64,000 nucleotides of DNA. It comes from Vermamoeba vermiformis. Taxonomy: Eukaryota. Positions 1 through 64,000 of this stretch are shown here, one piece after another. Under the pieces are notes generated by a model that was given only the letters and a program-made list of their open reading frames with translations, searched no databases and had not been told where the DNA came from. The DNA lies in contig JBEWZL010000008.1 in NCBI GenBank assembly GCA_045837725.1, positions 1 to 64,000 of the forward strand. The letters run 5' to 3'. How positions within the stretch are numbered: position 1 is the stretch's first letter; the number at the start of each line of letters is the position of its first letter. Both the position numbers and the translations under genes were made by a program.

Positions 1-2
1 GT

Positions 3-155
3 CCCTAACCCTAACCCTAACCCTAACCCTAACCCTAACCCTAACCCTAACCCTAACCCTAACCCTAACCCTAACCCTAACCCTAACCCTAACCCTTAAC
101 CCTAACCCTAACCCTAACCCTAACCCTAACCCTAACCCTAACCCTAAACCCCTAA
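3..155. repeat. Telomeric repeat array (CCCTAA)n / (TTAGGG)n; left chromosome end
   Basis: About 25 consecutive CCCTAA units at the very start of the window, with 1-2 variant units and C-rich strand on +. Confidence 0.98.
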
Positions 156-179
156 AAGTCATTGATACCATGATAATGA

Positions 180-660
180 TGACATCATCACCATCATTAT
201 CATCATCATCATCATCAAATAACTTCAACTTTCATCATTTTTTTCAAAACTACCCCCTGCGGGGATTGATCCCCAGCAAGAGTGCGCGCGGAGCGCTATT
301 AGATCCAAATAGCATTCTTTTTGCTCTTTTTTATGCGTGAAATGATGGGAATCACGCGCGTTAGCGCGACTATCCCATACTTAAAGCGTATGTGTACCAG
401 AGAACCATCATGGATACCATTGCAATGATGATCATCATCGTCATCATCATCATCATCATCATCATCATCTACTAATTTCACTTTTCATTGACTTTCTTCA
501 TAAGTTACCCCCTGCGGGGATTGATCCCCAGAAAGAACGCGTGCGGAGCGCGACTAGATCCAAATCGCGTTCTTTATGCTCTTTTTCACGTGAAAACGAT
601 GGGATTTACGCGCGTTAGCGCGACTATCCCGTACTTAAAGCACGCGTTGCTGTTACTTTA
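180..660. repeat. Telomere-adjacent ~255-bp tandem duplication (two diverged copies, each a (CAT)n tract plus a hairpin-rich core)
   Basis: TACCCCCTGCGGGGATTGATCCCCAG...CGCGCGTTAGCGCGACTATCCC.TACTTAAAGC at 251-390 and 506-645; (CAT)n tracts at ~184-217 and ~430-470. Confidence 0.9.
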
Positions 661-1919
661 CATTGATTAGTATACCAATGATGAAGAATGACATCCTTCA
701 TTCTTCCGTTGATTTAAAGCATTCGTGTACCAATTAACATTCATTGATTAGAATTAACAATGAAATTTCATTCTGTTATCCTCATCATTTCATTCATTTT
801 TATTTGGGGCCCCGCGGGGATCTGCGATGAAACCCCTCACGCATCAACTCTACCAATATCAAGGGGTTAATAATTGATTATATATATATTAAATCGTAAA
901 TTAACTTACCTATTGACCACCGCGCTGATATTCAGTTCGCGCACATCCGCTCATGTTTCGCAGCCGAATTCACTAACTTTAATCAGACCCTTGCACTAAC
1001 AATGTAAACGATCTTATAATGCAATAATAAAATACATATCGAATTGACTTACTTTTAGCGAGATCGACTCGCGATTAAGCACGGGGATCAACGGGGATCA
1101 GCAGTAAATGCGAACATGAATTAATTCTAACAAAATAACGGGTTAGTAAGCGCTTTTATATGATAATAAACATAAGTTACCTTACCAATTAACTACCGGG
1201 CTGATTTTCAGATCGTAAATCGTCTCAAGTTGCGGATCGATTTCCTTCTCACTGTCAACTATTTGAGTCGCTATATTAATATAAACCGCTGGTATTTATT
1301 TAATATGATCTATTTTCAATACTTACCAGTGCCTTTTCTTCGTGCCAACAAAATATTAAGCGCGATCAGATCGCGTGCCTCGGTTCCATTCAATCGCTCC
1401 CACATAATGATCTGTATTAAAAACGATGTTACTACCTTATAATTATTATAGAACGCAATGTACTTACATTTCGCATTTCGCAGTCGTACTTTTGTTCGCG
1501 ATCCAAGATCCCCAAGTCCAACATCGACGTAATCAGGCCAGCTAAACAATAAGCGCATTAGAACAACTATTAAAAGTGTTATTTAATGTAATTTACTTAA
1601 GAGCCATCAGTGCAGAATTTTATCGAGATCGGTCGCGACCAAAAATTCTGGGGCAATCTGTAATAACAATACGAGTTAGCATATTATTGTACAATAATAA
1701 ACTAAACGATATTATACAGAAAATTCGGATAAAATGCGAGCACTAAGCTCGATCCGAATATTCCAATTATTTGACACAAAATTTAAATTGAAATTATACA
1801 ATATTTGTATTCAAAAATATTACCCTGATTTATCTCGGTCTCTGCACCGAGATTCGCGCAAGTCTTGATCTCGCGCACTGTCTCGCGCTGCAATTAGAAC
1901 GGATTTTGATGCCAATTAC

Positions 1920-2420
1920 ATTATAACCACGACGCTTGTTTTAAGCGTATGAAATGCGTGTGAAACATGCTCATTCTTCATGTTTCGACCAATTTAAAGC
2001 ATTCGTATACCAATGGACAGGCATTGATCCCATTGATACTCCATTTCATTATAAGCACGACGCCAGCATTAATACGCGCGTAAAACATTCATTCTTATTA
2101 TAACCATGACGCTAACATTTAGCGTACGCATGAAACAGGCATTTTCATCATGTTTCAACACATTTAAAGCACGCGTGTACCAGTTAACCAACATTGATAC
2201 TTCAAAAATGAAATCTCATTATAGCCATGACGCTCAGATAGAGTGTACGCGCGCTGAAACAGAGCGTTCTTTCTGTTTCAGCAGATTTAAAGCACGTGTG
2301 CAAGTAAATGGCATTGATACCATACCAATGATGAAGCATGATACCCTTCATGCTTCTATTCACTTAAAGAATTCGTATACCAGTTAACTAACATTAATTC
2401 CATTTTCACAATGAAATTTC
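1920..2420. repeat. Degenerate subtelomeric patchwork repeat
   Basis: Recurring TTTAAAGCA..CGTRTACCA and CATTGATAC motifs at ~1993, 2164, 2286 and 2364; also at ~381 and ~713. Confidence 0.6.
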
Positions 2421-2519
2421 ATTCTCTTTTCTCTCTTTTCTTCTTTCATTCTATTATGCAACGACGCTGAAAGTCGTTTGGCGCGTGTTAACTATCAATA
2501 AGAACTATTGCAATAAGAA

Positions 2520-2910
2520 TAAATCGACCCTTGTGGTCGATCTGATGCGAATCTATTTTCGCATCAACTTGTCATCCAAATAACTCGCGCTGAACGGCCG
2601 TTGCGACCGTGGCGCGTCACTTTCTGCTGTTAATGATCTTTAAATAAAAAATATTTCGACCCTTGTGGTCGATCTGTTGAATTGCTGATGCGAAATAACC
2701 CATGCAACCGTTTTCGCATCAGCTCTGATCCAAAATAACTCGCGCTGGAACGGCTCTGGTGCCGCGGCGCGTTACTATAGGCTGCAAATGAACTAATTGT
2801 ACGATGATAACTAAATCGACCCTTATGGTCGATCTGTCAAGGTTTAATAAAAATAGCATTCCAGATGACGCGTGCAAATTCAGCATATTGAAATAACTCG
2901 CGCTGAAACG
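2520..2910. repeat. Three tandem ~130-160 bp hairpin-containing units
   Basis: TCGACC-N5-GGTCGA at 2524, 2656 and 2816; AATAACTCGCGCTG at ~2579, 2734 and 2892; GATGCGAA...TTCGCATC stems in units 1-2. Confidence 0.85.
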
Positions 2911-4007
2911 ACGTTGAGACAAAACATAAGTAAAGTAACGCCAAAAATCAATGAGTTTATTTGAAATCGTCACACAATCACCATTGGGAAGATCCGATCA
3001 CAAGCAGGTGGCACGTTCTGTATAACCAGTGCTGACTGGCGCCGTAATAATATGCATTGGAAATAAATAATTGACGGGCAGTCGTGGTAAATCTGTCCGT
3101 AACTCTTTTAGTAATTCGATCTTTTTTTCTGAACCGCGAGTAACGGTCACTTCCGGATTTAGAAAAAATCGACATTCGTCTGCTGGGAAAATCGACACTC
3201 GTCGAGTACCGGACAATAGTCTGTGTCGGGACATAACCCCACACGACCAGAAACGCCGTCGAAATATTTATAACAATACAACCACAAGCTGGCATAACAC
3301 GTTAGCAATTGTTGGCTTCGTAACACGAGTTGGTTGGACTTGCTAGGAAGACTCAAGTCTTCTTTGCACAGCGGATTGTTCCTGCGAACGTGCTAATTGC
3401 ATGCTCTGCCCTGCAAGTGCAGTGATCATTAGCGTCAGTAACCTTTATTAATATAATTATTTTTTAGTTTATTAATTAATATTCTTTCAGTAAAGCCGAT
3501 CAACGTTGTTTTAAATGGCGAAGTTGCCCCATTCGTGCAAGCCAAGACCATTACACCATAATCAAGAGAGCAGGTAATAGGTTTTTATCAAATTGCATTT
3601 TTTACTGTATTTAGATCGCAATACTAATTTCAGATACGACGGCAGATTTTGCGCAGACAACAAGTCTTTGGTCGGATTGCTGTATTGTTGAGCGATGCAA
3701 GTAAGGGGCTCAACAATGATGAATGATAGCACCTGGGGGGTAAGTTATTTTAATTTACTTTTTTAAATCAATTGCGCGGCATCTCACCGTTTTTGTTCTT
3801 GTAGCACTACTGGCCTGATTTTGTTGAAAGCGTGCACCTGGTGAATGTTTTCAAAGTAGATGATGCATAGCGCTGGCAGGCCCGGCTGAAGTTGGGTAAG
3901 TCTCCTCTCTCTCTGAATTTTGTGAGATTAACTAATCCGATCAGTTTCTCCTTCACAATAGCTGCGTGATTCTCACTGCCCTGCTATACCGTGACTCAGC
4001 TCGACAC

Positions 4008-4374
4008 CGTCCAGTTATTGGACAATCCCTCAGTGTGGCTCGAACCGTCCAGAAGCAGGATGCTTGTTGGTGCTTGGCTGGCACCGTTCCAATTATTGGA
4101 TGGTCCCTTCAGCTGCATGACTCGCACGTTCTACTTATGGATAGTCCTCTCGGTGCCGAGGCCTAGACGCAACACCCAAGATTTAAACGCTTCATTGGTG
4201 CAGGCTGGCACCGTTCAAGTCATGGACGCTTTGTGGGTGCGTGGCTCGTGCTGTCCAAGACCTGGACATCCCCTCGTTGCCTTGATTAACCCATCCAAGT
4301 CTTGGAAACTACATTGTTGCTTGGCTTGCACCATCCAGACTCTGTGCTTGGTTGGCCCATCCAAGTCTTGGATG
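4008..4374. repeat. Array of ~10 degenerate 17-nt CRTCC-N7-GGAYR motifs, ~40-nt period
   Basis: Motifs start at 4008, 4046, 4086, 4127, (4173), 4212, 4252, 4292, (4332) and 4358; best copy is CATCCAAGTCTTGGATG. Confidence 0.75.
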
Positions 4375-4429
4375 CTTTGTAATTGTAAAATAAACCTTAT
4401 TTTGTTGTACAAGGTGCCATTCAGGGGTA

Positions 4430-5135
4430 TGCAAAGGGTGTACAGAGCACTGTACAGGGTGTGATGGGGCATACAGCATGCTGTACGGGGGGTGCGATGG
4501 GGTGTACAGCTTGCCGTACAGGGGTGTGAAGGCACGTACAGCGTGCCGTACAGGGGTGCGAGGGTGCGTACAGCGTGCCGTACAGGGGTGCGAGGGGGTG
4601 TACAGCGTGCTGTATGGGGGTGCGAGGGGGTGTACAGCATGCTGTACGGGGGTGTGAAGGGGCATACAGCATGCCGTACAGGGGTGCGAGGGGTGTACAG
4701 TGTGCCATACGGGGTGTGAGGGGGCGTACAGTGTGCCGTACGGGGTGTACAGCGTGCTGTACAGGGGTGTGATGGGCGTACAGTGTGCTGTACGGGGGTG
4801 TACAGCGTGCCGTACAGGGGTGCGATGGGTGTACAGCACGCCGTACAGGGGTGCGAGGGGGCGTACAGCGCGCCGTACGGGGTGTACAGCGTGCTGTACG
4901 GGGGTGTGATGGGCGTACAGTGTGCTGTACGGGGGTGTACAGCGTGCCGTACAGGGGCACGATGGGTGTACAGCACGCCGTACAGGGGTGCGAGGGGGTG
5001 TACAGCGCGCCGTACGGGGGTGCGATGGGTGTACAGCGTGCCATACGGGGGTTTGAGGGGGCGTACAGTGTGCCGTATGGGGGTTCGAGAGGGTGTACAG
5101 CGTGCCGTATGGGGGTGTGAGGGGGCGTACACCAA
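4430..5135. repeat. G-rich degenerate satellite, unit ~GTACAGCGTGCCGTACAGGGGTGCGAGGGG
   Basis: About 700 bp of GTAC/GGGG-containing units with strong G/C strand asymmetry. Confidence 0.95.
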
Positions 5136-5459
5136 AGTGTATGCATGGTGATTTTTTTTTTTGTTAACAAAAATCCTAGCCCCAGCCCTAAATCCTATAT
5201 AATAGCATAGTCCCAGTGGTTGAGTGCTTGGGCACTCCCACCTGGCACTATGCTCTGCCTGTCTGTGCATTCTCAAGAGTTGAAGTGGCATCTGGCTTTA
5301 CAGTAAGTTAATTAATATTTTTACCTTGGCACTGCTTGCTGGTAGATTAGCCAGTGCTATTTAATTTACATTTGATTATTTTGTTAGCCTTGAAATTAAT
5401 TATTTTGAAAATTATTTGTTTTTCCTGGGTCAGCCACAGCTACATCCAGGCTTTTTGCG

Positions 5460-5795
5460 ACTTTGTTTTTTCAGCCCCCGGTTCCTCGTGGAACCAACCC
5501 CTTGCTAGGACATTGTTTTTTGGCAGGGTCGGTTCCTCGAGAAACCGGGGGTTTTGGACATTGTTTTTTTCCAGGGGCGGTTTCACGTGATACCGGCCCT
5601 TTTTGGACTTTGTTTTTTTTCGGTTTGCTTCTTGGACTTAGTTTTTTTCAGGGGGCGGTTTCACGTGATACCGCCCCTTGTTTGGACTTAGTTTTTTTCA
5701 AGGGGCGGTTTCACATGATACCGCCCCTTGTTGGACTTTGTTTTTTTCAAGGGTCGGTTTCACGTGATACCACCCCTTGATGGACTTAGTTTTTT
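5460..5795. repeat. Palindromic minisatellite, ~50-nt unit GGGGCGGT-TTCACGTGAT-ACCGCCCC plus GGACTT(A/T)G-T7
   Basis: Six hairpin units; four carry the TCAC(G/A)TGA core (5583, 5661, 5711, 5760), and the first two are more diverged. Confidence 0.9.
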
Positions 5796-6328
5796 TTTAA
5801 TTTCTTTAGGACTTTATATTTTTAACCTCTCTCTTAGGACTTCAATTATACCAAGCCTTCCTGGACTTTGTCTTGCAGCCTTGAACTCTACCTCCTTTGT
5901 AAACATTTGTAAATAAAACTTCTTTACATCCAGACTTTGTTTTTTAATTGGACTATAGTAGAATTACCCTTTCATCTAAAAACAAAGTGACCCATTTTAT
6001 ATTATTCTATTTAACTTGTTTGACTTAGCTATTTTGAACATGAGTTTAAATAAAAAGAATGTTCGTGAAAAAGTTCAACAAAAAACAAGTTTAAGGCCTC
6101 TTTAAACTCTATAACCTGTGGGTTTTTATAACCCAGAAGCCTACTATAGTTGCGTTTTTATTACAGTTCAGATCGTGCAAGTTCACAGCCTTCCAATACT
6201 AGGTACGTTTAATTTATAAATTATAAAAAAAATAACGATAAATAATAAGAAATATTACGATATAATTATGCCAGCATTTATTTTAAATTTTTAGTAATTT
6301 TAATTTTAATAATTTCCCGATCCTTCAG

Positions 6329-6443
6329 AGGTGTCCGTTCTGCTTCCCAAGGTTTGCAATCTAGTAGCGAATGGGTACGGACACGAACGGAACGAGATTC
6401 GGGTACACGATCCAGTTCCCAAAAACCACGTAGCAGTGAGCAA

Positions 6444-6484
<41 letters not shown>

Positions 6485-8456
6485 AGGTCGTGGTCGAGGT
6501 CGTGGTCGAGGTCGTGGTCGTGGTGGTAGTCGTGGAGGCACACATCCAGATCGTGCAAGATCTCAGGAGGACGATCAGAGACAATCAGCGAACAGGCGTG
6601 CGGAGCGCTCGTCAGAGGGCGATGATTTGGAGCAAGAATCCTCTGAGGATAAAGGCTCGCAGCGGGGCTCACCATCAAAAAGATCTCGCCCTTCAAAAAA
6701 TCAACGCGAGAAATCGAAGCAATCGAGCGTTGAAGTTGACCCTGACGCAACGCAAATAGTGACCTCACAGCCAAGCACTCGGCTGTTAGAAGTGCATGAC
6801 GGTGATGAAGAAAGTACCGATGCGCAGAATCGCATCGAGGACCAAGTGGAACTTGAGATTGACGCGGTAAGTTTCTTAGTTTCTATAATATAGATAATCT
6901 AACGGCTTGTAATAGAGTGTACCTTCAAACACAAATGTTCAGGACTCGGCAGCAGAAGCGCCCCACGAAAACGACGGTCAGGTATCGACAAAACGTAACC
7001 ACAAAAAGTTGGTAGCTAATATTTGAGCTAATAGGAAATTGAAAGAGAATCCCCAGCCGTTACCGAAAGTGCGGTACATAACCAACAAGAATCAGGACAG
7101 TCTTCTGATTCTTCACAAAAACCCCTATCTGAGGGACATGGAGATGTCTCTTCTCTGGATAATGAAGCAGGCTCTGGTGCGGAAGTTGGAACAGAAGCGC
7201 AGGATAGTCAGGTAAGCAAATAGTAGCTACGGGCAGCCCATAGCTAATATTTGGCACAGGCAAATGACGGAGGCCAGTTCGAACCTGCTTCTTCTTTGGA
7301 GATTGAAAGCGCTCAAAGACCCAGAGCCGAGCCAAACCAAAACCAGATTATTGACACCCCTGTAGTGAACGAGCCAAGCCAAAACCAGAGCGTTGATGCC
7401 CCTGTAGTGAACGCAAGCAGTCAAGCTGTGCAGGGGGTGGGAAAGGGAGACAAAGCGCCTGCTAGAAAAGTAAGTCGATTCATACAGCAATGCAGCTGTG
7501 CTAACTTTGGTGTTGAAAGAGAAAGCGTGTCATTAATGACGAAAATCTCTATGACTCAGAGAGTGATGGTAGAAGATCCTCAGCCAAGCAAAACAAGCGA
7601 CGAAAACAAGTAGGCAAAGTTAGTGAGGATGACTACCCAACGGGCAAAAAGCCAACGTCGAAAAAAAGGAAGGCCACCAAGAACAATACTAATGAGAAGC
7701 CTGCAAAAAAGGTGGGTAGCATTATAAAAACTGAATATTTCTAACGCATTCATATTTAGAGAAAGGTTAATAAAGAAAGCTCGTCATCGGAATCAGAGGA
7801 GGATCCACCCCCAATTAACTTCTCTGTTCGAAAAGCCAAGGTCTATAACCGCCCACAAACTGCTCCCTTTCAAGAGGTAGTAGAAAGAATTATGGCGAAG
7901 GACAACGTTGCTCAAGCTGAAGCTGAAGCTGAAGCCAAAAAGGCCCTGAAAAAGTTTCACGAACAACTGAGTAAGTTTTAAGTTTAAAGTTGATGTTAGC
8001 TTACAATTTTGGTGTTTAGCAATGAAGGAGATGAATATTTACAAAAACACAGAGGGTGTGTTTTTATCAAAACGCCGCTTTGCATTGATAGTCAGGGACA
8101 TCACTTACAACGCTGCAGATGAGGAGTATAGGTGGCAAAGAGGAGCCTTGGATGCATTGCAATATGCTTCTGAGGGTTTTATTTCCGATCTTTTTACTAT
8201 GGCACAGCTCGCCACCATTCATGCCCGTCGTGAAACGGTCATGGTTCGAGATATGCAATTAGTATATGAAGTGCACAATGTCGCTTCTGATGCTGTTTTG
8301 CATAACTTGAAGCATAGCCTTCAAGACTCTGCAAAAAAAGATGGAATTAAGCTTTCTACTAAGCCTGCTTCCACTGCAAAGTCAAAGCCAAAGTCCAAGT
8401 ACAGTAAAAAGGAGCTTAGAGAGCTTGTTCTTAAAGAGAAACAAGCAAAGAAATAA
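6329..8456 (+). CDS. Giant histone H3-fold protein, CenH3/CENP-A-like (>=609 aa; start codon not located)
   Basis: In-frame exons 6329-6866, 6916-6981, 7035-7211, 7260-7469, 7520-7711, 7760-7970 and 8020-8456, all with GT-AG introns. The last exon aligns to the H3 fold (MKEMNIYKNTEGVFLSKRRFALIVRDI...RWQRGALDALQYASEGFISDLF...IHARRETVMVRDMQL). (GR)n tract at ~6443-6540. Confidence 0.85.
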
Positions 8457-8559
8457 GATTTTATTTTTGAATGAATTTATTTAATAAATGTGGTTTTGTC
8501 TGATTTGGGTTGTGAGCTGTTTATCAAGTTTTTGTTGGTTTTGCCAAGCTGGTTCACAC

Positions 8560-8828
8560 CATACGAATTTCGGATGCCTATACTACCTTGGTTATTTCAG
8601 AGAACAACCCTTTCAGACCATCCGATTTTCGGACGCTCTCAAAAGCAGCTACGAAAATGTAATAGCCAATATTCAGATGTGCAAGGCATCCGAACTTAGG
8701 ATGGTCTGAAAGTGCTGTGAAATCTCTTATAAGCCTATTGAAGACCATCCGAAGTTCGGATGCCCATGTGGAAGAATATCAGCTATGAAAGTTACATAGC
8801 TGCTTTTTGACCATCCGAAGTTCGGATG
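8560..8828. repeat. Array of five 17-nt palindromes CATCCGAA-N-TTCGGATG (59-68 nt period) with nested inverted repeats
   Basis: Motifs at 8560, 8619, 8687 (inverted context), 8746 and 8812. TTTCAGACCATCC/GGATGGTCTGAAA and AAAAGCAGCTA/TAGCTGCTTTT form longer inverted pairs. Confidence 0.85.
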
Positions 8829-9033
8829 GCTGTGGGAGACGCTTTGACAAAGAATAAACTCATTTATTTTACATCATACAAGCAGGGACTCTTCACCCCT
8901 CAACCTTTAACCTTAACCCCAAAGGTATATTAATTCAGCAGAAGTCTAGGATATATCACACACCAATTCAATTTTGAAGCCATGAGTAAGAGCAACCCTG
9001 GCTGTTTTATTTACAAAACAGTAGTAAAGATTT

Positions 9034-11288
9034 TCAGCTAATGATACATCCTGCTCTCTTCTTGGGCTTAGTTTGCTTTGTGGGTTTTGCAGGCCTATTA
9101 TCATCTTCCAAAAAGAGCAAATATTCAGTGCATTTGAGTTGCAGGTAATCTGAATTAGCTGCTTCTCCAAATTGTAAAAGCTCTTGTACAAACTGAATGT
9201 CCATGGTTGGACTCTTTCTGCCACCCTTGGATAGATGCATCTTGTCTGCCATAGCTCTGCACAAGTAGTGCATGAAAGATTGCAAAGCAAATTTGTCAGC
9301 AAACCTCAATAACTTCAAAACACATTCAACTACACGCGAATCTCCATTTTCCACAAGTGCAATTGAGTCAGTATAAATAAACTCCAGTAATAGTAGAGCT
9401 GATTGGAGGTCCAAATCTGCTACATTAATGTCTTTTGTTGCTCCATTATCAGTCCATAAAGTTAACAGTTCTGGAACACGTGCTTGCAAGACGAGCTACA
9501 GAAAGATTGAGTTAGCAGTATCCACAACTATTTTTAAACTTGTTGCTTACTGAATGGGCGTGTAGGATGGACTGCCCAACCTGAATTTTCAAATCTGCAT
9601 GGAGTACATTGTTTATCAAGCCCTTGCATGTCTCTACCAAATTGGAACTGAAAGGAGTTTAGTGAATTATGATATTTGTGCATAACTTACCCTGCCTCCG
9701 TGAGTATTGAAGAAAGAATTGAAGGCTCGCTTTTGCTAATTGCACTTTTGATCTCCGTGGCAAATGTTGATAACGGCTTTGTTGGGTAATAAATAAACAG
9801 ATTGCGCTCAGGGTCTACAATCGCATTGCTTAGCTTCTTTGTAGAATTTTCTAGGTCGAGTTAGAATTTACGCGTCATAACGAGTCAAATATTACCTGAA
9901 AGAATCAACGTTTGCAAGATGTACGGAATGATCATTTTCATTGCCTGCTTATCAACCAAGTCGCCACACACGGCAAAGAACGGCTTGGCAGGGTTACGAA
10001 ACTCGCAAAACTTCTCGACAAAGTAGAGCACAATCGAGCGTGCATCAATGTCACCTGACAGTGTCAGCAACAGATGTACGTAGTCATCTCGCTTACCATT
10101 GTAATCACTCGGCAAATACTTTTTGATGTCAGCGCCACTTTTGATTGCATCCTCGAGGATATTAATGCGCGATATAAAGAGGATGACTGGCGTTTCGGTT
10201 AAAAATTTTGAATTGCTCACATCGCGGTAGAGCGCGAAAGCAGACTGACGATCATCGACGTAGCCGGTGGACTGTTCAACCAGAAAACTATAAACGATGA
10301 TGATGAGAGAAAGTGTGCCTTAGATTGTCATTGACAACGTACGTGTCGGCTGGTACAAACAACAACATCGCTGAAACTGCGTCAAATGCGTGTATCCACT
10401 TCTTGCGTTCGTTTCGCCGACCTCCAATAAGTACAGCTCTGAACACCATTAGTGCCGCAATATCGCACCATAGAACTTACTTGACACTCGAATTGCCATA
10501 CGAGTGTTGATCTTCAACGATTCCAGTCAAGGACATTGACAAATCCCCGACATCGTCCGGGGTTAAATCGCGCTTTGAATTGAGCACCTCGCTCGCCAAG
10601 GGAATAAACCTTGTGACCAGTCAAACTATGCGTCGAGTTAGCAATGAGTTTGCAAAATCTTACGTCTTCAACCAGTGCTTGGCGCGCAACACTTCAGGGT
10701 CCCACACAGCGTTGAAATCGCTTTGAAACTCTTCAGTCTCCCACAGCTGCACGATGTCTTTCATTGCGATGGCAGGGACCTTACGACAAAATTAGCGTCG
10801 TTGCGGAAACAAGGGACTTGCATCATTTTCCGCAGAGTACCGCACAAGACGTTGGGCTAAATTATCTGCTCGTTCTCTAATCTTTGAAGTGTCAATCGTG
10901 ATTTGAATATAGGCAAAGCTTACTTCAGCATTTTTCGAAACTTCTGCGTACTGTTGTAGAGACCAGCGTATCGAACTAATTAATAAATTCCAATAGAATG
11001 AGGGCTCATGTTCTTCTTGCTTATCAAAATACGAGTTGAGTTGTTTTCGGAAGTTGTTCGGCAAAGTTCTATCCAAACCTATTTTAATATTTAAAGTTAA
11101 GTATTCCTATAAGCTCGAATGACTCGTCTCGTTAAAATAACGCGATTAGAGGAGCTAATTTAATTATAATTAATTTGAAAAATTCTGATTTATTTCTGGG
11201 TCCACACCGAGTCTCACAGAATAACAGTGCTACGACACTTACCGTTAACTAAAATTTTGAAATCCGCTTCGTTGTTGTTTAAAGCCAT
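9034..11288 (-). CDS. Degenerate G-protein alpha domain fused to a BTB/POZ domain, C-terminal CaaX (CIIS)
   Basis: Spliced model: MALNNNEADFKILVNG-LDRTLPNNFRKQL ... SLTGIVE ... LIGGRRNERKKWIHAFDAV ... ETPVILFISRIN. In-frame exons then give HADLKIQVGQSILHAHSLVLQARVP...LLEFIYTD...LLRFADKFAL (BTB), ending KKRAGCIIS. Confidence 0.8.
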
Positions 11289-11439
11289 TCTAAACCGCAA
11301 TCCTGGTTTTATACACGGCGCTGTGGTGTTTGTTGCAAAACGGGAAGATTTTAACAATTCAAAAATAGTTTAGTTGTCAATTGCAATTCTAGTAGTTTGA
11401 ACTGAATTTATTACAAGTTATTAACTTATTATACAAGTA

Positions 11440-13758
11440 TTAGGTCTTAAAAATCTTCACCGTTTTGACAACAGGTCCGCGGCAGATCGGGCACGTTTTC
11501 AGCATCTGCGCGCAACTCTCGCAGAATCCTAAATGACCGCAATCCAGTAGAGCAGTGGTGCGAAGGTGGTCTTTTTCTTGGCATATAATACATAGCTCTT
11601 CGTCCAGATCTGCTTCGTCGCGGATGTTGATCTTCTTTTCCTCCTCGACGTTGTTGATTATTGTTGTTCGCTAGTCGCTTAGGAGGTGCATGCAGTACTT
11701 GAAGAAGATTGTCCGCACCGTGTTCAAATGCCTTGCTGAGCTCGAGCACCTGTTGCACGAAGAACTGACCTTCAGAACTCAACAGACCGAGCAGTGTGTC
11801 CAGCTTGGTCAAGTCAGGTCGTGCGCCGTCGAGTTTGAACTGCAAGATGTCAAAGCCCATGTTCTCGAGGGCAGTCACCATGCGGCCTTTGCGTCCAGGG
11901 TTATCGAGGAACGAGACGAATACGAGCTTGGCAGGGTAGACCTCTTGGTAGTACTTCTGAAACATGGACGGGAAGTAGTCCGTGCCGTTGAACTTCTCGT
12001 TCTCAACCTCGTCCGTAACCACGATGAAGAACTTGATCTTCTTGCGCTGTTGGTAGTACGGCCACAACGCACAGGCCGAAGCAGTTAATCCATCAGCTTT
12101 CATTTCTGTGGCCACACGCACGACTTCAGGAATTGTCTTCGGGTTGAGTGGCGGATCTACTAGTCGCACGTTGAAGAATTTGAGCTCCGCAGAGGTGAGC
12201 ACTGTCAACACTGAGGCAATAATGGTGGAGGTTCGAATAGCCACGTCCATGGAATAGCTAGCATCACCCAACACGACCACTGGTGGTTCTAGCTCGAGGC
12301 TGATTTTGTTCAATTTCTCTTCGGCCAGAGGGATCAACAGCTCGTAGAACGGCGCGTCGATCTTTTTGAAGTACAACAATCGTTCCATCAACTTGCCGTA
12401 GGTCAAATTCAGCTTCTCGTCTTTTGATTCGAGTCGCTGTTTGATAATTTGATTGACTTGAGGGTGATTCAACTCCTCGTGGTACCACATCAGTGTTTCG
12501 AGGGGCGTGTATTTCGCGATCAAGGGCTTAGCTTCGTGCGGCAAAGGCTTGATATGAACTCGCAAGTACGAGTAAGGGATTTGCAGTGCTTTGAACTCGA
12601 TGTTGTCCATTTTGAATCGACCAGAGAGCACGTCGACCAAGTTGTCTGAGCTCAAATACTGTGCTACGGGCAAGGAACTGTCGCGTGGAGGTTCAGCGCC
12701 GTAGACGAAAGACAAGAACCACGGCACGGCAAAGTCTTCTGGACTCAAGTGCACGAGATCGGACAATTGCTTCCACGGTTCCTGCACAGACACGTCAGAA
12801 TGATTATATAAAATAAAACAAAATCTTTGGTTTGGAAATATTTTTTGGTGACGTGGCACTGATAGTCAAAGACTTACCTTGGGCATGTGCAATGCAAAGT
12901 ACTCCAAGTCCTGCGCGGGAATTGTGCGCACCCATTGCTTGATTCGTTTGGCCAACGAGCCGCTCAAGCCCTTGTCCAACAACATTTCACGCTGCAAATC
13001 ATTTTCTTGCGCCTTCAAAGTGTTTAATGTCGTTCTCTTCGCCGTGCCTTGTTTCTCCAATCGTGCAACACGTTTTTGCAGTGCTTTGACACGTCGTTTA
13101 GCGTCCAACAGTTCGAGGCCGCGCAGCACCTCGACCAAACTGAACTGTGTCTTGTATTCGTTCAATATCTTGTCCACGATGGTGTACCACTGCTTGGACC
13201 AGCAAGTCGCGAGGAACTTTGGTCTGCCTCCTTTGGCCAGTTCAATGCCTTGGCGCAGCAGTGTGAGTGCTGTGGCCACGTAGATCGGACCGCTCTTTGT
13301 CGCGAAATCAACGTGTTCTGCGAGACTGCTCTCGGCAACAAATAATTTTTTCATCGCTTGCACGTGATTGAATTCTTCATTGCCTTCAATGTGGTCTGGC
13401 TTAACTGCGGGACGTGGTTTTTGGTTCTGGATGTGCTCACAATATTAATCTCACGTAATACAAATTTTTAATGCACTTACACTTTTATGTTTTCCGGGGT
13501 AATCAGCTGGAATGCCGTCGGGGTTCTTTATTTAAGATATTTAGAAATTTAAATATTCAAAAAAATTCAATTAGCCACGAAATAAATACCTGATTCGGAT
13601 TATAAGCTTGCTGACCCTCTTGAGCAGTAAGAAATTGTATAGCTGCATTTACATCACCGTCGCAAATCAATAAGACGGATTCCAAAACATCGCGATCGAT
13701 ATTATTGCCTTGGAAGTGGCGTTGCAGCTGGTTAATCTTCGCTGTATTATCACCCATT
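11440..13758 (-). CDS. CUE/UBA-like, helical, vWA (MIDAS) and C-terminal C3HC4 RING protein
   Basis: N-terminal INQLQRHF..IDRDVLESVL...DGDVNAAIQFL; VVVLGDASYSM and FFIVVTDE (vWA); terminal exon CIICQE...DCGHLGFCESCAQMLKTCPICR. Confidence 0.75.
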
Positions 13759-14155
13759 GTGTTGTGCACGTTATGTAATCAATAATGAAAGGGACAGATT
13801 AAAAATGGTCTTTATCGTTTTCATTCTCGCAAATTTCGCAGTCCTAACAACGCCACACTACCGATCAGTCGTTCGCGGGCTTGTTTGGTACGTTATTTTA
13901 TTATCATTTATAAGTACTCTTCCCAACGCTGCACCACAGAATTGCTTTGGCGGATGCGTCGATCGACGTTGCCAAATACCTTATATTATTTTAAATATGA
14001 CACAAAATTATTCTGTACTAATTGGATGCGATTTCCATTGTCGTACATTTTAGAAAATAATTAAATTAATATTTTTCGTTATTTTGACGATTTTTTGCTG
14101 TCGTCCACGCCAGGTGATAAATATAATAATACTTTGACGCTATTAAAGCATTAAG

Positions 14156-15845
14156 ATGTCACAACCTCCCGGTGCTATTCGAGCATTGCGCGGCACAGAA
14201 GCGCTGTATGCTTTCATTCACTTGACAGACCTGGTAACTATTAGAAACAACTGCTTCCTTTGTATTAATTCAAATAGAGATGCGTTGACATGCAATTCGT
14301 GTTGCGATTGAGCGGCGAATTAGATCCGCAAGTGCTCCGTCAAGCAGTAATGCGCATTCAACAAAAGCAGCCTTTATTGCGATGCGGTAACTCTATCATA
14401 CGACTATTAACATTATTGCCCTGCTCATCGCGTTTGTTCTATTCAGGTCTGCAACGACACGGCGTGGATATTTATCTCGTGCCCGTGGCAAACGCGGAAT
14501 CATTCGTGAAAGTCACCAGTCTGGAGCGACAACACGACAAGCACTGGGAGGAGGTACTGACAGTGCAATGCATCGCTAGTCTGATTGTCGCGTGTCATTA
14601 ACTGTGCCACAGATTGTCGAGCACAAAGTGAACAACAACCAGCCGCTGAAAGAGAACGCGTTGTTGTGGGAAGTGACTTGTTTGCACGACCACCACAACA
14701 AGCGCCACGACGTCATATTGAGCATATCGCACGCCATATTTGATGGCATCTCTTCGCTCGAATTCTCACGCGACTTGCTCCGTGAAGTCGCTGCGGTGAA
14801 GAACGGCAATCCAGGACCAGTTGGTAATGCACATTGTCGTAGGACTTGCCAACAATCTGTTAATACTTGACACTCAGAGCCCGTGAACATGATCAACAAG
14901 AGCGTGTTTGAGCGCATTCACGAAGAAAATCCCGCCCAACTGACCCTCTGGCAACGATTTGCGCCACGCCTGTGGACAGGTGTCTACAACGAAGTGTTGA
15001 AAAAGAAACACAAACTGCCCTACGACCAAGCCTGTCCATTCGCGCAGAGACGACAGAAAGCTATATTTGTCACGTGAGTGTTGGTGCATTGATTGACGCG
15101 ATCTAACACTGTGTAGCGTGCCTGCCAATGTCGTCAAATCATTTTACACCGCGTGCAAGGCACACAACGTCAGTTTCACGGCAGGAATATTCGGTGTCAT
15201 CTCTAACGCCTTGCAAAAAGTGCTCCACTTGCCCGACAACTTCAACATCGGTACGTCTTAGTTCACAACAAGTACTTTGTCGTAATTAACACTGCGGCAG
15301 TTTACTTGATGCCCGCAAGTATTCGCAAGATGGTGCGCGAGCCAGACAATCAAGGGCTGTACCACTGTGGCACTTGTCCACTCGAAATATCGAACGTCGT
15401 CAAGTGCACTGAGGGCGCTAACATCGACGAGACTGAGCTATGGCGCGTTGCCAACGACACCAAGCACGCTATTCACACTGATCTCAAGGGTTACGTGGTG
15501 CGCACCATCGACGACTGGATGTCCACCGTGCACATCTTGAAAAAAGTGGCAGCTTACATTGTGCCGCGCATGCTCAAAGACGCTGCGGGCAGAGGCGAAG
15601 CTTCGATTTCCAATTTTGGCAATTTTGATGGCGATTCGTACCCGAAACAAGTGGACGGCCTGACACTCGAGGCACTGTTCGTGGCCTCAGCGGGTGGTGT
15701 GACAGGCTCATTCCCGAGTGCCATGATGCTCACGCACCACGATCAACTGCACCTCAGCTTTTGTTACCCCGAGCCGCTGTTGAGCTCTGAACATGCGCAG
15801 CAAATTGTAGATCTGACACTCGACACAATGAAGAGGTTTTGTTGA
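14156..15845 (+). CDS. CoA-dependent acyltransferase (condensation/PapA5/alcohol acetyltransferase-like)
   Basis: HxxxDG motif (SHAIFDG), LQQKQPLLR-type N-terminal helix (RIQQKQPLLR), C-terminal SISNFG and LHLSFCYP; multi-exon. Confidence 0.7.
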
Positions 15846-15974
15846 ACGGAACTAAAAAATTGACCTTGGCGACTGAGTAAATAATGTGCTGTAGTATTGT
15901 CCGCGAGAAATTTCGTGACGAGACATTGACGGCTGGAAAATATCTTATTCGTTTTTTGGTCAACAAAAAACTAT

Positions 15975-16628
15975 ATGATGGAGAACACAACTCCCTCTGC
16001 AGAAGGTGACAATAACAAGGGGTCAATATCAGGCCACGAAGATGTGAGTTCATTGCCCGCATTCGAGCACACGCGGTACAGTGGTGCAGGAGTGCTGATC
16101 TACGCTTACAAAAATGACGAAGAGACAGGGACACTTTGTGCATATATACTCATAGGCCAAGAGCGCAAGGGATCATATGACGATTTTGGTGGTGGCCGAG
16201 GCAAAGGCGAGCGACATCCGATCTTGACTGCGGCGAGAGAATTTTCAGAGGAGACGCTCGGAGTAATTTGCTCTTACGAAGAAATGAAACAAATCCTTAT
16301 AACCCCAACTAATTTTGTGTATGATTCGAACTTCTATCAATATTGGGTCAAATTGCCGTTGGATGCGACCATTCCAGAAAAATTCCTCAAAGCGAAGACG
16401 GAAGCGAGAGGCAAGCAATGCCTGAAATGGATCGGAGTCACACAGATACGCAGTGCTATATTGGCCTTCAAACAACGCAAGCCTATCAAAAGCAACAACA
16501 CTAACTTCAATCCGTTCAAACAGCCCCTTGTCTGCGAGGAGTGCGTGCTGCGCAAGTTGTTGATCAAGAAGATGGTGCGCGCAGAGGAGTTAGGGCTGTT
16601 GGAGAGGCTGGAGAAGTGCGCATTGTGA
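15975..16628 (+). CDS. NUDIX hydrolase, intronless
   Basis: Nudix box DFGGGRGKGERHPILTAAREFSEETLG preceded by GAGVLIY. Confidence 0.85.
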   Translation: MMENTTPSAEGDNNKGSISGHEDVSSLPAFEHTRYSGAGVLIYAYKNDEETGTLCAYILIGQERKGSYDDFGGGRGKGERHPILTAAREFSEETLGVICSYEEMKQILITPTNFVYDSNFYQYWVKLPLDATIPEKFLKAKTEARGKQCLKWIGVTQIRSAILAFKQRKPIKSNNTNFNPFKQPLVCEECVLRKLLIKKMVRAEELGLLERLEKCAL

Positions 16629-16823
16629 GGCCGAGAGGATTCGAGAGAACATGCAGTGTGTCAAACGATGTAAAGCTGATATTCTCACGCACAGCACCAG
16701 TGTTGAATATGGAGCGATTGTAAGTCCTTACCGTGGCGTCGTCGAATGAATGTAGCTGCAATGACTTTATGTACAAGTGTATAATACAATGATTTGGCTA
16801 TATGTTCGTATTAACATGAATAT

Positions 16824-18210
16824 TTACATTACTTTTTGCTTGCCCGAACCAAATAGAGCTCTGTTGGCTGTCTTGTCTGCTTGTTGAACGCTCTGATCTG
16901 GGTATGATGAAAATGATTAGAATATTGTTCTTACTCGTAATATGTGCTATATCGGCTATTATCATCGACAAGGTACCTGTATCAAAGTAAGTCTTCCAAA
17001 ATTTGAGCTTGTTGTCTTCAATTTCGACCAGTACAAAGTCCAGATCTTCCCCGCGCTGTAACGTCTCTTTGTTTGTGGTGCAAAACGTCTGAATAAGATC
17101 AGGTAAGTATTGTGGAGCTCATATTTACTCCTCTTATTACCTGTTGTGCAACGGCCAAGTTCGGTTGAGACTCGTCGAACACGACTTTGGTAATATTCGC
17201 TGCTGTGTCTGAGAATGGCGAGAATATTAACACCTAATTATTCATATATTATTATTCGTAATACTCCTACGTACCCTGGTAGTGCTCGAAGAACACGCTC
17301 AGGCCCATCTTGCACGCATCTCGACCCACGAGTCGGTCCCAGGGCGGATTGATGATAACACTGTCCGCGGCAATGCTGCTCCACATGTCGAGGTCTGCGC
17401 GACTCATTGCTTCAGCCTCGCGATGCAGCACTTGTTCGACACAGCGCCGAGTGACGGGCACGTGATTGTTCAGTCCACGCTTCACTTTGACGTGAGGCGA
17501 GATACAAGGCGAGCTAAAAGGGATTAGTAAGTGACAAAATGGAATATGTTAGTGATCATAGGCTCGTGATGAATTACCTGTGCGTCCTCTTGTATTCTGG
17601 ATCAATCCAAGTTAAAAACGACCAAATCTTCAAATCTTCAGAAAATTCGAGGATCCAACCGTGTCTCAACTCCTACCGAATCATGTTAGTCCATATGCGT
17701 GGAATATATATATGCTAATTTGACTACGAATTCTCAAATAGATACGCACAATGTACTCAGCTGCGTCCTTAGTCTTTCTATGCGAGACGAGTTCTAATGC
17801 TGCGGTATGCTTCTCTGCGTCTATTACTGTCGTTTCAATACACAATTTAATTTCCACCACGTTTTTCAGCTCAGTCGCGAATATAGAGGCCTGTTTCAAT
17901 TCAATGAATGAGCGATCCGTCTTAAAAATTTGAAAATGAAACAAATGATAAATCTGCGCAATAATAGCGTATATTTCCGTACCAAAATATTATCCCGTCC
18001 TCGGATGAAAGTCTTCTTCCATTTGTAGGTCGCATCTGAATTCAATTTCGTTTCAAATTCGGTTCTATCAAACTCTAAATAAAATCGTAGCTTAGCATGG
18101 TACTTAATATATACTATATAATAACGTGATGCCTTAGACTTACTCTCAATCGCCCGGCAGATAGATGTGACTTGTTGCTCGATGCGGTGTCGCGTCTCCA
18201 GTGCAGTCAT
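16824..18210 (-). CDS. Tandem SnoaL/NTF2-like domain protein
   Basis: Spliced model joins ORFs 17896-18210, 17681-17944 and 17267-17485. Two repeats of the SnoaL pattern: IRGRDNI...WILEFSEDLKIWSFLTWID and LVGRDAC...VLVEIEDNKLKFWKTYFD. Confidence 0.6.
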
Positions 18211-18744
18211 TTAGTGTTCAGTGGCTTGGTGTGGCTTACAATGCCAATTATAAAAATAACTGTTGCTGATTTGGCGGTGCGTATTTTGTTTGTTGTACAG
18301 TTTCAATTGTCCACGAACATCGCTTGAATTTCAATTGAAAATTGGATTAGCAAGGCGATTTTTGCGCGAGAGGTTTGAAAACTCGTTATAAATTGAACAA
18401 ATATTTGGTAACCACGTCACGTCAATAATTGATAGATTTTTAGTTATTTTGAACTAATTTTTGGATCTAAATAATTTTTGGATCAAGCATAAAATATCCC
18501 AAGAAAAATATTATTTCTAAGTCATGTAATAAAATTATCTAATTATTTTCGACTAAAGAAGCGGTAAGCACAAAAAGTTGATATCTACATTACATTCACG
18601 TTACGTTGGATTTTGCCATTGCGCAGTAATAATAATTCTCATTATAAAGTAAAGTGCTTGCGTTGTCATGCACTTCTTTTTCAAATAAAAGTGCGGCATC
18701 TATTTTAGCCCTTTTTTGGACCTGTAAAACACTAGCCTTCAACA

Positions 18745-21664
18745 ATGGGCAATGCGACAACACAAGCAGTCAACAGAGGTGTGGTGCAAGTATATACACC
18801 GGAGCACCTCGCTGCTGTGGTCAATGAACGCAGATTTGAAGCGCGGTATCAACAATTAACGGATTTGCCAGTAATTATTGTATCAGACAAAGACATTAAT
18901 GAAGATGACCGTAAAATTACTAAAGCAGATTTAAATAACAACTACGGCATTACTGACGTCGATTTGTCTTTCAATCAACTGACCAAATTGCAAGATCTGC
19001 AACAATTAGTGAAAACAAAGAGGTAAATTATAATAGAAGCAGCAAAAATTTTACAATTTATTGGTCATTAATTAATCACCAAAAGATATTCATTGTGTAC
19101 GATTTCATCAACTTATCGTAAACTAGTTGCACGTTCTTAAATTCAACTTCGTGTTCTAATTTTTTTAATTCACAGACTCGATATATCGTACAATAAGATA
19201 GAGAACTTGAATTATATTAGTCAGTTGAAAGAGCTGCAAGTCTTGAAAGCATGCAGCAATCGATTAGCCGGCAGATTGAGTCCAGCAGTAGGCTCGTTAG
19301 TCAATTTGACCGAGCTAGATTTGTCATTTAACAGAGTACTGCAATTACCCGATAATATAGGCCAATTAGTCAATTTAAAACGGCTCAACATGTGGATGTG
19401 CATCGCGCCCGAGCCCTTGCCGAACAGCTTTACAAAATTAGAACAATTAGAAGTGCTCAATTTATATGGCGCGCAATTAGAATTGCTGCCTGACGGATTC
19501 CATAAATTAAAGGTACGTTAGAACACAATAATAACCGATTCGAAATTAAACACTAAAATTTCCTTTTTTAGAATTTGAAGTGGCTGTCACTGCGCGCTAA
19601 TCGATTGAACAAATTGGGCGATTTGCCGATCAGTCTCGAATTCCTCGATTTGACAGGCAACAGCTTGCCCGCGAGTGAAGTGACACGTGTCAAACAATGT
19701 ACTAATTTGGTGCAACTTCGCCTGTCAAACATGATCGTGCGCGAGTTCCCTGCCTGGTTGACTGAATTACCTAAATTGGCAATACTTGATTTGGGTCACA
19801 ATCAACTGCGACAAGTGCCCGGCGAAATAATTGCAAAGGTAAGTACCACACTTCGATAATCCATCGCGATCTGCTCGTTAATCTCGCCGTAAAATAGATG
19901 CAAACACTCGAGAAGATCAGTCTCTTTCACAATCTCCTCGAGAATCTACCACGTGAGCTGTGGGAACTTCCCAAACTTCGCGTAGTCACACTGCGCTCGA
20001 ACAATTTTTCAGTGAACATCGATTCCCACGTGTTGCGGCACAGTCCGCGGAATATTATCCACTACTTCAAGACTGGGGCACTCGACGACAGTTTGGACGC
20101 GTGTCAAAGTGTCAAATCAGAGTCTGACACGTACGTCGTGGGTCAGCAGTTAGTCGAAGAATTCATGAACCGAAAAGTCGATAAATCAGCGGTGCGCGAA
20201 GGATTATTTCCTATTTCGGAAAGTACTTTGTCGTTGGAGCGCATCATCGACATCATTTTGGGCGTGTTGATCGGTGAGTACACTGTTTGCTTCGAAACAA
20301 GTTATCAGTTACTAATTTCCTAATTAGGCAATGCCGTGGGTGATGCAGTCGGATTGTCGACGGAATTTCTCGACAAAGAACTGGCACACTTCTATTACGA
20401 CGCACCAATCAGGTTCGAGGACTTTTTGTGTGATGGTCATCGCGCAGGGTACGTGCAGCGTTGTGCGAGTGGACTTGCCTAATTAGGACATGCAGGTGGG
20501 TGGCAGGTGACTGGACAGACGACACTGATCAGATGATTCTTATTATGGACACTTTGCTGGAGTTGAAGGGCGAAGTGGATCCGATCAACTTTGGTCAAAA
20601 ATTGTCACACTGGCTCAGCTTTGGTATGTCGAGAACATCAATACATATATTAATGTTGCTTATCACCTGTGTTCAAAGGCTTCCCCGAGTTGAGTGACGA
20701 AGGAGGCTCAGGCTGTGGTCGCACCACTTACAACGTGCTCTCCGCGCCTGACTTCAAAACAGATCCGCACAAAGTACGCGTCAGGATGATAGTCTCAACG
20801 ATGTATAATATCTAATTCACTGCTATATATAGGCCGCGAAAGATGTGTGGGAGAAGGCCAACAGAAATGCAGCTGCGAATGGTACTACCCTGTCAACCTC
20901 AATCTTTGCTAACTTTTATTGCAGGCGCGGTCATGAGAACTTCCATTTTAGGCATTCCTAACTTCGATTCGTTGGAGAAAGTGACCGCGAACACTGAAAC
21001 AATTGCAAAGTAAGTCAAGCTTGGTTCAAACCGTTGATTGACACTTTGACACGCACTCAGAGTGACACATTATGACCCGCGCTGCATCGCGTCATCTGCT
21101 GCCGTGACACATGCCATTGCTTTAATACTGCAGGTACGTGAATAGTTCCTTATATATAGTGTGTACTCACTGGTCGTCAGGGCAAATACGACCTTTCAAA
21201 AGACGAAGACATCACCTCGCTAGTGAAGCGCGTCTACAAGTTGAATCGCCACTACTTTGAAGACAAAGAGCAGCGCAAAGAATTCGAGCGCTGTGTCCGC
21301 GACCACTCGCTCTACGATCTGCATTTGGACGAGAACGGCAAGATCGGCTACACGTACAAGGCTCTCGGCGCTGGATTTTCGGCTCTGAGGACGTCACGTG
21401 ACTTTGAAAGCGGACTAAATCACGTGACATTCGAGGCTGGTGACGCGGACACGTGAGTGGCGCTGTGTTTGGACCAAAAATAGAATTCGTTCTAACAGCG
21501 TTGTTTTTAGGAACTGTGCTGTTGTAGGAGCACTGCTCGGGGCCAAGTTTGGCGTGCGCGGCATTCCTGATCATTTGCTAAGAGCTCTGCCGCACTTGAG
21601 CTGGTTGAAACGGCGCATCTGCAGGTTTTTTGATTTGCTGGGTATCGGCGCCAAAGATGTATGA
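18745..21664 (+). CDS. Leucine-rich repeat protein fused to ADP-ribosylglycohydrolase (ARH/DraG family)
   Basis: Multiple LxxLxLxxN repeats at 18940-20010, then GNAVGDAVGL, WTDDTDQM, ANGAVMR, THYDPRC and GDADTNCAVVGALLGA; N-terminus MGNATT. Confidence 0.85.
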
Positions 21665-21863
21665 TAATCAATGCATGTTAATAATTGTAAATATTTAATC
21701 GAGCTTACGTGGTAGTTTTCGTTCCTAAGCACGTGTTCGGCTGCGATGAAAATTCTGCACAGAAAAAACGGTGAAAAATATCACACAAAGACTTACCCTT
21801 CATTTTGATTCCACTGTTCATTATTAGCACACAACAATACAACATTGATAAATTGCATAACAA

Positions 21864-23377
21864 ATGGCAAATCTGGTTACTTCCCTGCTAACAAAGACCA
21901 GATGCATTACAGCAACGAAATTGAATCTGCTCTCCAAGAGAAAATATTCGGATATCCAAAATATGCGCGAATATGTTAGACAACAACGAGCTGCTAAAAA
22001 TGGATCCAGTGCTGCTAGCACACCAAAGCCTGCTCAACCGTCGCCAAAACCGACCGCCAATGCGTCATTTAATTCTACAGCAGTGCCTGTCGTGATCACT
22101 GGTACTTATACATCATATTGATACCATCTGATCTTTTTTTCTAATTAATTTCCCCAACAGTTGCAGTGACGGGAGATGTAGCTCAAAAATCTCGCGTAAA
22201 TGTTCCTATCTCACCAAAAGAACAAATTGAACAAATTGTGTCGTCATACGGTAAGTCTTAATTAATATTAAATCTGAAAATGAGCGTCAGTTTAAAAAAT
22301 TCAATCCTTTCACTGAACGGTACTTATCCGTCTAAAAAATAGAGGCGGGAGCACGAATGGTACATGTGCATGTGCGCGATGAGAACGGCAAACCTACTTG
22401 GGACCCTAAAAAATATGCGGAGGTCCTTGAAGGCACGAGAAAATATTGTCCAGACATGCTGCTGCAATTTACTACTGGTAAGCGAAGCTTCGGACACATT
22501 TTAAATTACGACATTAAATGTGCACGGAAGTTGGTGTAATATTTGACGCTAATCTATTCGTATTTCAGGTAATTACGCTCCAACACTCGAAGATCGCATG
22601 AAGTGTTTGGATCTAAGACCTGAAATGGCGTCGCTGACTCCTGGCTCCGTCAACTTCAAGTACGAATCAGACACCTTGTCAATAGTAGACGAGTACTAAG
22701 TATTTGAATGCAGAGCATCACGTCCAGGCAAAGAAACAGCGAAGCACTACTACAACACGCACGAAGAGATCGAAGCACTGTCGCGCCGCATGTTGGATCT
22801 GGACATCAAGCCCGATGTGGCTATATTCGATGTGAGCATGATCTACGCCACTGCCGATCTCGTCAAGCGCAATCTCATTTCGTTGCCCGTGCGACTCATG
22901 TTCGTAGTCGGTGGTCACATGGCACTCGGTAAGCAGTGATTTCCATATTAGGCAATGAATCGGCATTAACTCGCGTCACAGAGGCACGCAAGCCACTGAT
23001 TGAGTTCATGCTGAGCGAGTCCAAACACGCCTTTGGTGAGGGTAAGTGACTGCTTTGCCTCCGATCAGCACGCAATACTTATTTCCTAATTAGGTAATTT
23101 CACCTGGACAGCTGTCGGCGTTGGCTGGAACAACCCGTCAGTGATGCAATGGACACTCGAGCTCGGAGGTCATCCGCGCACGGGCATTGAAGACACGATG
23201 ATGGTTAAGCGCGGCGTGTTTGCCAAAGACAACGCAGAGCTCGTCAAAGCAGTCGCAGATCTGTGTCTCGAACACGGACGAAGAATTGCCACGCCCGAAG
23301 AGGCAAGAGCTATTTTGGGCATCAAACCCAAGCAGAGCTCCAAGAGCAAGACTCAGCAGCAACAAGCGAGCGTATAA
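21864..23377 (+). CDS. Beta-keto acid cleavage enzyme (Kce/DUF849 family) with probable mitochondrial presequence
   Basis: VVITVAVTG, GARMVHVHVRDENGKPT, PEMASLTPGSVNF and ELGGHPRTGIEDT motifs; basic Ser/Thr-rich N-terminus. Confidence 0.85.
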
Positions 23378-23463
23378 TAGCACAGTATTTGACGTGGCAT
23401 TTGTAGATAGTAAATGAGTTGTAATCGTACAATCAGCTCTTACTCGGTTAATTTTCTAATCGT

Positions 23464-25213
23464 TTATTGCCGCCTCTTGACGCGCAGAGCAATGAACGGC
23501 ACGGGCAAGAGTGCACCAGTCATGAGTGGCGAGGGCATGCGATAACAGTCGTCAATCACCTCGACGTGCACTGCTTCGAGACCTGCTGTTAGTAACATGT
23601 CCTCAACTTCTTGTCGCGAATAGGCGCGCACATTCTGATGCCCGCAAGGATTGTAGCCGTCGTCGTAGCGGTACTGGAATGTCAACCACGCCTCGGACTT
23701 GGCATCGCGTAACAGACGCGCTGTCTCGCGCAAAAATATGGCGGGATTGGGGACTAATTCGAGGGCACCGGTGCACGTGATGAGATCAAACTAGCACAAT
23801 GTTAGCTCTATTTGATAGTGATACCTTGATTCACTTACACTGCAATCAGGGTACGGCAGTGGCACCTCCAAGTCGTGCACAAATGTCTTGCTGTAATTGC
23901 CGCGCTGTTGAGCGAGTTCAATCATCTTCGGACTGAGATCTGTGCCGGTGATTGGTCCTGTCATGCCACCCTTGCGCAGCGAATCTGAAATCAGACCCAC
24001 CGCACACGCAGCGTCTATTGGAGATAAGTGTTAATGTCCGCCAGTCTCATGCAATACACTGTTGCACGCACCTAACACCACCGCATTCTTGTTCGGATAG
24101 GACTTGGCCTGTTGCGTCACCCAGTCCAACATTTTGTAGTGAAATTTGTGCACCAAGTCTTGCCTAATTAGAGCGTTATTATCCATGCTCGCTTAAGTGT
24201 CTCATCTCCGTACCAGTGTGGCGCGTGTTTGTCAAACTTGGCCGCAATTTCTTGTTTGCTCATCGTGTCAATGTTGAAATTAGTGCCGATCTTGTTCAGC
24301 TTCAGATCCATCCACTGCCGACTGTCCCCGCTAGGAGCAGCCTTGCTAGGAGTGTGAGTGTTGTTGCTGGTGTCCGCGCTCTCCTTGGCGTATTTGTTGA
24401 GTGCGCTGGACTGCACGACAGCCAGTGTTTTGTTCGAGCTCTTTGAACTCACGCGCGCGTCCCACACTTGCGTGCTGTGACCGCAGTGCACGAGCGATGC
24501 GTGACTGAGCAACACTTCACCTGGCCGCGCTGAGCTGAGGTACTGAATGCTCGTGTTCGTCACTGCAATGCCGCTAGAGGTCTGGTGCTCGGCTGTCAGT
24601 CGAGTGAAATCTCGTCTAGTGACATACCTCAGGCGCAAATACATAACAGCCGAAGCCTATTGAAGTGTCCGCGAGTGTAGCAATACTACCACCGTGCACG
24701 AGACCAGTGGCTGCCATGTGAAGGTCTTCAACACGCATCTGACTTGCGAGTTAAAGTGATGTTTTTCTAGGTTTGATTTGCTTACCTGTGTAGTAACTGT
24801 CTTTTTTGATAGCGAAATATCGACCAAGTCAATTTTCAGCTGATTATTCAAGCCTACAACAAAGACTTAGCCGTTGAAAAAAATTCAATTTCGCAAGATA
24901 AAATTGAGAATATTATTTCTGAGCTGTATTTATATTTAATATTCCCCAATAATCTACAAAATGATGTTCGATTATTTCTTAAATTCTTACCAACGTAGCG
25001 CACGTAATTGGTGAACCACATCCGCCATTCTTGTTCATTTGTAGGTCTTTGCACTGGCTTAGATGCCGGTGTATTGGAATATTGTTTTAAATTACACTTA
25101 TATGCATTATTATCGCGCTGGGATCTAAAATTGGTTTTTGCCCCAGACCCGGACAGCTGAACTGCACCAACACATCTGCCGCGACGACACACGCTACTGA
25201 ATATATTTAGCAT
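23464..25213 (-). CDS. PaaI-like hotdog thioesterase fused to a class I SAM-dependent methyltransferase
   Basis: HGGSIATLADT...IQYLSSARPGEVL...GHSTQVWDARV, followed by EIAAKFDKHAPHW...GLISDSLRK...GTDLSPKMIELAQQRGNY; presequence-like N-terminus. Confidence 0.7.
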
Positions 25214-25343
25214 TGTTGCATTCGTGCTCGCAATTAGACCTAAGCAGGCTTGCAAGCCTGAAAATAGCCAGAGGCCCAAATTAGCACAAAATGGAGCTAT
25301 AAACACACAATAGGGTCTATTAATATATTGAACTATTAATTAC

Positions 25344-26113
25344 ATGTTTCCATACTGGACTTCAACAGTAAAACCAGAGCTGCTAAAAGTTATAAAGCCT
25401 GTGTATTTAGACAAAGAAGATCACTTCGCTGCAGGTAAAGTTATAAAGCTATTTTAAGCCTGCCGGTCCAGCATTGTAATCGAATTATTTGGCAACTGTA
25501 GATCTCAAAGCTGCGCTGAAAATCGAAGAGTTAGTTGAAAATCGCATGGTCTGCAGCGTTCTGGTCGATAAAAAATTCTCCAATATTCACGGCACGCTGC
25601 ACGGTGGCGCCTACGCATATTTGGCAGGTAAGAATAAAATTTAGCTGTGAACTGGACTTATTTTTGGCTTTTGTGATCTGCAGATCTCGTGAGCTCGATG
25701 AACATTATGACGTCGAATACTGGCTTCAAGGCGAGTGTTAGTCTCGAACTCAATGCGTCATATTTGAAACCTGCGCTGATGAATAAGAAGCTCTACATTG
25801 CAAGCCAGGTCTTGAGGGCAGGTAAACAAACCGCCGTGGCCGAAATCAAGTTTTACGACGAGGTAAATGAATTAATATTTAATTTGTTGCGTGTACACGC
25901 AACGTATCAAAAAGATATTCCTTCAATTTGCTTTAAAAGTTAAAAAATTATCGTTTCAACCACATGTCAGTTGTTTGACCCGGGAACACGCCGTTCAAAT
26001 GCTCCGCTTAGTAATTCCGCGCGCTTAACGAACTGTTTCTATTACCTTAGAAAGGCGAAGTATTATGCGCTTGCAAACACACCAAATTCTTCCTGCTCAA
26101 TGCCAAATTGTAG
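25344..26113 (+). CDS. Acyl-CoA thioesterase (PaaI/ACOT13-like) with PTS1-like C-terminus (AKL)
   Basis: NIHGTLHGGAYAYLADL, VSLELNASYLKPA, VLRAGKQTAV; the last exon ends ...HTKFFLLNAKL*. Confidence 0.8.
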
Positions 26114-26575
26114 ATCCTCAACAGCGACATGTAGTTTCAGTTAACAAAAAATGTGCGCAACTGCGAACCTATAAAGACGTTAGTCACATTATAGAACACG
26201 AAGTGCAGCATTCATTCAAGGCAATCTGTCAGCCAAACAATGACGTGTGGGGCTTGATCCGAAAAGTTAAATTGAAGAGGAGATAGTTTCGCCGAGGTAA
26301 TCCTCCGTTCACATTTATGCTTCATAGCTGTGGGCCATACTTCCCTAGTATAGACCTAGAATTACATCTCGCCGTTCGAGATATGAATTCGATGCAACAA
26401 GCGGAAATTTCAAAATTAATGGTTCACACTTGTCATTAATTTAGCAAAATATTCGAACAGACCGACACAATTATTGTTCTTCGATTTCATTGAATTGGAT
26501 AGCACAAATCAAGTGCTATCGATTCAAAACTCATTCCCTTTTTGAATCCAGACGTAAACCGTACCGAAACAAAAT

Positions 26576-29481
26576 ATGAAACACTTGTTCCCATTAACAG
26601 TGCTATGCCTGCTAGCAGTAGTGCGCGCAAGTAAGTTCTTTTATACAATGCATTGTCTTGCTTGTAGTGATGAGGATACGCAAGATTACGCAATCGCTCC
26701 GTTATTAACGTCGATTCCAGATTTACAACAAGAAGACTATCTTATTCAAGGCTACGGTTCTCCCTACTCCACTACACTATACTCTGAATGGTATGTATTA
26801 CAAACTGAAATATACGCAAGTTTAGGAAAAAAGTGTCAGATTTCGCGTTGACAGTTGGAAATCATCCAGCTTTTAATTCCCCGTGATGGCGCAAATAATA
26901 ATTCCTTGTCTTTAGGATTTTGAGTTACACGCAGTATTCACCTACAGCACGCATTTCATTTGATGGAATTGGAACGGTCGCTGGGTTTACAAAGTTTGTT
27001 CGCGGCGAGGCTGACTTCGCAGACTTGGCCTTGATGACGAAAGAGATCATAGAGGTAAGTCTAGTTTCAAACGTATTTTGATTACTTAACCCAATCAACG
27101 CGACCTGTCAGTTCGTCATCCATCGAAAAGGCCTTTTCGTCTTTACACAAAATTTTTTCTTATCCTGCGTAAATAATATCTTTATAATCACCATTGGTCA
27201 TATTGATCATAAATATATTTTGGTATGCGCTCATAACCAGACGCTTTGGCCCCAAAAATTACTAAATATGGCAAAGGTGATTTAGCAATCAACCGTACTC
27301 GTCCTGTCTCATGTTAATAACTTAATTAATTAATAATATGTTTATGCAAATAGACTCCGGGCTACTTTGTTATGCCCAGCGCGGTTCACTCCACCGCATT
27401 CACGTACTCGATCCCCGGTTTCAACGCAACCTTGACTCTTGGCCGCACTACACTCGTCGACATATTTCTCGGCAAAATAGTGCAGTGGAATGATCCTAGA
27501 ATTCTAGCGGACAACCCTCTCATCGCGCCAAGCCTGTTTACCAACAACACGATCACACTCGTGGCACGCGGTTCTCCGTCCATTGATAACTTGATCATCA
27601 ACGCCGTGTTTTCTAAAGTATCGCAAGAGTGGGCAGATCTGGCTAACCAAACTATTGGTGGATTTCTTCCCACGCCGGTCTACGCCTTGCCGCACGTCCA
27701 CACTGCTGTGGGCAATGACGACCTTTTGGGCATTACGCACGACTCCTCGCTTGGTTATGCGCCGTGGTCTATTGTACGAGCATTTAGCCAGCCTACTATG
27801 TAAGTATTCTAATTTCATGATCAAAACTAGATCTTGGTGTTGTGGTTCATTAACCTAAATTTTGTGATTTGATTTCACTGCTTTTGCACCGCAATTTTTA
27901 ACCAGATTCTTCAGTGCCATTATCAACCAAGCTGGTGCTGAAGTGGGTCCTGAAGCGGTCAGTGCCACAGAAACAATTCTCGAAGAGATATTCGATGACT
28001 TATTGTGAGTAATAAGGTGATATCATTGATATGACTCTAACGAAAATGACAGAACGGATGTCGCCGATCTGGACATTCCTGAAGCCTACCCATTCATGGG
28101 CATGAGTTACGGCCTCTTCCGTGGCAACATGGTCAATGTCTCCAACGAGTTGTGCAACAGGACTACGGTGTTGTATCGCTTCTTGCGCTGGACTCAGATG
28201 ATGAAGTACGCCGAAAACGCAGCCGAACACTGGGGCTTTGGATCCTTGCCGCAAAATATTCGCAACCGCACTAGATTCGCCTTGGAGAGTGCTACTTGCA
28301 ATGGCGAGCTCATTTTGCAATGTAAGTGTCAAACTAGATATCTTTCCCTAATTTGGAATATCCATGTATACTTGTGCGCAAATTTCTTAAATGAATCAAT
28401 TGATAGCACATTTCTGACATACTGCTTGTAGATAACTTAACGCGTGCTATTCCCACTAGTCAGCCCGGAAGAATCTTTCTCATCGCTTTCGCTGCCACCG
28501 GAATTGTCGCCTGCATGGGTCTTGCGATTGCCTTTTATGTCCTCGCTGGTATTAACTCGGAGCGTATCCCCCGCGAAGAACTCATCTTCACCTTCCTCAT
28601 CATTGCTGGTGCTATCATGACTTTCACTTCAGTATTCATGTGGCAACGTGACCCGTCCGTTGATTCAACTTGTCAGGCACGAATCTGGTTGATGGTGTTT
28701 GGCTTGTACACGTTGCTCTCTGCAATCTTCACGCGCACTTGGCACTTGCACCGCATTTACAACCAAATGTATCGCTTGCAAAAGTTGTCAGTGCGCGTCA
28801 AAGGTGTGACTGAAGTGCTGGCCGGCACAGCTGTCGTGTTAGTGCTCACCACTGTAAGTTTCGTCGAACATCCCTCAGTGGCCATGCGCATTAACGAATG
28901 ATATCTCGCAGGTGTTCTTAGTCGTATGGACGTTAGTTGACCCCTACAGAACGGCCATCAGAATCTTCAACGAGGTCGAAATGGTCGGCGAATACATGTG
29001 CACCAGCGATAACTTCGTCGCTTGGATAGTAGTCTTCGCCGGCATCATTGTGGCCATGCTCATTTGGGGCATTTTTGTTGTGTACCGTGCCTGGGCCATC
29101 AAAGACAAGGCCAATGAAGTGCGCTGGTTGTTGCTCGGCGGTTACAACTTCTTCCTCACGCTTGTCGCTGTCATTCCCATTCTCCTCGCCGTGCCTCAGA
29201 CGGACGAAACCACTTTCTATGTGATTGGCACCGCTCTCAACTTCATCACTGCCTCAATTGTGATTGCCATCTTCGTGCCCAAGCTCTCCAATCAGGCGCG
29301 CATTCGTTCATCGCGCTCAGGTTCATCGCAACGCTCTCAACGTGCCACTTCAACCAAACAAGAAGGCAGCACCCTTCACATCAACAGCAAGCGCGATCAA
29401 GAACCAGTGCCCAGCATGCCCGTCGACTCCATGCCTCAAGACGATGATCAATCAACGTCAACTTCTGAGAAAGATCAATAA
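26576..29481 (+). CDS. PstS-like periplasmic-binding domain fused to a class C (GABA-B-like) GPCR 7TM
   Basis: Signal peptide; IQGYGS...GIGTVAG...ADFA, DIFLGKIVQWNDPRI, SLGY and AYP (PstS-like). 7TM region with CQARIW, IFTRTWHLHRIY, LVVWTLVDP, NEVRW and IFVPKL. Confidence 0.8.
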
Positions 29482-29574
29482 GATGCTACTGCTGTCTGTT
29501 GGTTAGAACAATTTTGTAATATATTGCCCATAAACTTAATGTACTTTAATTCACTTCACTGTGCCATCAATCAA

Positions 29575-30343
29575 TTAGAGCGCAGCCACGGAGAACTCGA
29601 GTACAGTGGCGCTGAATCCAGTGCCTTCGTTAGGACTGCACACGTACACGCCTGCTTGCACTGCTTGTTTGCCGTCATCTTCGTACAATCTGGTGAGCGA
29701 TAAGTCAGTGGTTGTAGTTCTATTGTACTATTCACTCGATCGTACCTGCAAATGCGGATCTGTTCCCATTCATGACCGCTGTATCTCGCTTCAATGAGAT
29801 AATCAGCACCTGTGCGTTTAACACGCAGCTCATACTCGCGAGTCGTGTTCGGCACATTCTGGGTAGACCAGTCAGAATAGCCATTATTGGTGACTACAGC
29901 GCCTGTAACATTATGAGTCAGGCGTCGAGTTTTTTTCGTGCAGATCTCTTACCCAATCTCGATGGCTCATTTGGTGTCTCGTATTCGATTGATGTTTTGA
30001 CCCAACAATTAGGGGAGATACGAACCATAAGTCCTGCTTGATCATATTGGTGCACAGGACTGACTTGGATCTGACAGCAAAATATTTGGTGATACGCATC
30101 AGAAAATTTTATATTATCATAAATTACCTTTGCTGTCATCAGAAAATTTCCTTCCATCGATTTATATAATAAATGACCATTATCAGCGATAAAACCATAG
30201 TGAGTTTTGCTCCAATAATCTGTCTTTGCTTCTGAATGAATGACGAGGCCATTATTCACTTGCCACTCCTTTGGTTCGCAATACCAAGCTAATTTATTGG
30301 CAGACAGTAACTCTTCTCTAGTCAAGGAAAGGTTGACAGACAT
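29575..30343 (-). CDS. DUF1349 / Ree1-like beta-sandwich protein
   Basis: KTDYWSKTHYGFIADNGH, YDQAGLMV, WVKTSIEY and GVYVCSP motifs. Confidence 0.8.
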
Positions 30344-30458
30344 TTAAGATCTGCTCAATAGTCGTTTAAATAAAACCTGACAATTCTTTAATTTTACTTA
30401 CATATAATTATTATTGTGGTCGTTGCGAACGAATACAATTTAAAAAGGAAAAATTGTG

Positions 30459-31924
30459 CTAATTTTTGAACTTGTCATTCATCCACTGCGCAATCACATC
30501 GAGCTCGTTGTGGCCCTCGTCGATGAATTGAGCCATTGTTGCAGCACAATGAATCATTCTCTTTTGAATGCTGAAGTCTACAGGCACACTTTCCTTCTTA
30601 AGTAATTCTGCGAATTTGATGACGCCGTCACGCAGTACGTCCAGCTCACCACTGGAAACATAGAGTGGAGGCAACCCATTGAAGTTGCGCAACAGTTCTT
30701 TGGCGGTGTGGCTATTCTTGTTCTCGTGGAAGGTATCGGTCTCGATGTCGTGCCAGTGATAGACGTACTTTTGCACCAACATGCCGAGTTCGCGTGGCAG
30801 AATGATGTTCTCTTCTTGAGGAATGCGCGCTGAGCCCCATTCGAGGAAGGGGATGTCGATGGCGTACTCGAGACCAGGGCCTAAGTACAACATCAGAATT
30901 GGGTTGAATGTTCATACGATCTTACCAGGGGCGAGAGTAGCTGCAGCAACGGGCAGAGGCAAGTCTTTGTGATGAGTTTTGATCATTTGAAGTGTCATCA
31001 GTGTCAACATGCCTCCTGCAGAACAGCCAAAGGGAATGACATTTGTAGCTTTGATGCGCATCTCTTTGAGGACGTATCTGCGGAGGCAAGTCAATCAGCA
31101 GTGAAATGTCGAATCACTATCACGTGTCACCTACTTGTACACGTTCACGACGTCTTCAATGGCTTGTTCGAGTGTTGCTTCAGGTAGCAGTCGATAGTTC
31201 ACGCTCACAACGCGTGCTTTGGCTCTGAAATCTAGCTGTTACCAATAGCCGCCTTTCATTACTGTCACGATTGTTACCTGCGCGCCAGTTCACCTGCTGC
31301 GTAGCCTTCCGACTTTGCACTGCCCAAGATAAATGCACCCTATGAAGTATCTATCAGCCATTGACGCATTCGAGGCAAAAATTAAACGCACACCGTGATT
31401 GTAGATGATAATGTTGTTGGGATTGTATTCTTCAGGCTCAAACCAGTAGACCTGTCGTCAAGTGTCACGCGATTATTCAATACAAGCATCAAATTTCTTA
31501 CAGAGACATTATTGATAGTGGCTGGATAGAATTTGACACTGCTTCGCGGCAAAATTAGAGCTTCGCTGCGCAATACATTTGCACGACTGAAAATTGTTAA
31601 TTATTTTTCAACAGCGATGATACGCAACTGATAATTTACCTTTCTTCGAGCGTGCTATAGGTTGGCTTATTTAAGAAAAATAGTCGATAAAAAGCCCGCG
31701 TTCTGGGCGATAGATCTGCAAGTAACAAAAATTATTACGATCCAGATCTAGCGTTCGCTGCACTTACCGCGATACAATTCGGTAGGATTAATTCGCTCGT
31801 AAACCTCTGCCACCTTCCAAGCAGTGTAAAACAAGCCTCGTCGTAAGGTGTGATTGTATTCGGAGAGAACCAACAAGCTAGGAAGAGCGAGTGCTACGAG
31901 TAATATAATTAGAGCGACGCGCAT
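30459..31924 (-). CDS. Hormone-sensitive-lipase-family alpha/beta hydrolase (esterase) with N-terminal hydrophobic anchor
   Basis: VNYRLLPE, GCSAGG nucleophile, GELDVL and MIH catalytic motifs. Confidence 0.8.
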
Positions 31925-32402
31925 TTGTGGATCCACTTTTAATAATATTATTGCACTGAATTACGGCTCGGGTCGGGAGACAACCCGAATACGCGAAATT
32001 TCCGGGGAAAACCTAAATTATTCGGGCAAAGCACCATGTCGTAGTTGCTAACTACTGAAGACGGTTGTCGAGAAAAATGGTCTTGTTGATCAGAAAAGAG
32101 AAAGCGCGATGGTTCAGCTCTCCTTCGTACGTACCTCGGTGAGCGGAATTTATTTGAGCCAGGAGTACAATCCCTCAACAGACGTTCGCGCGATCAAGTT
32201 AGCGGCATGGTTTGCAACAGGCAGTTACATCGTAAATAAGATCCCGTGGATCAGAAATTTCAGTGGGAAATAAAAATTTCGGGAAGAAACTCTAACTCCT
32301 TCCAGAAACACGTGATCGCAGATTTTTTGTTAGCCCCGGGTCAATTTTATGTATTTTTTTTACCTCTTTCAACCAGTAACCACAGATCGGAATCTGATCA
32401 GC

Positions 32403-34613
<2,211 letters not shown>

Positions 34614-34713
34614 TTATAAAGCTGTTCATAGTTCGAAATTCATCTGTACATCCCTATAATTAAAAGAAGTTGTTTATTCGCCAGTGAAGTAAATCCGCTG
34701 TAGATCGCAGTGA

Positions 34714-36092
34714 TTATTGTACACTATCGGGCAAGGGACTAATAGCCCGTGATAATAGTCTGTGTTTTGAATATAAGTCGAGTGCTGCATCTGGATTGCC
34801 TTGCGCGAGCTGGAAGTACGTCGAGAGTTCAATCGCTGCAATTGCATTCGGATCTGCTGTCAATGCTTTGGAGAGACTCAACTCTGCACCAGCCATATCA
34901 CCTTTAGCCAGGGACAGAATTGCCAAGTTAGTGAACACAGGACTCAGTGCGTGGACTTGACCGAGTTGCAAAGCATAATGGAGAGCACAGGGACCAACAG
35001 CGGGCTTGGACTCGAGTGACGCGAGCAGCGTGCTGATTTGTTGCTCGGCCGCACTGCCCAGCAATGCTTGTGAAGCACCAGCGAGGTCGTTGAGCAGTGC
35101 TAGGGCCTCACTCACATGACAGTACAACGCGGTCAATTCACTCGCACAGGTCTTAACGAGGGCTGCATCCATGGGCAGTGCCAAGCCCTCGCGCGCAGTG
35201 TGCAGTGCAGTGATGTAGTCGCGCAACTCGAGTGACACCCACGTCAACAAGAGATGCGCGTGCAGATTGGTCACGTGGTCGTTATTCACTTGCAGTTGTA
35301 TCGCGTTCTGCAAGTAAGTAATTGCCTTGGTGAGTGATAATGGCTCCTCGTTATGATCTGCAATGTTATTGCGCATCGATATTGTCACGTGGCCACTTTG
35401 TTGCGATAAAATTTGACGCCGCAGATCGTACAGCGCCTTGACTTGATCATTTATCAATTGTTCGTCTTGCTCTTTTCCCTATATGATATGTTAAGCACGA
35501 ATAAAATATCTATTTAAATAACATACAAGTAATAAATGGTGCGTAATGCAACATTCAGCGAGGCGGATCCAAAAACGGGGACGGTTCGTCATGTGTTGTT
35601 GAAATAAAGCTGATAAATGCCAGCAAGAGTGCGCTAAGGTAGGTTGTTGAGTCGACAATAGAACTAGACCATGATTGTATAACAGCTGACTGAGTAATTC
35701 AGCGTGACGTCCCAAATCTTGAAAAAATTCGATCAGATGCGTACAACAAAATATAAAGTAAAAAATATATTGATAACTATACATGGACCCAAAAAATTAT
35801 TCAAATAAATAATTGATAAAATAGCTAAGGGGGAAAAATGCAAAAATATCAAGCGAGGAGGATAAAAGTGTGTACCTTCATTATTAAGCTGAGGAATAAT
35901 TAGCGTCGCTCTGCGGCAATATAAAGAAGCTGTTTTGAACTTGTTAAACTTCAAGTTTAAAGCTGCCAGGTCATTGTAATAGATGAGGTTTAATATGGCC
36001 CCAGTTAGCTCTGTTGACTTGAGGGACTGTTGCAGTTTCTCGACTGAATTTTTGTATATTTTTTCGAGATTTTCTGCACTATTCTGCGCCAT
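34714..36092 (-). CDS. CNOT10: CCR4-NOT subunit 10-like TPR protein
   Basis: LLYNHGLVLL...RPRFWIRLAECCI signature; TPR-like C-terminus (VFTNLAILSLAKGD...YFQLAQGN). Confidence 0.65.
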
Positions 36093-36358
36093 ATCGTCGC
36101 TTGGTTCGTTTGTGGGATTTCCAAATCCGCGTCCAAATCCAAAATCTGGTTTTTAAGGAGACCTAGTTTGTAAGTAATTGGTGCAAGTGTACTCTTCTAT
36201 TGAAGTTGATGACGTAACTGTGAATATGACGGCGAACGGAGGCCGGCAATTTTTGCGCAACAAAAAACTAACGAGGGAGTTCACTGCCAGCCAATAACTA
36301 GCATAGTTTGTGTTACTCGAAGCAATTAACTACCATTCGTTATATTAATTAAGTAGAA

Positions 36359-37986
36359 ATGCTTTCTCGTTTGTTGGTGTTGCGTCGTGTTGCAACCCGC
36401 GCATGCAAATCAACGATCCCGAGCTCACGCAGCGTTTTTGGCTATAACAGCGTGCATTCGAATAAAAAACAAAATAATAGACACCCTAAGGTATGTGTTT
36501 CATTATTTTTCGAGCGACAACGCTGTAAATCCGTCAGATCTTTTTATCGTTATGACGTGTACTCTCCAATTAATGTCCAGAAAATTAATGTAGCAGTGAA
36601 AATTGCATTCATTAATTTTTTTATCGTTTTTAGCCAGCAAGCATTGCAGTTGGAGTCCGCTCATTCCACACCTCGCGGATCTGCAGAGATGAAAACAAGG
36701 ATTATTATGAATTATTAGGAGTTTCCAAAACTGCATCAGCAGAAGAAATTAAAGCAGCGTACAGAAAATTGGCATTGAAATACCACCCAGATCGCAATCC
36801 AGATCCCAAAGCCGCTGATATGTTCAAATCCATTTCAACAGCCTACAGTGTATTATCTAACGATGAGAAAAGACAAGCGTATGACCAATTTGGCGCAGAA
36901 GGCGTCGATCAGATGGGAGGCATGGGTGGCATGTCACCCGAAGACCTATTCAATCAGATCTTTTGTACGTGAACGAGCTATTTAATAACAAGCAATTGCC
37001 TTACTAACAATTATTGTTTAGCACAAATGGGCTTTGGAGGAGACATGTTTGGAGGAATGGGCGGTAGGCAGCGAGGACCAATGCGCACGCCGGATTTGGA
37101 GTACCCGGTAGAACTTAGTCTGGATGAATTCTACACGGGCAAGAACATTGAATTTACTCTGCCCAAAGAGAAGTTGTGCGACACTTGCCACGGCTCGGGC
37201 GCCAAGGACCCCAAGGCAGTGAAGACCTGCAAGACGTGCAATGGTAATGGCTTCAGAGTGGTGACTCATCGCATGGGCCCAATGATTCAACAGTCGCAAG
37301 AAGTGTGTCGATCATGTCACGGACAAGGCAAGACTGTTGCACCCTCTGACAGATGTCCGACCTGCAACGGCAACAAGGTCGTCAAAGAGCGCAAGAAGTT
37401 CAATCTGTTCGTAGAGCCAGGACGAGACTTGAACGAGCACATTGTATTGCACGGCGAGGCTCATCAAGCTCCTGGCGCTGTTGCTGGCGATATTGTCGTC
37501 ACACTTCATCAAAAACCACACCCGCGCATTCAACGTTACGGTCATGATCTCATCGTCGAGCACAAGTTATCACTCGCTGAAGCACTGGGTGGATTCCAGT
37601 TCAACATGCCGCATCTCAATAAGCGAGTGCTTAACGTCTCGTCAAATGAGAAAGGCAGCATTGTCAAACCTGGTGATGTTAAGAAGATTCCAAACGAAGG
37701 CATGCCAATTCGACAACAGCCCGGCAAGCGCGGAGATTTGTACATTAAATTTGACGTAGAGTTCCCCGAAGGTCAGTTCTTGGACAAGACGAAGATCCAA
37801 GCCATGAACGAAGCTCTTGGTCAGAAATCTAGTGAAGCTAAGGCGGAAACAAAACAAGATGAAAAAAGTGAAGTTATTCCAGTAACCTTAGTCGATGTTA
37901 ATCCCAATGCTTTCAAGAGTAAACGAGAAAGCAAGCAAAAGAAAAGATCCGCTCAAGGCGAGCCTGTACAATGTGCCCAAATGTAA
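36359..37986 (+). CDS. Type I DnaJ (DNAJA/YDJ1-like) chaperone with N-terminal presequence and C-terminal CaaX
   Basis: DYYELLGV...HPD J-domain, G/M-rich linker, four CxxCxGxG repeats, GEGMP-like NEGMP, ends CAQM. Confidence 0.92.
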
Positions 37987-38148
37987 TAAAGGTTGAAATA
38001 TATAATGTAGTTACGTATCAAAAAAGGGCAAATAGACAGCGGAACTGCAAGAAATCCAGAAATTTCGGCAAGTGATATGGCCTCCTGAAAGGCCATGCTC
38101 AGTACATATCACCTACGTTGTAATTGTACCGTTAGTACAAACTTGAAA

Positions 38149-41100
38149 ATGAATTGGAGGCCGATAGCTGGGTTCGCAGTTGGTAAATACTGAGATAACG
38201 GTGAATAAAATTAGTCTAATATTTTGCAGCGGTATTCGACTTCAATCCGCAAGGCGAATATCAAATCGCACTGAAGCTTGGTGATTTGGTTGAGTTACAC
38301 GAGGAATATGTCGATGGAACCTGGCTCAAAGGAACGGTTCTCTCGGAGAGCCGTAACGAAGGCATTTTTCCAAAGGATTTCGTAAAGATGCGCCCTGATT
38401 ATGACGATTTAATTAGCGAATTAAGCATTGTAATTAAAGAATGGAGTGGATTGATGAAATCCTATTTGAAGGTAAAAATACGAATTTTTATTATGAATTA
38501 ATTTTCAAATCTGAACTTGCAACAGGAGAAAAAACGCTATGAATTTCTTCAGGTGAAGCATAAATTGGAGATGCTTTTGACGTACCATCAGAAATTATTA
38601 TTACCCCCGACGAAATACGCAAAAACAATCGGTGGCATTGATCCTTCAGCGGTACTCCGTAACGAGCTACGCAGTGTAGTGCTCGCTAAAATAGAGGAAG
38701 GACGAAGACAATTGGGACAAGATTTGATCGTTAAAACAGACGACGGTGATATCGCTAATGAGGGCAACACTCCCACCATGCAACTGTACAAAAAGGCAAG
38801 TCTACAATAATACTCGAGATTAGTCGCCGTTATTAACAGCATATATAGCACTCGAATATGCAACACGGCCAGCGACTGCGAAGAAAATCTACCAAAAGCA
38901 GCCACAACGAATTACGAAGTTTGGTACGCGTGTCAAATCTTGCACTGCTCAGTGAACTAACCGACGTCAATAGCGCACTGTATTTTCGAAGAAATCCGGC
39001 GCAGAGAGCAACATTGTCAACGAAGCATCGCCGCTATTGGACGTTGCCGTGATGAAACATTTGTGCCTCGATATGAAGGTCTTGTTGTGCCCGATCAACA
39101 GCGACTCTGAAATGTTGTTCTACTTGTACAACAAAACTACCAACGAGGTGATCACTGAAACGTACAACGTAGATCTCAATGCCTCGGGTGTCAGTGCCAA
39201 CTTGGACAAGCTGTTGGCGGAAATCACGATCTTTAAGGTGCGTAATTACTACCTATTCTTAATGAGCTTACAAATGACTAACATGACACAGGATTTGACG
39301 CCTAAAGAACCATTGCTTGACATTTATTTAGTCTGTGAAATCTATCGTATCGGCAAATTGGTCGCAGATAAAGAAAGTATCATCGTGCAACAGTCAAAGA
39401 AAGACGGCAAGAAAAAGGGCTCGGCAATGTATCGCAGACCTTTTGCAATCGGTGCGTTGCATCTTCAACAAAGCAGTTTAAAGCCTGGTAAAGAAGTTGA
39501 ATACACAATTCCGTTGTTCAGTGTCCGCGAAGAAACACAGTTCCACATGGCTCGCGAATGTAAGTGCTGCGTGAACTTCGCTCAATATTAATTCATTGTG
39601 GGTAGTGGCGATAAAAGATCTTGGTGGCCTCGATCCCATTCCTCGCGCTGACGGTGTGCGCGTTGGTCTGAATTTGGTGGTCGGAGATCTTAAACAAGCC
39701 CTGGGCAAAGTACCTCAATGCATCACCCCGCGCATTAATCGCGTGGCCTATCCCGGCAGTGACTTTGACCAACCTCGCAATGATCTCTACGTGACATTTG
39801 TATCGGGTGATTTTCTTGCCTCGTTGAAGTCTCCGCGCGTCAAACTCTACGTCAGATCCTGGAACCCAAAGACGCAAGAACTGAAGGCTCAGCCAGCAAT
39901 TTGGCGTGGCACAGGCCAAGAAAAACCATCCGAAGAATATCAGTGCTACGTGATTCTACGCTGCGATAAACCAACTTGGAATAACACGGTCAAAATTCAA
40001 ATTCCCGCTGCACAGTACCCGAACTGTCACTTGTTCTTTACAATCAGCGAGGCCAAAGATGGCGAGGAGAGTAAGTTCAGCAATGATATTCGGGTCAGAT
40101 CTGATGTTGTGCCCACAGAAAAGGACAAGGAAGCTACGATGATGGCGTACCTGGGCTTGACCGATGCAGAAGGTGCGATCCTTACCGACAACACACACAC
40201 CTTGACGTGCTTCAAACCTGCAAAGGGTGTCGATTCAAAAAAGGAGCCTTCGTTTTACATTCCATGTAAGAGTTCACTATCCACTAATTAAGTGCATTCT
40301 AACATGAGCATCACAGCCAAAAACAAGGTCGTTGCGAGAAAAGAAACACTCAAAATCAGAACACAACTCATTTCCAATCAGATTTCTCAGAATGGTATGA
40401 CTTGCTTTGCGTTTAAATTCTCTAACACATGCTACAGGTTGGTTGTATAAGCTGATTACTTGGAGCAATATGGACCCTGCTGTGCTTCCCGAAGTGATGA
40501 ACCGCATCACCTTTGTTGACGCTTACGAGATTTCACGGGTAAGTTGCCGATATTTGTTCCCTAAATTCACGAATTAACACCGCACAGTTTATGAAAGAAA
40601 CATTGGACGCCATCTTTGCATTGCTCGACTCAAAGATGACTCACTTGCACGATGCAGTGTAAGTGCACATTTCCATCTCAACGACCAAATACTGATTGTT
40701 TACAGCTTCAACGTTCTCGTGTTTGTGATTGGTATTTTGACGGACGAAAAGAAAACCAAAGTTATACCAGCCTCACGAATCGCTTTGGACAAATATCTTG
40801 AGACCGACTTCGCGGTGATTGGTCAATTCACGCACAAACATTTGATCAAGTGCCTGCAAAGTTACTTTACACTCTACGAATCCAAGCCCGTGTCTGAGCT
40901 GAACTCGGTGCTGAAAGCCTTGGAATACGTGTTAAAGTTTACACTCAAGTCACGAGCGCTGTTCAAATCAAAGAGTCAAATCAAAGACGACGTCGAATTC
41001 AAGAAGCTGATTGTTGATTGGCTCGACAAGCTTTACGTGATGATGGAAAATCCCAAACCAGCGTTCTTAGGCCCGCAGACCATTGCCATTCAAGCCATCA

Positions 41101-43884
41101 GTTCATCGTTCAACACACTTTACGCCGTATTCTCTGCGCAAGAAATGGCCACAATCGCAATGTCATTCCTCGGCAAGATCAAGTACTACGAGGACAAGAA
41201 GCTCTTGAACATTCAAAAACTGTTGTTCCTTCATGCCTTGGCATCCAGCGACTTGTTCAAATTTGTTGATGTGCGCAACATGTTGTTGCCCGGTGTGATC
41301 AAACAACTCCGCCTGCACATCAACAGCCGCATCGTCGAAGAGCGCAACGAAAGTGTCAAAGTGCTGCAGCGCCTGTTGGAGACAGTCGAACTGCAACGGT
41401 GGAATGGACTGGACCACGGCAACGTGGCAGAGTTCATGCAAGTCATTCCTGATCTGCAGCACTTGCTGTTGAACAACAAGTTTGACACCAGCGGCACAGA
41501 CAACGAGGAAAAAGATCTGCACAACGTCCTCATCGTCCTGTTCGCGATCTATCACTTGATGGAGCCTGAGCAGTTTGACGAGTTAATCGGCAAAATGCCG
41601 GTTGGACAACAAGCGACGTACATTACAAACACTTTGAAGTTGTTGGGTGGCATTGTCGCGCAAGAGTTGCCTTCATTCCCCGAGAACTGGTTCTCACTGA
41701 TTATGTTCCAAAATTCAGTCGTGCTGAAAGTGTTCATTCTCTTGGGACACAGCGTGGAACAACGTGTCTCTCGCATTGACGAAGAGCTGGAGATGTGGTC
41801 CAATTACTTCAAGGCCAATCTCTCATTCGTTAACTGCGCCACATTGAACCTCGAATCATTCCCTGAAGCCAAGAGAAAGATGATCTTTTCTCGCTACGCA
41901 GATATGCGACGAGATGCACTCGATGTGTTGGAAGTGATTTGGAACGGACTGGGCGTGCATCAATTCAAATTCGTCGAGCAGATGGTCGTGCCTATCATCG
42001 AACTGATGCTTGTAAGTACTAAACCAAGTGTGTGCCCTCACAGTAACTAATCTGCAATTGTAGTCCGAGCAGAAAGAGATGAAGATGAAAGGCAATTCAC
42101 TGTACTTGTCGCTGATGATGACTGAATTCAGCAACAGCAAGACAAAGAGCGTCGAAACAACTGCTCGCATTACAACAGGCGTGTTGAGTCAGCTGTTTGA
42201 CAAGTTGCTTCAAGCCTGTCCCGAGCCACAAAGTTTCTTTTTGCAAGCTCTCGGGCCTGATCTTCAAGCAGCTATTGCACAAACACCCGCTTTTGGACCA
42301 ATTAGCAGTGCATTCTTGCAGGACATGCAGACAATAATCGTGTTGTTGCGCGACAGCAATAGTTATCCATTCGACGACATTTGGATGGACGAAGTTGTGG
42401 CTGCACATCTGCGCCTGATTGGTTATTTGGCTAAGACCAATCGTTGGAAGACGTGGTCGCATCATTTGCACCAACTGTTCAAGACTCACTTGGCCACAAA
42501 CAACTTGACCGAAGCAGCGAACACGTTGTTGTTGCACGCAGACAAGATCAATTGGAATGACCAAAAGATGCACGACCCCGTGGGCTCGTTCCCGCGTCAG
42601 ACTGGTGCTGACAGAAAAGAGTCGTTGTTGCGCCAGGCCATTGATCTGTTCAATCAAGCCAAGATGTGGGAGTGTGCGCTGCCACACATTACTGAATTGC
42701 TCAACAAATTCGCGAATGATCCGATGAAAGTCAAAGAGCTGCGCGAGCTTGAAACACTGTTCCAGCAGAACATCTCAACTTCATCGCGATTTTTCAACGA
42801 ATATTTCTACGTCGGATACTTTGGCAAAGGATTTCACCCGAGCATCAGAGTAAGCTTATCTATCAGTATTGTGTATTAGTACTTACATTGGCATTAGAAC
42901 AAGGAGTTCGTCTATCGAGGCAACGAGTTTGCGCGCTTGGATGACTTCACCTCGCGCATTCAAGCCAAGTTCCCCGACGCCAAGATATTGACCTACACCA
43001 ATTATCCTCCCGCTGAAGTGATCAACTCTCCTGCAAAACACTTGCAAATATTTGCTGTCAAACCACGTGCTGAAGAGCCCTATGCCACGCCTCCAAGCCC
43101 GCGTGCGATCTTAGATGGGCAGAGCAATCAAGCGCAGTACAAATTCTTCCAAAGCAATCGCGTGAAGAACTTTGTGTACTCGAAGAGTGGCCGCCGAAAC
43201 AAACAGAAAGAAGAACAGCCCGAGGACGAAGTTGCAGACACGTGGATCACCAACACCGTCTACACCACGGCTCAACAATTCCCGCACTTGCAACGCCGCA
43301 TTGAAATTGTGAAAAAGACACTCGAAGAGAGCACGCCCATTCAAGTGGCCATCAATCAAGTCATCATGCGCAGCACGGATGTCGCACAGATTGTGTTGAA
43401 GCACAAGGGCGGCAGCACAGACAATTTGGTCAACTTTACGATGGTGTTGCAGGGCACTATCAATCCGACGGTCAATCAGGGCACCAAACTCTTCAAAAAG
43501 GCATTCTTGTCCGACAAATACGCTGCTGAGAACCCCGACAAAGCGGAACAAATTCAACGATTGCGCGAGACTATCATTGAACAGGTGGAGATCTTGGGCG
43601 AGGCCTTGACAGTGCACGCTGGATTCTGCTCGCCCGAAATGGCCATCATGCAAGAAGAACTCGAGCGCAACATGGCACAACTGCGACAAGAGTGGGGATT
43701 GCCGCCCTTGCCTGGCTCAGAGAACTTGCTCAACACTGCTGGTGACGCGGGCAACGACTCGATTGTTTCACGCGGCAACACGTTGTCCAAATTCAAACTC
43801 TCGTCCAAGGCACTCACGCCTGGTGTCACCAAATCCCCGCTGCCCGTCAGAAAACCGTCAGTTTTCAAGCCTAACCCGAAATAA
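38149..43884 (+). CDS. DOCK-family Rac GEF (SH3, DHR-1/C2, armadillo, DHR-2)
   Basis: N-terminal SH3 (AVFDF...WLKG...GIFPKDFV), YRRPFAIG, PRNDLYVT, TEAANTLLLHA, YFYVGYFGKGF and LQGTINPTVNQG. Confidence 0.92.
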
Positions 43885-43943
43885 GGCCCGACATGTAGTT
43901 GTAGAACTTTTTAAACGATTATTTGACAAGGGTTATTTACAAG

Positions 43944-46730
43944 TTATATTCTGTCCGTGGATTGACGGGCAAAAAATTTTACAGGTACGGGCAATGGTAC
44001 GTCATTCACGGCTCTGAACTTGCCAATGTTGTTCAGCTGTTCGTTTTCTAATCTGAACAGGTTCCACAGACACCTGCGACAGATTTCAATTACAGCCAAC
44101 AACGTCGTGAACAAATCTAATTGAATGAACTTCGATATGGCCTCGGGGAAGATGAGCAGTGTCCAGGTCAAACGCATGACCAAATTAACGGCGAGGGCGA
44201 AATAGTACTGCAAATAAAGTATGAGAATGAAGCCATTGATAGAGAGCTGTGAACTGACTCACCCATGAAGTCGGATACAACAAGGTGTTGCGCAGGCCCT
44301 TGTTGGTCGCTGTTTTGTCGCCAAGGGACCAATCGAATTTGATGTCCCAAATATAGGTGAAGGTCGTATTGCCAGCCACAATGACGATCCAAATCACGAG
44401 GAATGATACGTGATTGGAATAAAGACTGCGCAATATGGCAGCTGTGGCTACAATAATCGCAACGCTGTATTTGCAGCCGTTGGCAATGTGCATCTTGGAG
44501 CGGTCAGTGATGTATCTGCGCACACATTGCATCAGTCGCCACTGCACGGACTTGCAAGTTAGTCGGCTGTCAAGATTAACTAGCAAGTGACTTACGAATG
44601 GCGGTAACAGCGCTAACAAGGGCAACACCCAATGATTGCTGACAGTACACGTCGTGGCTGATCACAAATGTCAGTAAAGCATACTCACTGATGAGACCGT
44701 ACTGACCATTCTCGTGTCTGCCGGCATCGTACACTAAGTAGCACGCAAAGTAACTGATGTCGTTGAAGACCAGTGAGAGGGACATGAGTTGATCGGCCAT
44801 GAAAAAGTGTGCAAATTTCACTTTGGTGAGCGGTGCAATGACGACGTGGAAGAGACAGCGCAACAGCCAAAACTGACTCTTGAACTGAAACACGATGAAT
44901 GTGACGAGAAAGATGATGATCGCAGTGAGGGGGTGCATGAAGGCAGGGATCTTGCGCATCCACTCGAAGCCTGGTGGAGGAGTCGGTGTCATCGTGAAGA
45001 GGAACAACAAGACACTGATGATCAACAGCACGCTGAACAGTGTGGCGGCCTGTGAATGACGATGAGTACTCATGTATATAGAGGACAGGGTAGTGAGGGA
45101 TGTACCTCAAAGATACTCGAGTAGCGGTGATGACGCCGCGGATTGAAGTCGAAGATGAACACGTAATTGACCTTGTACTTGGTCCACAAATAGACATCGA
45201 TGCCCCAGCCCCACAAGAACAAGCAGCACAGTCCCAGAATGCGATAGCCGATCCAGTGCGCGCGATGACTCTTCAATGCGTCGTGATCACTGGAGAGGAC
45301 TACCATACAGCATATGAGTATATATATGGGGTCGTATTGATAGTTTCGCTCTACTTACTGAGATACATGACAGCGAGCAAGAGGATCAAGCCGATGGACA
45401 TGGAGATGACTAACCGTACAGGCGACACTTTGATGTTTTGCGTGACCGATTCGTTGGCAGGGATGTACAGCTCTTTTTTCGCGGCACTTCTGCTGCCTGT
45501 TGTGAATGCCAAAGCATACACGTGCTGAGAACAGTAAGTACAGTGGTTACAGATACTACAGCGGTATACCTCAATCTCTTTTCTTAACAGGTCACACGTC
45601 TTTACTTCGGCATAAAAACTGCACGCCTTTAAATCGAGCATAAATTCGCTCGGTTCACTGTTGCGCGCGATCTGTGAATCGTGCAGGTCAATAAAGTACT
45701 TGAATGCCTGCTGATTGAGTGTAGCAAAGTTGTGTATGAGCCACACGCAGTGATGAAACTCGAGAAATGCCTGTTGCAACTCATTCTTGGCATTAAGCAC
45801 GTCAATCTCATCTTTTGAGCGGATTTGACGGTGAATAGAAATGCTAGTCCTCGAGGTCGGGGTCTGTTCTAGCGCTACTATTTGCAACAACTCTTCTTGC
45901 GTCTCGTCTTCTTGCTCTTTTTGCAACAAAGGTTGTTTGAGCACTTTTCTTTCCTCGCGCGATCCTTGTTCAGGGACAGCAGAGTCCGTTGAGCCACTAA
46001 ACATCAGATCGCCCTTGCGCGAGCTAGAAGGCGATGACTGTTTGCTAGTCATTGAGCTCTCGGGTGAATCGAATCCACTTGGGTTAGCGAGAGTTTGTCG
46101 GATGGTGTCAATCACTTGTCCCAGGTTAGTGTCCTTGCGTAAAGGAAGAAGGACGCAACCATTTCTTACATTGGTTTCCTTCGCTTCTTTGTTATGCACG
46201 AGTAGCTGCACACTCACAGCAAGATTTAAACGGCTGATCTCGCGCTCGAGACTCGTGCTTTGCGTAGACCTGTACGGCTCGTATTCATTGATCAAATTCT
46301 AGCGTAAAAGCATTAATTAACATATTTCCGTGTTAAATTTACTTACCAACTCTATCGCTTGCATTGCTAAAGCATGAAATTGTTCAATGACAGTATCCAT
46401 CCGGGATCGATACCAAGCTTCTACCTTGTTCATATTCTCTCGCATTAATGCCCAAAATTTTATCTCGGAGCCCGTTCTATCCACGTAGATAATCCGTTCA
46501 TTACTTTGATCGGTCAATTGTCCTGACATGTCATTTAGCCACTCGTTAATTACAAAAATGAAGCGTCAATAAGCGAAAATCTTACGTGACATTGAATTGT
46601 AGGCCTGTGCTAATAAAATAATATTGGTTTTTATGTTCGCCAGCTCTTCTTCGAGCCCTGCAAAGTCCAAGTAGTGCGCACGCCATTCCGATATAATTTC
46701 ATCCCCAAATTTTGTTGGGAACTCTTCCAT
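43944..46730 (-). CDS. SPX-EXS protein (XPR1/SYG1/PHO1 family)
   Basis: EWRAHYLDF (SPX); VNYVFIFDF, HFFMADQLMSL, WRLMQCVRRY, YIWDIKFDWSL and EICRRCLWNLFRLENEQLNNIGKFRA (EXS). Confidence 0.9.
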
Positions 46731-46900
46731 CTAGAGCAGTAAATAGTGATAATAAAACTGTCTCACACAACAAAATTAATTAGCCGGAAGAGCTCCGCCA
46801 ATTTTTACGCAAGTGTGAGCGATTCATTGAAAAGATTTGCTTCACAAGCAATGACTAACTAACTCGCCTATGGTGTTATTAATTGACATTAGGGCTGTAT

Positions 46901-49537
46901 TTACATGGACAGTGAATCTTTGCGGAAATCAGTGCGTCCTATGGTAAGTGGTTAGTAGTAGGACAGCAGATCCGACAGCACGACAACACGTACCGATGTG
47001 CACATTGACGAGCACAGGTCTGCCTTGATCAGCGATGTGTTTGGCCTCCTCTAATGCACGCGCAATGTCTTCGTTCTTCGTGACAACTATGCCGTGAGCA
47101 CCGAAACTTTCCACGGTGCGGTGATAGTCGGAATAACTAGCGATTGAGGTTAGTCGCGCGCACTGCCACGAACACAACTGCTTACTTGAGAGTGCACGCA
47201 GTGTCGTCCTTGAAGACATCGACCTGTCCGCGGTACATTTGCATCCAACACGCGTCATTGCCTGTCAGACATGTCAATCAAACACGTCACCTCAGCGCAA
47301 GGCCAGTCACGTACCCACGACGAATATCAGCGGGATCTTGTGGCGCACAAAGGTGTCAAACTCGATCAAACTGTAGCCCAGGGCACCGTCACCCATCAGA
47401 GCCCACACTCGGTGATCGGGCTTGGCAAGAGCTGCTGCTAGTGCGAAACCCGCGCCAACACCCAGCGTGCCGAATGGTCCTGGATCGTGCCAAGTACCTG
47501 GGCCACGTGGCCTGATGATTTGTGCCGCAGTGGCGATGAAATCTCCGCCATCTCCGACTAAAATGGCATTGTCACCGATCGCACGATCAATCTCTTGACA
47601 CAACTGCAAAGGATTGACCAGTCCAGTGTCAAGTGTCATCTTTTGACACGTGTCAGTTAATTAATGCAAACATTCATTACGTACCTTGCTCGCAATCTCT
47701 TGTTCCTTGTTGTCACTTTGACTGCGCAGCTCATCAATCCACGATTGCCAATTCGAGGACATTGAAGTCTAAATAAGAGTGATCAGTACGACACTACTCA
47801 GCTCGCTGCACGTACATCCATCTTTGCTAAGCTGATCAAAAATAGTGCGGGGTCGCCTAACACAGCGTAATCGGGTTCTTTGTTTTTCCTAATTTGGTAT
47901 TAGAACAGTGCTACAAATACTTGCAATATTTGCCTCAAGTCCGTGGGATCTCTGTTCACTGATACGTAAAAAGCCTTGCGATTGATGTCTTGACCGTAGT
48001 TCAGTCTGAAGTCGCACACTACACCGCAGAACAAGACAAAATCAGCAGTTCTCAACGCACTCGAGCGCGCTTGACGCATGTGCAATCTAAATAAGAGTTA
48101 GCAAATGACAGGTGTCAAACAGAGGCCTCGACGCACTTGCTATCTCGACCCAACAGACCACGTGCAATGGACGACAAATAGACCGGCACATTCAATTTGT
48201 TGACTGCTGTCACGAGCTCTCCCAATTTGTTAGGCTAAAAACAGCATTAGACGTCATTGTGTGACACGTGTCACTTGTCAACCCGTACCAACAGCAAAGC
48301 CTGACTGCCAATCACGAGCACTGGCCGGCGAGCAGCTGTTAATTTGGCGTAGACACGATTGAGCTGATGCACACTCGCGATAGGGTACTCGATGTCACCT
48401 GGCACGTGATAGGTCATCTCGTGAGACCCGCGGAACAATTGATCCACGTGGCGGCGTATGAAATATCGCACGAGCATGGCTTGGAATGAACTGCCTTTGG
48501 GCATAGATTTCGCGTAGAACTCGCGACAGTACTTCTCGGGGTACAGCACATCAAGAGGTACTTCAACGAACACAGGGCCTAAACCCAAAAAGGAGTCAGC
48601 AAATGACACGTGTCAAAGTGAGGCTCGTACCGGGCGTGTCAGATCTAGCAATCACAAATGCACGTTCAAGTGCGGGCACAATATCAGCGACACGACGAAT
48701 GTGAGTGGTCCATCTAAGTGTTGAAGGTTAGTGTTTGACACTTTTGACACGCACATGTCACAGCACGCACTTGACGTGAGGGTGCATCAGAGCCATTTGA
48801 TCAATGTCTTGCAATGAACCTCGATTTTTGAGCAGATCTGACGTGGCACCCCCAATGATGACCACTAGCCGTACAAATGTGCGATAATTAGTAACGATTC
48901 ATGAACAGCTCTGCAATCACGTGCCTGGAATCTGTCCCATTTGCGCATTCTTCACCGCAGTGATGGTGTTCGTCAGTCCTGGGCCTGCTGTCACAATTGC
49001 TACACCTGGTACACCACTACAAGTAAGGCAAGTCATTAATGTCCACTCGCTTGTCATTGCAATGTGTTATTCAATCAGTTACTCACGTGATTCGCGCTGT
49101 CGCATCAGCCGCAAATACTGCCGTGGCTTCGTGTCGCACCTGAGCAGCCATTCATGAACTTATATTCCAATGAAGAGTATTAACAATATGGCGCTTACAT
49201 CAACGACGTTAATGCCCACCGCTTTAGAGCCGACAAGTATTGGTGCAATGTGACCTCCCGTCAAAGTAAACACACATCTGAAAAATTAATGAATAAAAAT
49301 CTAAATAAATATTTTGGTTACGTGCTTCACTCCATGATTAAGAAACACTTGGCCAAACAATTTTCCTCCATATTCTACTTGGTTCAAAGAGACAGTCTGG
49401 ATCGCGCCTTTCTCGAGCTGAGTTTTAAATCGCCGCTTCTGCCATAAAGCTAAGGCCCCTACGGACATAAAGAAGGCCAAATAGCCAAATTTAGCAATGC
49501 GTGCTCGATTGAGATTTGTGTTGTCAGGCACTTCCAT
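46901..49537 (-). CDS. ILVBL: TPP-dependent acetolactate-synthase-like protein / 2-hydroxyacyl-CoA lyase 2
   Basis: N-terminal [64 protein letters not shown] and C-terminal [10 protein letters not shown]. Confidence 0.88.
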
Positions 49538-49608
49538 CGCGATTAAATGTCATTTGACTTCAGCCATTTGATACGCAACACAACAGACCCACAACTGCAT
49601 TGAACTTG

Positions 49609-50382
49609 ATGATTAATTTGTTGCAAACTATGAGCACCCTTCCAGCAGATGTGATAGAGCACTCTTTCCCACACATATTTTTAAATGTAAATAAGCACCA
49701 CAATTGGCACGCGGTTCAGTACATCATATCTCATAATTACGACAATATTAATGACAGGTTGCTCATTCATTATACTCAATTTAATAACTCAAAAATTGTT
49801 GCAAAAATCTTGGGAGTTTCCCGGATTGGCTTACATCCGCTGCGAGAAGCCTCCACAATCGCTATTGAACAGAATTATTTAAGGATCCTAGACGTGATAA
49901 TCAACCACGATCCAAAGCTCACTTTTCCTGAGCACAACTTACCTGAATCCCTCAACTTCTTATCTTACGCAGCATGTCGTGCCAGTGACAGTACATTTGC
50001 TTTTATGCTACAACACCCACTATTAGACCCTACAGAATGTGACAATCAACTGCTGCGTATCGTTATCAGAGAACAACAGCTAAACAAGCTTAAAATGCTC
50101 GTGAATGACTCGCGTGTTGATTTAACTGCCCCAATAGTCGATATCAACAGTTTTCTAGGCAAGTTATATTCAGAATACGAGGCCCTCGGCATGGCCCTCG
50201 CTGCCAGGTGGACTGAAGGTGTGTTGGTGCTGTTGGAACAGCCGAGCTGGGTGCCATACGTGCAACAGTTGAAGTTGAAGGAAGTAGAATACAGCGCAGA
50301 ACTGACACAGCGCGTGTTGGATATCAAGAGCGCCTCTGTGTCCGAGACCGACAATACTCTGTCAGACCAAGAACATAAATGA
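49609..50382 (+). CDS. Intronless ankyrin-like helical repeat protein
   Basis: Single 260-codon ORF with degenerate ankyrin-like segments (LDPTECDNQLLRIV, LVNDSRVD). Confidence 0.5.
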   Translation: MINLLQTMSTLPADVIEHSFPHIFLNVNKHHNWHAVQYIISHNYDNINDRLLIHYTQFNNSKIVAKILGVSRIGLHPLREASTIAIEQNYLRILDVIINHDPKLTFPEHNLPESLNFLSYAACRASDSTFAFMLQHPLLDPTECDNQLLRIVIREQQLNKLKMLVNDSRVDLTAPIVDINSFLGKLYSEYEALGMALAARWTEGVLVLLEQPSWVPYVQQLKLKEVEYSAELTQRVLDIKSASVSETDNTLSDQEHK

Positions 50383-50514
50383 TATGAGATACAAGTTTCG
50401 TTTGAAATTTTTATTTGATTTTCGCAAGGACGACTAAGATCGCTCCTATTAAACAGTTTTATACACGAGCACGCAACTACCAACAAAACTCACGTGCAGT
50501 ACGAGTCGCCGTGA

Positions 50515-52762
50515 CTAATAGCCGTAGTTAGAGGGCATGGCCGCACCATAGCTCTGAGGTGCACTAGCGTAGCCATTCGACGCGCCATTATAACCACCGT
50601 AGCCACCGGTGCGAGGAGGACCATAGCTGCCACTCTGGCCACCGTAGCCTCCGCCATAGCCGCCACGACCGCCGTAACCACCACGACCGCCATAGCCTCC
50701 GCGACCACCTCGACCTCCGCGGCCTCCTCCTTGACGGCCACCAAAGCGTTGTGGAACCATGCGCGGCAAGAAAGCGGGCACTTCTTGCTTGGCCTCTTGC
50801 AATTGTTCCATCAACTCCTTGGCGAGACCCTTGTCCTTCTCGCTGAAGTAGACGGTAGCGAGACCAGTCTTGCCTGCACGACCAGTACGACCAATGCGGT
50901 GCACGTGATCGTCAATGTTGCTTGGCAAGTCGTATTCAATCACGTGAGCGACGTCGTTGATATCGAGACCACGAGCAGCAACAGAGGTAGCGATGAGAAT
51001 GGGCACTCTTCCGCTCTTGAAGTTGCGCAGAGCAGCCTCGCGCTGATGTTGCACGTGATCGCCGTGAATGGACTCGGCAGCAAAACCATTGCGACGCAAG
51101 AAGTAGCAGACATCATCGACACCCTTCTTGGTCTCGACGAAGATGAGGGTCTTCTCTTGTTTGTACTGAGCGCGGGCCTTGAGGTCCTGCAACAAGGTGT
51201 CGTTCTTGTCGCGGTACTCAACGTGTTTGACGACTTGTTTGATGTCAGCATTGCTGCTGCCCAATCGACCGACTTGAATCATAATGTAGTCGTGCTTCAA
51301 GAAGTCCATAGCCAACTTTTGAATAGGCTTGGGGAATGTAGCGCTGAACATGATAGTTTGACGGTGTTCTTTGCGAGGGCAATCGCGTTGATCGATGATT
51401 TGACGGATCTGAGGCTCAAAACCCATGTCGAGCATGCGATCTGCTTCGTCGAGAATGACGTACTTGCAGCAAGACAGACTAAGCTTTTTGCGCTCCATCA
51501 TGTCGTTCAAACGACCAGGAGTGGCAATAATAATGTCCACACCGCGCTCAATGCTGCGTGCTTGATCACCATAAGGAGCACCGCCGTAGATGACAACGGG
51601 CTTGACACGAGTGCTCTCGGTAAACTTGAGAGCTTCTTGGTGAATTTGCGAGGCCAACTCACGAGTAGGGGCCATGATGACTGCGAGAGGGAAGCCGCAG
51701 TAGTAACGACCACGACCCGTGTCAGGACGTTGCGTGCGTGTAATGTCCACGAGCAGATTGGTGATGATGGGCAACAAGAAGCCTGCTGTTTTACCACTGC
51801 CTGTTTGTGCGGTGGCCATGACGTCTCTGCCAGACATCAAAATAGGCAGGGCATACTTTTGAATAGGAGTGGGGGCAGTGTATTTAGCTTTCTAAATTGA
51901 GGAACTAGATCAGAAATTGGACGAGAAAATGATAAGCATGTTCGAACTTACCGTAACATTGTTCTGCAAGACGACCGGCATCGCTGCATCGTCAAATCGT
52001 TGAATGGGAACACCGCGGGGAATATCAGTACCTGAATAAGAACCAGTTAGTTAACAAAAAAACGAGATTCGAGATTAGCAGATCGGCTTACCCATGACCT
52101 CAACTGTCACATTGGCGAAGACTTCAGCGGGGTTAGGTGCAGCAGCTTCTTCTCCATCGCGTGATGGACTGTAAGGGATAGCAGCCTCAACTGACTTGGG
52201 AACCTGGAGAGAGTTTACGGTTAGGGATTTTGTCTGAAAATTAATTAATTGATTTCAAATTTAAAACTATGCATATTATACAATAGTCTCCCTCAAAGCT
52301 TATCGAAATTTAAGCTTGCATAATTTTTCTCAAGGATTTAACTTCAGGCCGCAAGTCCAGATCAGCTTACTCATAATAATGACTACAGTCAAAATATCGT
52401 CTGCCAACGACTCAACAACAAGTCAACATGCGACCCGCCGGCAAGAGAGTAAGAAACTGATCCTTTGGAAGAGACACAGCGCTAAATCCTTTCTTTGAGG
52501 GAGATGATGAGATCGAAAATGTTCTAACCGATTCGCCTGAGTTGATCTTTTGTCGCTTATTAGCATGCTCTGAGTATGAAGCACGTTCGGTACTTCTGCT
52601 TCTGCTTCTCTTTCTGTCGCGACGAGGACTGCGCGATCTGGATCGCGAATCGCTCTTTCTTCTTCGGTGATGGTCTCGCGATCTGGATCTCGATCTTGAT
52701 CTTGATTTAGAACGCGAACGAGATCTGCTCTTAGAGCGGCTTCTTCTTGAACTGCGAGGCAT
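50515..52762 (-). CDS. DEAD-box RNA helicase (DDX3/Ded1-like) with N-terminal RS domain and C-terminal RGG tail
   Basis: Q motif, AQTGSGKT, PTRELA, DEAD, SAT, ARGLD and HRIGRTGR. An upstream RS-rich exon (52529-52762) splices in frame via 52091-52203. Confidence 0.9.
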
Positions 52763-53156
52763 TAGGAGATTTGTGAGATCAGATTAGGATAAACTGGATG
52801 TTGGAAGTAGAACAGGCCTAAATGTTTGTTTAACAATGTCGACTTATCCCCGCAGGTAACTGATGAGATGTTGTAAACAAAGGAAACAAACAAGAATACT
52901 AAAAAGCACCGAAAAGTTTTGAAAAACCGTTTTTCGGCAGTGCCTCCCTTCTGACTAGGGAGGAAATTCGTGTGAATTGTCACGTGCTGGTGGATCAGCT
53001 GGTTAGAAAAAAGCCTTGAAGCAACGATATCGCAGTATATAAACTTTACATTCCTCTGAATCTGAAGACTGGTCTTCGATCCAGTACTGTACAAGGGTCA
53101 TTGTAACGTTGTTAATTGCGGCTGTTATTAATGCGTGACTCAACAGCTCTGGGACA

Positions 53157-53711
53157 TTAATAGAGCGCGAGTACGAGAGCAGCAAGTGCAGCGAGTGAGA
53201 CAGAGAGCACAGAGGCTTCAGAGCTCTCGCAGAACTGCGTCAGGCCCATCGTGCGGGAGGTGTCAGCACGACACGTGGTCTGTGAGGGACAGCCGAAGCA
53301 AGCTATATCAGGATCGACTGTCGTCCAGTCATCAGTACTGCGCACATTGCAGCCACAGCACGAGTAGCCTTCGCTCAGACAATAAGTCATGCAGATCTCG
53401 CGGCTTTGAGAGGTGTTCTGATACATAGCCGTGACTGTAGCACCACATGTGATGCCGCTAGAGCCGACGCACGTGCATGCTGCGTGGATCTGAATTGCGA
53501 AATAATTATTTTATTGTCAAAGAAAAAATCTGTCGTTTGATATCATGATAAATTAAATTTACCTTTTATATGGATAATAGTAATATTTAGGCGAATAATT
53601 TGGCATTACGCGCGTGATAATAATTTAGTAAAAACGGAAATGGCGGAGGTTATTTACCTGCGTAACTAAACAAAATGCAAACACGAGAGAAGCAAATATG
53701 GATAATTTCAT
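53157..53711 (-). CDS. Small Cys-rich secreted, probably GPI-anchored protein
   Basis: Signal peptide MKLSIFASLVFAFCLVTQ, about 12 Cys, hydrophobic C-terminus after SSEAS. Confidence 0.7.
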
Positions 53712-53847
53712 ATTGATATTTACAATAAATACGGTCGGCGTTTGTTGTTGTTGTTGTGCAAATAAATAATTTAACCATTCGCTCCTGTCACACCGAACAA
53801 CACCGGTCAATAATTAGGCAAATTATTATTTCCATACTAAAACTGCT

Positions 53848-55274
53848 ATGATCCATTGGGGTGCATTCTTTACTGTGACGTACTTCTCCTTCTTGCTCGT
53901 GGTCATCTACACGTTGATCTGTGGTGAGAGTGATTTTCATCGCAATGGTATCATAGGTAATTTATTAATTATTAAACTAGACCAACAGTTTATTATTAAA
54001 CAAGAAGCAACGGTTTCTTGAATTTTGAAAATATTTTTTAACTCCAACTCAGGCTGGTTCCACCGCTTTTTGACTTATGAGTGCTGGGTACACATAAGGT
54101 ACGTACATATATCAACGGCTTAAATGCACTATTCCTCCGCAGTGCTGATCCGTTTTTCCGCAACAGACGCAGCTCTCAGCGCATGTTTGGCAGGGGTTGT
54201 TTCGGCTACGTGGACAATGCACAGAACTATTGCTGCAATCGGCGCAATCCATTCTTGCAGGTATAGTCAACTCGACGAGTTAATCAGATCTGACCTTAGT
54301 GACAGCTGCTCTATCTGTTCTTCGTGTTCGGAGGCTGGGCACTGTTCTACTTGACTGGATTCGACTACATTCCCGGACCATTTATCGCCGCACATCACAA
54401 GCTGCTGCTCAGCATTGCGTGTTGCTACACAGGCTTCCACTTCATGTGGGCGTGTTCGTTGGATCCAGGTGTGATCACTGCGAGCAATCAGCACGAGTAT
54501 GTAGCACGCTACAAGTACGACGACATACTCTACTCGAAGAAGATGTGCGACACGTGCAAGATTGTCAAGTAAGTTAAGGCTCGTCCACAGCCACTCGTAC
54601 TCACTGCGCTAGGCCCGCACGTTCCAAGCACTGTCGCATCTGCAACAAATGTGTGGCACGCTTCGATCATCACTGCGCGTGGATGAACACTGATGTCGGA
54701 CAGAACAATCTCAAGCACTTCCTCTTGTTCTTGCTCAACACGAGTGCACTGACTGGTACGCGACACACCTTGCGAATATAGCACACCTACTAACATGTTC
54801 GCACTAGGCTATGCTGCGTGGATGTGCTGGCAGATAGTGCGCGGCATCGTGGCCGTGAACAAACTCACCGAGATGACGTACAAGGACGCGCAAGGGGTCT
54901 CTCAGCCACTCTCCTGGCCCCACATCATCTCCTTTGTCATGTACCACTTGACACCCACTGTCGGTCTCGGCATCTTCTGCGCAATTGTCTGCGTCATGTT
55001 GTTCGGATTCTGGGCCTATCACATGTACCTGATCTACAACAACTGCACGACCAACGAGAGCTTCAAGTGGAAGGATATTCGTTGGGGCATTGAACAGGCG
55101 CGCAAGCAGCGTGCGAAGATGATTGAGGACGAGAAGCGAGGTGTGCCCGTAGACAAGAAGAACGGACCTGATCCCAAGGTACTGGATGCAGCTTTGAAGC
55201 TCTCGAAGGCGGATCTTAGCAATAGATACGACCACGGGTTCATCAACAACTTGAAGGAAGTAATTTTCGCGTAA
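53848..55274 (+). CDS. DHHC palmitoyltransferase (ZDHHC4/Swf1-like)
   Basis: [37 protein letters not shown] and [11 protein letters not shown] motifs. Confidence 0.92.
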
Positions 55275-55527
55275 AGTTATTTGTTTGTGACATAAATTTG
55301 AATGTACAGGTGGGAGTGACCCACATCTGACTTTGAAATCGAAATTTAAGCTTACATCAATGCAATCATACAAACACACAACGCTAAGTTTATATAATTA
55401 CGAAACTACTGTACAAACAGAGAAAACATCTTTACAAAAATACAAATTACCGCAGCTAGCTAGCTTCAGTCCGATCAGGTGCAAAAAAAGAGTTGCAGAG
55501 ACAGTGAGATTAGACTGCTTGCTATCT

Positions 55528-56369
55528 TTACAACAACAAGCAACGACCACCAGTGCGCTTCTTCTTCTCAGTGCTCTTGCGACCCTTCACGACAGTGCGC
55601 GTCTGACGAATGATGCGCACGAGCTCGAAGAATGCCAATTCGACATTCTGACGCGTGAATGCAGAGCACTCCAGGAACTTGACTTCGAGCTTGTTGGCGT
55701 AGGCCTCACCCTCTTCAGTGGGGACTTGACGCAGACCTACGAGATCGCACTTGTTGCCGACCAACACGATGGGTACCTTCTTGACCTGTTCAGTCTCCTT
55801 AACCCACTGAATGGTGTCAACGAATGACTCTAATTCTTGGAAGCTGTTGCGATCAGTGACGGAGTACACCAACAAGAAGCCTTCGCCGAACTTCATGTAT
55901 TGTTCTCGCATGGCGCTCTTAAGTATGAGATTTAGTACTGAGAATTATCAATGATTAGTAGTATTTGACTTACATAGTCTTCTTGGCCAGCAGTATCGAG
56001 TATGTCTGCAAGGAACAAAAACGGATTAGAAAATTGAAACAAAGAAAACTATCTGCGGTAACTTACCAAGTACTGCGACTTCGCCATCGATGACTACTTG
56101 ACGTCTATAATTATCTTCAATGGTTGGGTCATATTCTAATTAAATTTTCAGTCAGAAATTGGGTTTGAATCAGATTATTGAAATGCGAGCCTAATGCTCC
56201 AAACGTACCAGCAATAAAATGGTTCATCACCATTTGAACCTAATAAATAAATAATGTTAATTATTGAGTCATTACTTGTGTACAAGCGGTTAGCCTAACG
56301 TACGGTTAAAGCGGATTTGCCGACACCTCCAGCCCCGAGAACAGCAATTTTATATTCAATGCCTGACAT
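55528..56369 (-). CDS. Ras-family GTPase
   Basis: [30 protein letters not shown] and ECSA motifs; CaaX CLLL. Confidence 0.95.
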
Positions 56370-56708
56370 ATTACGTTGTTTATTCTTTCGTGCTTATGTG
56401 CATTAGTTTTTGACTGAAAAGCGTGTAAATTATTTGTACTGTTTTTGTACCGTTCTAAAAAAATCCACCAATCGTGTGCGTTTTATTAAAAAGTTGACTT
56501 CCGGGTTTAGGCCTACTTACTCCGCCATACCTATGAAAAAAAGGCACGGGCTTTATCCTTTTATTATTGAGGAGAACTTTTAGCGTTTTCGGGGTTGTTC
56601 GAATGCAATCGAAATAGTTCTTTTTCAAATTATTCTTGCAAAGAACTGACCAAGCATTCTTTGCCTAAACTTTTGTAAATAGTGTAAATTATTCATATAA
56701 CAATCGAA

Positions 56709-58221
56709 ATGGCTTCAAATGTACAGCAAGGGAGCAATCCCGCTTCAAATCCAATGACACTCAGCAATGACGTTCTTCACCTAGCAATAGCAAATAAATT
56801 AATTCGTTATTTATTAACAAAAGGTAATTAGGTTTAAACACCCGTGGCATTGGGTAACTTGAATTCAGAAATTTAGTTTGAAATGTAAAATAAAATATTA
56901 TTATTTACTAGGCCAGCACACGGAAGGATTATTTTTAACTCCCGCAAATGAAGGCGAGGTGAATCAAATGCGAAGAAAAATTAAACAAGGTAGAGTAATT
57001 AATCGAATGATGCACAAGTTGTAACCCTTTGTTGTAGACCGCGAGGCGATTGATATCAGTGCGCACACTAAAAATCCCCACGTCATTGCCGAGTTGTTGA
57101 TAGAAGTGTTGTCGACGTGGGTGTCGCAGCCCCTGCTCACGTACGCACTCTACGACAGCTTCATATTGACCGCCGACTTCACGCGGCTGAACGATCGATT
57201 GACCGCGCAGAGTCAGCTCTGTGACACCTTGCCCTCGTACTTCAAAGCGACTGTCAAACAGTGTCTCGCACTCCTGTTGAAAGTCACTGAGAATGCGCCC
57301 TTGACACGTGTCACTCTCGACAAACTAGCGCCAATCTTTGCACCAATTTTATTACGACCCAAAAAAGTCGAGCCTTATATGGCAGAACAAGATGAGCAGA
57401 AAGTCAAGCGGCTATTTTTAGAAGTGGTAGGCTATCATGAAGTCATTATTCCGCAACAAGTGCCAGGTGAAACTGCGCCGCGCAGTCCGCTGTTGGAGAA
57501 CGAAGAGCAGATCCAATACGAATCTCCGCGCGTGATTGACATGGGGGCACTGAACACCATTCGGCGCTACAAATCAGCAGCCAAGCAGTACTTTGAGTTC
57601 ATCGTCAAGCCCAATCCCTCGTGGCACGAACTCTCTGACAGTCCTGCAGTCGCGCGTGAGGACGACAAGACGAATGAACAACAAAAATCTCGCGTGCCGG
57701 AGATTTCCATCAAACGTCCGACAGTGCCCGAGAGCGAGTCAAATGTCACCAACGAAGCACCGCGCTTGGACGAGTCACTGCTCGAAGAAGACAAGCTGTT
57801 GAATGCCTCGCAGGACGTTGAAGTGTCACGTGATGCGGAACAACGCGCGCCAGTGACAGCAGTGAATGACGACAGCAACGACGAGATCTTCGTGCAAGAT
57901 GAAGAGGTGATAGTCAGTGAAGAGAAGCCAGTGGAACATCACGCGCACGCCGAGCTGATTGCAGACAGCATTGACCGCATCACCAAGTTTGTGTCTGAAG
58001 AGCAGCACAAGGAGAAACAACACGCCCTCAACAGTCTCAGCGGCTCTGAAGTCGAAGAGAATACTGAGAATACTAATGACAATAGCACTACGGATGCTGA
58101 TCCAAATATGGCGAGCAACAATAACAATGATGTTAATAAGAACAATGAAGCTAGTGTCCCGTCGACTGAGAGTGCTCATGACGCAACAGTCACGGATGAG
58201 AACAACAATAATGCGATGTGA
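56709..58221 (+). CDS. RhoGAP-like domain protein with acidic low-complexity C-terminus
   Basis: TEGLF, NPHVIAELL, QPLLTYALYDSF and LAPIFAPILLRP segments follow the RhoGAP pattern. Confidence 0.7.
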
Positions 58222-58305
58222 AGATAAACAAAGTGTTTAATACCATCGTATAGAACAGCGTTAGTGTATAGAGCGTGTTAGTGGTACCGAGTACAAGTAC
58301 GGCAC

Positions 58306-61300
58306 TTATTTCTTCTTTTTGAGCTGTTTCTCCAAAGCCTTCTGTTCCTTGGCGAGAGCTTTGGCTTTGTGCTTCTCTTCTTTGTCGAGTTTCTTCTGCG
58401 CCTTCTCCTGATCGGTGTTCACTTTCTCGAGGGCCCAGCGCACTGACGGCAACAACAGCGTGGAGACACTGGCGTCTTCTTTCTTGTGCTTCTTGATCAG
58501 CGCCTCAGCCTGCTCTGTGGCCTGTTTGTCGTCGTGCTTGTTGCTGCCACTGAACACGAGGGACTTGATCTCTTTTTTGAACTGTTTCGCCATCTTGTCC
58601 GTCAGACTCGCTTGCGAGGCAATGCGTGCAGCACAATAGGCGAGCACTACCTTGACTGCGGGGGACTTGAACTCGTCGCGGTGTTGCGCCACGTGTTTGA
58701 GCAGCGCTTTCAAGTGCGGGAATGAGCGCTCTTCGTGGCGGTAATCGGACTTCAAGTCGCGGTACATGGACAGCAGCACAAAGTCTTCAAAGGTGACGGG
58801 GCCCTGATCGATCGACCACTTCTCTGACAGTGCGAGGCCCGTGGGTCCTTCAATCAGACTCAGTCGGTGACTCAGCGGCAGTGCTGCGGTGATTGACAGC
58901 AATATTTGCACCACACCTGTGTCACGTGCAAAGTTCTTGAGTGACAGCAGATTGGTGCCGCTGACATTGTGCCCTGGTCGAGCGTACTGATAGCCCGGCA
59001 CACTGATCAGCTTCACCGTGCGGCGAATGGGCGATCGCTTCACCGTCATGGTGCCGTAGTGCCACTTCATCGCCTTGCCGCGCTCTATTTTTAGATCGAT
59101 TTTGCCGAGTTCCAGGAAGAATTCCGGTTCTTTGCTTTGCATCTTTTTGAGCAATTCTTTTGCTTTGCTCATCGCGTCTTTCTCGTCAGCTTTGCCGACA
59201 GCCAGTCCCGCAAATTCGTACTTGTCGGGCAGCGGAATTTCAGGACAGACGCGCAGCATGCTGGCACGGACGAGTTCAGTCTCGGGACCAATCACCACCG
59301 CGCCCCAGTCCTCGTCGTGACTCACCACCTCGCTCTCCGTCGCGAAGGGGTACGTCTTGAAGTGATGCAGCACGTCGTCAAAGGACAGCGAGTCGAGTAT
59401 TTCCGCACTCACTAGCGGAATAATTAAGCACCGTCGATGCGCTCTGTCGCGTGGGAAATGACTCCACGACTGCAGATGTTTTTCACGTGTCGCGCGATCA
59501 AATGAAATTCCGTTGTAATAGTCCACTGTGCGAGTGTCAGTTTGACACGTGCCAAAGAAGAGCTCTCAACTCACCGTCCCACAGAGCAGCGTTCAGTGCC
59601 ACGCCATCGAGAATTCTTTTCCAAGTGAGCCACTCCTCGCGCGACATGTGATGCCCAGTGAAAAGAATTGCATTCGTGACTGCGTTCTGAAAGTCTTCCC
59701 ACTTGGGTGATATCCTAATTTGGGCATTGGCTGTCTCGATGACTTGACCGCGCAGCTTGAGGTCCACCCTCCACGTGACTCGATCGAAGAACTGCACCGC
59801 GTGATCGTTCAGTGAATTCATCTTGACGCGCACTTCGATGCAACATCAGTGGTGGCCAAGGACAGCAAGATATATCCATATTTGGGCATACCTTTGAATT
59901 CGCGCGTTTCATCGGGCTTCAAATTCTCCACCGCGAGCTCCCACGTGATTGGATCCTGCACCTGCGCGCCAGCACGTGACGAGGCAATCTTGACCATATT
60001 TGGTGGCATGCGCGGGTCCGTGGTGAACTTCACCGAGCACGTGGTCGAGGGATCGGCACCGTAGACACGTGAACTGATGTTTTTGACGCGCACTGACACC
60101 TCACCTTCATCACCTGCGGCGAGTTGACGCGGACCTACGAATGACAGGTGTCAGTCTGCTTCAGTGAAAATAACACGTGTCACGCACAATTGACAGCAGT
60201 GATTTGCAGGGGCCAACAGACCTGCGCACTCATCGCGACACTGGCGTGCTGATATTGCCGACCCAAGAACTGCGTGCTGACTGCCCAGCTAAATTAGGAA
60301 ATCAGTCAGTGGTGTCAGATCACGTGACAGCACTTACACAGCACGTGACGAGTATGCACCAGGGCCACTCACGGGCGGGGCAGCATTCACTTGCAGTCCG
60401 TAGGTCTGGGGCAGCACGTACTCCGCACCTAATTAGGCAAGTCAGACGAGTGCAGCTATAAATAGATCACGTCCAATCACGCACCAGGCTTCAGTTCAGG
60501 CAACACAGCCACGTGATCTTGCGTCAGGGCCAGGCCACTCAGCGGTGCCAGGCGCAGCACAGTGCCAGCAGGCGCGGTGATACCTCCGACATTGCGCACC
60601 GTGATGGCATTCTAAATTAGGAAATGAGTGCCGCGCAGTGCCGGACCAATCACGTACAATCTTCAAGGTCTCACCGGGCTCAATGACAGCATCCGCGTAG
60701 TAGTCGTGCAGGGACAGCGCGGTGAGCGACAAATTGGGCCCGAGGATCGATCGCTCTCGCGGTGCAGTGGTCTAAATATAGAATGAGCACGTGCCTTGTC
60801 GATAGTGTGCAGCCATAATAGGCAAGTGCCACGTACCACAGGATCGATGGTGATGAATTCGCGTCCGCCATCACGACCACGTGGCCCAGCCTGACCGGCG
60901 AGTGAATTCACCTAACGGAACAATCAGTGACCAAATATGGTAATGGCAATCAGCTGCGTACCCCTGATGGCGCACCCGTGCGACCAGCTGGCCCTGGTTG
61001 ACCTGTGCGACGAGTGTTAGATCACGTGACAGGCACTGTATACCGCACTGTACCTCCTGCGACATCGACTTTGACAAGTGTCAACAGTGCCGCGTCACTC
61101 GCAGTCAACTTGATGTAGCCTCCGATGCCCCCTGCACCTCCGCTGTGACACGTGTCAGCACACTGCGGCTATTTATAGACCCTACATTTATAGCTGCACT
61201 TACTAGCCTGCAAGGGGCGTTAGTCAGTCATCAATAGCCACAAATAGCACTACTTGCCTGCACTCCCACCGTAGCCACCAGCATGTCCACCAGGGCCTCC

Positions 61301-61871
61301 ATCTCCACCAGGGCCCCCCTGTCCACCACGCGCAGTGATGAGGACGAAGTGTTCTTTCAGATCTGACGCGGGCAGTTGAAACTCGCGCGATTCGTTGCGT
61401 GCACTGGCAGGACGTGAGTGGCTAGATAAATCGGTGCAAATACTTACAGATCATCGATGATCAGCGTCGAGTAGTCGCCAGGGACTTTGCTGCGCAGATG
61501 CAGATGCACCACAGCACCGTTGCGACCTTAAGCATTAACAACAGACATTTCAAATTATAATTAACTCACCAGGTTGACCGTGCTGACCGTTCTCGCCATT
61601 CTCACCAGGATGAGCTTGCGAGCCATTCGCACCTCCACGACCACTGTAAGCCAAGTCAATAATTACTCAGTAACGGATTTTGGAATTCAAAATCGCTTGG
61701 TGCTGCTTACTCGCGACCTGCCTCGCCATTCTTGCCCGAGTAGTCTACCGTGCCGACATATTGAGCCTCGCGCATGAACCAGCCATCGATATTCACCACC
61801 GCTGGTCGCTCGTAGAGGAGCGTCGTTTGTGGATGTGTCGTGAGCACTCGATAGTACGTTGAGAAGTCCAT
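58306..61871 (-). CDS. Large hypothetical protein with Gly-rich (collagen-like GxxG) N-terminal region
   Basis: Many short exons with SGKNGE..GRGGGANG..GENGENGQHG and ARGGQGGPGGDGGPGGHAGGYG, then the long terminal ORF 58306-59526. Exon structure is only partly resolved. Confidence 0.55.
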
Positions 61872-62164
61872 AAAGTACTCGTATATAGACCGTTGTGGTG
61901 CACTGAAAGGTCGCTTAGTATCAAACTGGATACAAAATCAACCGCTGCTGACATGATGACACTTGCACGGTGAATTTGTCGCGTAGGTGTCTCGTCTAAT
62001 GCGCGTGTGGTGAAAGAGGATCGGTGCGATGGATGGATGGTGGTAGTATTCACAACTTCGCTGATTATAAAATCGTTATTTTGAGGGCCTATTTTCGACC
62101 TGTTCTACTCGCGCGTTCAAAAAAATGTTTTAAATACAGATCTGCCCCACGAGAACAGCACTGA

Positions 62165-63058
62165 ATGAGCGCACAGAACTCGCTGGTATTTAAATATGTG
62201 ATTGTAGGACCTACTGGTGTGGGCAAGTCCTCGCTCATGCTTCAATTCACTGGTACGTGGTGCACTGGAGCCAATACGAGAATACAGCAACCAATTAATT
62301 GCTATTAATTGTACCATATATTAAGACGTCCATATTTCCCAGAGTGCAATACTTGCAGCACATATTGAATTAATTGGTATTAATTGAAAGATTCTATTAG
62401 AGCACGTCTTCCAGCCCTCGCACGAATTGACCATTGGCGTTGAATTCGGATCATTCTTTACGAGCATCAGTGGCAGAGATGTACGGCATTCAGTCCGCTA
62501 GGTGTGGATCGAGAATCTGACATTTCCATTGCAGGTCAAACTTCAAATCTGGGACACAGCAGGTCAAGAATCATTCAGGTACCACTGCGCCAGTATATCC
62601 CCGCTATTATTACTCACCTTGCACGCAGATCCATCACGCGCAGCTACTACCACGGAGCACACGGCGTGCTGCTAGTGTACGACATTACACGGCGCGAGAC
62701 CTTTCAGTACATGAGCTCGTGGCTCGAGGAGTGTCGCCAACAAGCGGATGGTGCGCTGACCGTGGTGCTGATCGGCAACAAGCGCGACTGCGAGGACGAG
62801 CGACAGGTCAGCGAGGAGGAGGGCCAGCTGTTTGCGCGCGAGCACGGCCTGTTGTTCATGGAGGCCAGTGCCAAGACCGCGCTCAATGTCGAGGCTGCAT
62901 TCTTGCAGTCCGCGCAGCAGATCTACGACAAGTGGCAGCGCGGTGAGGTGGTGCTGTCAGATCCGGGCAACAAGATCAAGCTCGGCACGCAGCAGGGCAC
63001 GAGTGGCACCAACAACAACACGAATGGTGCGCCGAGTGAGCGCAAGTGTCAGTGTTGA
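62165..63058 (+). CDS. Rab2-like GTPase
   Basis: FKYVIVGPTGVGKS, HELTIGVEFG, WDTAGQESFRSITRSYY, GNKRD and EASAKT motifs; ends CQC. Confidence 0.92.
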
Positions 63059-63163
63059 GCACCGCGATGTACAGTGTATAACTCGTTAATAGCAGTAAAG
63101 TGTACAAAAGATTTTATCAATTTTATTTTACATGGAAGAGTACTCTACCAGGGCCACGGACGG

Positions 63164-64000
63164 TTAAATCACGTGACTGTACCGGCGAGTGTGCTCAGAA
63201 TACACCAGCAGTGCCAAGAGACAGCACGTGATCATCAACACGGTAGTCAGCACGTGATTCAATTTGTGCGCGTCATCGTTTGACACCTGATGATTGACAC
63301 GAGTGACACGTGTCATCACGCGAGTCTTGCCCTGGTCCATGGCCTGCAACGTCTCCAGCTCGATGTCAAGTGTCGCTTTGACACGTGTCATATCGAGGTG
63401 TTCACGCGTCAACTTGTCCAATCGCGCGCGACTGTCCTGCAGCACGAGATGTGACTCGAGACTCATCAGTCGTGCGCGCAACAGACTGGCGCTGAGTTTG
63501 ACGAGGTGATTGAATGCCGCGCCACTCACCTCCTCGCGCACTGACTCCTGCACACGTGACGCTGCTGCGTTGTGAGCACGCATGCGATTGGTCAGTTCGT
63601 CAATGCTGCGCGTCAGACTCGTGTAGCGTGGTGAGCGCGGGGCCGTTGGAGATGCCAGCGGAATAACTCTGCTCACACGTGGACTGCGCGGACTACGCGG
63701 ACTTTTGACGGGCGGTAAATTTAGCTCCAACTCGTCTGCGTGGAGGACACGTGCCACTGCCGCAGTCTCGGGCTGCACTTCCATGGCAGTGAGTGGCGTG
63801 GAGGGATGGGCTGTGACAGGTGTCAATTCTTCGGCGGAATAACTCTCCTCATCGTCTTCGATGTGTGCCTCGTCCACCGATATCTCGGAGCGATCTCCGA
63901 TAGATTCATCGTCCTCGTGCTCGAATTCTGGCTCAATCATGAGGTCCTCGTCGTCGTCAAAGATCACGTGGTGCTCGTCCTCGTCCTCGTCCTCGTCGTC
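63164..64000 (-). CDS. Hypothetical acidic/coiled-coil protein with C-terminal transmembrane helix (5' truncated by window edge)
   Basis: Open frame to the window end; D/E-rich region, SPR repeats, heptad-like region and VLTTVLMITCCLLALLVY near the stop. Confidence 0.6.
   Translation of the reverse strand, partial: DDEDEDEDEHHVIFDDDEDLMIEPEFEHEDDESIGDRSEISVDEAHIEDDEESYSAEELTPVTAHPSTPLTAMEVQPETAAVARVLHADELELNLPPVKSPRSPRSPRVSRVIPLASPTAPRSPRYTSLTRSIDELTNRMRAHNAAASRVQESVREEVSGAAFNHLVKLSASLLRARLMSLESHLVLQDSRARLDKLTREHLDMTRVKATLDIELETLQAMDQGKTRVMTRVTRVNHQVSNDDAHKLNHVLTTVLMITCCLLALLVYSEHTRRYSHVI

Follow-up and report, generated by a model that had tools for sequence, protein, structure and literature searches.

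Histone genes in mobile elements, and a possible case near a chromosome end

Several described systems resemble parts of the locus presented here, and we compare it with each of them as far as the available text of the source describes it. In the Dothideomycetes, hAT elements are DNA transposons with a histone H3 gene (PMC6710886); the H3 is canonical, intronless in P. fijiensis and present in 26 to hundreds of copies, and the elements have a 20-bp TIR, an 8-bp TSD and a hAT domain. Helentron-Cq-32A of Culex carries histone fragments, which are broken and 83-84% like a host gene (PMC4067079). In the available text of these two sources, transposon-captured histones so far are canonical copies or broken fragments. 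A literature search of titles and abstract openings, which took in a minority of subscription papers, returned no match for a transposon-borne CenH3-like variant.

The Helentrons, HINEs and DINE-1 (HLE2) are described in the accessible part of PMC4067079 as having a subterminal repeat, near the 5' terminus and again 38-60 nt before the 3' terminus, a nested 5' inverted repeat, a 3' stem-loop, a T-rich end, internal tandem repeats, captured histone sequence and no TSD, and our locus is alike in these respects. In Paramecium, Helitrons accumulate at the chromosome ends together with satellite DNA and telomere-like sequence, according to the available text of PMC13085455. They share with our locus satellite-rich units stacked in the same direction, with short telomere-like stretches on the side of the chromosome centre; in Paramecium the telomeric repeats belong to the flank and the elements code for transposases of 9-10 kb, whereas the hexamers here lie inside a shared end and no transposase was found. 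Among CenH3/CENP-A proteins, yeast Cse4 and Dictyostelium H3v1 (the latter in PMC2995078, in part) share with the protein of our locus a longer loop 1, no Q68, a divergent fold and a long, unique N-terminal tail.

The window is the whole stretch of DNA analysed, 64,000 nucleotides long. It contains the following features (strand given where one applies):

3-147, plus strand: terminal telomere, (CCCTAA)n, 24 copies
4008-4374: left array, 10 units at ~40-bp spacing, palindromic core of 17 nt, degenerate
4375-4413, plus strand: tail after the left array, in direct alignment with 8842-8882 behind the right array
4406-5131, plus strand: G-rich satellite, 32-bp period, 16-nt palindromic cores, 19 counted
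5160-5203, plus strand: telomere-like stretch, degenerate hexamers followed by TATATAAT at 5196
5250-5302, plus strand: candidate first coding exon, ATG at 5250, GTAAGT donor at 5303, phase compatible with the 6167 exon
5466-5800: palindrome array, six CACGTG-type units, multi-copy in the genome
5765-6008: flank on the left side of the low-depth stretch, covered by a single contig at 515.9, similar in depth to the right flank
6068-6148, minus strand: left arm, multi-copy, outer edge with variable flanks
6167-8456, plus strand: H3-variant gene, 8 exons and 7 introns, single open frame of 621 codons
6167-6202, 6329-6866, 6916-6981 and 7035-7211, plus strand: exons 1-4 of this gene
7260-7469, 7520-7711, 7760-7970 and 8020-8456, plus strand: exons 5-8 of this gene
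8560-8828: right array, five palindromic 17-mers, four exact and one with one mismatch
8829-8934, minus strand: right terminus, multi-copy, flanks varying past 8934/8935
9034-9495, minus strand: last exon of a BTB-domain host gene, in the right flank and outside the element

A preliminary description had placed a G-rich satellite, a palindrome array and an H3-like gene in this region, and all of them are found where it put them. We tentatively read the gene as the cargo of a non-autonomous, Helitron2/Helentron-like insertion of ~2.87 kb (6068-8934) that would be present on about a quarter of chromosome copies.

The H3-variant gene

The encoded protein has a long S/R/E/G-rich tail, a histone fold from ~8022 and a C-terminal extension of ~55 aa. 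The last exon (8020-8456) matches Pfam Histone with an E-value of 4.5e-15, and its best solved match is Cse4; a Foldseek search returned nothing at E <=0.001, its top rows being mostly H3/Cse4 nucleosome chains, and Atlas gave generic histone clusters only. All four CenH3 features listed in PMC7052976 are present: loop 1 has 12 residues rather than the 11 of H3, the conserved glutamine of helix 1 is replaced by Ala, the N-terminal tail is divergent (>420 low-complexity residues, without the H3 tail), and so is the fold, at ~34% identity to canonical H3 rows. Loop 1 is longer than in H3 in 11 of the 12 complete family rows; the glutamine (Q68) is retained in four of the 12. At H3 positions 84 and 107 the window protein has Trp and Ala, residues of diagnostic value for CenH3. 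Judged by its sequence, the gene is CenH3-like, as the preliminary description had it, and belongs to an H3 clade without a name, of ~11 lineages, that has a C-terminal extension. It differs from described CenH3/CENP-A in its extra C-terminal helices, its separate clade and its apparent low dosage (PMC2995078, in part).

No Met inside the unit could start the long tail, the first one in frame being codon 451 of 621, so a full protein needs an upstream exon. The most likely candidate is predicted at 5250-5302, with a TATA box ahead of it at 5196, and would give a protein of 639 aa; a length of ~620-640 aa compares with 619 aa for the Dictyostelium protein in the text available of PMC2995078. 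The late Met fits a gene that reaches past 6068 and counts against the insertion reading.

The main alternative, which we regard as unlikely while taking it seriously, is that this is the resident host CenH3, with arrays and arms as subtelomeric repeats that are independent of each other, of which one would lie within intron 1 and another past the 3' UTR, between flanks that are segmental duplications in 3-4 copies. The four CenH3 features speak for it, as do the host-type introns of 48-53 nt (one of 126), which are similar to the 42-96 nt of neighbouring genes. Dictyostelium CenH3 is likewise long and is weakly expressed (PMC2995078, available text). In run X1 there is no second copy at >=82% identity (that is, at least 82%), an aquifer run has 200 bases identical to the gene, and public data hold one relative at 98%; the relatives at 40-55% identity could be orthologues in related species. 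Against a resident CenH3 stand the retention of Q68 in a third of the rows, the absence of the clade's C-terminal extension from the Cse4/H3 matches, and the near lack of RNA from the gene (X5 gives none and X21 roughly one read), which also counts for the insertion reading. The missing RNA is weak evidence because X5 is shallow and X21 comes from a diverged strain (~90% alike).

If the gene is cargo, it also differs from the captured histones described so far. In comparison with the Culex cargo (PMC4067079, in part), it is an open, intron-bearing and deeply diverged H3 variant; in comparison with the Dothideomycetes hAT elements (PMC6710886, in part), it is a CenH3-like variant with seven introns and low copy number, and neither TIR, TSD nor transposase was found. 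Should it prove to be the host CenH3 instead, it still marks an H3 clade, without a name so far, with a C-terminal extension.

Protein searches found no long, full-length relatives, and similarity of the N-terminal tail to P0153 and P0151 is not significant (120/1000 and 64/1000 shuffles were as good). A metagenome DNA scan with a single-protein query yielded one locus from 129 candidates, an H3-like gene (L001, 38%) that has no motif. Three scans of viral contigs gave no relative, and prokaryote genomes gave none for the right end and 0/133 for the family. These results leave a viral origin unsupported.

Depth, edges and ends of the low-depth unit

Contigs from the read runs X1, X5, X7 and X21 were compared with the window over 5150-14149, and contig joints with a side of <30 letters were graded weak. 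Contig depth is not copy number. In X1 the gene lies at 178.6-204.7 and both flanks at 516-793, or ~1:3:4. A single contig covers 6539-8746 with 0 differences from the window at depth 178.6, and 6122-6435 is at 204.7; the right-flank contigs are at 516.6, 547, 687.7, 695.3 and 793.2. GC does not account for these ratios. The deepest flank contig differs from the window by 24 bases at 12812, and X1 may thus be from another isolate. In X7 the sole listed piece of the gene (7867-8066) is identical to the window at depth 4.15, with flank pieces alike at 2.3-4.1, while mean bin depth over the gene is about half that of the flanks (1.0 vs 2.0).

The summed X1 depth is highest in the bins that hold the two arms (7247 and 6058). 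In X1, 2+2 contigs end loosely at 6067/6068 and three at 8934/8935; X7 has one and two such ends, respectively. All go on into other flanks. The multi-copy right segment spans ~8550-8934; its other copies have different flanks, and many are without the gene. Copies 1-3 of the right array share one contig with the gene, and variants of them occur elsewhere in the genome. The joint expected of an empty site, 6067 to 8935, is absent among the 15 joints listed of 53.

These observations bear on the resident-CenH3 account as well: the flanks are three to four times deeper than the gene with steps at the two repeat edges, and a 2-kb flank contig is free of variants, as expected for a single locus. 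They also separate the two parts of the earlier proposal. The gene does seem to be inside a mobile element, in the form of a non-autonomous, polymorphic insertion with repeated ends, but not inside a single cassette at 4008-8828; depth is uneven within that stretch, which has a sharp repeat boundary inside it at 6067/6068, and the run contigs place the right boundary at 8934 instead of 8828. With the gene stretch at about a quarter of the neighbouring depth and its ends repeated and transposon-like, a mobile element may carry its own chromatin protein.

The two ends of the unit can be read along the minus strand. The left arm has a subTIR-like repeat (6125-6111), a stem-loop (6108-6088) and a T-rich tail, and would be the 3' end; the right terminus has an inverted repeat (8903-8926) and a subTIR-like repeat (8930-8915), with the putative 5' end near 8933. 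The subTIR-like repeat lies 3 nt inside one terminus and 39-43 nt inside the other, and the stem-loop 16-20 nt from the T-run. With the end base uncertain by a few nt, these distances fall within the HINE ranges in the available part of PMC4067079 (2-4 nt at the 5' end, 38-60 nt at the 3' end, palindrome at 8-35 nt). Unlike the Helentron pair, the subterminal pair here is imperfect (13/16 match, one gap, no run >4 nt, where the same text asks for >=11 identical bases) and comes without a known RepHel partner. A partner as good occurred in 12/5000 random and 61/5000 shuffled windows, and across the window at least 10 further sites reach an equal score. Neither terminal hairpin is significant alone (z -1.96 and -0.97).

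Most likely, the element would move by rolling-circle copying in the Helitron2/Helentron manner. A nick near 8933 would be made by a RepHel protein whose gene lies elsewhere. Copying would then pass the array of 17-nt palindromes and the gene and halt after the stem-loop at 6108-6088, and the copy would enter a target that is A|T or T-rich, leaving no duplication there. In all three right-flank types seen, read by eye, an A stands ahead of the TT start; there is a T-run at the 3' end, and the 5' side suits A|T more than T-T insertion. The gene would have been acquired as genomic DNA, host-type introns included, and the insertion would lie among related repeat ends that have piled up in the subtelomere.

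If an intact CenH3-like gene of a separate clade does lie in a polymorphic insertion, carrier and empty chromosomes would provide a natural comparison for asking whether a mobile element supplies its own centromeric or anti-silencing chromatin. A much more speculative proposal, which we hold to be very improbable, is that a family of rolling-circle-like protist elements bears an intact CenH3-like histone, selected across ~11 diverged lineages and loaded on the element's palindrome and satellite DNA, with escape from silencing or a segregation advantage for the chromosome end that carries it as the result; this would be a selfish element encoding its own centromere mark. The preliminary description likewise raised a self-chromatinising or centromere-seeding unit as a possibility.

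The 17-nt arrays and the repeats left of the gene

The preliminary description rested on two arrays with a common 17-nt palindromic motif, and the match between them is indeed well above chance. Exact CRTCC-N7-GGAYG has six sites in the 64,000 bases, every one within the arrays (left 4046 and 4358; right 8619, 8687, 8746 and 8812). A tighter pattern has five matches per array against 0.01 in shuffles, and two in 9000-64000 against 1.8 expected. A matrix made from the left units only, scored over 63,980 positions, has 5/5 right sites among its 30 best; with a matrix from the right units, 4/10 left sites rank that high. As a palindrome the motif is odd in length, with A as its sixth base in the left array and G in the right, where spacing is 59-68 bp. 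The left array does have the ten units claimed, but only two are exact, two having one mismatch, four two and two three; with so many mismatched, the count depends in part on the regular spacing of 38-46 bp (final gap 26).

Reiterated subterminal motifs at both ends are a feature of cut-and-paste TIR transposons (hAT, CACTA, Mutator), and the arrays may be transposase-binding sites. A single cut-and-paste cassette of ~4.8-5 kb, with a DDE transposase acting on the two subterminal arrays, the left arm (6068-6148) as a later insertion and shorter copies as internal deletions, nonetheless seems to us quite unlikely. It can draw on the shared motif, on the best first exon and TATA box lying left of 6068, on the known hAT elements with H3, on the multi-copy state of 5150-5750, another copy of which continues into satellite-like sequence, and on TATACC at 3985, a 6-nt inverted match to 8924-8929 that is possibly chance. 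However, 5765-6008 has about three times the gene depth, and only the right array is inside the low-depth unit. As the preliminary description had said, no transposase, TIR or TSD is found: a search for terminal inverted repeats was negative, and the longest direct repeat at four boundary pairs was 4 nt, with differing flanks in the other copies. Pfam on six frames of 150-3960, stops as X, gave no significant match, and thus neither RepHel nor transposase; a crude spliced-ORF search there did no better than shuffles and, with the H3 gene as its control, recovered just the final three exons. Rfam over 150-10000 returned only four sub-threshold microRNA hairpins.

The sequences behind the arrays also align in direct rather than inverted orientation, with AATAAAC in both (4389 and 8853), and both units end in telomere-like hexamers and a TATA-like motif that face the same way. 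Last core plus tail aligned as well in 0/3000 random and 2/3000 shuffled targets, and the tail alone in 43/3000 and 31/3000 (~1% chance). By sequence, both arrays seem to mark one and the same end, on two units that point in one direction. The left array probably belongs to the terminal part of another, related unit; in the insertion reading, and just as tentatively, 3990-5203 would be a repeat end of the same kind, derived from a diverged second unit. Outside the telomere-like hexamers, direct similarity between the 5203 and 8934 ends is not significant, and a search for a subTIR partner for the 5203 end found none.

The best internal telomere-like site of the window is near the right terminus (8895-8920, score 30), and the second best is 5160-5203 (score 29; next best 23), which may be the end of the left unit, a promoter or both; contig joints at 5199 and 5204 are weak. 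Both sites share the polarity of the terminal telomere, and palindromes number 4-20 per kb left of 8934 against 2.6-2.7 right of it. Such features suit an account without transposition, in which the outer 8.9 kb is a haplotype-specific subtelomere made by ectopic recombination and telomere healing, with 5160-5195 and 8895-8920 as relics of former chromosome ends. We think this very unlikely: the shared right-end sequence goes 14 bases beyond the hexamers and breaks off at one and the same base in two runs whose flanks differ, and the low-depth stretch has a deeper flank toward the telomere as well.

The satellite proper occupies 4452-5131, outlying units beginning at 4406, and a contig of the aquifer run goes on from 5154 into sequence like the satellite tail. 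A search with the exact right-array palindrome gave 13 contigs, one exact site each and no array, and a search with the CACGTG arm two unrelated contigs. The palindrome array itself has three units with CACGTG, one with CACATG and two with CTCGWG, and its bin depth in X1 is 5563.

Two arrays of one motif

The window opens with a telomere, and from 9 kb onward it holds intron-rich eukaryotic genes, perhaps those of an amoeba-like protist; pieces near-identical to it occur in an aquifer metagenome run (X7). The repeats concerned are:

3-147: terminal telomere, (CCCTAA)n, at the start of the window
4406-5131: satellite, confirmed
5466-5800: palindrome array of six units, CACGTG in three of the six

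The preliminary description placed a satellite, a palindrome array and an H3-like exon between two arrays of a common 17-nt palindromic motif, CRTCC-N7-GGAYG; all three are real, and the sharing of the motif is borne out. Ten units, mostly degenerate and spaced by some 40 bp, make up the left array (4008-4374), and five make up the right array (8560-8828). All six exact sites in the 64 kb lie inside one array or the other, a matrix built from left units only ranks 5/5 right sites within the top 30 of 63,980 positions, and a tight motif pattern gives 5 matches per array versus 0.01 in shuffles. These palindromes are putative transposase-binding sites.

The sequence following the left array aligns with that following the right array in direct orientation, and both units end in telomere-like hexamers and then a TATA-like motif; away from the terminus, these two telomere-like sites score highest in the window (30 and 29; the next scores 23). 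Given these direct-orientation tails and like endings, the arrays seem to represent one and the same end in two related units rather than both ends of a single unit. Of the larger cut-and-paste cassette proposed earlier, the shared motif holds and the arrays as its two ends are not supported; we consider that cassette improbable. Stacked in this way, the units recall the Helitrons of Paramecium, which are rich in satellite and sit at chromosome ends (PMC13085455).

Nearer the telomere, 150-3000 contains several dispersed palindrome-rich repeat families and no intact gene, with 7.4 palindromes per kb versus 2.7 in the interior; another odd 17-nt palindrome occurs there three times (2524, 2656, 2816). 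Just left of the left array, 3490-3960 (+) has splice-like signals (donors 3574, 3740 and 3896; branch-acceptor motifs) around stop-containing frames and no Pfam match, and may be either a decayed gene or a non-coding transcript. An inverted match (17/18) between 2944-2961 and 8853-8870, which does not lie within a larger inverted repeat, includes AATAAAC and is probably a polyadenylation-type motif.

The H3-variant gene and its family

Eight exons at 6167-8456 (+), separated by seven GT-AG introns, all of 48-53 nt except one of 126 nt, give 621 codons with no stop; the introns match the style of those in neighbouring genes, which are backed by RNA joints. The fifth of the tested 3' acceptors has two in-frame alternatives. 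As no Met precedes codon 451, translation of the long tail requires a further exon upstream. The strongest candidate, 5250-5302, has a GTAAGT donor, is in phase and follows a TATA-like box at 5196; it would give 639 aa. An ATG at 6040 offers two first-exon options, both with poor donors. Part of the histone tail is a Gly-Arg repeat encoded by (GGTCGT)15 at 6444-6535, likely an arginine-methylation site.

The fold retains H3 residues H113, R116, T118 and D123, and the protein has the four CenH3 features listed in PMC7052976, which upholds the earlier call of a CenH3-like gene. AlphaFold2 (13 sequences) predicts three fold helices plus two extra, residues 90-106 and 129-143 (mean pLDDT 72, pTM 0.43). 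A search of 1.84 billion representatives turned up one relative at 98% and a group at 40-56% whose alignments extend beyond the fold; no family member has an informative name. In a quick 171-row tree, from which 6 short or non-fold rows were left out, 15 family rows and one long-branch row form a single group (SH-aLRT 92) of about 11 lineages. With Q68 retained in 4/12 family rows, the clade cannot be called cleanly CenH3. Relative P0153 is continuous where relative P0154 enters an apparent intron, suggesting that the sequence of one relative comes from a spliced transcript. A metagenome contig (L001, 2-261) carries the end of another CenH3-like gene, 38% to the query, without the 17-nt motif.

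Ends and copy state of the unit

The proposed insertion, 6068-8934, read on the minus strand from 8933 to 6068, matches the HINE/DINE-1 plan as given in PMC4067079:

8930-8915, minus strand: 5' repeat, 3 nt from the 5' end, with nested inverted repeat 8903-8926
6111-6125, minus strand: partner repeat, 39-43 nt from the 3' end
6088-6108, minus strand: stem-loop, then a T-run

The repeats match at 13/16 positions with a gap, and their placement is unlikely by chance (12/5000 random, 61/5000 shuffled). The pair lacks the 11 identical bases of the rule in PMC4067079, equal scores occur at other window sites, and the hairpin energies of the ends are not significant. No TIR was found, nor any TSD longer than 4 nt for four boundary pairs. 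By layout the ends may work like an HLE2 end, a likeness that does not assign them to HLE2. Published targets are T|T or of TNAT type, and nested and multi-ended copies are described (PMC11417382, PMC5148889). Other copies of the 6068-6148 arm depart at 6148-6153, and a 10-bp perfect inverted repeat (5952-5961/6141-6150) was spotted by eye.

Reads and contigs were placed on 5150-14149 at 82% likeness. In the DNA run X1, one contig covers 6539-8746 (the gene and three right-array units) with 0 differences at depth 178.6, and 6122-6435 lies at 204.7; no second contig at 82% or above covers 6650-8449. Among the contigs listed, the flanks reach 515.9 (5765-6008) and, on the other side, 516.6, 547, 687.7, 695.3 and 793.2. 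The gene-to-flank ratios are close to 1:3:4, independent of GC, contig depth not being a copy number; as relative depths only, they would fit a genome of four copies in which a single homologue carries the gene. A haplotype-specific subtelomere that involved no transposition is a quite improbable reading. Summed X1 depth reaches its maxima, 7247 and 6058, where the low stretch begins and ends, and in both X1 and X7 other copies diverge from the window at 6067/6068 and 8934/8935 into different flanks. X7 yields one gene piece, 200 bases identical, whose depth is as low as that of flank pieces; averaged over bins, depth is 1.0 for the gene and 2.0 for the flank. An empty-site joint was absent among the 15 joints listed of 53.

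The region 5150-5750 is multi-copy too. A resident host CenH3 amid duplicated flanks would suit a unit without a start codon, the gene being wider than the unit; the CenH3 of Dictyostelium, according to PMC2995078, has 619 aa and is weakly expressed. RNA from X21 (a strain about 90% alike) gave no reads over 6350-8149 and about one at 8150-8449, and the shallow X5 gave none over the gene. We rate this resident gene as unlikely, and tentatively prefer, at slightly under an even chance, an H3-variant gene carried by an insertion with Helitron-like ends. Known cargo differs: hAT elements of Dothideomycetes carry canonical H3 (PMC6710886), and the histone cargo of a Culex Helentron consists of broken fragments (PMC4067079), whereas here it is a CenH3-like variant; titles and abstract openings searched held no description of a transposon-borne one. 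The boldest reading, in which an element family both codes for and employs a centromere-type histone of its own, is quite improbable.

To the right, 11447-13444 (-) is a well expressed gene with no Pfam match; Atlas leads (0.80-0.82, leads only) are TROVE/vWA-like clusters, mainly viral or bacterial. The deepest X1 contig lacks 24 intron bases of the window at 12812, with small indels at 11344 and 11657, either a strain difference or an assembly error.

Follow-up and report, generated by a model that had tools for sequence, protein, structure and literature searches.

A seven-exon gene beside the telomere

The window (the whole 64,000-nucleotide stretch of DNA that was analysed) opens with telomere repeats, and a gene for a histone H3-like protein occupies positions 6329–8456 of its + strand. 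Its seven exons splice into one frame that is open for 600 codons from position 6330 and closes at a TAA stop codon (8454–8456). In-frame splicing from seven exons, as the earlier note had described it, is thus borne out, while the length of at least 609 residues given there is not, as 600 codons were counted. The telomere and the parts of the gene are as follows:

3–147, no strand: telomere repeat (CCCTAA)24, at the start of the window
6329–6866, + strand: exon 1; S/R-rich start, (GR)13 tract, then acidic S/E/Q region
6943–6981, + strand: exon 2; 13 codons, acidic
7035–7211, + strand: exon 3; 59 codons, acidic and S/E/Q-rich
7260–7469, + strand: exon 4; 70 codons, with a 42-nt tandem duplication inside
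7520–7711, + strand: exon 5; 64 codons, four K/R clusters (NLS-like) and the motif KRRKQVGKV
7760–7970, + strand: exon 6; acidic SSSSESEEDPPP, the motif KAKVYNRPQT and an Ala/Glu/Lys-rich stretch running into alphaN
8020–8282, + strand: exon 7, fold part; end of alphaN, alpha1 (8070–8114), loop 1, alpha2 (8139–8222) and alpha3 (8244–8282)
8283–8456, + strand: exon 7, C-terminal extension; extra helix (8295–8339), Lys-rich linker and terminal helix (8406–8450) ending QAKK

The six introns measure 76, 53, 48, 50, 48, and 49 nt. All of them run from GT to AG and contain a CTAAY-like branch site, and five are richer in AT than the exons (intron GC 0.27–0.46). Neither a stop codon nor a frameshift interrupts the 600 codons, the splice signals are intact in every intron, and the last exon matches the Pfam Histone family (PF00125) at 56.4 bits (E = 4.5e-15) against a cut-off of 26.4. 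So long an open frame over six canonical introns, joined to a domain that far above the cut-off, is not the work of chance, and the locus is a genuine multi-exon gene, apparently intact, whose product is a highly divergent H3-family protein. A codon-usage model built from the window preferred the proposed frame in five of the seven exons; in exons 1 and 3, where composition is biased, the codon model of another frame scored marginally better. GC3 lies at 0.25–0.47 in six of the exons (0.62 in the 13-codon exon 2), compared with 0.59 in eight ORFs of the window that served as reference.

With telomere repeats at 3–147 and the gene some 6.2 kb from the chromosome end, the earlier label of a subtelomeric location is correct; this is the gene closest to the telomere and lies behind minisatellites. 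A look at both flanks showed repeats along with normal cellular genes (BTB, G-alpha, NUDIX); no gene of a transposon or virus was found there. A scan of IMG/VR viral contigs gave 28 pattern matches and no relative, and the suggestion that the gene is borne by an element finds no support. No further match to H3 or H4 was found in the remaining 62 kb, and an Rfam search of the whole window returned nothing. A DDX3-like ORF matched two JGI sequences at 97% and 94%; its other hits, spread evenly over plants, fungi, and oomycetes, stayed at or below 59%.

The last exon encodes an H3-type histone fold

Sequence and structure searches agreed with the Pfam result in identifying the domain as an H3-type fold, as previously proposed, rather than that of a non-histone protein sharing the histone fold. 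In a PDB sequence search, all 60 of the rows listed were H3 or CenH3 chains, the best among them being Cse4 (9.5e-12), H3.Y, and Cnp1. The AF2 model (mean pLDDT 81.5, with fold blocks at 88–96) placed helices at 2–9 (alphaN), 17–31, 40–67, and 75–87, that is, the alphaN plus alpha1-L1-alpha2-L2-alpha3 fold, and Foldseek returned 369 matches at E ≤ 0.001, of which all those listed were chains of nucleosome entries containing H3 or CenH3. The protein is a real H3 variant.

The fold is nonetheless only 31–44% identical to canonical H3, whereas nearly all of the 98 other matches stand higher (41.8–83%). Relative to canonical H3, Q68 is replaced by A, F84 by W, and T107 by A, and the segment from I74 to F84 counts 12 residues instead of 11, so that loop 1 is longer by one. 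These are the CenH3 diagnostics that the earlier note had pointed to, and the strings it quoted (FALIV, YRWQ, LFTMAQL, TYNAADEEY, and IHARRETV..RDMQL) are all present in the translation. Malik and Henikoff, in 2003, are said to have set the diagnostic positions at Q68, F84, and T107. Among the residues retained are H113, D123, and L126 of the H3–H3′ four-helix bundle and the DNA-contacting T118.

Modelling of a complex with H4, which had been proposed as a check, predicted the H4 handshake. ESMFold2, given residues 1–110 together with H4, reached an ipSAE of 0.82 versus 0.00 for the best control, with runs sharing at least 80% of their contacts and a partner pLDDT of at least 73; the pass mark applied admits 51 of 78 solved complexes and 2 of 108 mismatched pairs. 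Since H3–H4 is a solved textbook pair, this pass shows likeness and not binding.

A long and composite N-terminal tail

The fold is preceded by a disordered tail of at least 456 residues, in keeping with the very long, non-H3 N-terminal tail described before. It runs from an S/R-rich start through (GR)13, about 230 acidic S/E/Q-rich residues, and four K/R clusters to the motifs RKQVGxV and KxK[VI][FY]. The GR tract is perfect over 13 units at residues 39–64, and Tandem Repeats Finder counted 15.3 copies of GGTCGT at 6444–6535, close to the roughly 15 units estimated earlier. The basic clusters previously called NLS-like were located at residues 320, 347, 369, and 384. As had also been reported, ARTK and ARKS are absent from the 456 residues before the fold, the true N-terminus lying outside the gene model. 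The tandem duplication in exon 4 (42 nt, 7328–7413) encodes NEPSQNQ..D.PVVN twice. Close to the fold, KAKVYNRPQT of exon 6 resembles the H3 string HRYRPGT by eye (compared with P0007) and has the counterparts KSKIFQP and RVKVFQ in relatives.

A clade of H3-like relatives with a conserved C-terminal extension

A search of representative sequences revealed one 144-aa ORF that is 98% identical to the protein and sits intact on an independent public contig, together with nine clusters at 35–54% identity. In a tree of 109 H3-like rows, these sequences (P0001, P0003–P0006, P0010, P0015/P0151, P0016/P0153, P0021/P0156, and P0033) form a clade with an SH-aLRT support of 95 and a stem of 0.97. The clade groups with no known group in this tree, the backbone of which is poorly supported (60 of 106 inner branches open). 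A clade of about ten relatives exists, marked by a MAQLA(A/T)IHARR.T core, LVY in alpha3, a post-fold helix of the form ..G..V...LK..L, and a basic tail, all of which the window's protein has.

Within the clade, the equivalents of H113, D123, and T118 are the same in all 11 rows and L126 is found in nine (F in the other two); every invariant fold residue of the clade is kept in the window's protein. The CenH3 diagnostics are less even. Loop 1, measured from I74 to F84, is longer than in H3 by one to five residues in nine of ten rows and equal to it in P0004; Q68 is kept in three of ten rows and F84 in two of ten, while the T107 position holds A or G in all 11. The kinship reaches into the tail as well: P0153 carries about 165 residues of collinear tail and the fold in one continuous ORF, and the motif K[RE]RKQVG[KQ]V is common to exon 5 (KRRKQVGKV) and P0153 (KERKQVGQV).

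The protein continues for 59 residues beyond the alpha3 column, with a net charge of +8 over the last 30, which agrees with the basic extension of about 55 residues noted earlier. AF2 predicted two helices after the fold, at 92–106 (block pLDDT about 70) and 129–143 (85–89). Ending within a few residues of alpha3 is typical, though not defining, of CenH3, and the protein does not do so. Among the 98 H3-like matches outside the clade, 92 have at most 24 residues after alpha3 and six have at least 25, whereas an extension of at least 20 residues is found in all 11 clade rows, seven of which end in [AG]KK. The post-fold helix and basic tail are clade-specific and conserved.

The clade is currently invisible to annotation, its members being unnamed ORF fragments on short contigs: a look-up of ten of them led to short contigs and unannotated fragments only, and annotation names ("hypothetical protein" and "histone H3/H4") occur in a single clade cluster. 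No longer annotated relative was found when the single exon was searched against proteins of 253–2000 aa or the family profile against those of 504–2000 aa, which is weak evidence. A metagenome scan yielded 95 pattern matches and two relative-encoding loci (L001 and L002), neither of the clade; both are other H3-like genes, 40–44% identical over 36–48 residues, that lack the clade core. GTDB genome contigs gave 94 pattern matches and no relative, and in the Protein Atlas only clusters of generic histones came up (best score 0.92). In the literature searched, on CenH3 diagnostics, CenH3 C-terminal extensions, and telomeric H3 variants including H3V, no description of the clade was found.

The 5′ end of the gene

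The first in-frame methionine is residue 430, with no in-frame ATG earlier in the 600-codon model, so that the 5′ exon and the true N-terminus lie outside it. A scan of 3001–6328 for an ATG followed by a donor (at least 5/6 match to GTAAGT) in the right phase gave three candidates. As 3723–3739 is too far upstream and 6268–6293 would leave a 35-nt intron, the sole plausible candidate is 5250–5302. Two additional features are proposed:

5196–5302, + strand: candidate promoter and first coding exon, inferred from sequence
6167–6202, + strand: candidate micro-exon SDRASSQPSNT, inferred from sequence and phase

The candidate promoter has a TATA-like TATATAAT at 5196–5203, upstream of the ATG at 5250. 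The putative first exon (5250–5302) would comprise this ATG, 17 codons plus 2 nt in all, before a perfect GTAAGT donor at 5303, and its phase fits the acceptors at 6166 or 6328. Use of the micro-exon would be followed by an intron at 6203–6328 of 126 nt and 17% GC. Two further signals were rejected: an ATG at 6040 reads into a stop codon at 6103, and a GTGGGT donor at 6118 has no ATG in phase.

The position of the first methionine could also mean that the long frame joins two separate things, the product being a histone of about 171 aa whose translation begins within exon 6, at Met430, or else an isoform driven by an internal promoter, with exons 1–5 forming a separate upstream gene or a non-translated leader. 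In support of this reading, the public ORF calls P0001 and P0003 begin at or near the MKEM position, and exons 1 and 3 are the ones scoring better in the codon model of another frame. However, the 429 codons that precede Met430 stay open and in frame over five short introns of canonical type, and P0153 unites its tail, RKQVGxV included, with the fold in one ORF; the short public ORFs are probably what a prokaryote-style gene caller would deliver at an intron boundary. We thus regard a short product as improbable.

It is even harder to see in the locus a subtelomeric pseudogene, untranslated or in decay, whose 5′ end is gone. Such a copy would account for a model without a start codon, for the place nearest to the telomere behind minisatellites, and for a GC3 below that of neighbouring genes, but it is very unlikely given 600 codons without stop or frameshift, six introns with intact splice signals, the intact 98%-identical ORF on an independent contig, and the retention of all invariant fold residues of the clade. 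The phase-compatible candidate ATG exon upstream, with its perfect donor and TATA-like box, further argues against a lost 5′ end.

Centromeric histone or another H3 variant

Sequence scores fail to separate CenH3 from H3. Single-sequence comparisons gave 48.4 bits for Cse4, 47.1 for H3.Y, and 44.0 for H3.3, a small margin, and the family profile gave 84.5 bits for Cnp1 versus 83.0 for H3.2. Canonical H3 (H3.1, H3.2, and H3.3) has the same fold, the same predicted surface for the H4 handshake, and the same H113, D123, and L126 bundle residues, at 32.6% identity over 86 residues. In contrast to it, the window's protein is without ARTK or ARKS, has Q68, F84, and T107 replaced, and bears 456 aa or more of N-terminal tail as well as a C-terminal extension of about 57 aa. 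The best-scoring solved relatives, Saccharomyces cerevisiae Cse4 and Schizosaccharomyces pombe Cnp1 (PDB 6qld, 7k78, and 9lrv), have in common with it the W at F84, the longer loop 1, and the IHA(K/R)R.T core, yet their folds are only about 35–39% identical to that of the window's protein. They also end a few residues past alpha3 instead of 59, have far shorter N-terminal tails (full chains of 229 and 120–126 aa), and read LARRIRG in alpha3 where it has LVYEVHN.

A closer parallel in architecture is the CenH3 of Dictyostelium discoideum (H3v1, DDB_G0291185), which is described as a protein of 619 aa that localises beside the centrosome (PMC2995078). By that description, both proteins have a C-terminal H3-like fold, a length of about 600 aa, no canonical H3 tail, and an N-terminal domain resembling no known protein, whereas loop 1 is shorter in the Dictyostelium protein (PMC2995078) and one residue longer than in H3 here. 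The Dictyostelium protein was localised experimentally, while that of the window is known from its sequence and was compared by description. The N-terminal tail of Physarum CenH3 is likewise much longer (PMC8600027). A claim that H3 and CenH3 normally lack so giant a tail would therefore be overstated.

CenH3 is recognised in PMC4359364 by a loop 1 that exceeds that of H3 and by the loss of three residues invariant in H3 (Gln, Phe, and Thr), with positions given as 69, 85, and 118; T118 is retained in the window's protein, and the numbering of that third position is ambiguous. The same source states that, in the genomes surveyed, the H3-like gene that diverges most, bears a long tail defying alignment, and has an extended loop 1 has usually been the CenH3 (PMC4359364). 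The likeliest role of the protein is that of the CenH3 of this protist lineage, an assignment that we hold with somewhat less than even confidence. A non-centromeric new variant is nearly as likely.

In the centromeric reading, the fold would pair with H4 through the usual handshake, as modelled, and dimerise through the retained four-helix-bundle residues H113, D123, and L126, and the protein would replace H3 in a specialised nucleosome from which the basic C-terminal tail and the long N-terminal tail may project to bind DNA, RNA, or partner proteins. We infer that it pairs with H4 in vivo, enters nucleosomes, and localises to centromeres, the specialisation most likely being centromeric and the protein a CenH3 built like the 619-aa one of Dictyostelium. 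Centromeres are defined by CenH3, just as chromatin states are by H3 variants. In those CenH3s of animals and yeasts that have been studied, the short C-terminal tail is the docking site of CENP-C, so that, if the window's protein is a CenH3, how the kinetochore is recruited becomes a question. It would then be a second, independent giant-tailed CenH3 besides that of the Amoebozoa, and one with a conserved, structured C-terminal extension, which would widen the range of the class.

The same extension can be read differently. As a trait of the whole clade (at least 20 residues in all 11 rows, compared with at least 25 in six of the 98 others), it suggests a new non-centromeric H3 variant, a specialised replacement of the core histone with the true CenH3 encoded elsewhere, which we consider a tentative but serious candidate. 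Such a variant might serve stage-specific chromatin (cyst, spore, or gamete) or locus-specific chromatin (telomeric or rDNA), and the post-fold helix, the [AG]KK tail, and the RG, acidic, and basic stretches of the N-terminal tail might confer binding to DNA, RNA, or the acidic patch. The long stem of the clade, its lack of grouping with any known CenH3, a family profile equidistant from Cnp1 and H3.2, and the uneven CenH3 diagnostics among its members are all consistent with this. There is also precedent in kinetoplastid H3V, a divergent H3 that is enriched at telomeres and not at centromeres, and in Naegleria gruberi, where a recent preprint describes two paralogues of a validated CENP-A as down-regulated in mitosis, not up-regulated, or below detection, and its authors infer that the two may not act at the kinetochore (10.64898/2026.08.18.745565). 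Those paralogues, too, are CenH3-like members of the H3 family from a protist, although their genes are short compared with that of the window. Against a non-centromeric role stand the survey result, given above, on which H3-like gene has usually been the CenH3 (PMC4359364) and the giant N-terminal tail documented in a validated CenH3 (PMC2995078).

Taken further, the clade might represent an undescribed class of non-centromeric H3 variants, conserved over several unsampled protist lineages and equipped with appendages that are linker-histone-like or bind the acidic patch, a proposal that we view as possible and slightly more doubtful. CENP-C recognises the C-terminal tail of CENP-A at one face of the nucleosome, and in such a class the post-fold helix and [AG]KK tail would leave the nucleosome at this face, joined by an N-terminal tail of about 460 residues with RG, acidic, and NLS modules; an H3 of this kind would mark a special chromatin state. 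If the window's protein is not a CenH3, it would thus belong to a new class of conserved H3 variants that carry appendages at both ends.

Gene model and N-terminal tail of the H3-like gene

The gene model was obtained by reading the sequence and then splicing the exons by script, and comprises seven exons on the forward strand:

6329-6866, + strand, exon 1
6943-6981, + strand, exon 2
7035-7211, + strand, exon 3
7260-7469, + strand, exon 4
7520-7711, + strand, exon 5
7760-7970, + strand, exon 6
8020-8456, + strand, exon 7

The six introns are 48-76 nt long, all bounded by GT..AG and carrying CTAAY-like branch sites. An earlier note had described seven in-frame exons encoding at least 609 aa; the exons and the frame stand, while the length in the present model is 600 aa, with an open frame of 600 codons extending from 6330 as far as the TAA at 8454. 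The spliced translation contains all the peptide strings quoted in that note, and the compositional features it had listed were recovered: a GR tract of about 15 repeats ((GR)13 perfect; 15.3 copies of GGTCGT by TRF), an acidic region whose net charge falls as low as -10 per 30 residues, four K/R clusters, and a basic C-terminus (net +8 over the last 30 residues). Apart from the 13-codon exon 2 (0.62), the exons have a GC3 of 0.25-0.47, clearly below the 0.59 of eight long ORFs elsewhere in the window, and the proposed frame scores best under the window's codon model in only 5 of the 7 exons. This oddity in codon usage is mild; it is consistent with a gene of weak expression and biased composition, and favours no single reading.

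There is no in-frame ATG ahead of residue 430, and the 5' end is missing from the model. A systematic scan of 3001-6328 for an ATG exon with a near-consensus donor and the required phase returned three candidates, among which only the one at 5250-5302 appears credible from its sequence. The putative 5' elements are:

5250-5302, candidate first exon with a perfect GTAAGT donor; TATATAAT lies at 5196-5203
6167-6202, plausible micro-exon candidate of 36 nt; the intron behind it would be 126 nt long at 17% GC

Between the candidate first exon and exon 1, in what would be the first intron or promoter region, lies a 49-bp tandem repeat (5508-5796, about 3.4 copies), each copy with a hairpin-like GGGGCGGTTTCACGTGATACCGCCCC and a central CACGTG.

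The C-terminal domain is an H3-type histone fold

The last exon (144 aa, 8022-8453) matched the Pfam Histone family with an E-value of 4.5e-15 and 56.4 bits, where the cut-off is 26.4. All 60 listed PDB sequence matches were H3 or CenH3, the best being Cse4 (9.5e-12, 48.4 bits), H3.Y (47.1), Cnp1 (44.9), and H3.3 (44.0). Foldseek against the PDB returned, among the matches listed, only chains of nucleosome entries containing H3 or CenH3; in none of these three comparisons did the domain group with non-histone histone-fold proteins, in line with the H3-type fold that had been proposed. The AF2 model, built from a 109-row alignment, reached a mean pLDDT of 81.5, with the alphaN end, alpha1, alpha2, and alpha3 at 88-96. 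It further contained two additional helices after the fold, at residues 92-106 (pLDDT about 70) and 129-143 (85-89), separated by a disordered Lys-rich stretch. In a predicted ESMFold2 complex with H4, residues 1-110 scored an ipSAE of 0.82 against 0.00 for the best control, with runs agreeing in at least 80% of contacts and a partner pLDDT of at least 73, a level that 51 of 78 solved complexes and 2 of 108 mismatched pairs attained. Since H3-H4 is a solved textbook pair, this score speaks for likeness to H3 and not for binding by the present copy.

The H3-like protein belongs to a conserved, divergent clade

An exhaustive representative protein search yielded 2898 proteins at E <= 0.001. The top match, P0001, is a 144-aa ORF with 98% identity, followed at 35-54% by P0003, P0004, P0005, P0006, P0010, P0015, P0016, P0021, and P0033. 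In a tree of 109 H3-like rows and 88 columns, built after removal of P0033 (too short) and of artefactual multi-fold fusions such as P0002 and P0007-P0020, the ten clade rows formed one side of a branch (SH-aLRT 95, stem 0.97); elsewhere in the backbone, 60 of 106 inner branches were open. The clade fold is 31-44% identical to canonical H3, compared with 41.8-83% for the other 98 hits. Its members share a core MAQLA(A/T)IHARR.T, an alpha3 with LVY instead of LARRIRG, and a post-fold segment ..G..V...LK..L with a basic tail. All 11 clade rows continue for at least 20 residues beyond alpha3, while only 6 of the 98 other hits continue for 25 or more, and an [AG]KK terminus is found in 7 of the 11. 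We conclude that the gene encodes a real, very divergent H3 variant of a conserved, unnamed clade. Its N-tail, at least 456 aa long, is disordered, and its C-terminus adds a helix and a basic tail that are specific to the clade.

Part of the N-tail is conserved as well. In the relative P0153 (287 aa), tail and fold lie in one continuous ORF, and the tail is collinear with exons 4-6, with KERKQVGQV aligned to KRRKQVGKV, KSKIFQP to KAKVYNRP, and an acidic run ending in prolines. This collinearity argues that at least exons 5-7 would encode one protein and that the tail would be functional; a short product starting at Met430 is considered improbable. The missing ATG could also indicate a pseudogene, a reading to which we give very little weight, as the reading frame of 600 codons and all six introns are intact, the residues invariant in the clade are retained, and the 98%-identical ORF lies on an independent contig.

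Product names in the clade records are limited to 'hypothetical protein' and 'histone H3/H4', both within one cluster, and neither the conserved C-extension nor the clade itself appears to have been described before, within the limits of the literature searched and the database records. The relatives lie on contigs of about 0.6-3 kb (NCBI, ENA, Logan, JGI), with the exception of one JGI fragment on a 6.9-kb contig.

Many of the high-scoring 'long' hits (P0002, P0007-P0020) are artefacts of read-through that join two or three canonical H3 copies from histone gene clusters, some with H4, H2A, or H1 pieces; they are not real multi-fold proteins and were kept out of the alignment as well as the tree. 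A helicase locus bears on the sampling of the lineage:

50518-51891, - strand, DDX3/Ded1-like DEAD-box helicase exon (458 aa, RGG-rich C-terminus)

Two JGI metagenome proteins match this ORF at 97% and 94% identity. Its best named relatives reach 56-59% and no more, and are spread about equally over plants, fungi, and oomycetes; the lineage is therefore poorly sampled, and the protein collection contains no annotated genome close to it.

CenH3 or another H3 variant

The single most likely role, held tentatively and at somewhat less than even confidence, is that of the CenH3 of this lineage. The residue changes reported earlier were confirmed, with canonical Q68, F84, and T107 replaced by A, W, and A, a loop 1 one residue longer than in H3, and no H3-type tail. 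Drinnenberg et al. (PMC4359364), citing Malik and Henikoff, name residue losses, a longer loop 1, and a non-H3 tail as the CenH3 criteria. The giant tail would be no obstacle and is not unprecedented, since the Dictyostelium CenH3 has 619 aa and a long unique N-domain and localises next to the centrosome (PMC2995078), and the Physarum CenH3 has a tail much longer than most (PMC8600027).

However, the family profile did not discriminate (Cnp1 84.5 bits, H3.2 83.0), and the diagnostics vary among clade members: 3 of 10 rows retain Q68, 2 of 10 retain F84, and in one row loop 1 is no longer than in H3. T118 is conserved in every clade row, and the third diagnostic criterion is ambiguous because PMC4359364 prints its position as 118. 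The conserved structured C-extension also speaks against CenH3, as the aligned Cse4 and Cnp1 chains end a few residues past alpha3. In Naegleria, a preprint describes two paralogues of the validated CENP-A that are down-regulated in mitosis or below detection (10.64898/2026.08.18.745565); by analogy, a protist genome may hold CenH3-like H3 genes other than the kinetochore histone, which lowered our expectation of a CenH3. A new non-centromeric H3 variant is nearly as likely as CenH3. No other H3-like gene was found in the rest of the 64-kb window.

Chromosome end and flanking sequence

The window begins at a chromosome end, as revealed by 24 telomeric repeat copies:

3-147, telomere repeat CCCTAA x24, at the window start

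Subtelomeric repeats lie behind the telomere, among them the 32-bp minisatellite at 4452-5131 and the 49-bp repeats at 5508-5796. No Pfam-domain ORF was found in the first 5.3 kb (ORFs listed, one scanned), and, counted from the telomere, the H3-like gene would therefore be the first to encode a protein. On its downstream side lie ordinary cellular genes, with a BTB domain, a G-alpha fragment, and a weak NUDIX match. The suggestion that the variant is element-borne gained no support, as no transposon or viral gene was found nearby.

Several further features were observed around the gene:

150-2500, subtelomeric block of repeated modules, protein-coding ORF not evident
3516-3960, + strand, possible small multi-exon gene
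4452-5131, G-rich 32-bp minisatellite
8558-8833, five copies of the 17-nt palindrome CATCCGAANTTCGGATG

In the subtelomeric block, (CAT)n/(ATC)n runs occur at 183-217 and at 431-469, with an identical CCCCCTGCGGGGATTGATCCCCAG segment behind each run, and 'catttaaagca.gcgtgtaccag' units recur. The possible gene, recognised by eye only, has an ATG at 3516 and several short GT..AG-bounded segments, and is placed between these repeats and the minisatellite. The latter, made up of about 21 copies with 74% matches and showing higher-order periods of 53, 137, and 168 bp, accounts for a local GC rise to 0.51 and a strong AT skew. The palindrome copies fall within 270 nt just 3' of the stop of the H3-like gene and nowhere else in the 64 kb (chance expectation 0.02; five copies reached in 0 of 100 shuffles), and could mark a cluster of transcription-factor sites or be left over from a small inverted-repeat element.

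Follow-up and report, generated by a model that had tools for sequence, protein, structure and literature searches.

A Vermamoeba vermiformis gene that joins a G-alpha with predicted loss of its nucleotide site to a BTB domain and a putative prenylation signal

Gene structure and transcripts

The window analysed here is a stretch of 64,000 nucleotides of Vermamoeba vermiformis DNA (contig JBEWZL010000008.1, positions 1 to 64,000). Its minus strand, on which all features described below are located, carries at 9034-11288 a coding region of 11 exons, 10 introns and 556 codons, which terminates with a stop codon at 9036-9034. The product is 62% identical to a protein of 557 aa, P0001, and colinear with it from end to end. 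Exon 1 (11243-11288) contains the start codon and encodes the beta-1 strand; a longer first exon is ruled out by an upstream in-frame stop at 11370-11372. Intron 1 (11079-11242, 164 nt, GT..AG) is followed by exon 2 (10924-11078), encoding a P-loop remnant, alpha-1 and the start of the helical domain, which continues through exons 3 (10822-10881) and 4 (10664-10779). Switch I is found on exon 5 (10481-10609), switch II on exon 6 (10343-10438), and the place at which canonical G-alphas have LNKxD on exon 7a (10097-10287). An in-frame GT..AG intron of 42 nt (10055-10096) separates exon 7a from exon 7b (9896-10054), which encodes VCGDLVDK, a remnant of G5, and then the alpha-5 helix with which the G-alpha fold ends. 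Beyond the fusion intron (9851-9895, 45 nt, GT..AG), exon 8 (9691-9850) specifies a linker, exon 9 (9551-9647) the N-terminal helix and first strands of a BTB domain according to the predicted structure, and exon 10 in its first part (9088-9495) the remaining BTB domain and a two-helix 3-box hairpin, and in its last part (9037-9087) the C-terminal tail. Apart from the one of 164 nt, the introns are as short as 42-55 nt and have CTAAC-like branch sites, which on reading gives a fungus-like impression. No paralogue of the gene was detected inside the window when the spliced model was compared with it by tblastn.

Intron-free contigs were available from two public runs, X1 and X3, which belong to two studies. 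The run type is recorded as 'RNA? (a guess)', and the contigs were read as RNA because their coverage is exon-only, being confined to approximately 9054-11335 and dropping to zero in intron 1 as well as in the intergenic DNA on either side. The joint from 9850 to 9896, in which 45 nt are skipped and the shorter side comprises 157 letters, is present in one contig of each run, and record 7 of X3 (9562-9647 / 9691-9850 / 9896-10052) runs from a BTB exon through into a G-alpha exon. The sequence-only reading had proposed that in-frame exons join the G-alpha to the BTB domain, and had named transcripts ending at the stop at 9885 as the sign of two separate genes. The contigs of both studies contain the proposed junction and do not end at that stop.

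Eight of the nine other introns were also recovered in the contigs at or near the predicted borders. The joints are 11076 to 11241 for intron 1 (X1, cut +2), 10881 to 10924 for exons 2 and 3 (X3), 10607 to 10662 for exons 4 and 5 (X1, cut +2), 10287 to 10343 for exons 6 and 7a (X1), 10052 to 10095 for the intron inside exon 7 (X1 and X3, cut +2), and 9647 to 9691 for exons 8 and 9 (X3). For intron 5 there are loose ends only, those of X1 at 10442 and 10481, which fit the splice after exon 5. The 3' border of exon 3, uncertain by about one codon, was modelled with a GC..AG intron (10821-10780); at this border an X3 contig shows the joint 10779 to 10821 with 2 extra letters, and an X1 contig is divergent, 75 letters being replaced by 39. 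One X1 contig has an in-frame skip of 102 nt (10119-10220). The sequence-only reading calls for one correction: the in-frame intron at 10096-10055 had been overlooked, and the protein consists of 556 aa, not 570. The 14 residues that this intron could encode are absent from P0001.

If the fusion intron is retained, translation stops after three codons at 9887-9885, and no in-frame ATG is present between this stop and the BTB core, the linker encoded by exon 8 included. Two raw RNA-seq runs, X17 and X18, had 0 reads on the stretch and carry no weight either way. Of the codons that differ in the contigs, which derive from related strains, 9 are synonymous and 9 change the amino acid in X1; for X3 these counts are 5 and 4. 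These changes are few and give only hints of constraint. The locus is a single genuine eukaryotic gene, spliced and expressed.

The G-alpha part

The Pfam G-alpha profile (PF00503) matched two of eight single exon translations (E 7.1e-11 and 1.7e-6; 42.3 and 27.9 bits), the latter value belonging to exon 6 with switch II, and on exon 7b the match reaches profile position 332 of 333. Five of the eight translations showed neither a G-alpha nor a BTB match. For P0001, the same profile gave 93.7 bits (cut-off 48.8) over positions 20-332 of 333. In the AlphaFold model of P0001, residues 11-320 have pLDDT block means of 75-96, and six helices are placed between beta-1 and switch I. All 45 matches listed by Foldseek for this model are G-alpha structures, with target-normalised TM-scores (TMt) of 0.64-0.80. 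According to these models, a complete G-alpha fold with Ras-like and helical domain is retained, in agreement with the fold that had been recognised from the sequence.

Every string quoted in the sequence-only reading was found in the minus-strand translation, which contains GLDRTLPN, SMSLTGIVE, LIGGRRNERKKWIHAF, FISRIN, PVILF, and CIIS after KPTKQTKPKKRAG. GLDRTLPN (11056-11078, with the first base of the Gly codon at 11243) aligns under G.G.SGKS(T), the Gly, Lys and Ser/Thr positions of the P-loop being lost in the window protein and in P0001. In switch I (SMSLTGIVE, 10539-10513) the Arg finger is lost and Thr-Gly-Ile-x-Glu is retained, and in switch II (LIGGRRNERKKWIHAF, 10431-10384) Asp and the catalytic Gln of DxxGQ are lost and the rest is retained. 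FISRIN (10178-10161) replaces NKxD, and FISRI(N/H) is common to the window protein, P0001 and the fragments P0004 and P0005. Thr and Ala of G5 are also lost. Alignment with seven canonical G-alphas revealed G1 to G5, the Arg finger and the catalytic Gln to be degenerate in both full-length proteins, as expected from the claim that every nucleotide motif is broken. A set of 135 canonical rows has 56 columns conserved to at least 80%; both proteins have lost 29 of them, including those of the P-loop, the Arg finger, DxxGQ, NKxD and G5. Judged by these alignments, the G-alpha part lacks the residues on which GTP binding and hydrolysis depend in canonical G-alphas.

The switch-II surface, which had been described as preserved, indeed retains 10 of the 13 columns conserved among canonical G-alphas. 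The switch I and II faces of canonical G-alphas serve G-beta, RGS proteins and effectors, and the alpha-N helix constitutes one of the two contacts to G-beta. This helix is absent here, as are the N-terminal lipid sites, neither Gly2 nor Cys3 being present: 10 residues precede beta-1 in the window protein (10-11 if P0001 is included), compared with about 30-45 in canonical G-alphas. Since the C-terminus of alpha-5 is not free, the usual receptor coupling appears unlikely. Part of the conservation in switch I and II could be for folding alone.

The BTB/3-box part, the C-terminal tail and relatives

The Pfam BTB profile matched the translation of the last exon exactly at the cut-off (E 5.7e-4) and P0001 with 35.3 bits (cut-off 20.5), where profile positions 3-98 cover exons 9 and 10. 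The BTB part was modelled on its own because residues 342-433 of the full-length P0001 model are below pLDDT 50; the separate model has a mean pLDDT of 77.3. It was built from nine sequences, five of them SPOP-like, which may bias it toward the SPOP fold, and its best structural match is the BTB/3-box of SPOP (Z 13.6, rmsd 3.7, 144 residues). The next matches are KLHL22, KEAP1, A55 and KLHL3, each from a structure with Cul3. The hairpin helices, residues 145-157 and 161-177 of the model, align with the SPOP BTB/3-box chain (residues 183-329). BTB structures top both fold searches (Foldseek E 8.7e-7), and these results agree with the BTB domain noticed earlier. Among 1.84 billion representatives, the nearest BTB sequence relatives are SPOP/BPM-like. 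A profile made from the family only matched only KLHL3 from the Cul3 complex (E 3.3e-4), and a single-sequence search of the BTB part against the PDB yielded no match at E <= 0.01. The match of a mixed profile, A2, to SPOP (1e-35) was set aside because A2 includes three SPOP-like rows. As modelled, the domain belongs with the BTBs of SPOP and KLHL proteins and is followed by a 3-box hairpin. A two-copy complex prediction for residues 362-540 of P0001, run without an alignment, gave a score of 0.01 and a mark of 0.32 and carries no weight for or against self-association.

In the accessible text of PMC3616122, a phi-x-E motif is defined at the Cul3 contact, and the BACK/3-box of SPOP raises the affinity to Cul3 from 1.0 mM to 13 nM. 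The motif is not preserved in the window protein; instead, the alpha3/beta4 position is occupied by a shorter loop, LWTDNG (9459-9442). In a HMMER alignment of the family profile with KLHL3, M83 and S84 of the latter are inserted residues without a family counterpart, and E85 is opposite Asn. From this alignment, Trp two residues earlier might act as a substitute. The loop is invariant in four of four family sequences, and such invariance where Cul3 would be contacted suggests that the surface is in use.

A CaaX box with Ser as the last residue leads to farnesylation, and in combination with a polybasic stretch to membrane association. The tail contains the Lys/Arg-rich stretch KPTKQTKPKKRAG followed by CIIS (9048-9037), in which Cys is the fourth residue from the C-terminus and both a1 and a2 are aliphatic. 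P0001 ends with KKPKKRAGCIVS (CIVS) and P0003 with KKIKKRPGCSIC (CSIC), each including a basic stretch. The C-terminal sequence thus has the features of a CaaX protein with a polybasic membrane signal, and prenylation is predicted; the signal pointed out before is kept in these two relatives.

Between the window protein and P0001, identity is 59% in the G-alpha part, 53% in the linker of about 55 aa that connects the G-alpha fold to the BTB domain, 68% in the BTB/3-box part and 73% in the tail. Across billions of proteins, the family consists of this one full-length relative and six fragments. The cluster of P0001 has 11 members, and a metagenome scan with P0001 revealed four loci, all of them distant BTB relatives (25-33% identity) and none a family member. 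This is a small family that seems to be restricted to one lineage. In the literature searched, a scope outside which the G-protein survey of Anantharaman et al. 2011 falls, no description of a layout of G-alpha, BTB and CaaX was found, consistent with the earlier statement that no such family is known. GTPase-BTB proteins as such are already known; the combination of a dead G-alpha, a BTB domain and a CaaX box in one protein would, by its sequence, be new.

Known systems and possible function

RhoBTB proteins of animals, and RacA in Dictyostelium, resemble the window protein in having an atypical GTPase fold N-terminal to BTB. They contain two BTB domains, whereas a single Pfam BTB stretch is present in P0001, and in the window protein a G-alpha with a helical domain (PF00503) takes the place of the Rho domain. 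An Atlas feature search placed RhoBTB clusters first (0.78), to be taken as a lead only, and no sequence relationship to RhoBTB beyond the shared domains was found. The RhoBTB-like architecture suggested by the sequence-only reading therefore holds as an analogy, a GTPase fold followed by BTB, and fails as membership, there being no Rho-type domain and only one BTB. RhoBTB3 works with CUL3/RBX1 and possesses a C-terminal CAAX motif (accessible text of PMC3812982). Lineage-specific fusions of ARF-family GTPases to BTB or F-box domains have also been reported, in which, as here, a GTPase of the Arf/G-alpha lineage is joined to an adaptor domain of ubiquitin ligases (PMC8358228). G-alpha proteins were excluded from that survey, and the present layout is thus neither reported nor ruled out by it.

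With SPOP and the BTB-BACK-Kelch adaptors the protein shares a BTB domain followed by a two-helix 3-box hairpin, and its nearest BTB sequences are of the BPM/SPOP kind. It differs from them by a dead G-alpha in the place of the substrate-binding MATH or Kelch domain, by a phi-x-E loop (LWTDNG) shorter by 2-3 residues, by the lack of a full BACK, and by the terminal prenylation signal. The XLG proteins of plants have a Cys-rich N-terminal extension and neither BTB nor CaaX. The window protein, in contrast, starts 10 residues before beta-1 and is extended at its C-terminus. Similar to the window protein, XLG2 is a G-alpha homologue without critical residues for nucleotide binding and hydrolysis; according to the accessible text of 10.1101/795088, which also places the XLG extension at the N-terminus, it barely binds nucleotide, binds G-beta-gamma and an RGS domain, and has been proposed to be a decoy. 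An origin independent of XLGs is likely, given that identity between the window protein and the other G-alphas found is no more than about 20-30%. KCTD5 is a BTB protein that ties heterotrimeric G-protein subunits to Cullin-3, and KCTD5/Cul3 ubiquitinates G-beta-gamma (accessible parts of PMC10348674 and PMC11047111); the function proposed below is modelled on it by analogy. A difference is that KCTD5 forms pentamers whose own C-terminal domain, not a G-alpha fold, binds G-beta-gamma. The BTB domain described here is far closer to the SPOP type, the sole KCTD chain among the structural matches listed being KCTD15 (Z 7.5, rank 50).

By analogy with these systems, it is tentatively proposed, with a chance somewhat below even, that a farnesyl-anchored dead G-alpha with a BTB/3-box module brings Cullin-3 to a captured G-alpha partner. 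The C-terminus would be farnesylated and the protein held at a negatively charged membrane. The dead G-alpha would act as a nucleotide-independent binding module whose switch-II face, always 'GDP-like' or apo, would be open to a partner of functional G-alphas; by analogy with XLG2, the decoy of plants, this may first of all be G-beta-gamma. The BTB/3-box module would recruit a Cullin-3 ligase, and the partner would be ubiquitinated at the membrane. In function, the protein might parallel the action of KCTD5/Cul3 on G-beta-gamma, and in its overall logic RhoBTB. Two observations speak against parts of this proposal: phi-x-E is not preserved in the LWTDNG loop, and the module that would capture G-beta-gamma has no alpha-N helix, which in canonical G-alphas makes the second contact to G-beta.

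Loss of the phi-x-E contact to Cul3 would also fit a possible but less probable role without any cullin, in which the BTB domain only dimerises or oligomerises and the anchored dead G-alpha keeps G-beta-gamma, RGS proteins or effectors sequestered or organised at the membrane. In many families BTB domains serve for self-association only. The conserved switch II is compatible with such a role, and XLG2 provides the precedent of a sequestering decoy G-alpha (10.1101/795088, accessible text). It is less easily reconciled with the 3-box-like hairpin after the BTB domain, which aligns with SPOP 183-329 and whose counterpart in SPOP, the BACK/3-box, strengthens Cul3 affinity. All of the closest relatives, by structure as by sequence, are Cul3 adaptors, and LWTDNG is invariant at the Cul3-contact position in all four family sequences.

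It appears unlikely that the protein is a Cul3 adaptor for substrates outside G-protein signalling, its dead G-alpha being re-used as a binding or auto-inhibitory domain comparable to RhoBTB3. The retained residues concentrate in switch II and in Thr-Gly-Ile-x-Glu of switch I, the faces that contact partners, which argues against such substrates, whereas the loss of 29 of the 56 conserved G-alpha columns and of the alpha-N helix would be in line with them. There are parallels in RhoBTB3/CUL3, which targets Cyclin E and not Rho partners (accessible text of PMC3812982), and in ARF-BTB and ARF-F-box fusions, which repeatedly arose as lineage-specific inventions (accessible text of PMC8358228).

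Binding of an unusual nucleotide, for example ATP, with switching of the G-alpha part is very unlikely: the architecture of the cleft is predicted with high confidence by AlphaFold, and RhoBTB3 has been described as a Rho-related ATPase (accessible text of PMC3812982), but neither full-length protein retains Lys or Ser/Thr of the P-loop, Asp of DxxG or any part of NKxD, and no replacement phosphate-binding loop is found in the sequence. It is hardly credible that there are two genes, one for a short G-alpha ending at 9885 and one for a BTB protein, or that the locus is a decaying pseudogene, since the natural end of the G-alpha fold a few residues before 9885, where an unspliced message stops, and the compatibility of the contigs with a rare intron-retaining form are opposed by the 9850-to-9896 splice in contigs of two studies, one contig running from BTB exon to G-alpha exon, by the lack of a start codon from which a BTB protein could be made on its own, by P0001, which reads through the same junction, and by a frame open across 11 exons with a linker conserved to 53%.

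In its most specific form, the preferred reading of a membrane-anchored Cullin-3 adaptor would make the nucleotide-free G-alpha a substrate receptor, through which a Cul3 ligase marks free G-beta-gamma or another partner for degradation at the plasma membrane. This version is doubtful, more so than adaptor function for substrates outside G-protein signalling. If true, the function of KCTD5 in animals would have been invented independently, and the protein would be the first decoy G-alpha outside plants, as far as the literature was searched.

Being small and apparently restricted to one lineage, the family is of limited general importance unless its mechanism turns out to be new. GTPase-BTB fusions, RhoBTB and some ARF proteins, indicate that GTPase folds have repeatedly been wired to Cullin-3 ligases, and the gene described here merges three ideas, the GTPase-BTB fusion, the control of G-beta-gamma by a BTB protein as in KCTD5, and the dead G-alpha decoy as in XLG2. 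It may also be regarded as a natural experiment on the residues of G-alpha in the absence of nucleotide binding, in which switch II stays and the contacts to phosphate, magnesium and guanine go. The layout offers a simple, testable model of a pseudo-subunit that would shut off heterotrimeric G-protein signalling.

Gene structure and the G-alpha/BTB junction

The DNA of the window is eukaryotic in character, with short GT..AG introns and Pfam matches to histone, DOCK, RhoGAP, Ras and class-C GPCR domains. Open stretches on the minus strand follow one another from the ATG at 11288 as far as a stop codon at 9036-9034. The first gene model, with GT..AG borders and one GC..AG, contained nine introns and specified 570 aa. 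Contigs of two public sequencing runs from two studies, X1 and X3, aligned to 8900-11400, exposed a tenth intron, which is 42 nt long and in frame (10096-10055, -), and the final model comprises 11 exons and 556 aa. All peptides quoted in the sequence-only reading, which had proposed a G-alpha-BTB-CaaX fusion, were recovered in place from its translation. The run kind is annotated as 'RNA? (a guess)'; the contigs were taken as transcripts because their coverage is confined to exons, with zero depth in intron 1 and both intergenic flanks. No reads from two raw RNA-seq runs aligned to the gene, which carries no weight either way.

For introns 1, 2, 4, 6, 8 and the new intron in exon 7, contig joints lie at most 2 nt from the predicted borders. 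Joints are present but less clean at intron 9 and in the exon 3/4 region, and at intron 5 there are only loose contig ends, which agree with the neighbouring exon. Intron 3 (10780-10821, -) starts with GC and not GT in the model. Here the X3 contig has a joint with two extra letters, the X1 sequence diverges (39 letters in place of 75), and this part of the helical domain shows a 2-residue indel between the window protein and its 557-aa homologue P0001. In exon 7a, one X1 contig skips 102 nt in frame with GT..AG ends (10119-10220, -), which would delete 34 residues including the FISRIN strand, and a second X1 contig reads through unspliced; the skip may be an artefact of assembly or reflect a minor isoform.

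Transcripts ending at the stop codon at 9885 had been named in the sequence-only reading as evidence for two separate genes. When the contigs were searched, a joint 9850->9896 was found instead. It skips 45 nt, occurs in contigs of both X1 and X3 with 157 letters on the shorter side, and its ends, CT..AC on the plus strand, are GT..AG on the strand of the gene. A single 431-nt contig, X3 record 7, aligns to 9562-9647, 9691-9850 and 9896-10052 and thus spans the first BTB exon, the linker and the last G-alpha exon. The BTB domain itself crosses the exon 9/10 border, which further supports splicing. From the 9885 stop to the BTB core, the gene sequence lacks an in-frame ATG. The homologue P0001, listed by JGI as a 'hypothetical protein' on an 1802-nt contig, is continuous across the G-alpha/BTB junction and matches the window model colinearly from end to end, with 62% identity overall (G-alpha 59%, linker 53%, BTB/3-box 68%, tail 73%). 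Therefore, the two-gene reading was rejected. There is a single expressed gene, and the G-alpha-BTB fusion is confirmed at the transcript level; a rare form retaining the 45-nt intron and stopping after three codons may exist alongside the spliced one. Among strain differences in the contigs, 9 of 18 (X1) and 5 of 9 (X3) affected codons are synonymous, weakly hinting at constraint. A functional gene is argued for more strongly by the 62% identity, which holds across an 11-exon frame without interruption.

The 600 nt separating the 3' end of the gene from a histone-like neighbour contain, at 8558-8833, four copies of the 17-nt palindrome CATCCGAAnTTCGGATG with at most one mismatch; 100 shuffles produced 0, so that chance predicts none. 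Around the copies lie longer inverted repeats (18-34 nt), and the cluster could be made up of binding sites or form a small foldback element. The neighbour, an open frame at 7971-8456 (+) with a Pfam Histone match (E 3.1e-15) and, after it, a Lys-rich tail, may encode a variant H3-like histone. Upstream on the same strand, the neighbour at 11440-13444 (-) ends about 150 nt before the ATG of the dead G-alpha gene; its two large frames have no Pfam match at E <= 1e-5, and the last one carries a RING-like Cys/His pattern. At 28858-29481 (+), 19 kb from the dead G-alpha gene, an open frame matches the seven-helix domain of class-C GPCRs (7tm_3, E 5.4e-15); receptors of this class thus exist in this genome. 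A DOCK-family exchange factor (38974-43884, +; DOCK_N, DOCK-C2, TPR_DOCK, DHR-2) and Pfam matches to a RhoGAP domain (57025-58221, +) and a Ras-family GTPase (62444-63058, +) may be found together by chance in a gene-dense region.

Domains and C-terminal tail

Pfam detected G-alpha in exon 6 (E 1.7e-6) and exon 7 (E 7.1e-11) and in P0001 at residues 9-316 (93.7 bits, cut-off 48.8). An AlphaFold model of P0001, based on a 147-row alignment, reached pLDDT block means of 75-96 over residues 11-320 and shows Ras-like strands and the six helices of the helical domain; in Foldseek, all 45 listed rows were G-alphas (target-normalised TM-score, TMt, 0.64-0.80, about 325 columns). The window protein and P0001 were aligned to canonical G-alphas. 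The P-loop (G1), canonically G.G.SGKS(T), reads GLDRTLPN and GTPRNLAS, respectively; the switch-I Arg finger is Ser and Pro, with Thr-Gly-Ile-x-Glu kept; DVGGQR (G3) is LIGGRR in both, NKxD (G4) is SRIN and SRIH, and TCATD (G5) is VCGDL and ICGNL. The nucleotide motifs are thus broken, as had been proposed from the sequence. Among 56 columns conserved to at least 80% in 135 canonical G-alpha rows, 23 are retained by both proteins and four by one, and neither retains the other 29. Both proteins keep 3 of 12 conserved columns in the P-loop stretch and 10 of 13 in switch II, where the losses are the Asp, the Val after it and the catalytic Gln, bearing out the suggested preservation of this surface. 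FISRIN and the same G5 remnant also occur in P0004, P0005 and P0008, fragments of further relatives; therefore, the motif loss is old within the family. Only 10-11 residues precede beta-1 in the window protein and P0001, about 30-45 canonical ones, with the alpha-N helix and the Gly/Cys lipid sites, being absent. The protein thus has a G-alpha fold lacking the nucleotide-binding residues, with switch II conserved.

The predicted BTB domain was also found by Pfam, in P0001 at residues 382-479 (35.3 bits, cut-off 20.5) and, exactly at the cut-off, in the last exon of the window gene. Its nearest BTB proteins among 1.84 billion representatives are multi-BTB, MATH-BTB and BPM/SPOP-BACK proteins, and a profile built from just the four family sequences matched one solved chain, KLHL3 from its Cul3 complex (E 3.3e-4). 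Modelled separately (9 rows, mean pLDDT 77.3), the BTB part shows a loop and then two long helices beyond its core. SPOP ranked first in Foldseek (E 8.7e-7, query-normalised TM-score 0.57, TMt 0.63) and in an independent structure aligner (BTB/3-box, Z 13.6, rmsd 3.7, 144 residues, chain 183-329), followed by NPR1, KLHL22, KEAP1, A55 and KLHL3; plain BTB domains reached about Z 10 over about 110 residues. By these SPOP- and KLHL-type matches beyond plain BTB, the modelled domain belongs to the BTB-plus-3-box class, home of known Cul3 adaptors, an assignment on which the five SPOP-like proteins among the nine alignment rows may bear.

The Lys/Arg-rich tail of the window protein ends in the proposed CIIS, and CaaX-type ends are also present in P0001 (CIVS) and in the relative P0003 (CSIC). 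By the CaaX rule, Ser at the last position predicts farnesylation, and a farnesylation signal with a polybasic stretch is a plasma-membrane signal, as in K-Ras4B. The C-terminal half thus combines a BTB of the SPOP type, a 3-box and, in the tail, a polybasic stretch with a conserved CaaX signal.

Occurrence of the arrangement

Word-index searches of 5.8 billion proteins returned P0001 as the sole find among both longer proteins (417 candidates) and those of similar length (7415 candidates). Among short proteins (1237 candidates), six had E <= 1e-10: five fragments also obtained from the representative search and P0152, a 57-aa stretch with 98% identity to P0001. The exhaustive search over 1.84 billion representatives yielded 1425 matches at E <= 1e-3, the best 150 of which include six family fragments with 54-72% identity to P0001; the rest are ordinary G-alphas or BTB proteins (<=34% identity). 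None of 18 Pfam-scanned matches from these 150 (all six fragments plus twelve that are long or of BTB type) combined G-alpha and BTB. No Atlas cluster of at least 50 members has this layout, the nearest, RhoBTB (0.78), being a lead only. In agreement with the sequence-only reading, no G-alpha-BTB protein was described in the literature searched on the layout and on decoy G-alphas, a scope outside which the survey of Anantharaman et al. 2011 lies.

Possible function

The C-terminus would anchor the protein to the membrane in place of the N-terminus, the switch-II face of the dead G-alpha, being fixed, would be available to a protein that partners real G-alphas, and the BTB/3-box would bring in Cul3, leading to ubiquitination of that partner. 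Precedents such as KCTD5/Cul3 ubiquitinating G-beta-gamma (PMC10348674) and RhoBTB3 working with CUL3 (PMC3812982) make each step plausible; the chain as a whole is put forward tentatively. The adaptor originally envisaged has partial support: the fusion, dead G-alpha, BTB and CaaX were all found, but the canonical Cul3 contact, the phi-x-E motif, is missing. In the HMMER alignment, KLHL3 residues M83 and S84 are inserted with respect to the family, and E85 stands opposite Asn. The family loop at this position, LWTDNG, is invariant in all four sequences and, as judged from this conservation, looks like a used surface, though not the canonical one. The missing motif favours one of the two main rivals, a non-degradative decoy or scaffold, which is rated somewhat less likely than the adaptor chain. 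The other, an adaptor for substrates unrelated to G-protein signalling, is less likely still.

The window protein belongs to none of the RhoBTB, XLG and KCTD groups. Its parts are known but newly arranged, and it is therefore placed with proteins of the GTPase-BTB kind.
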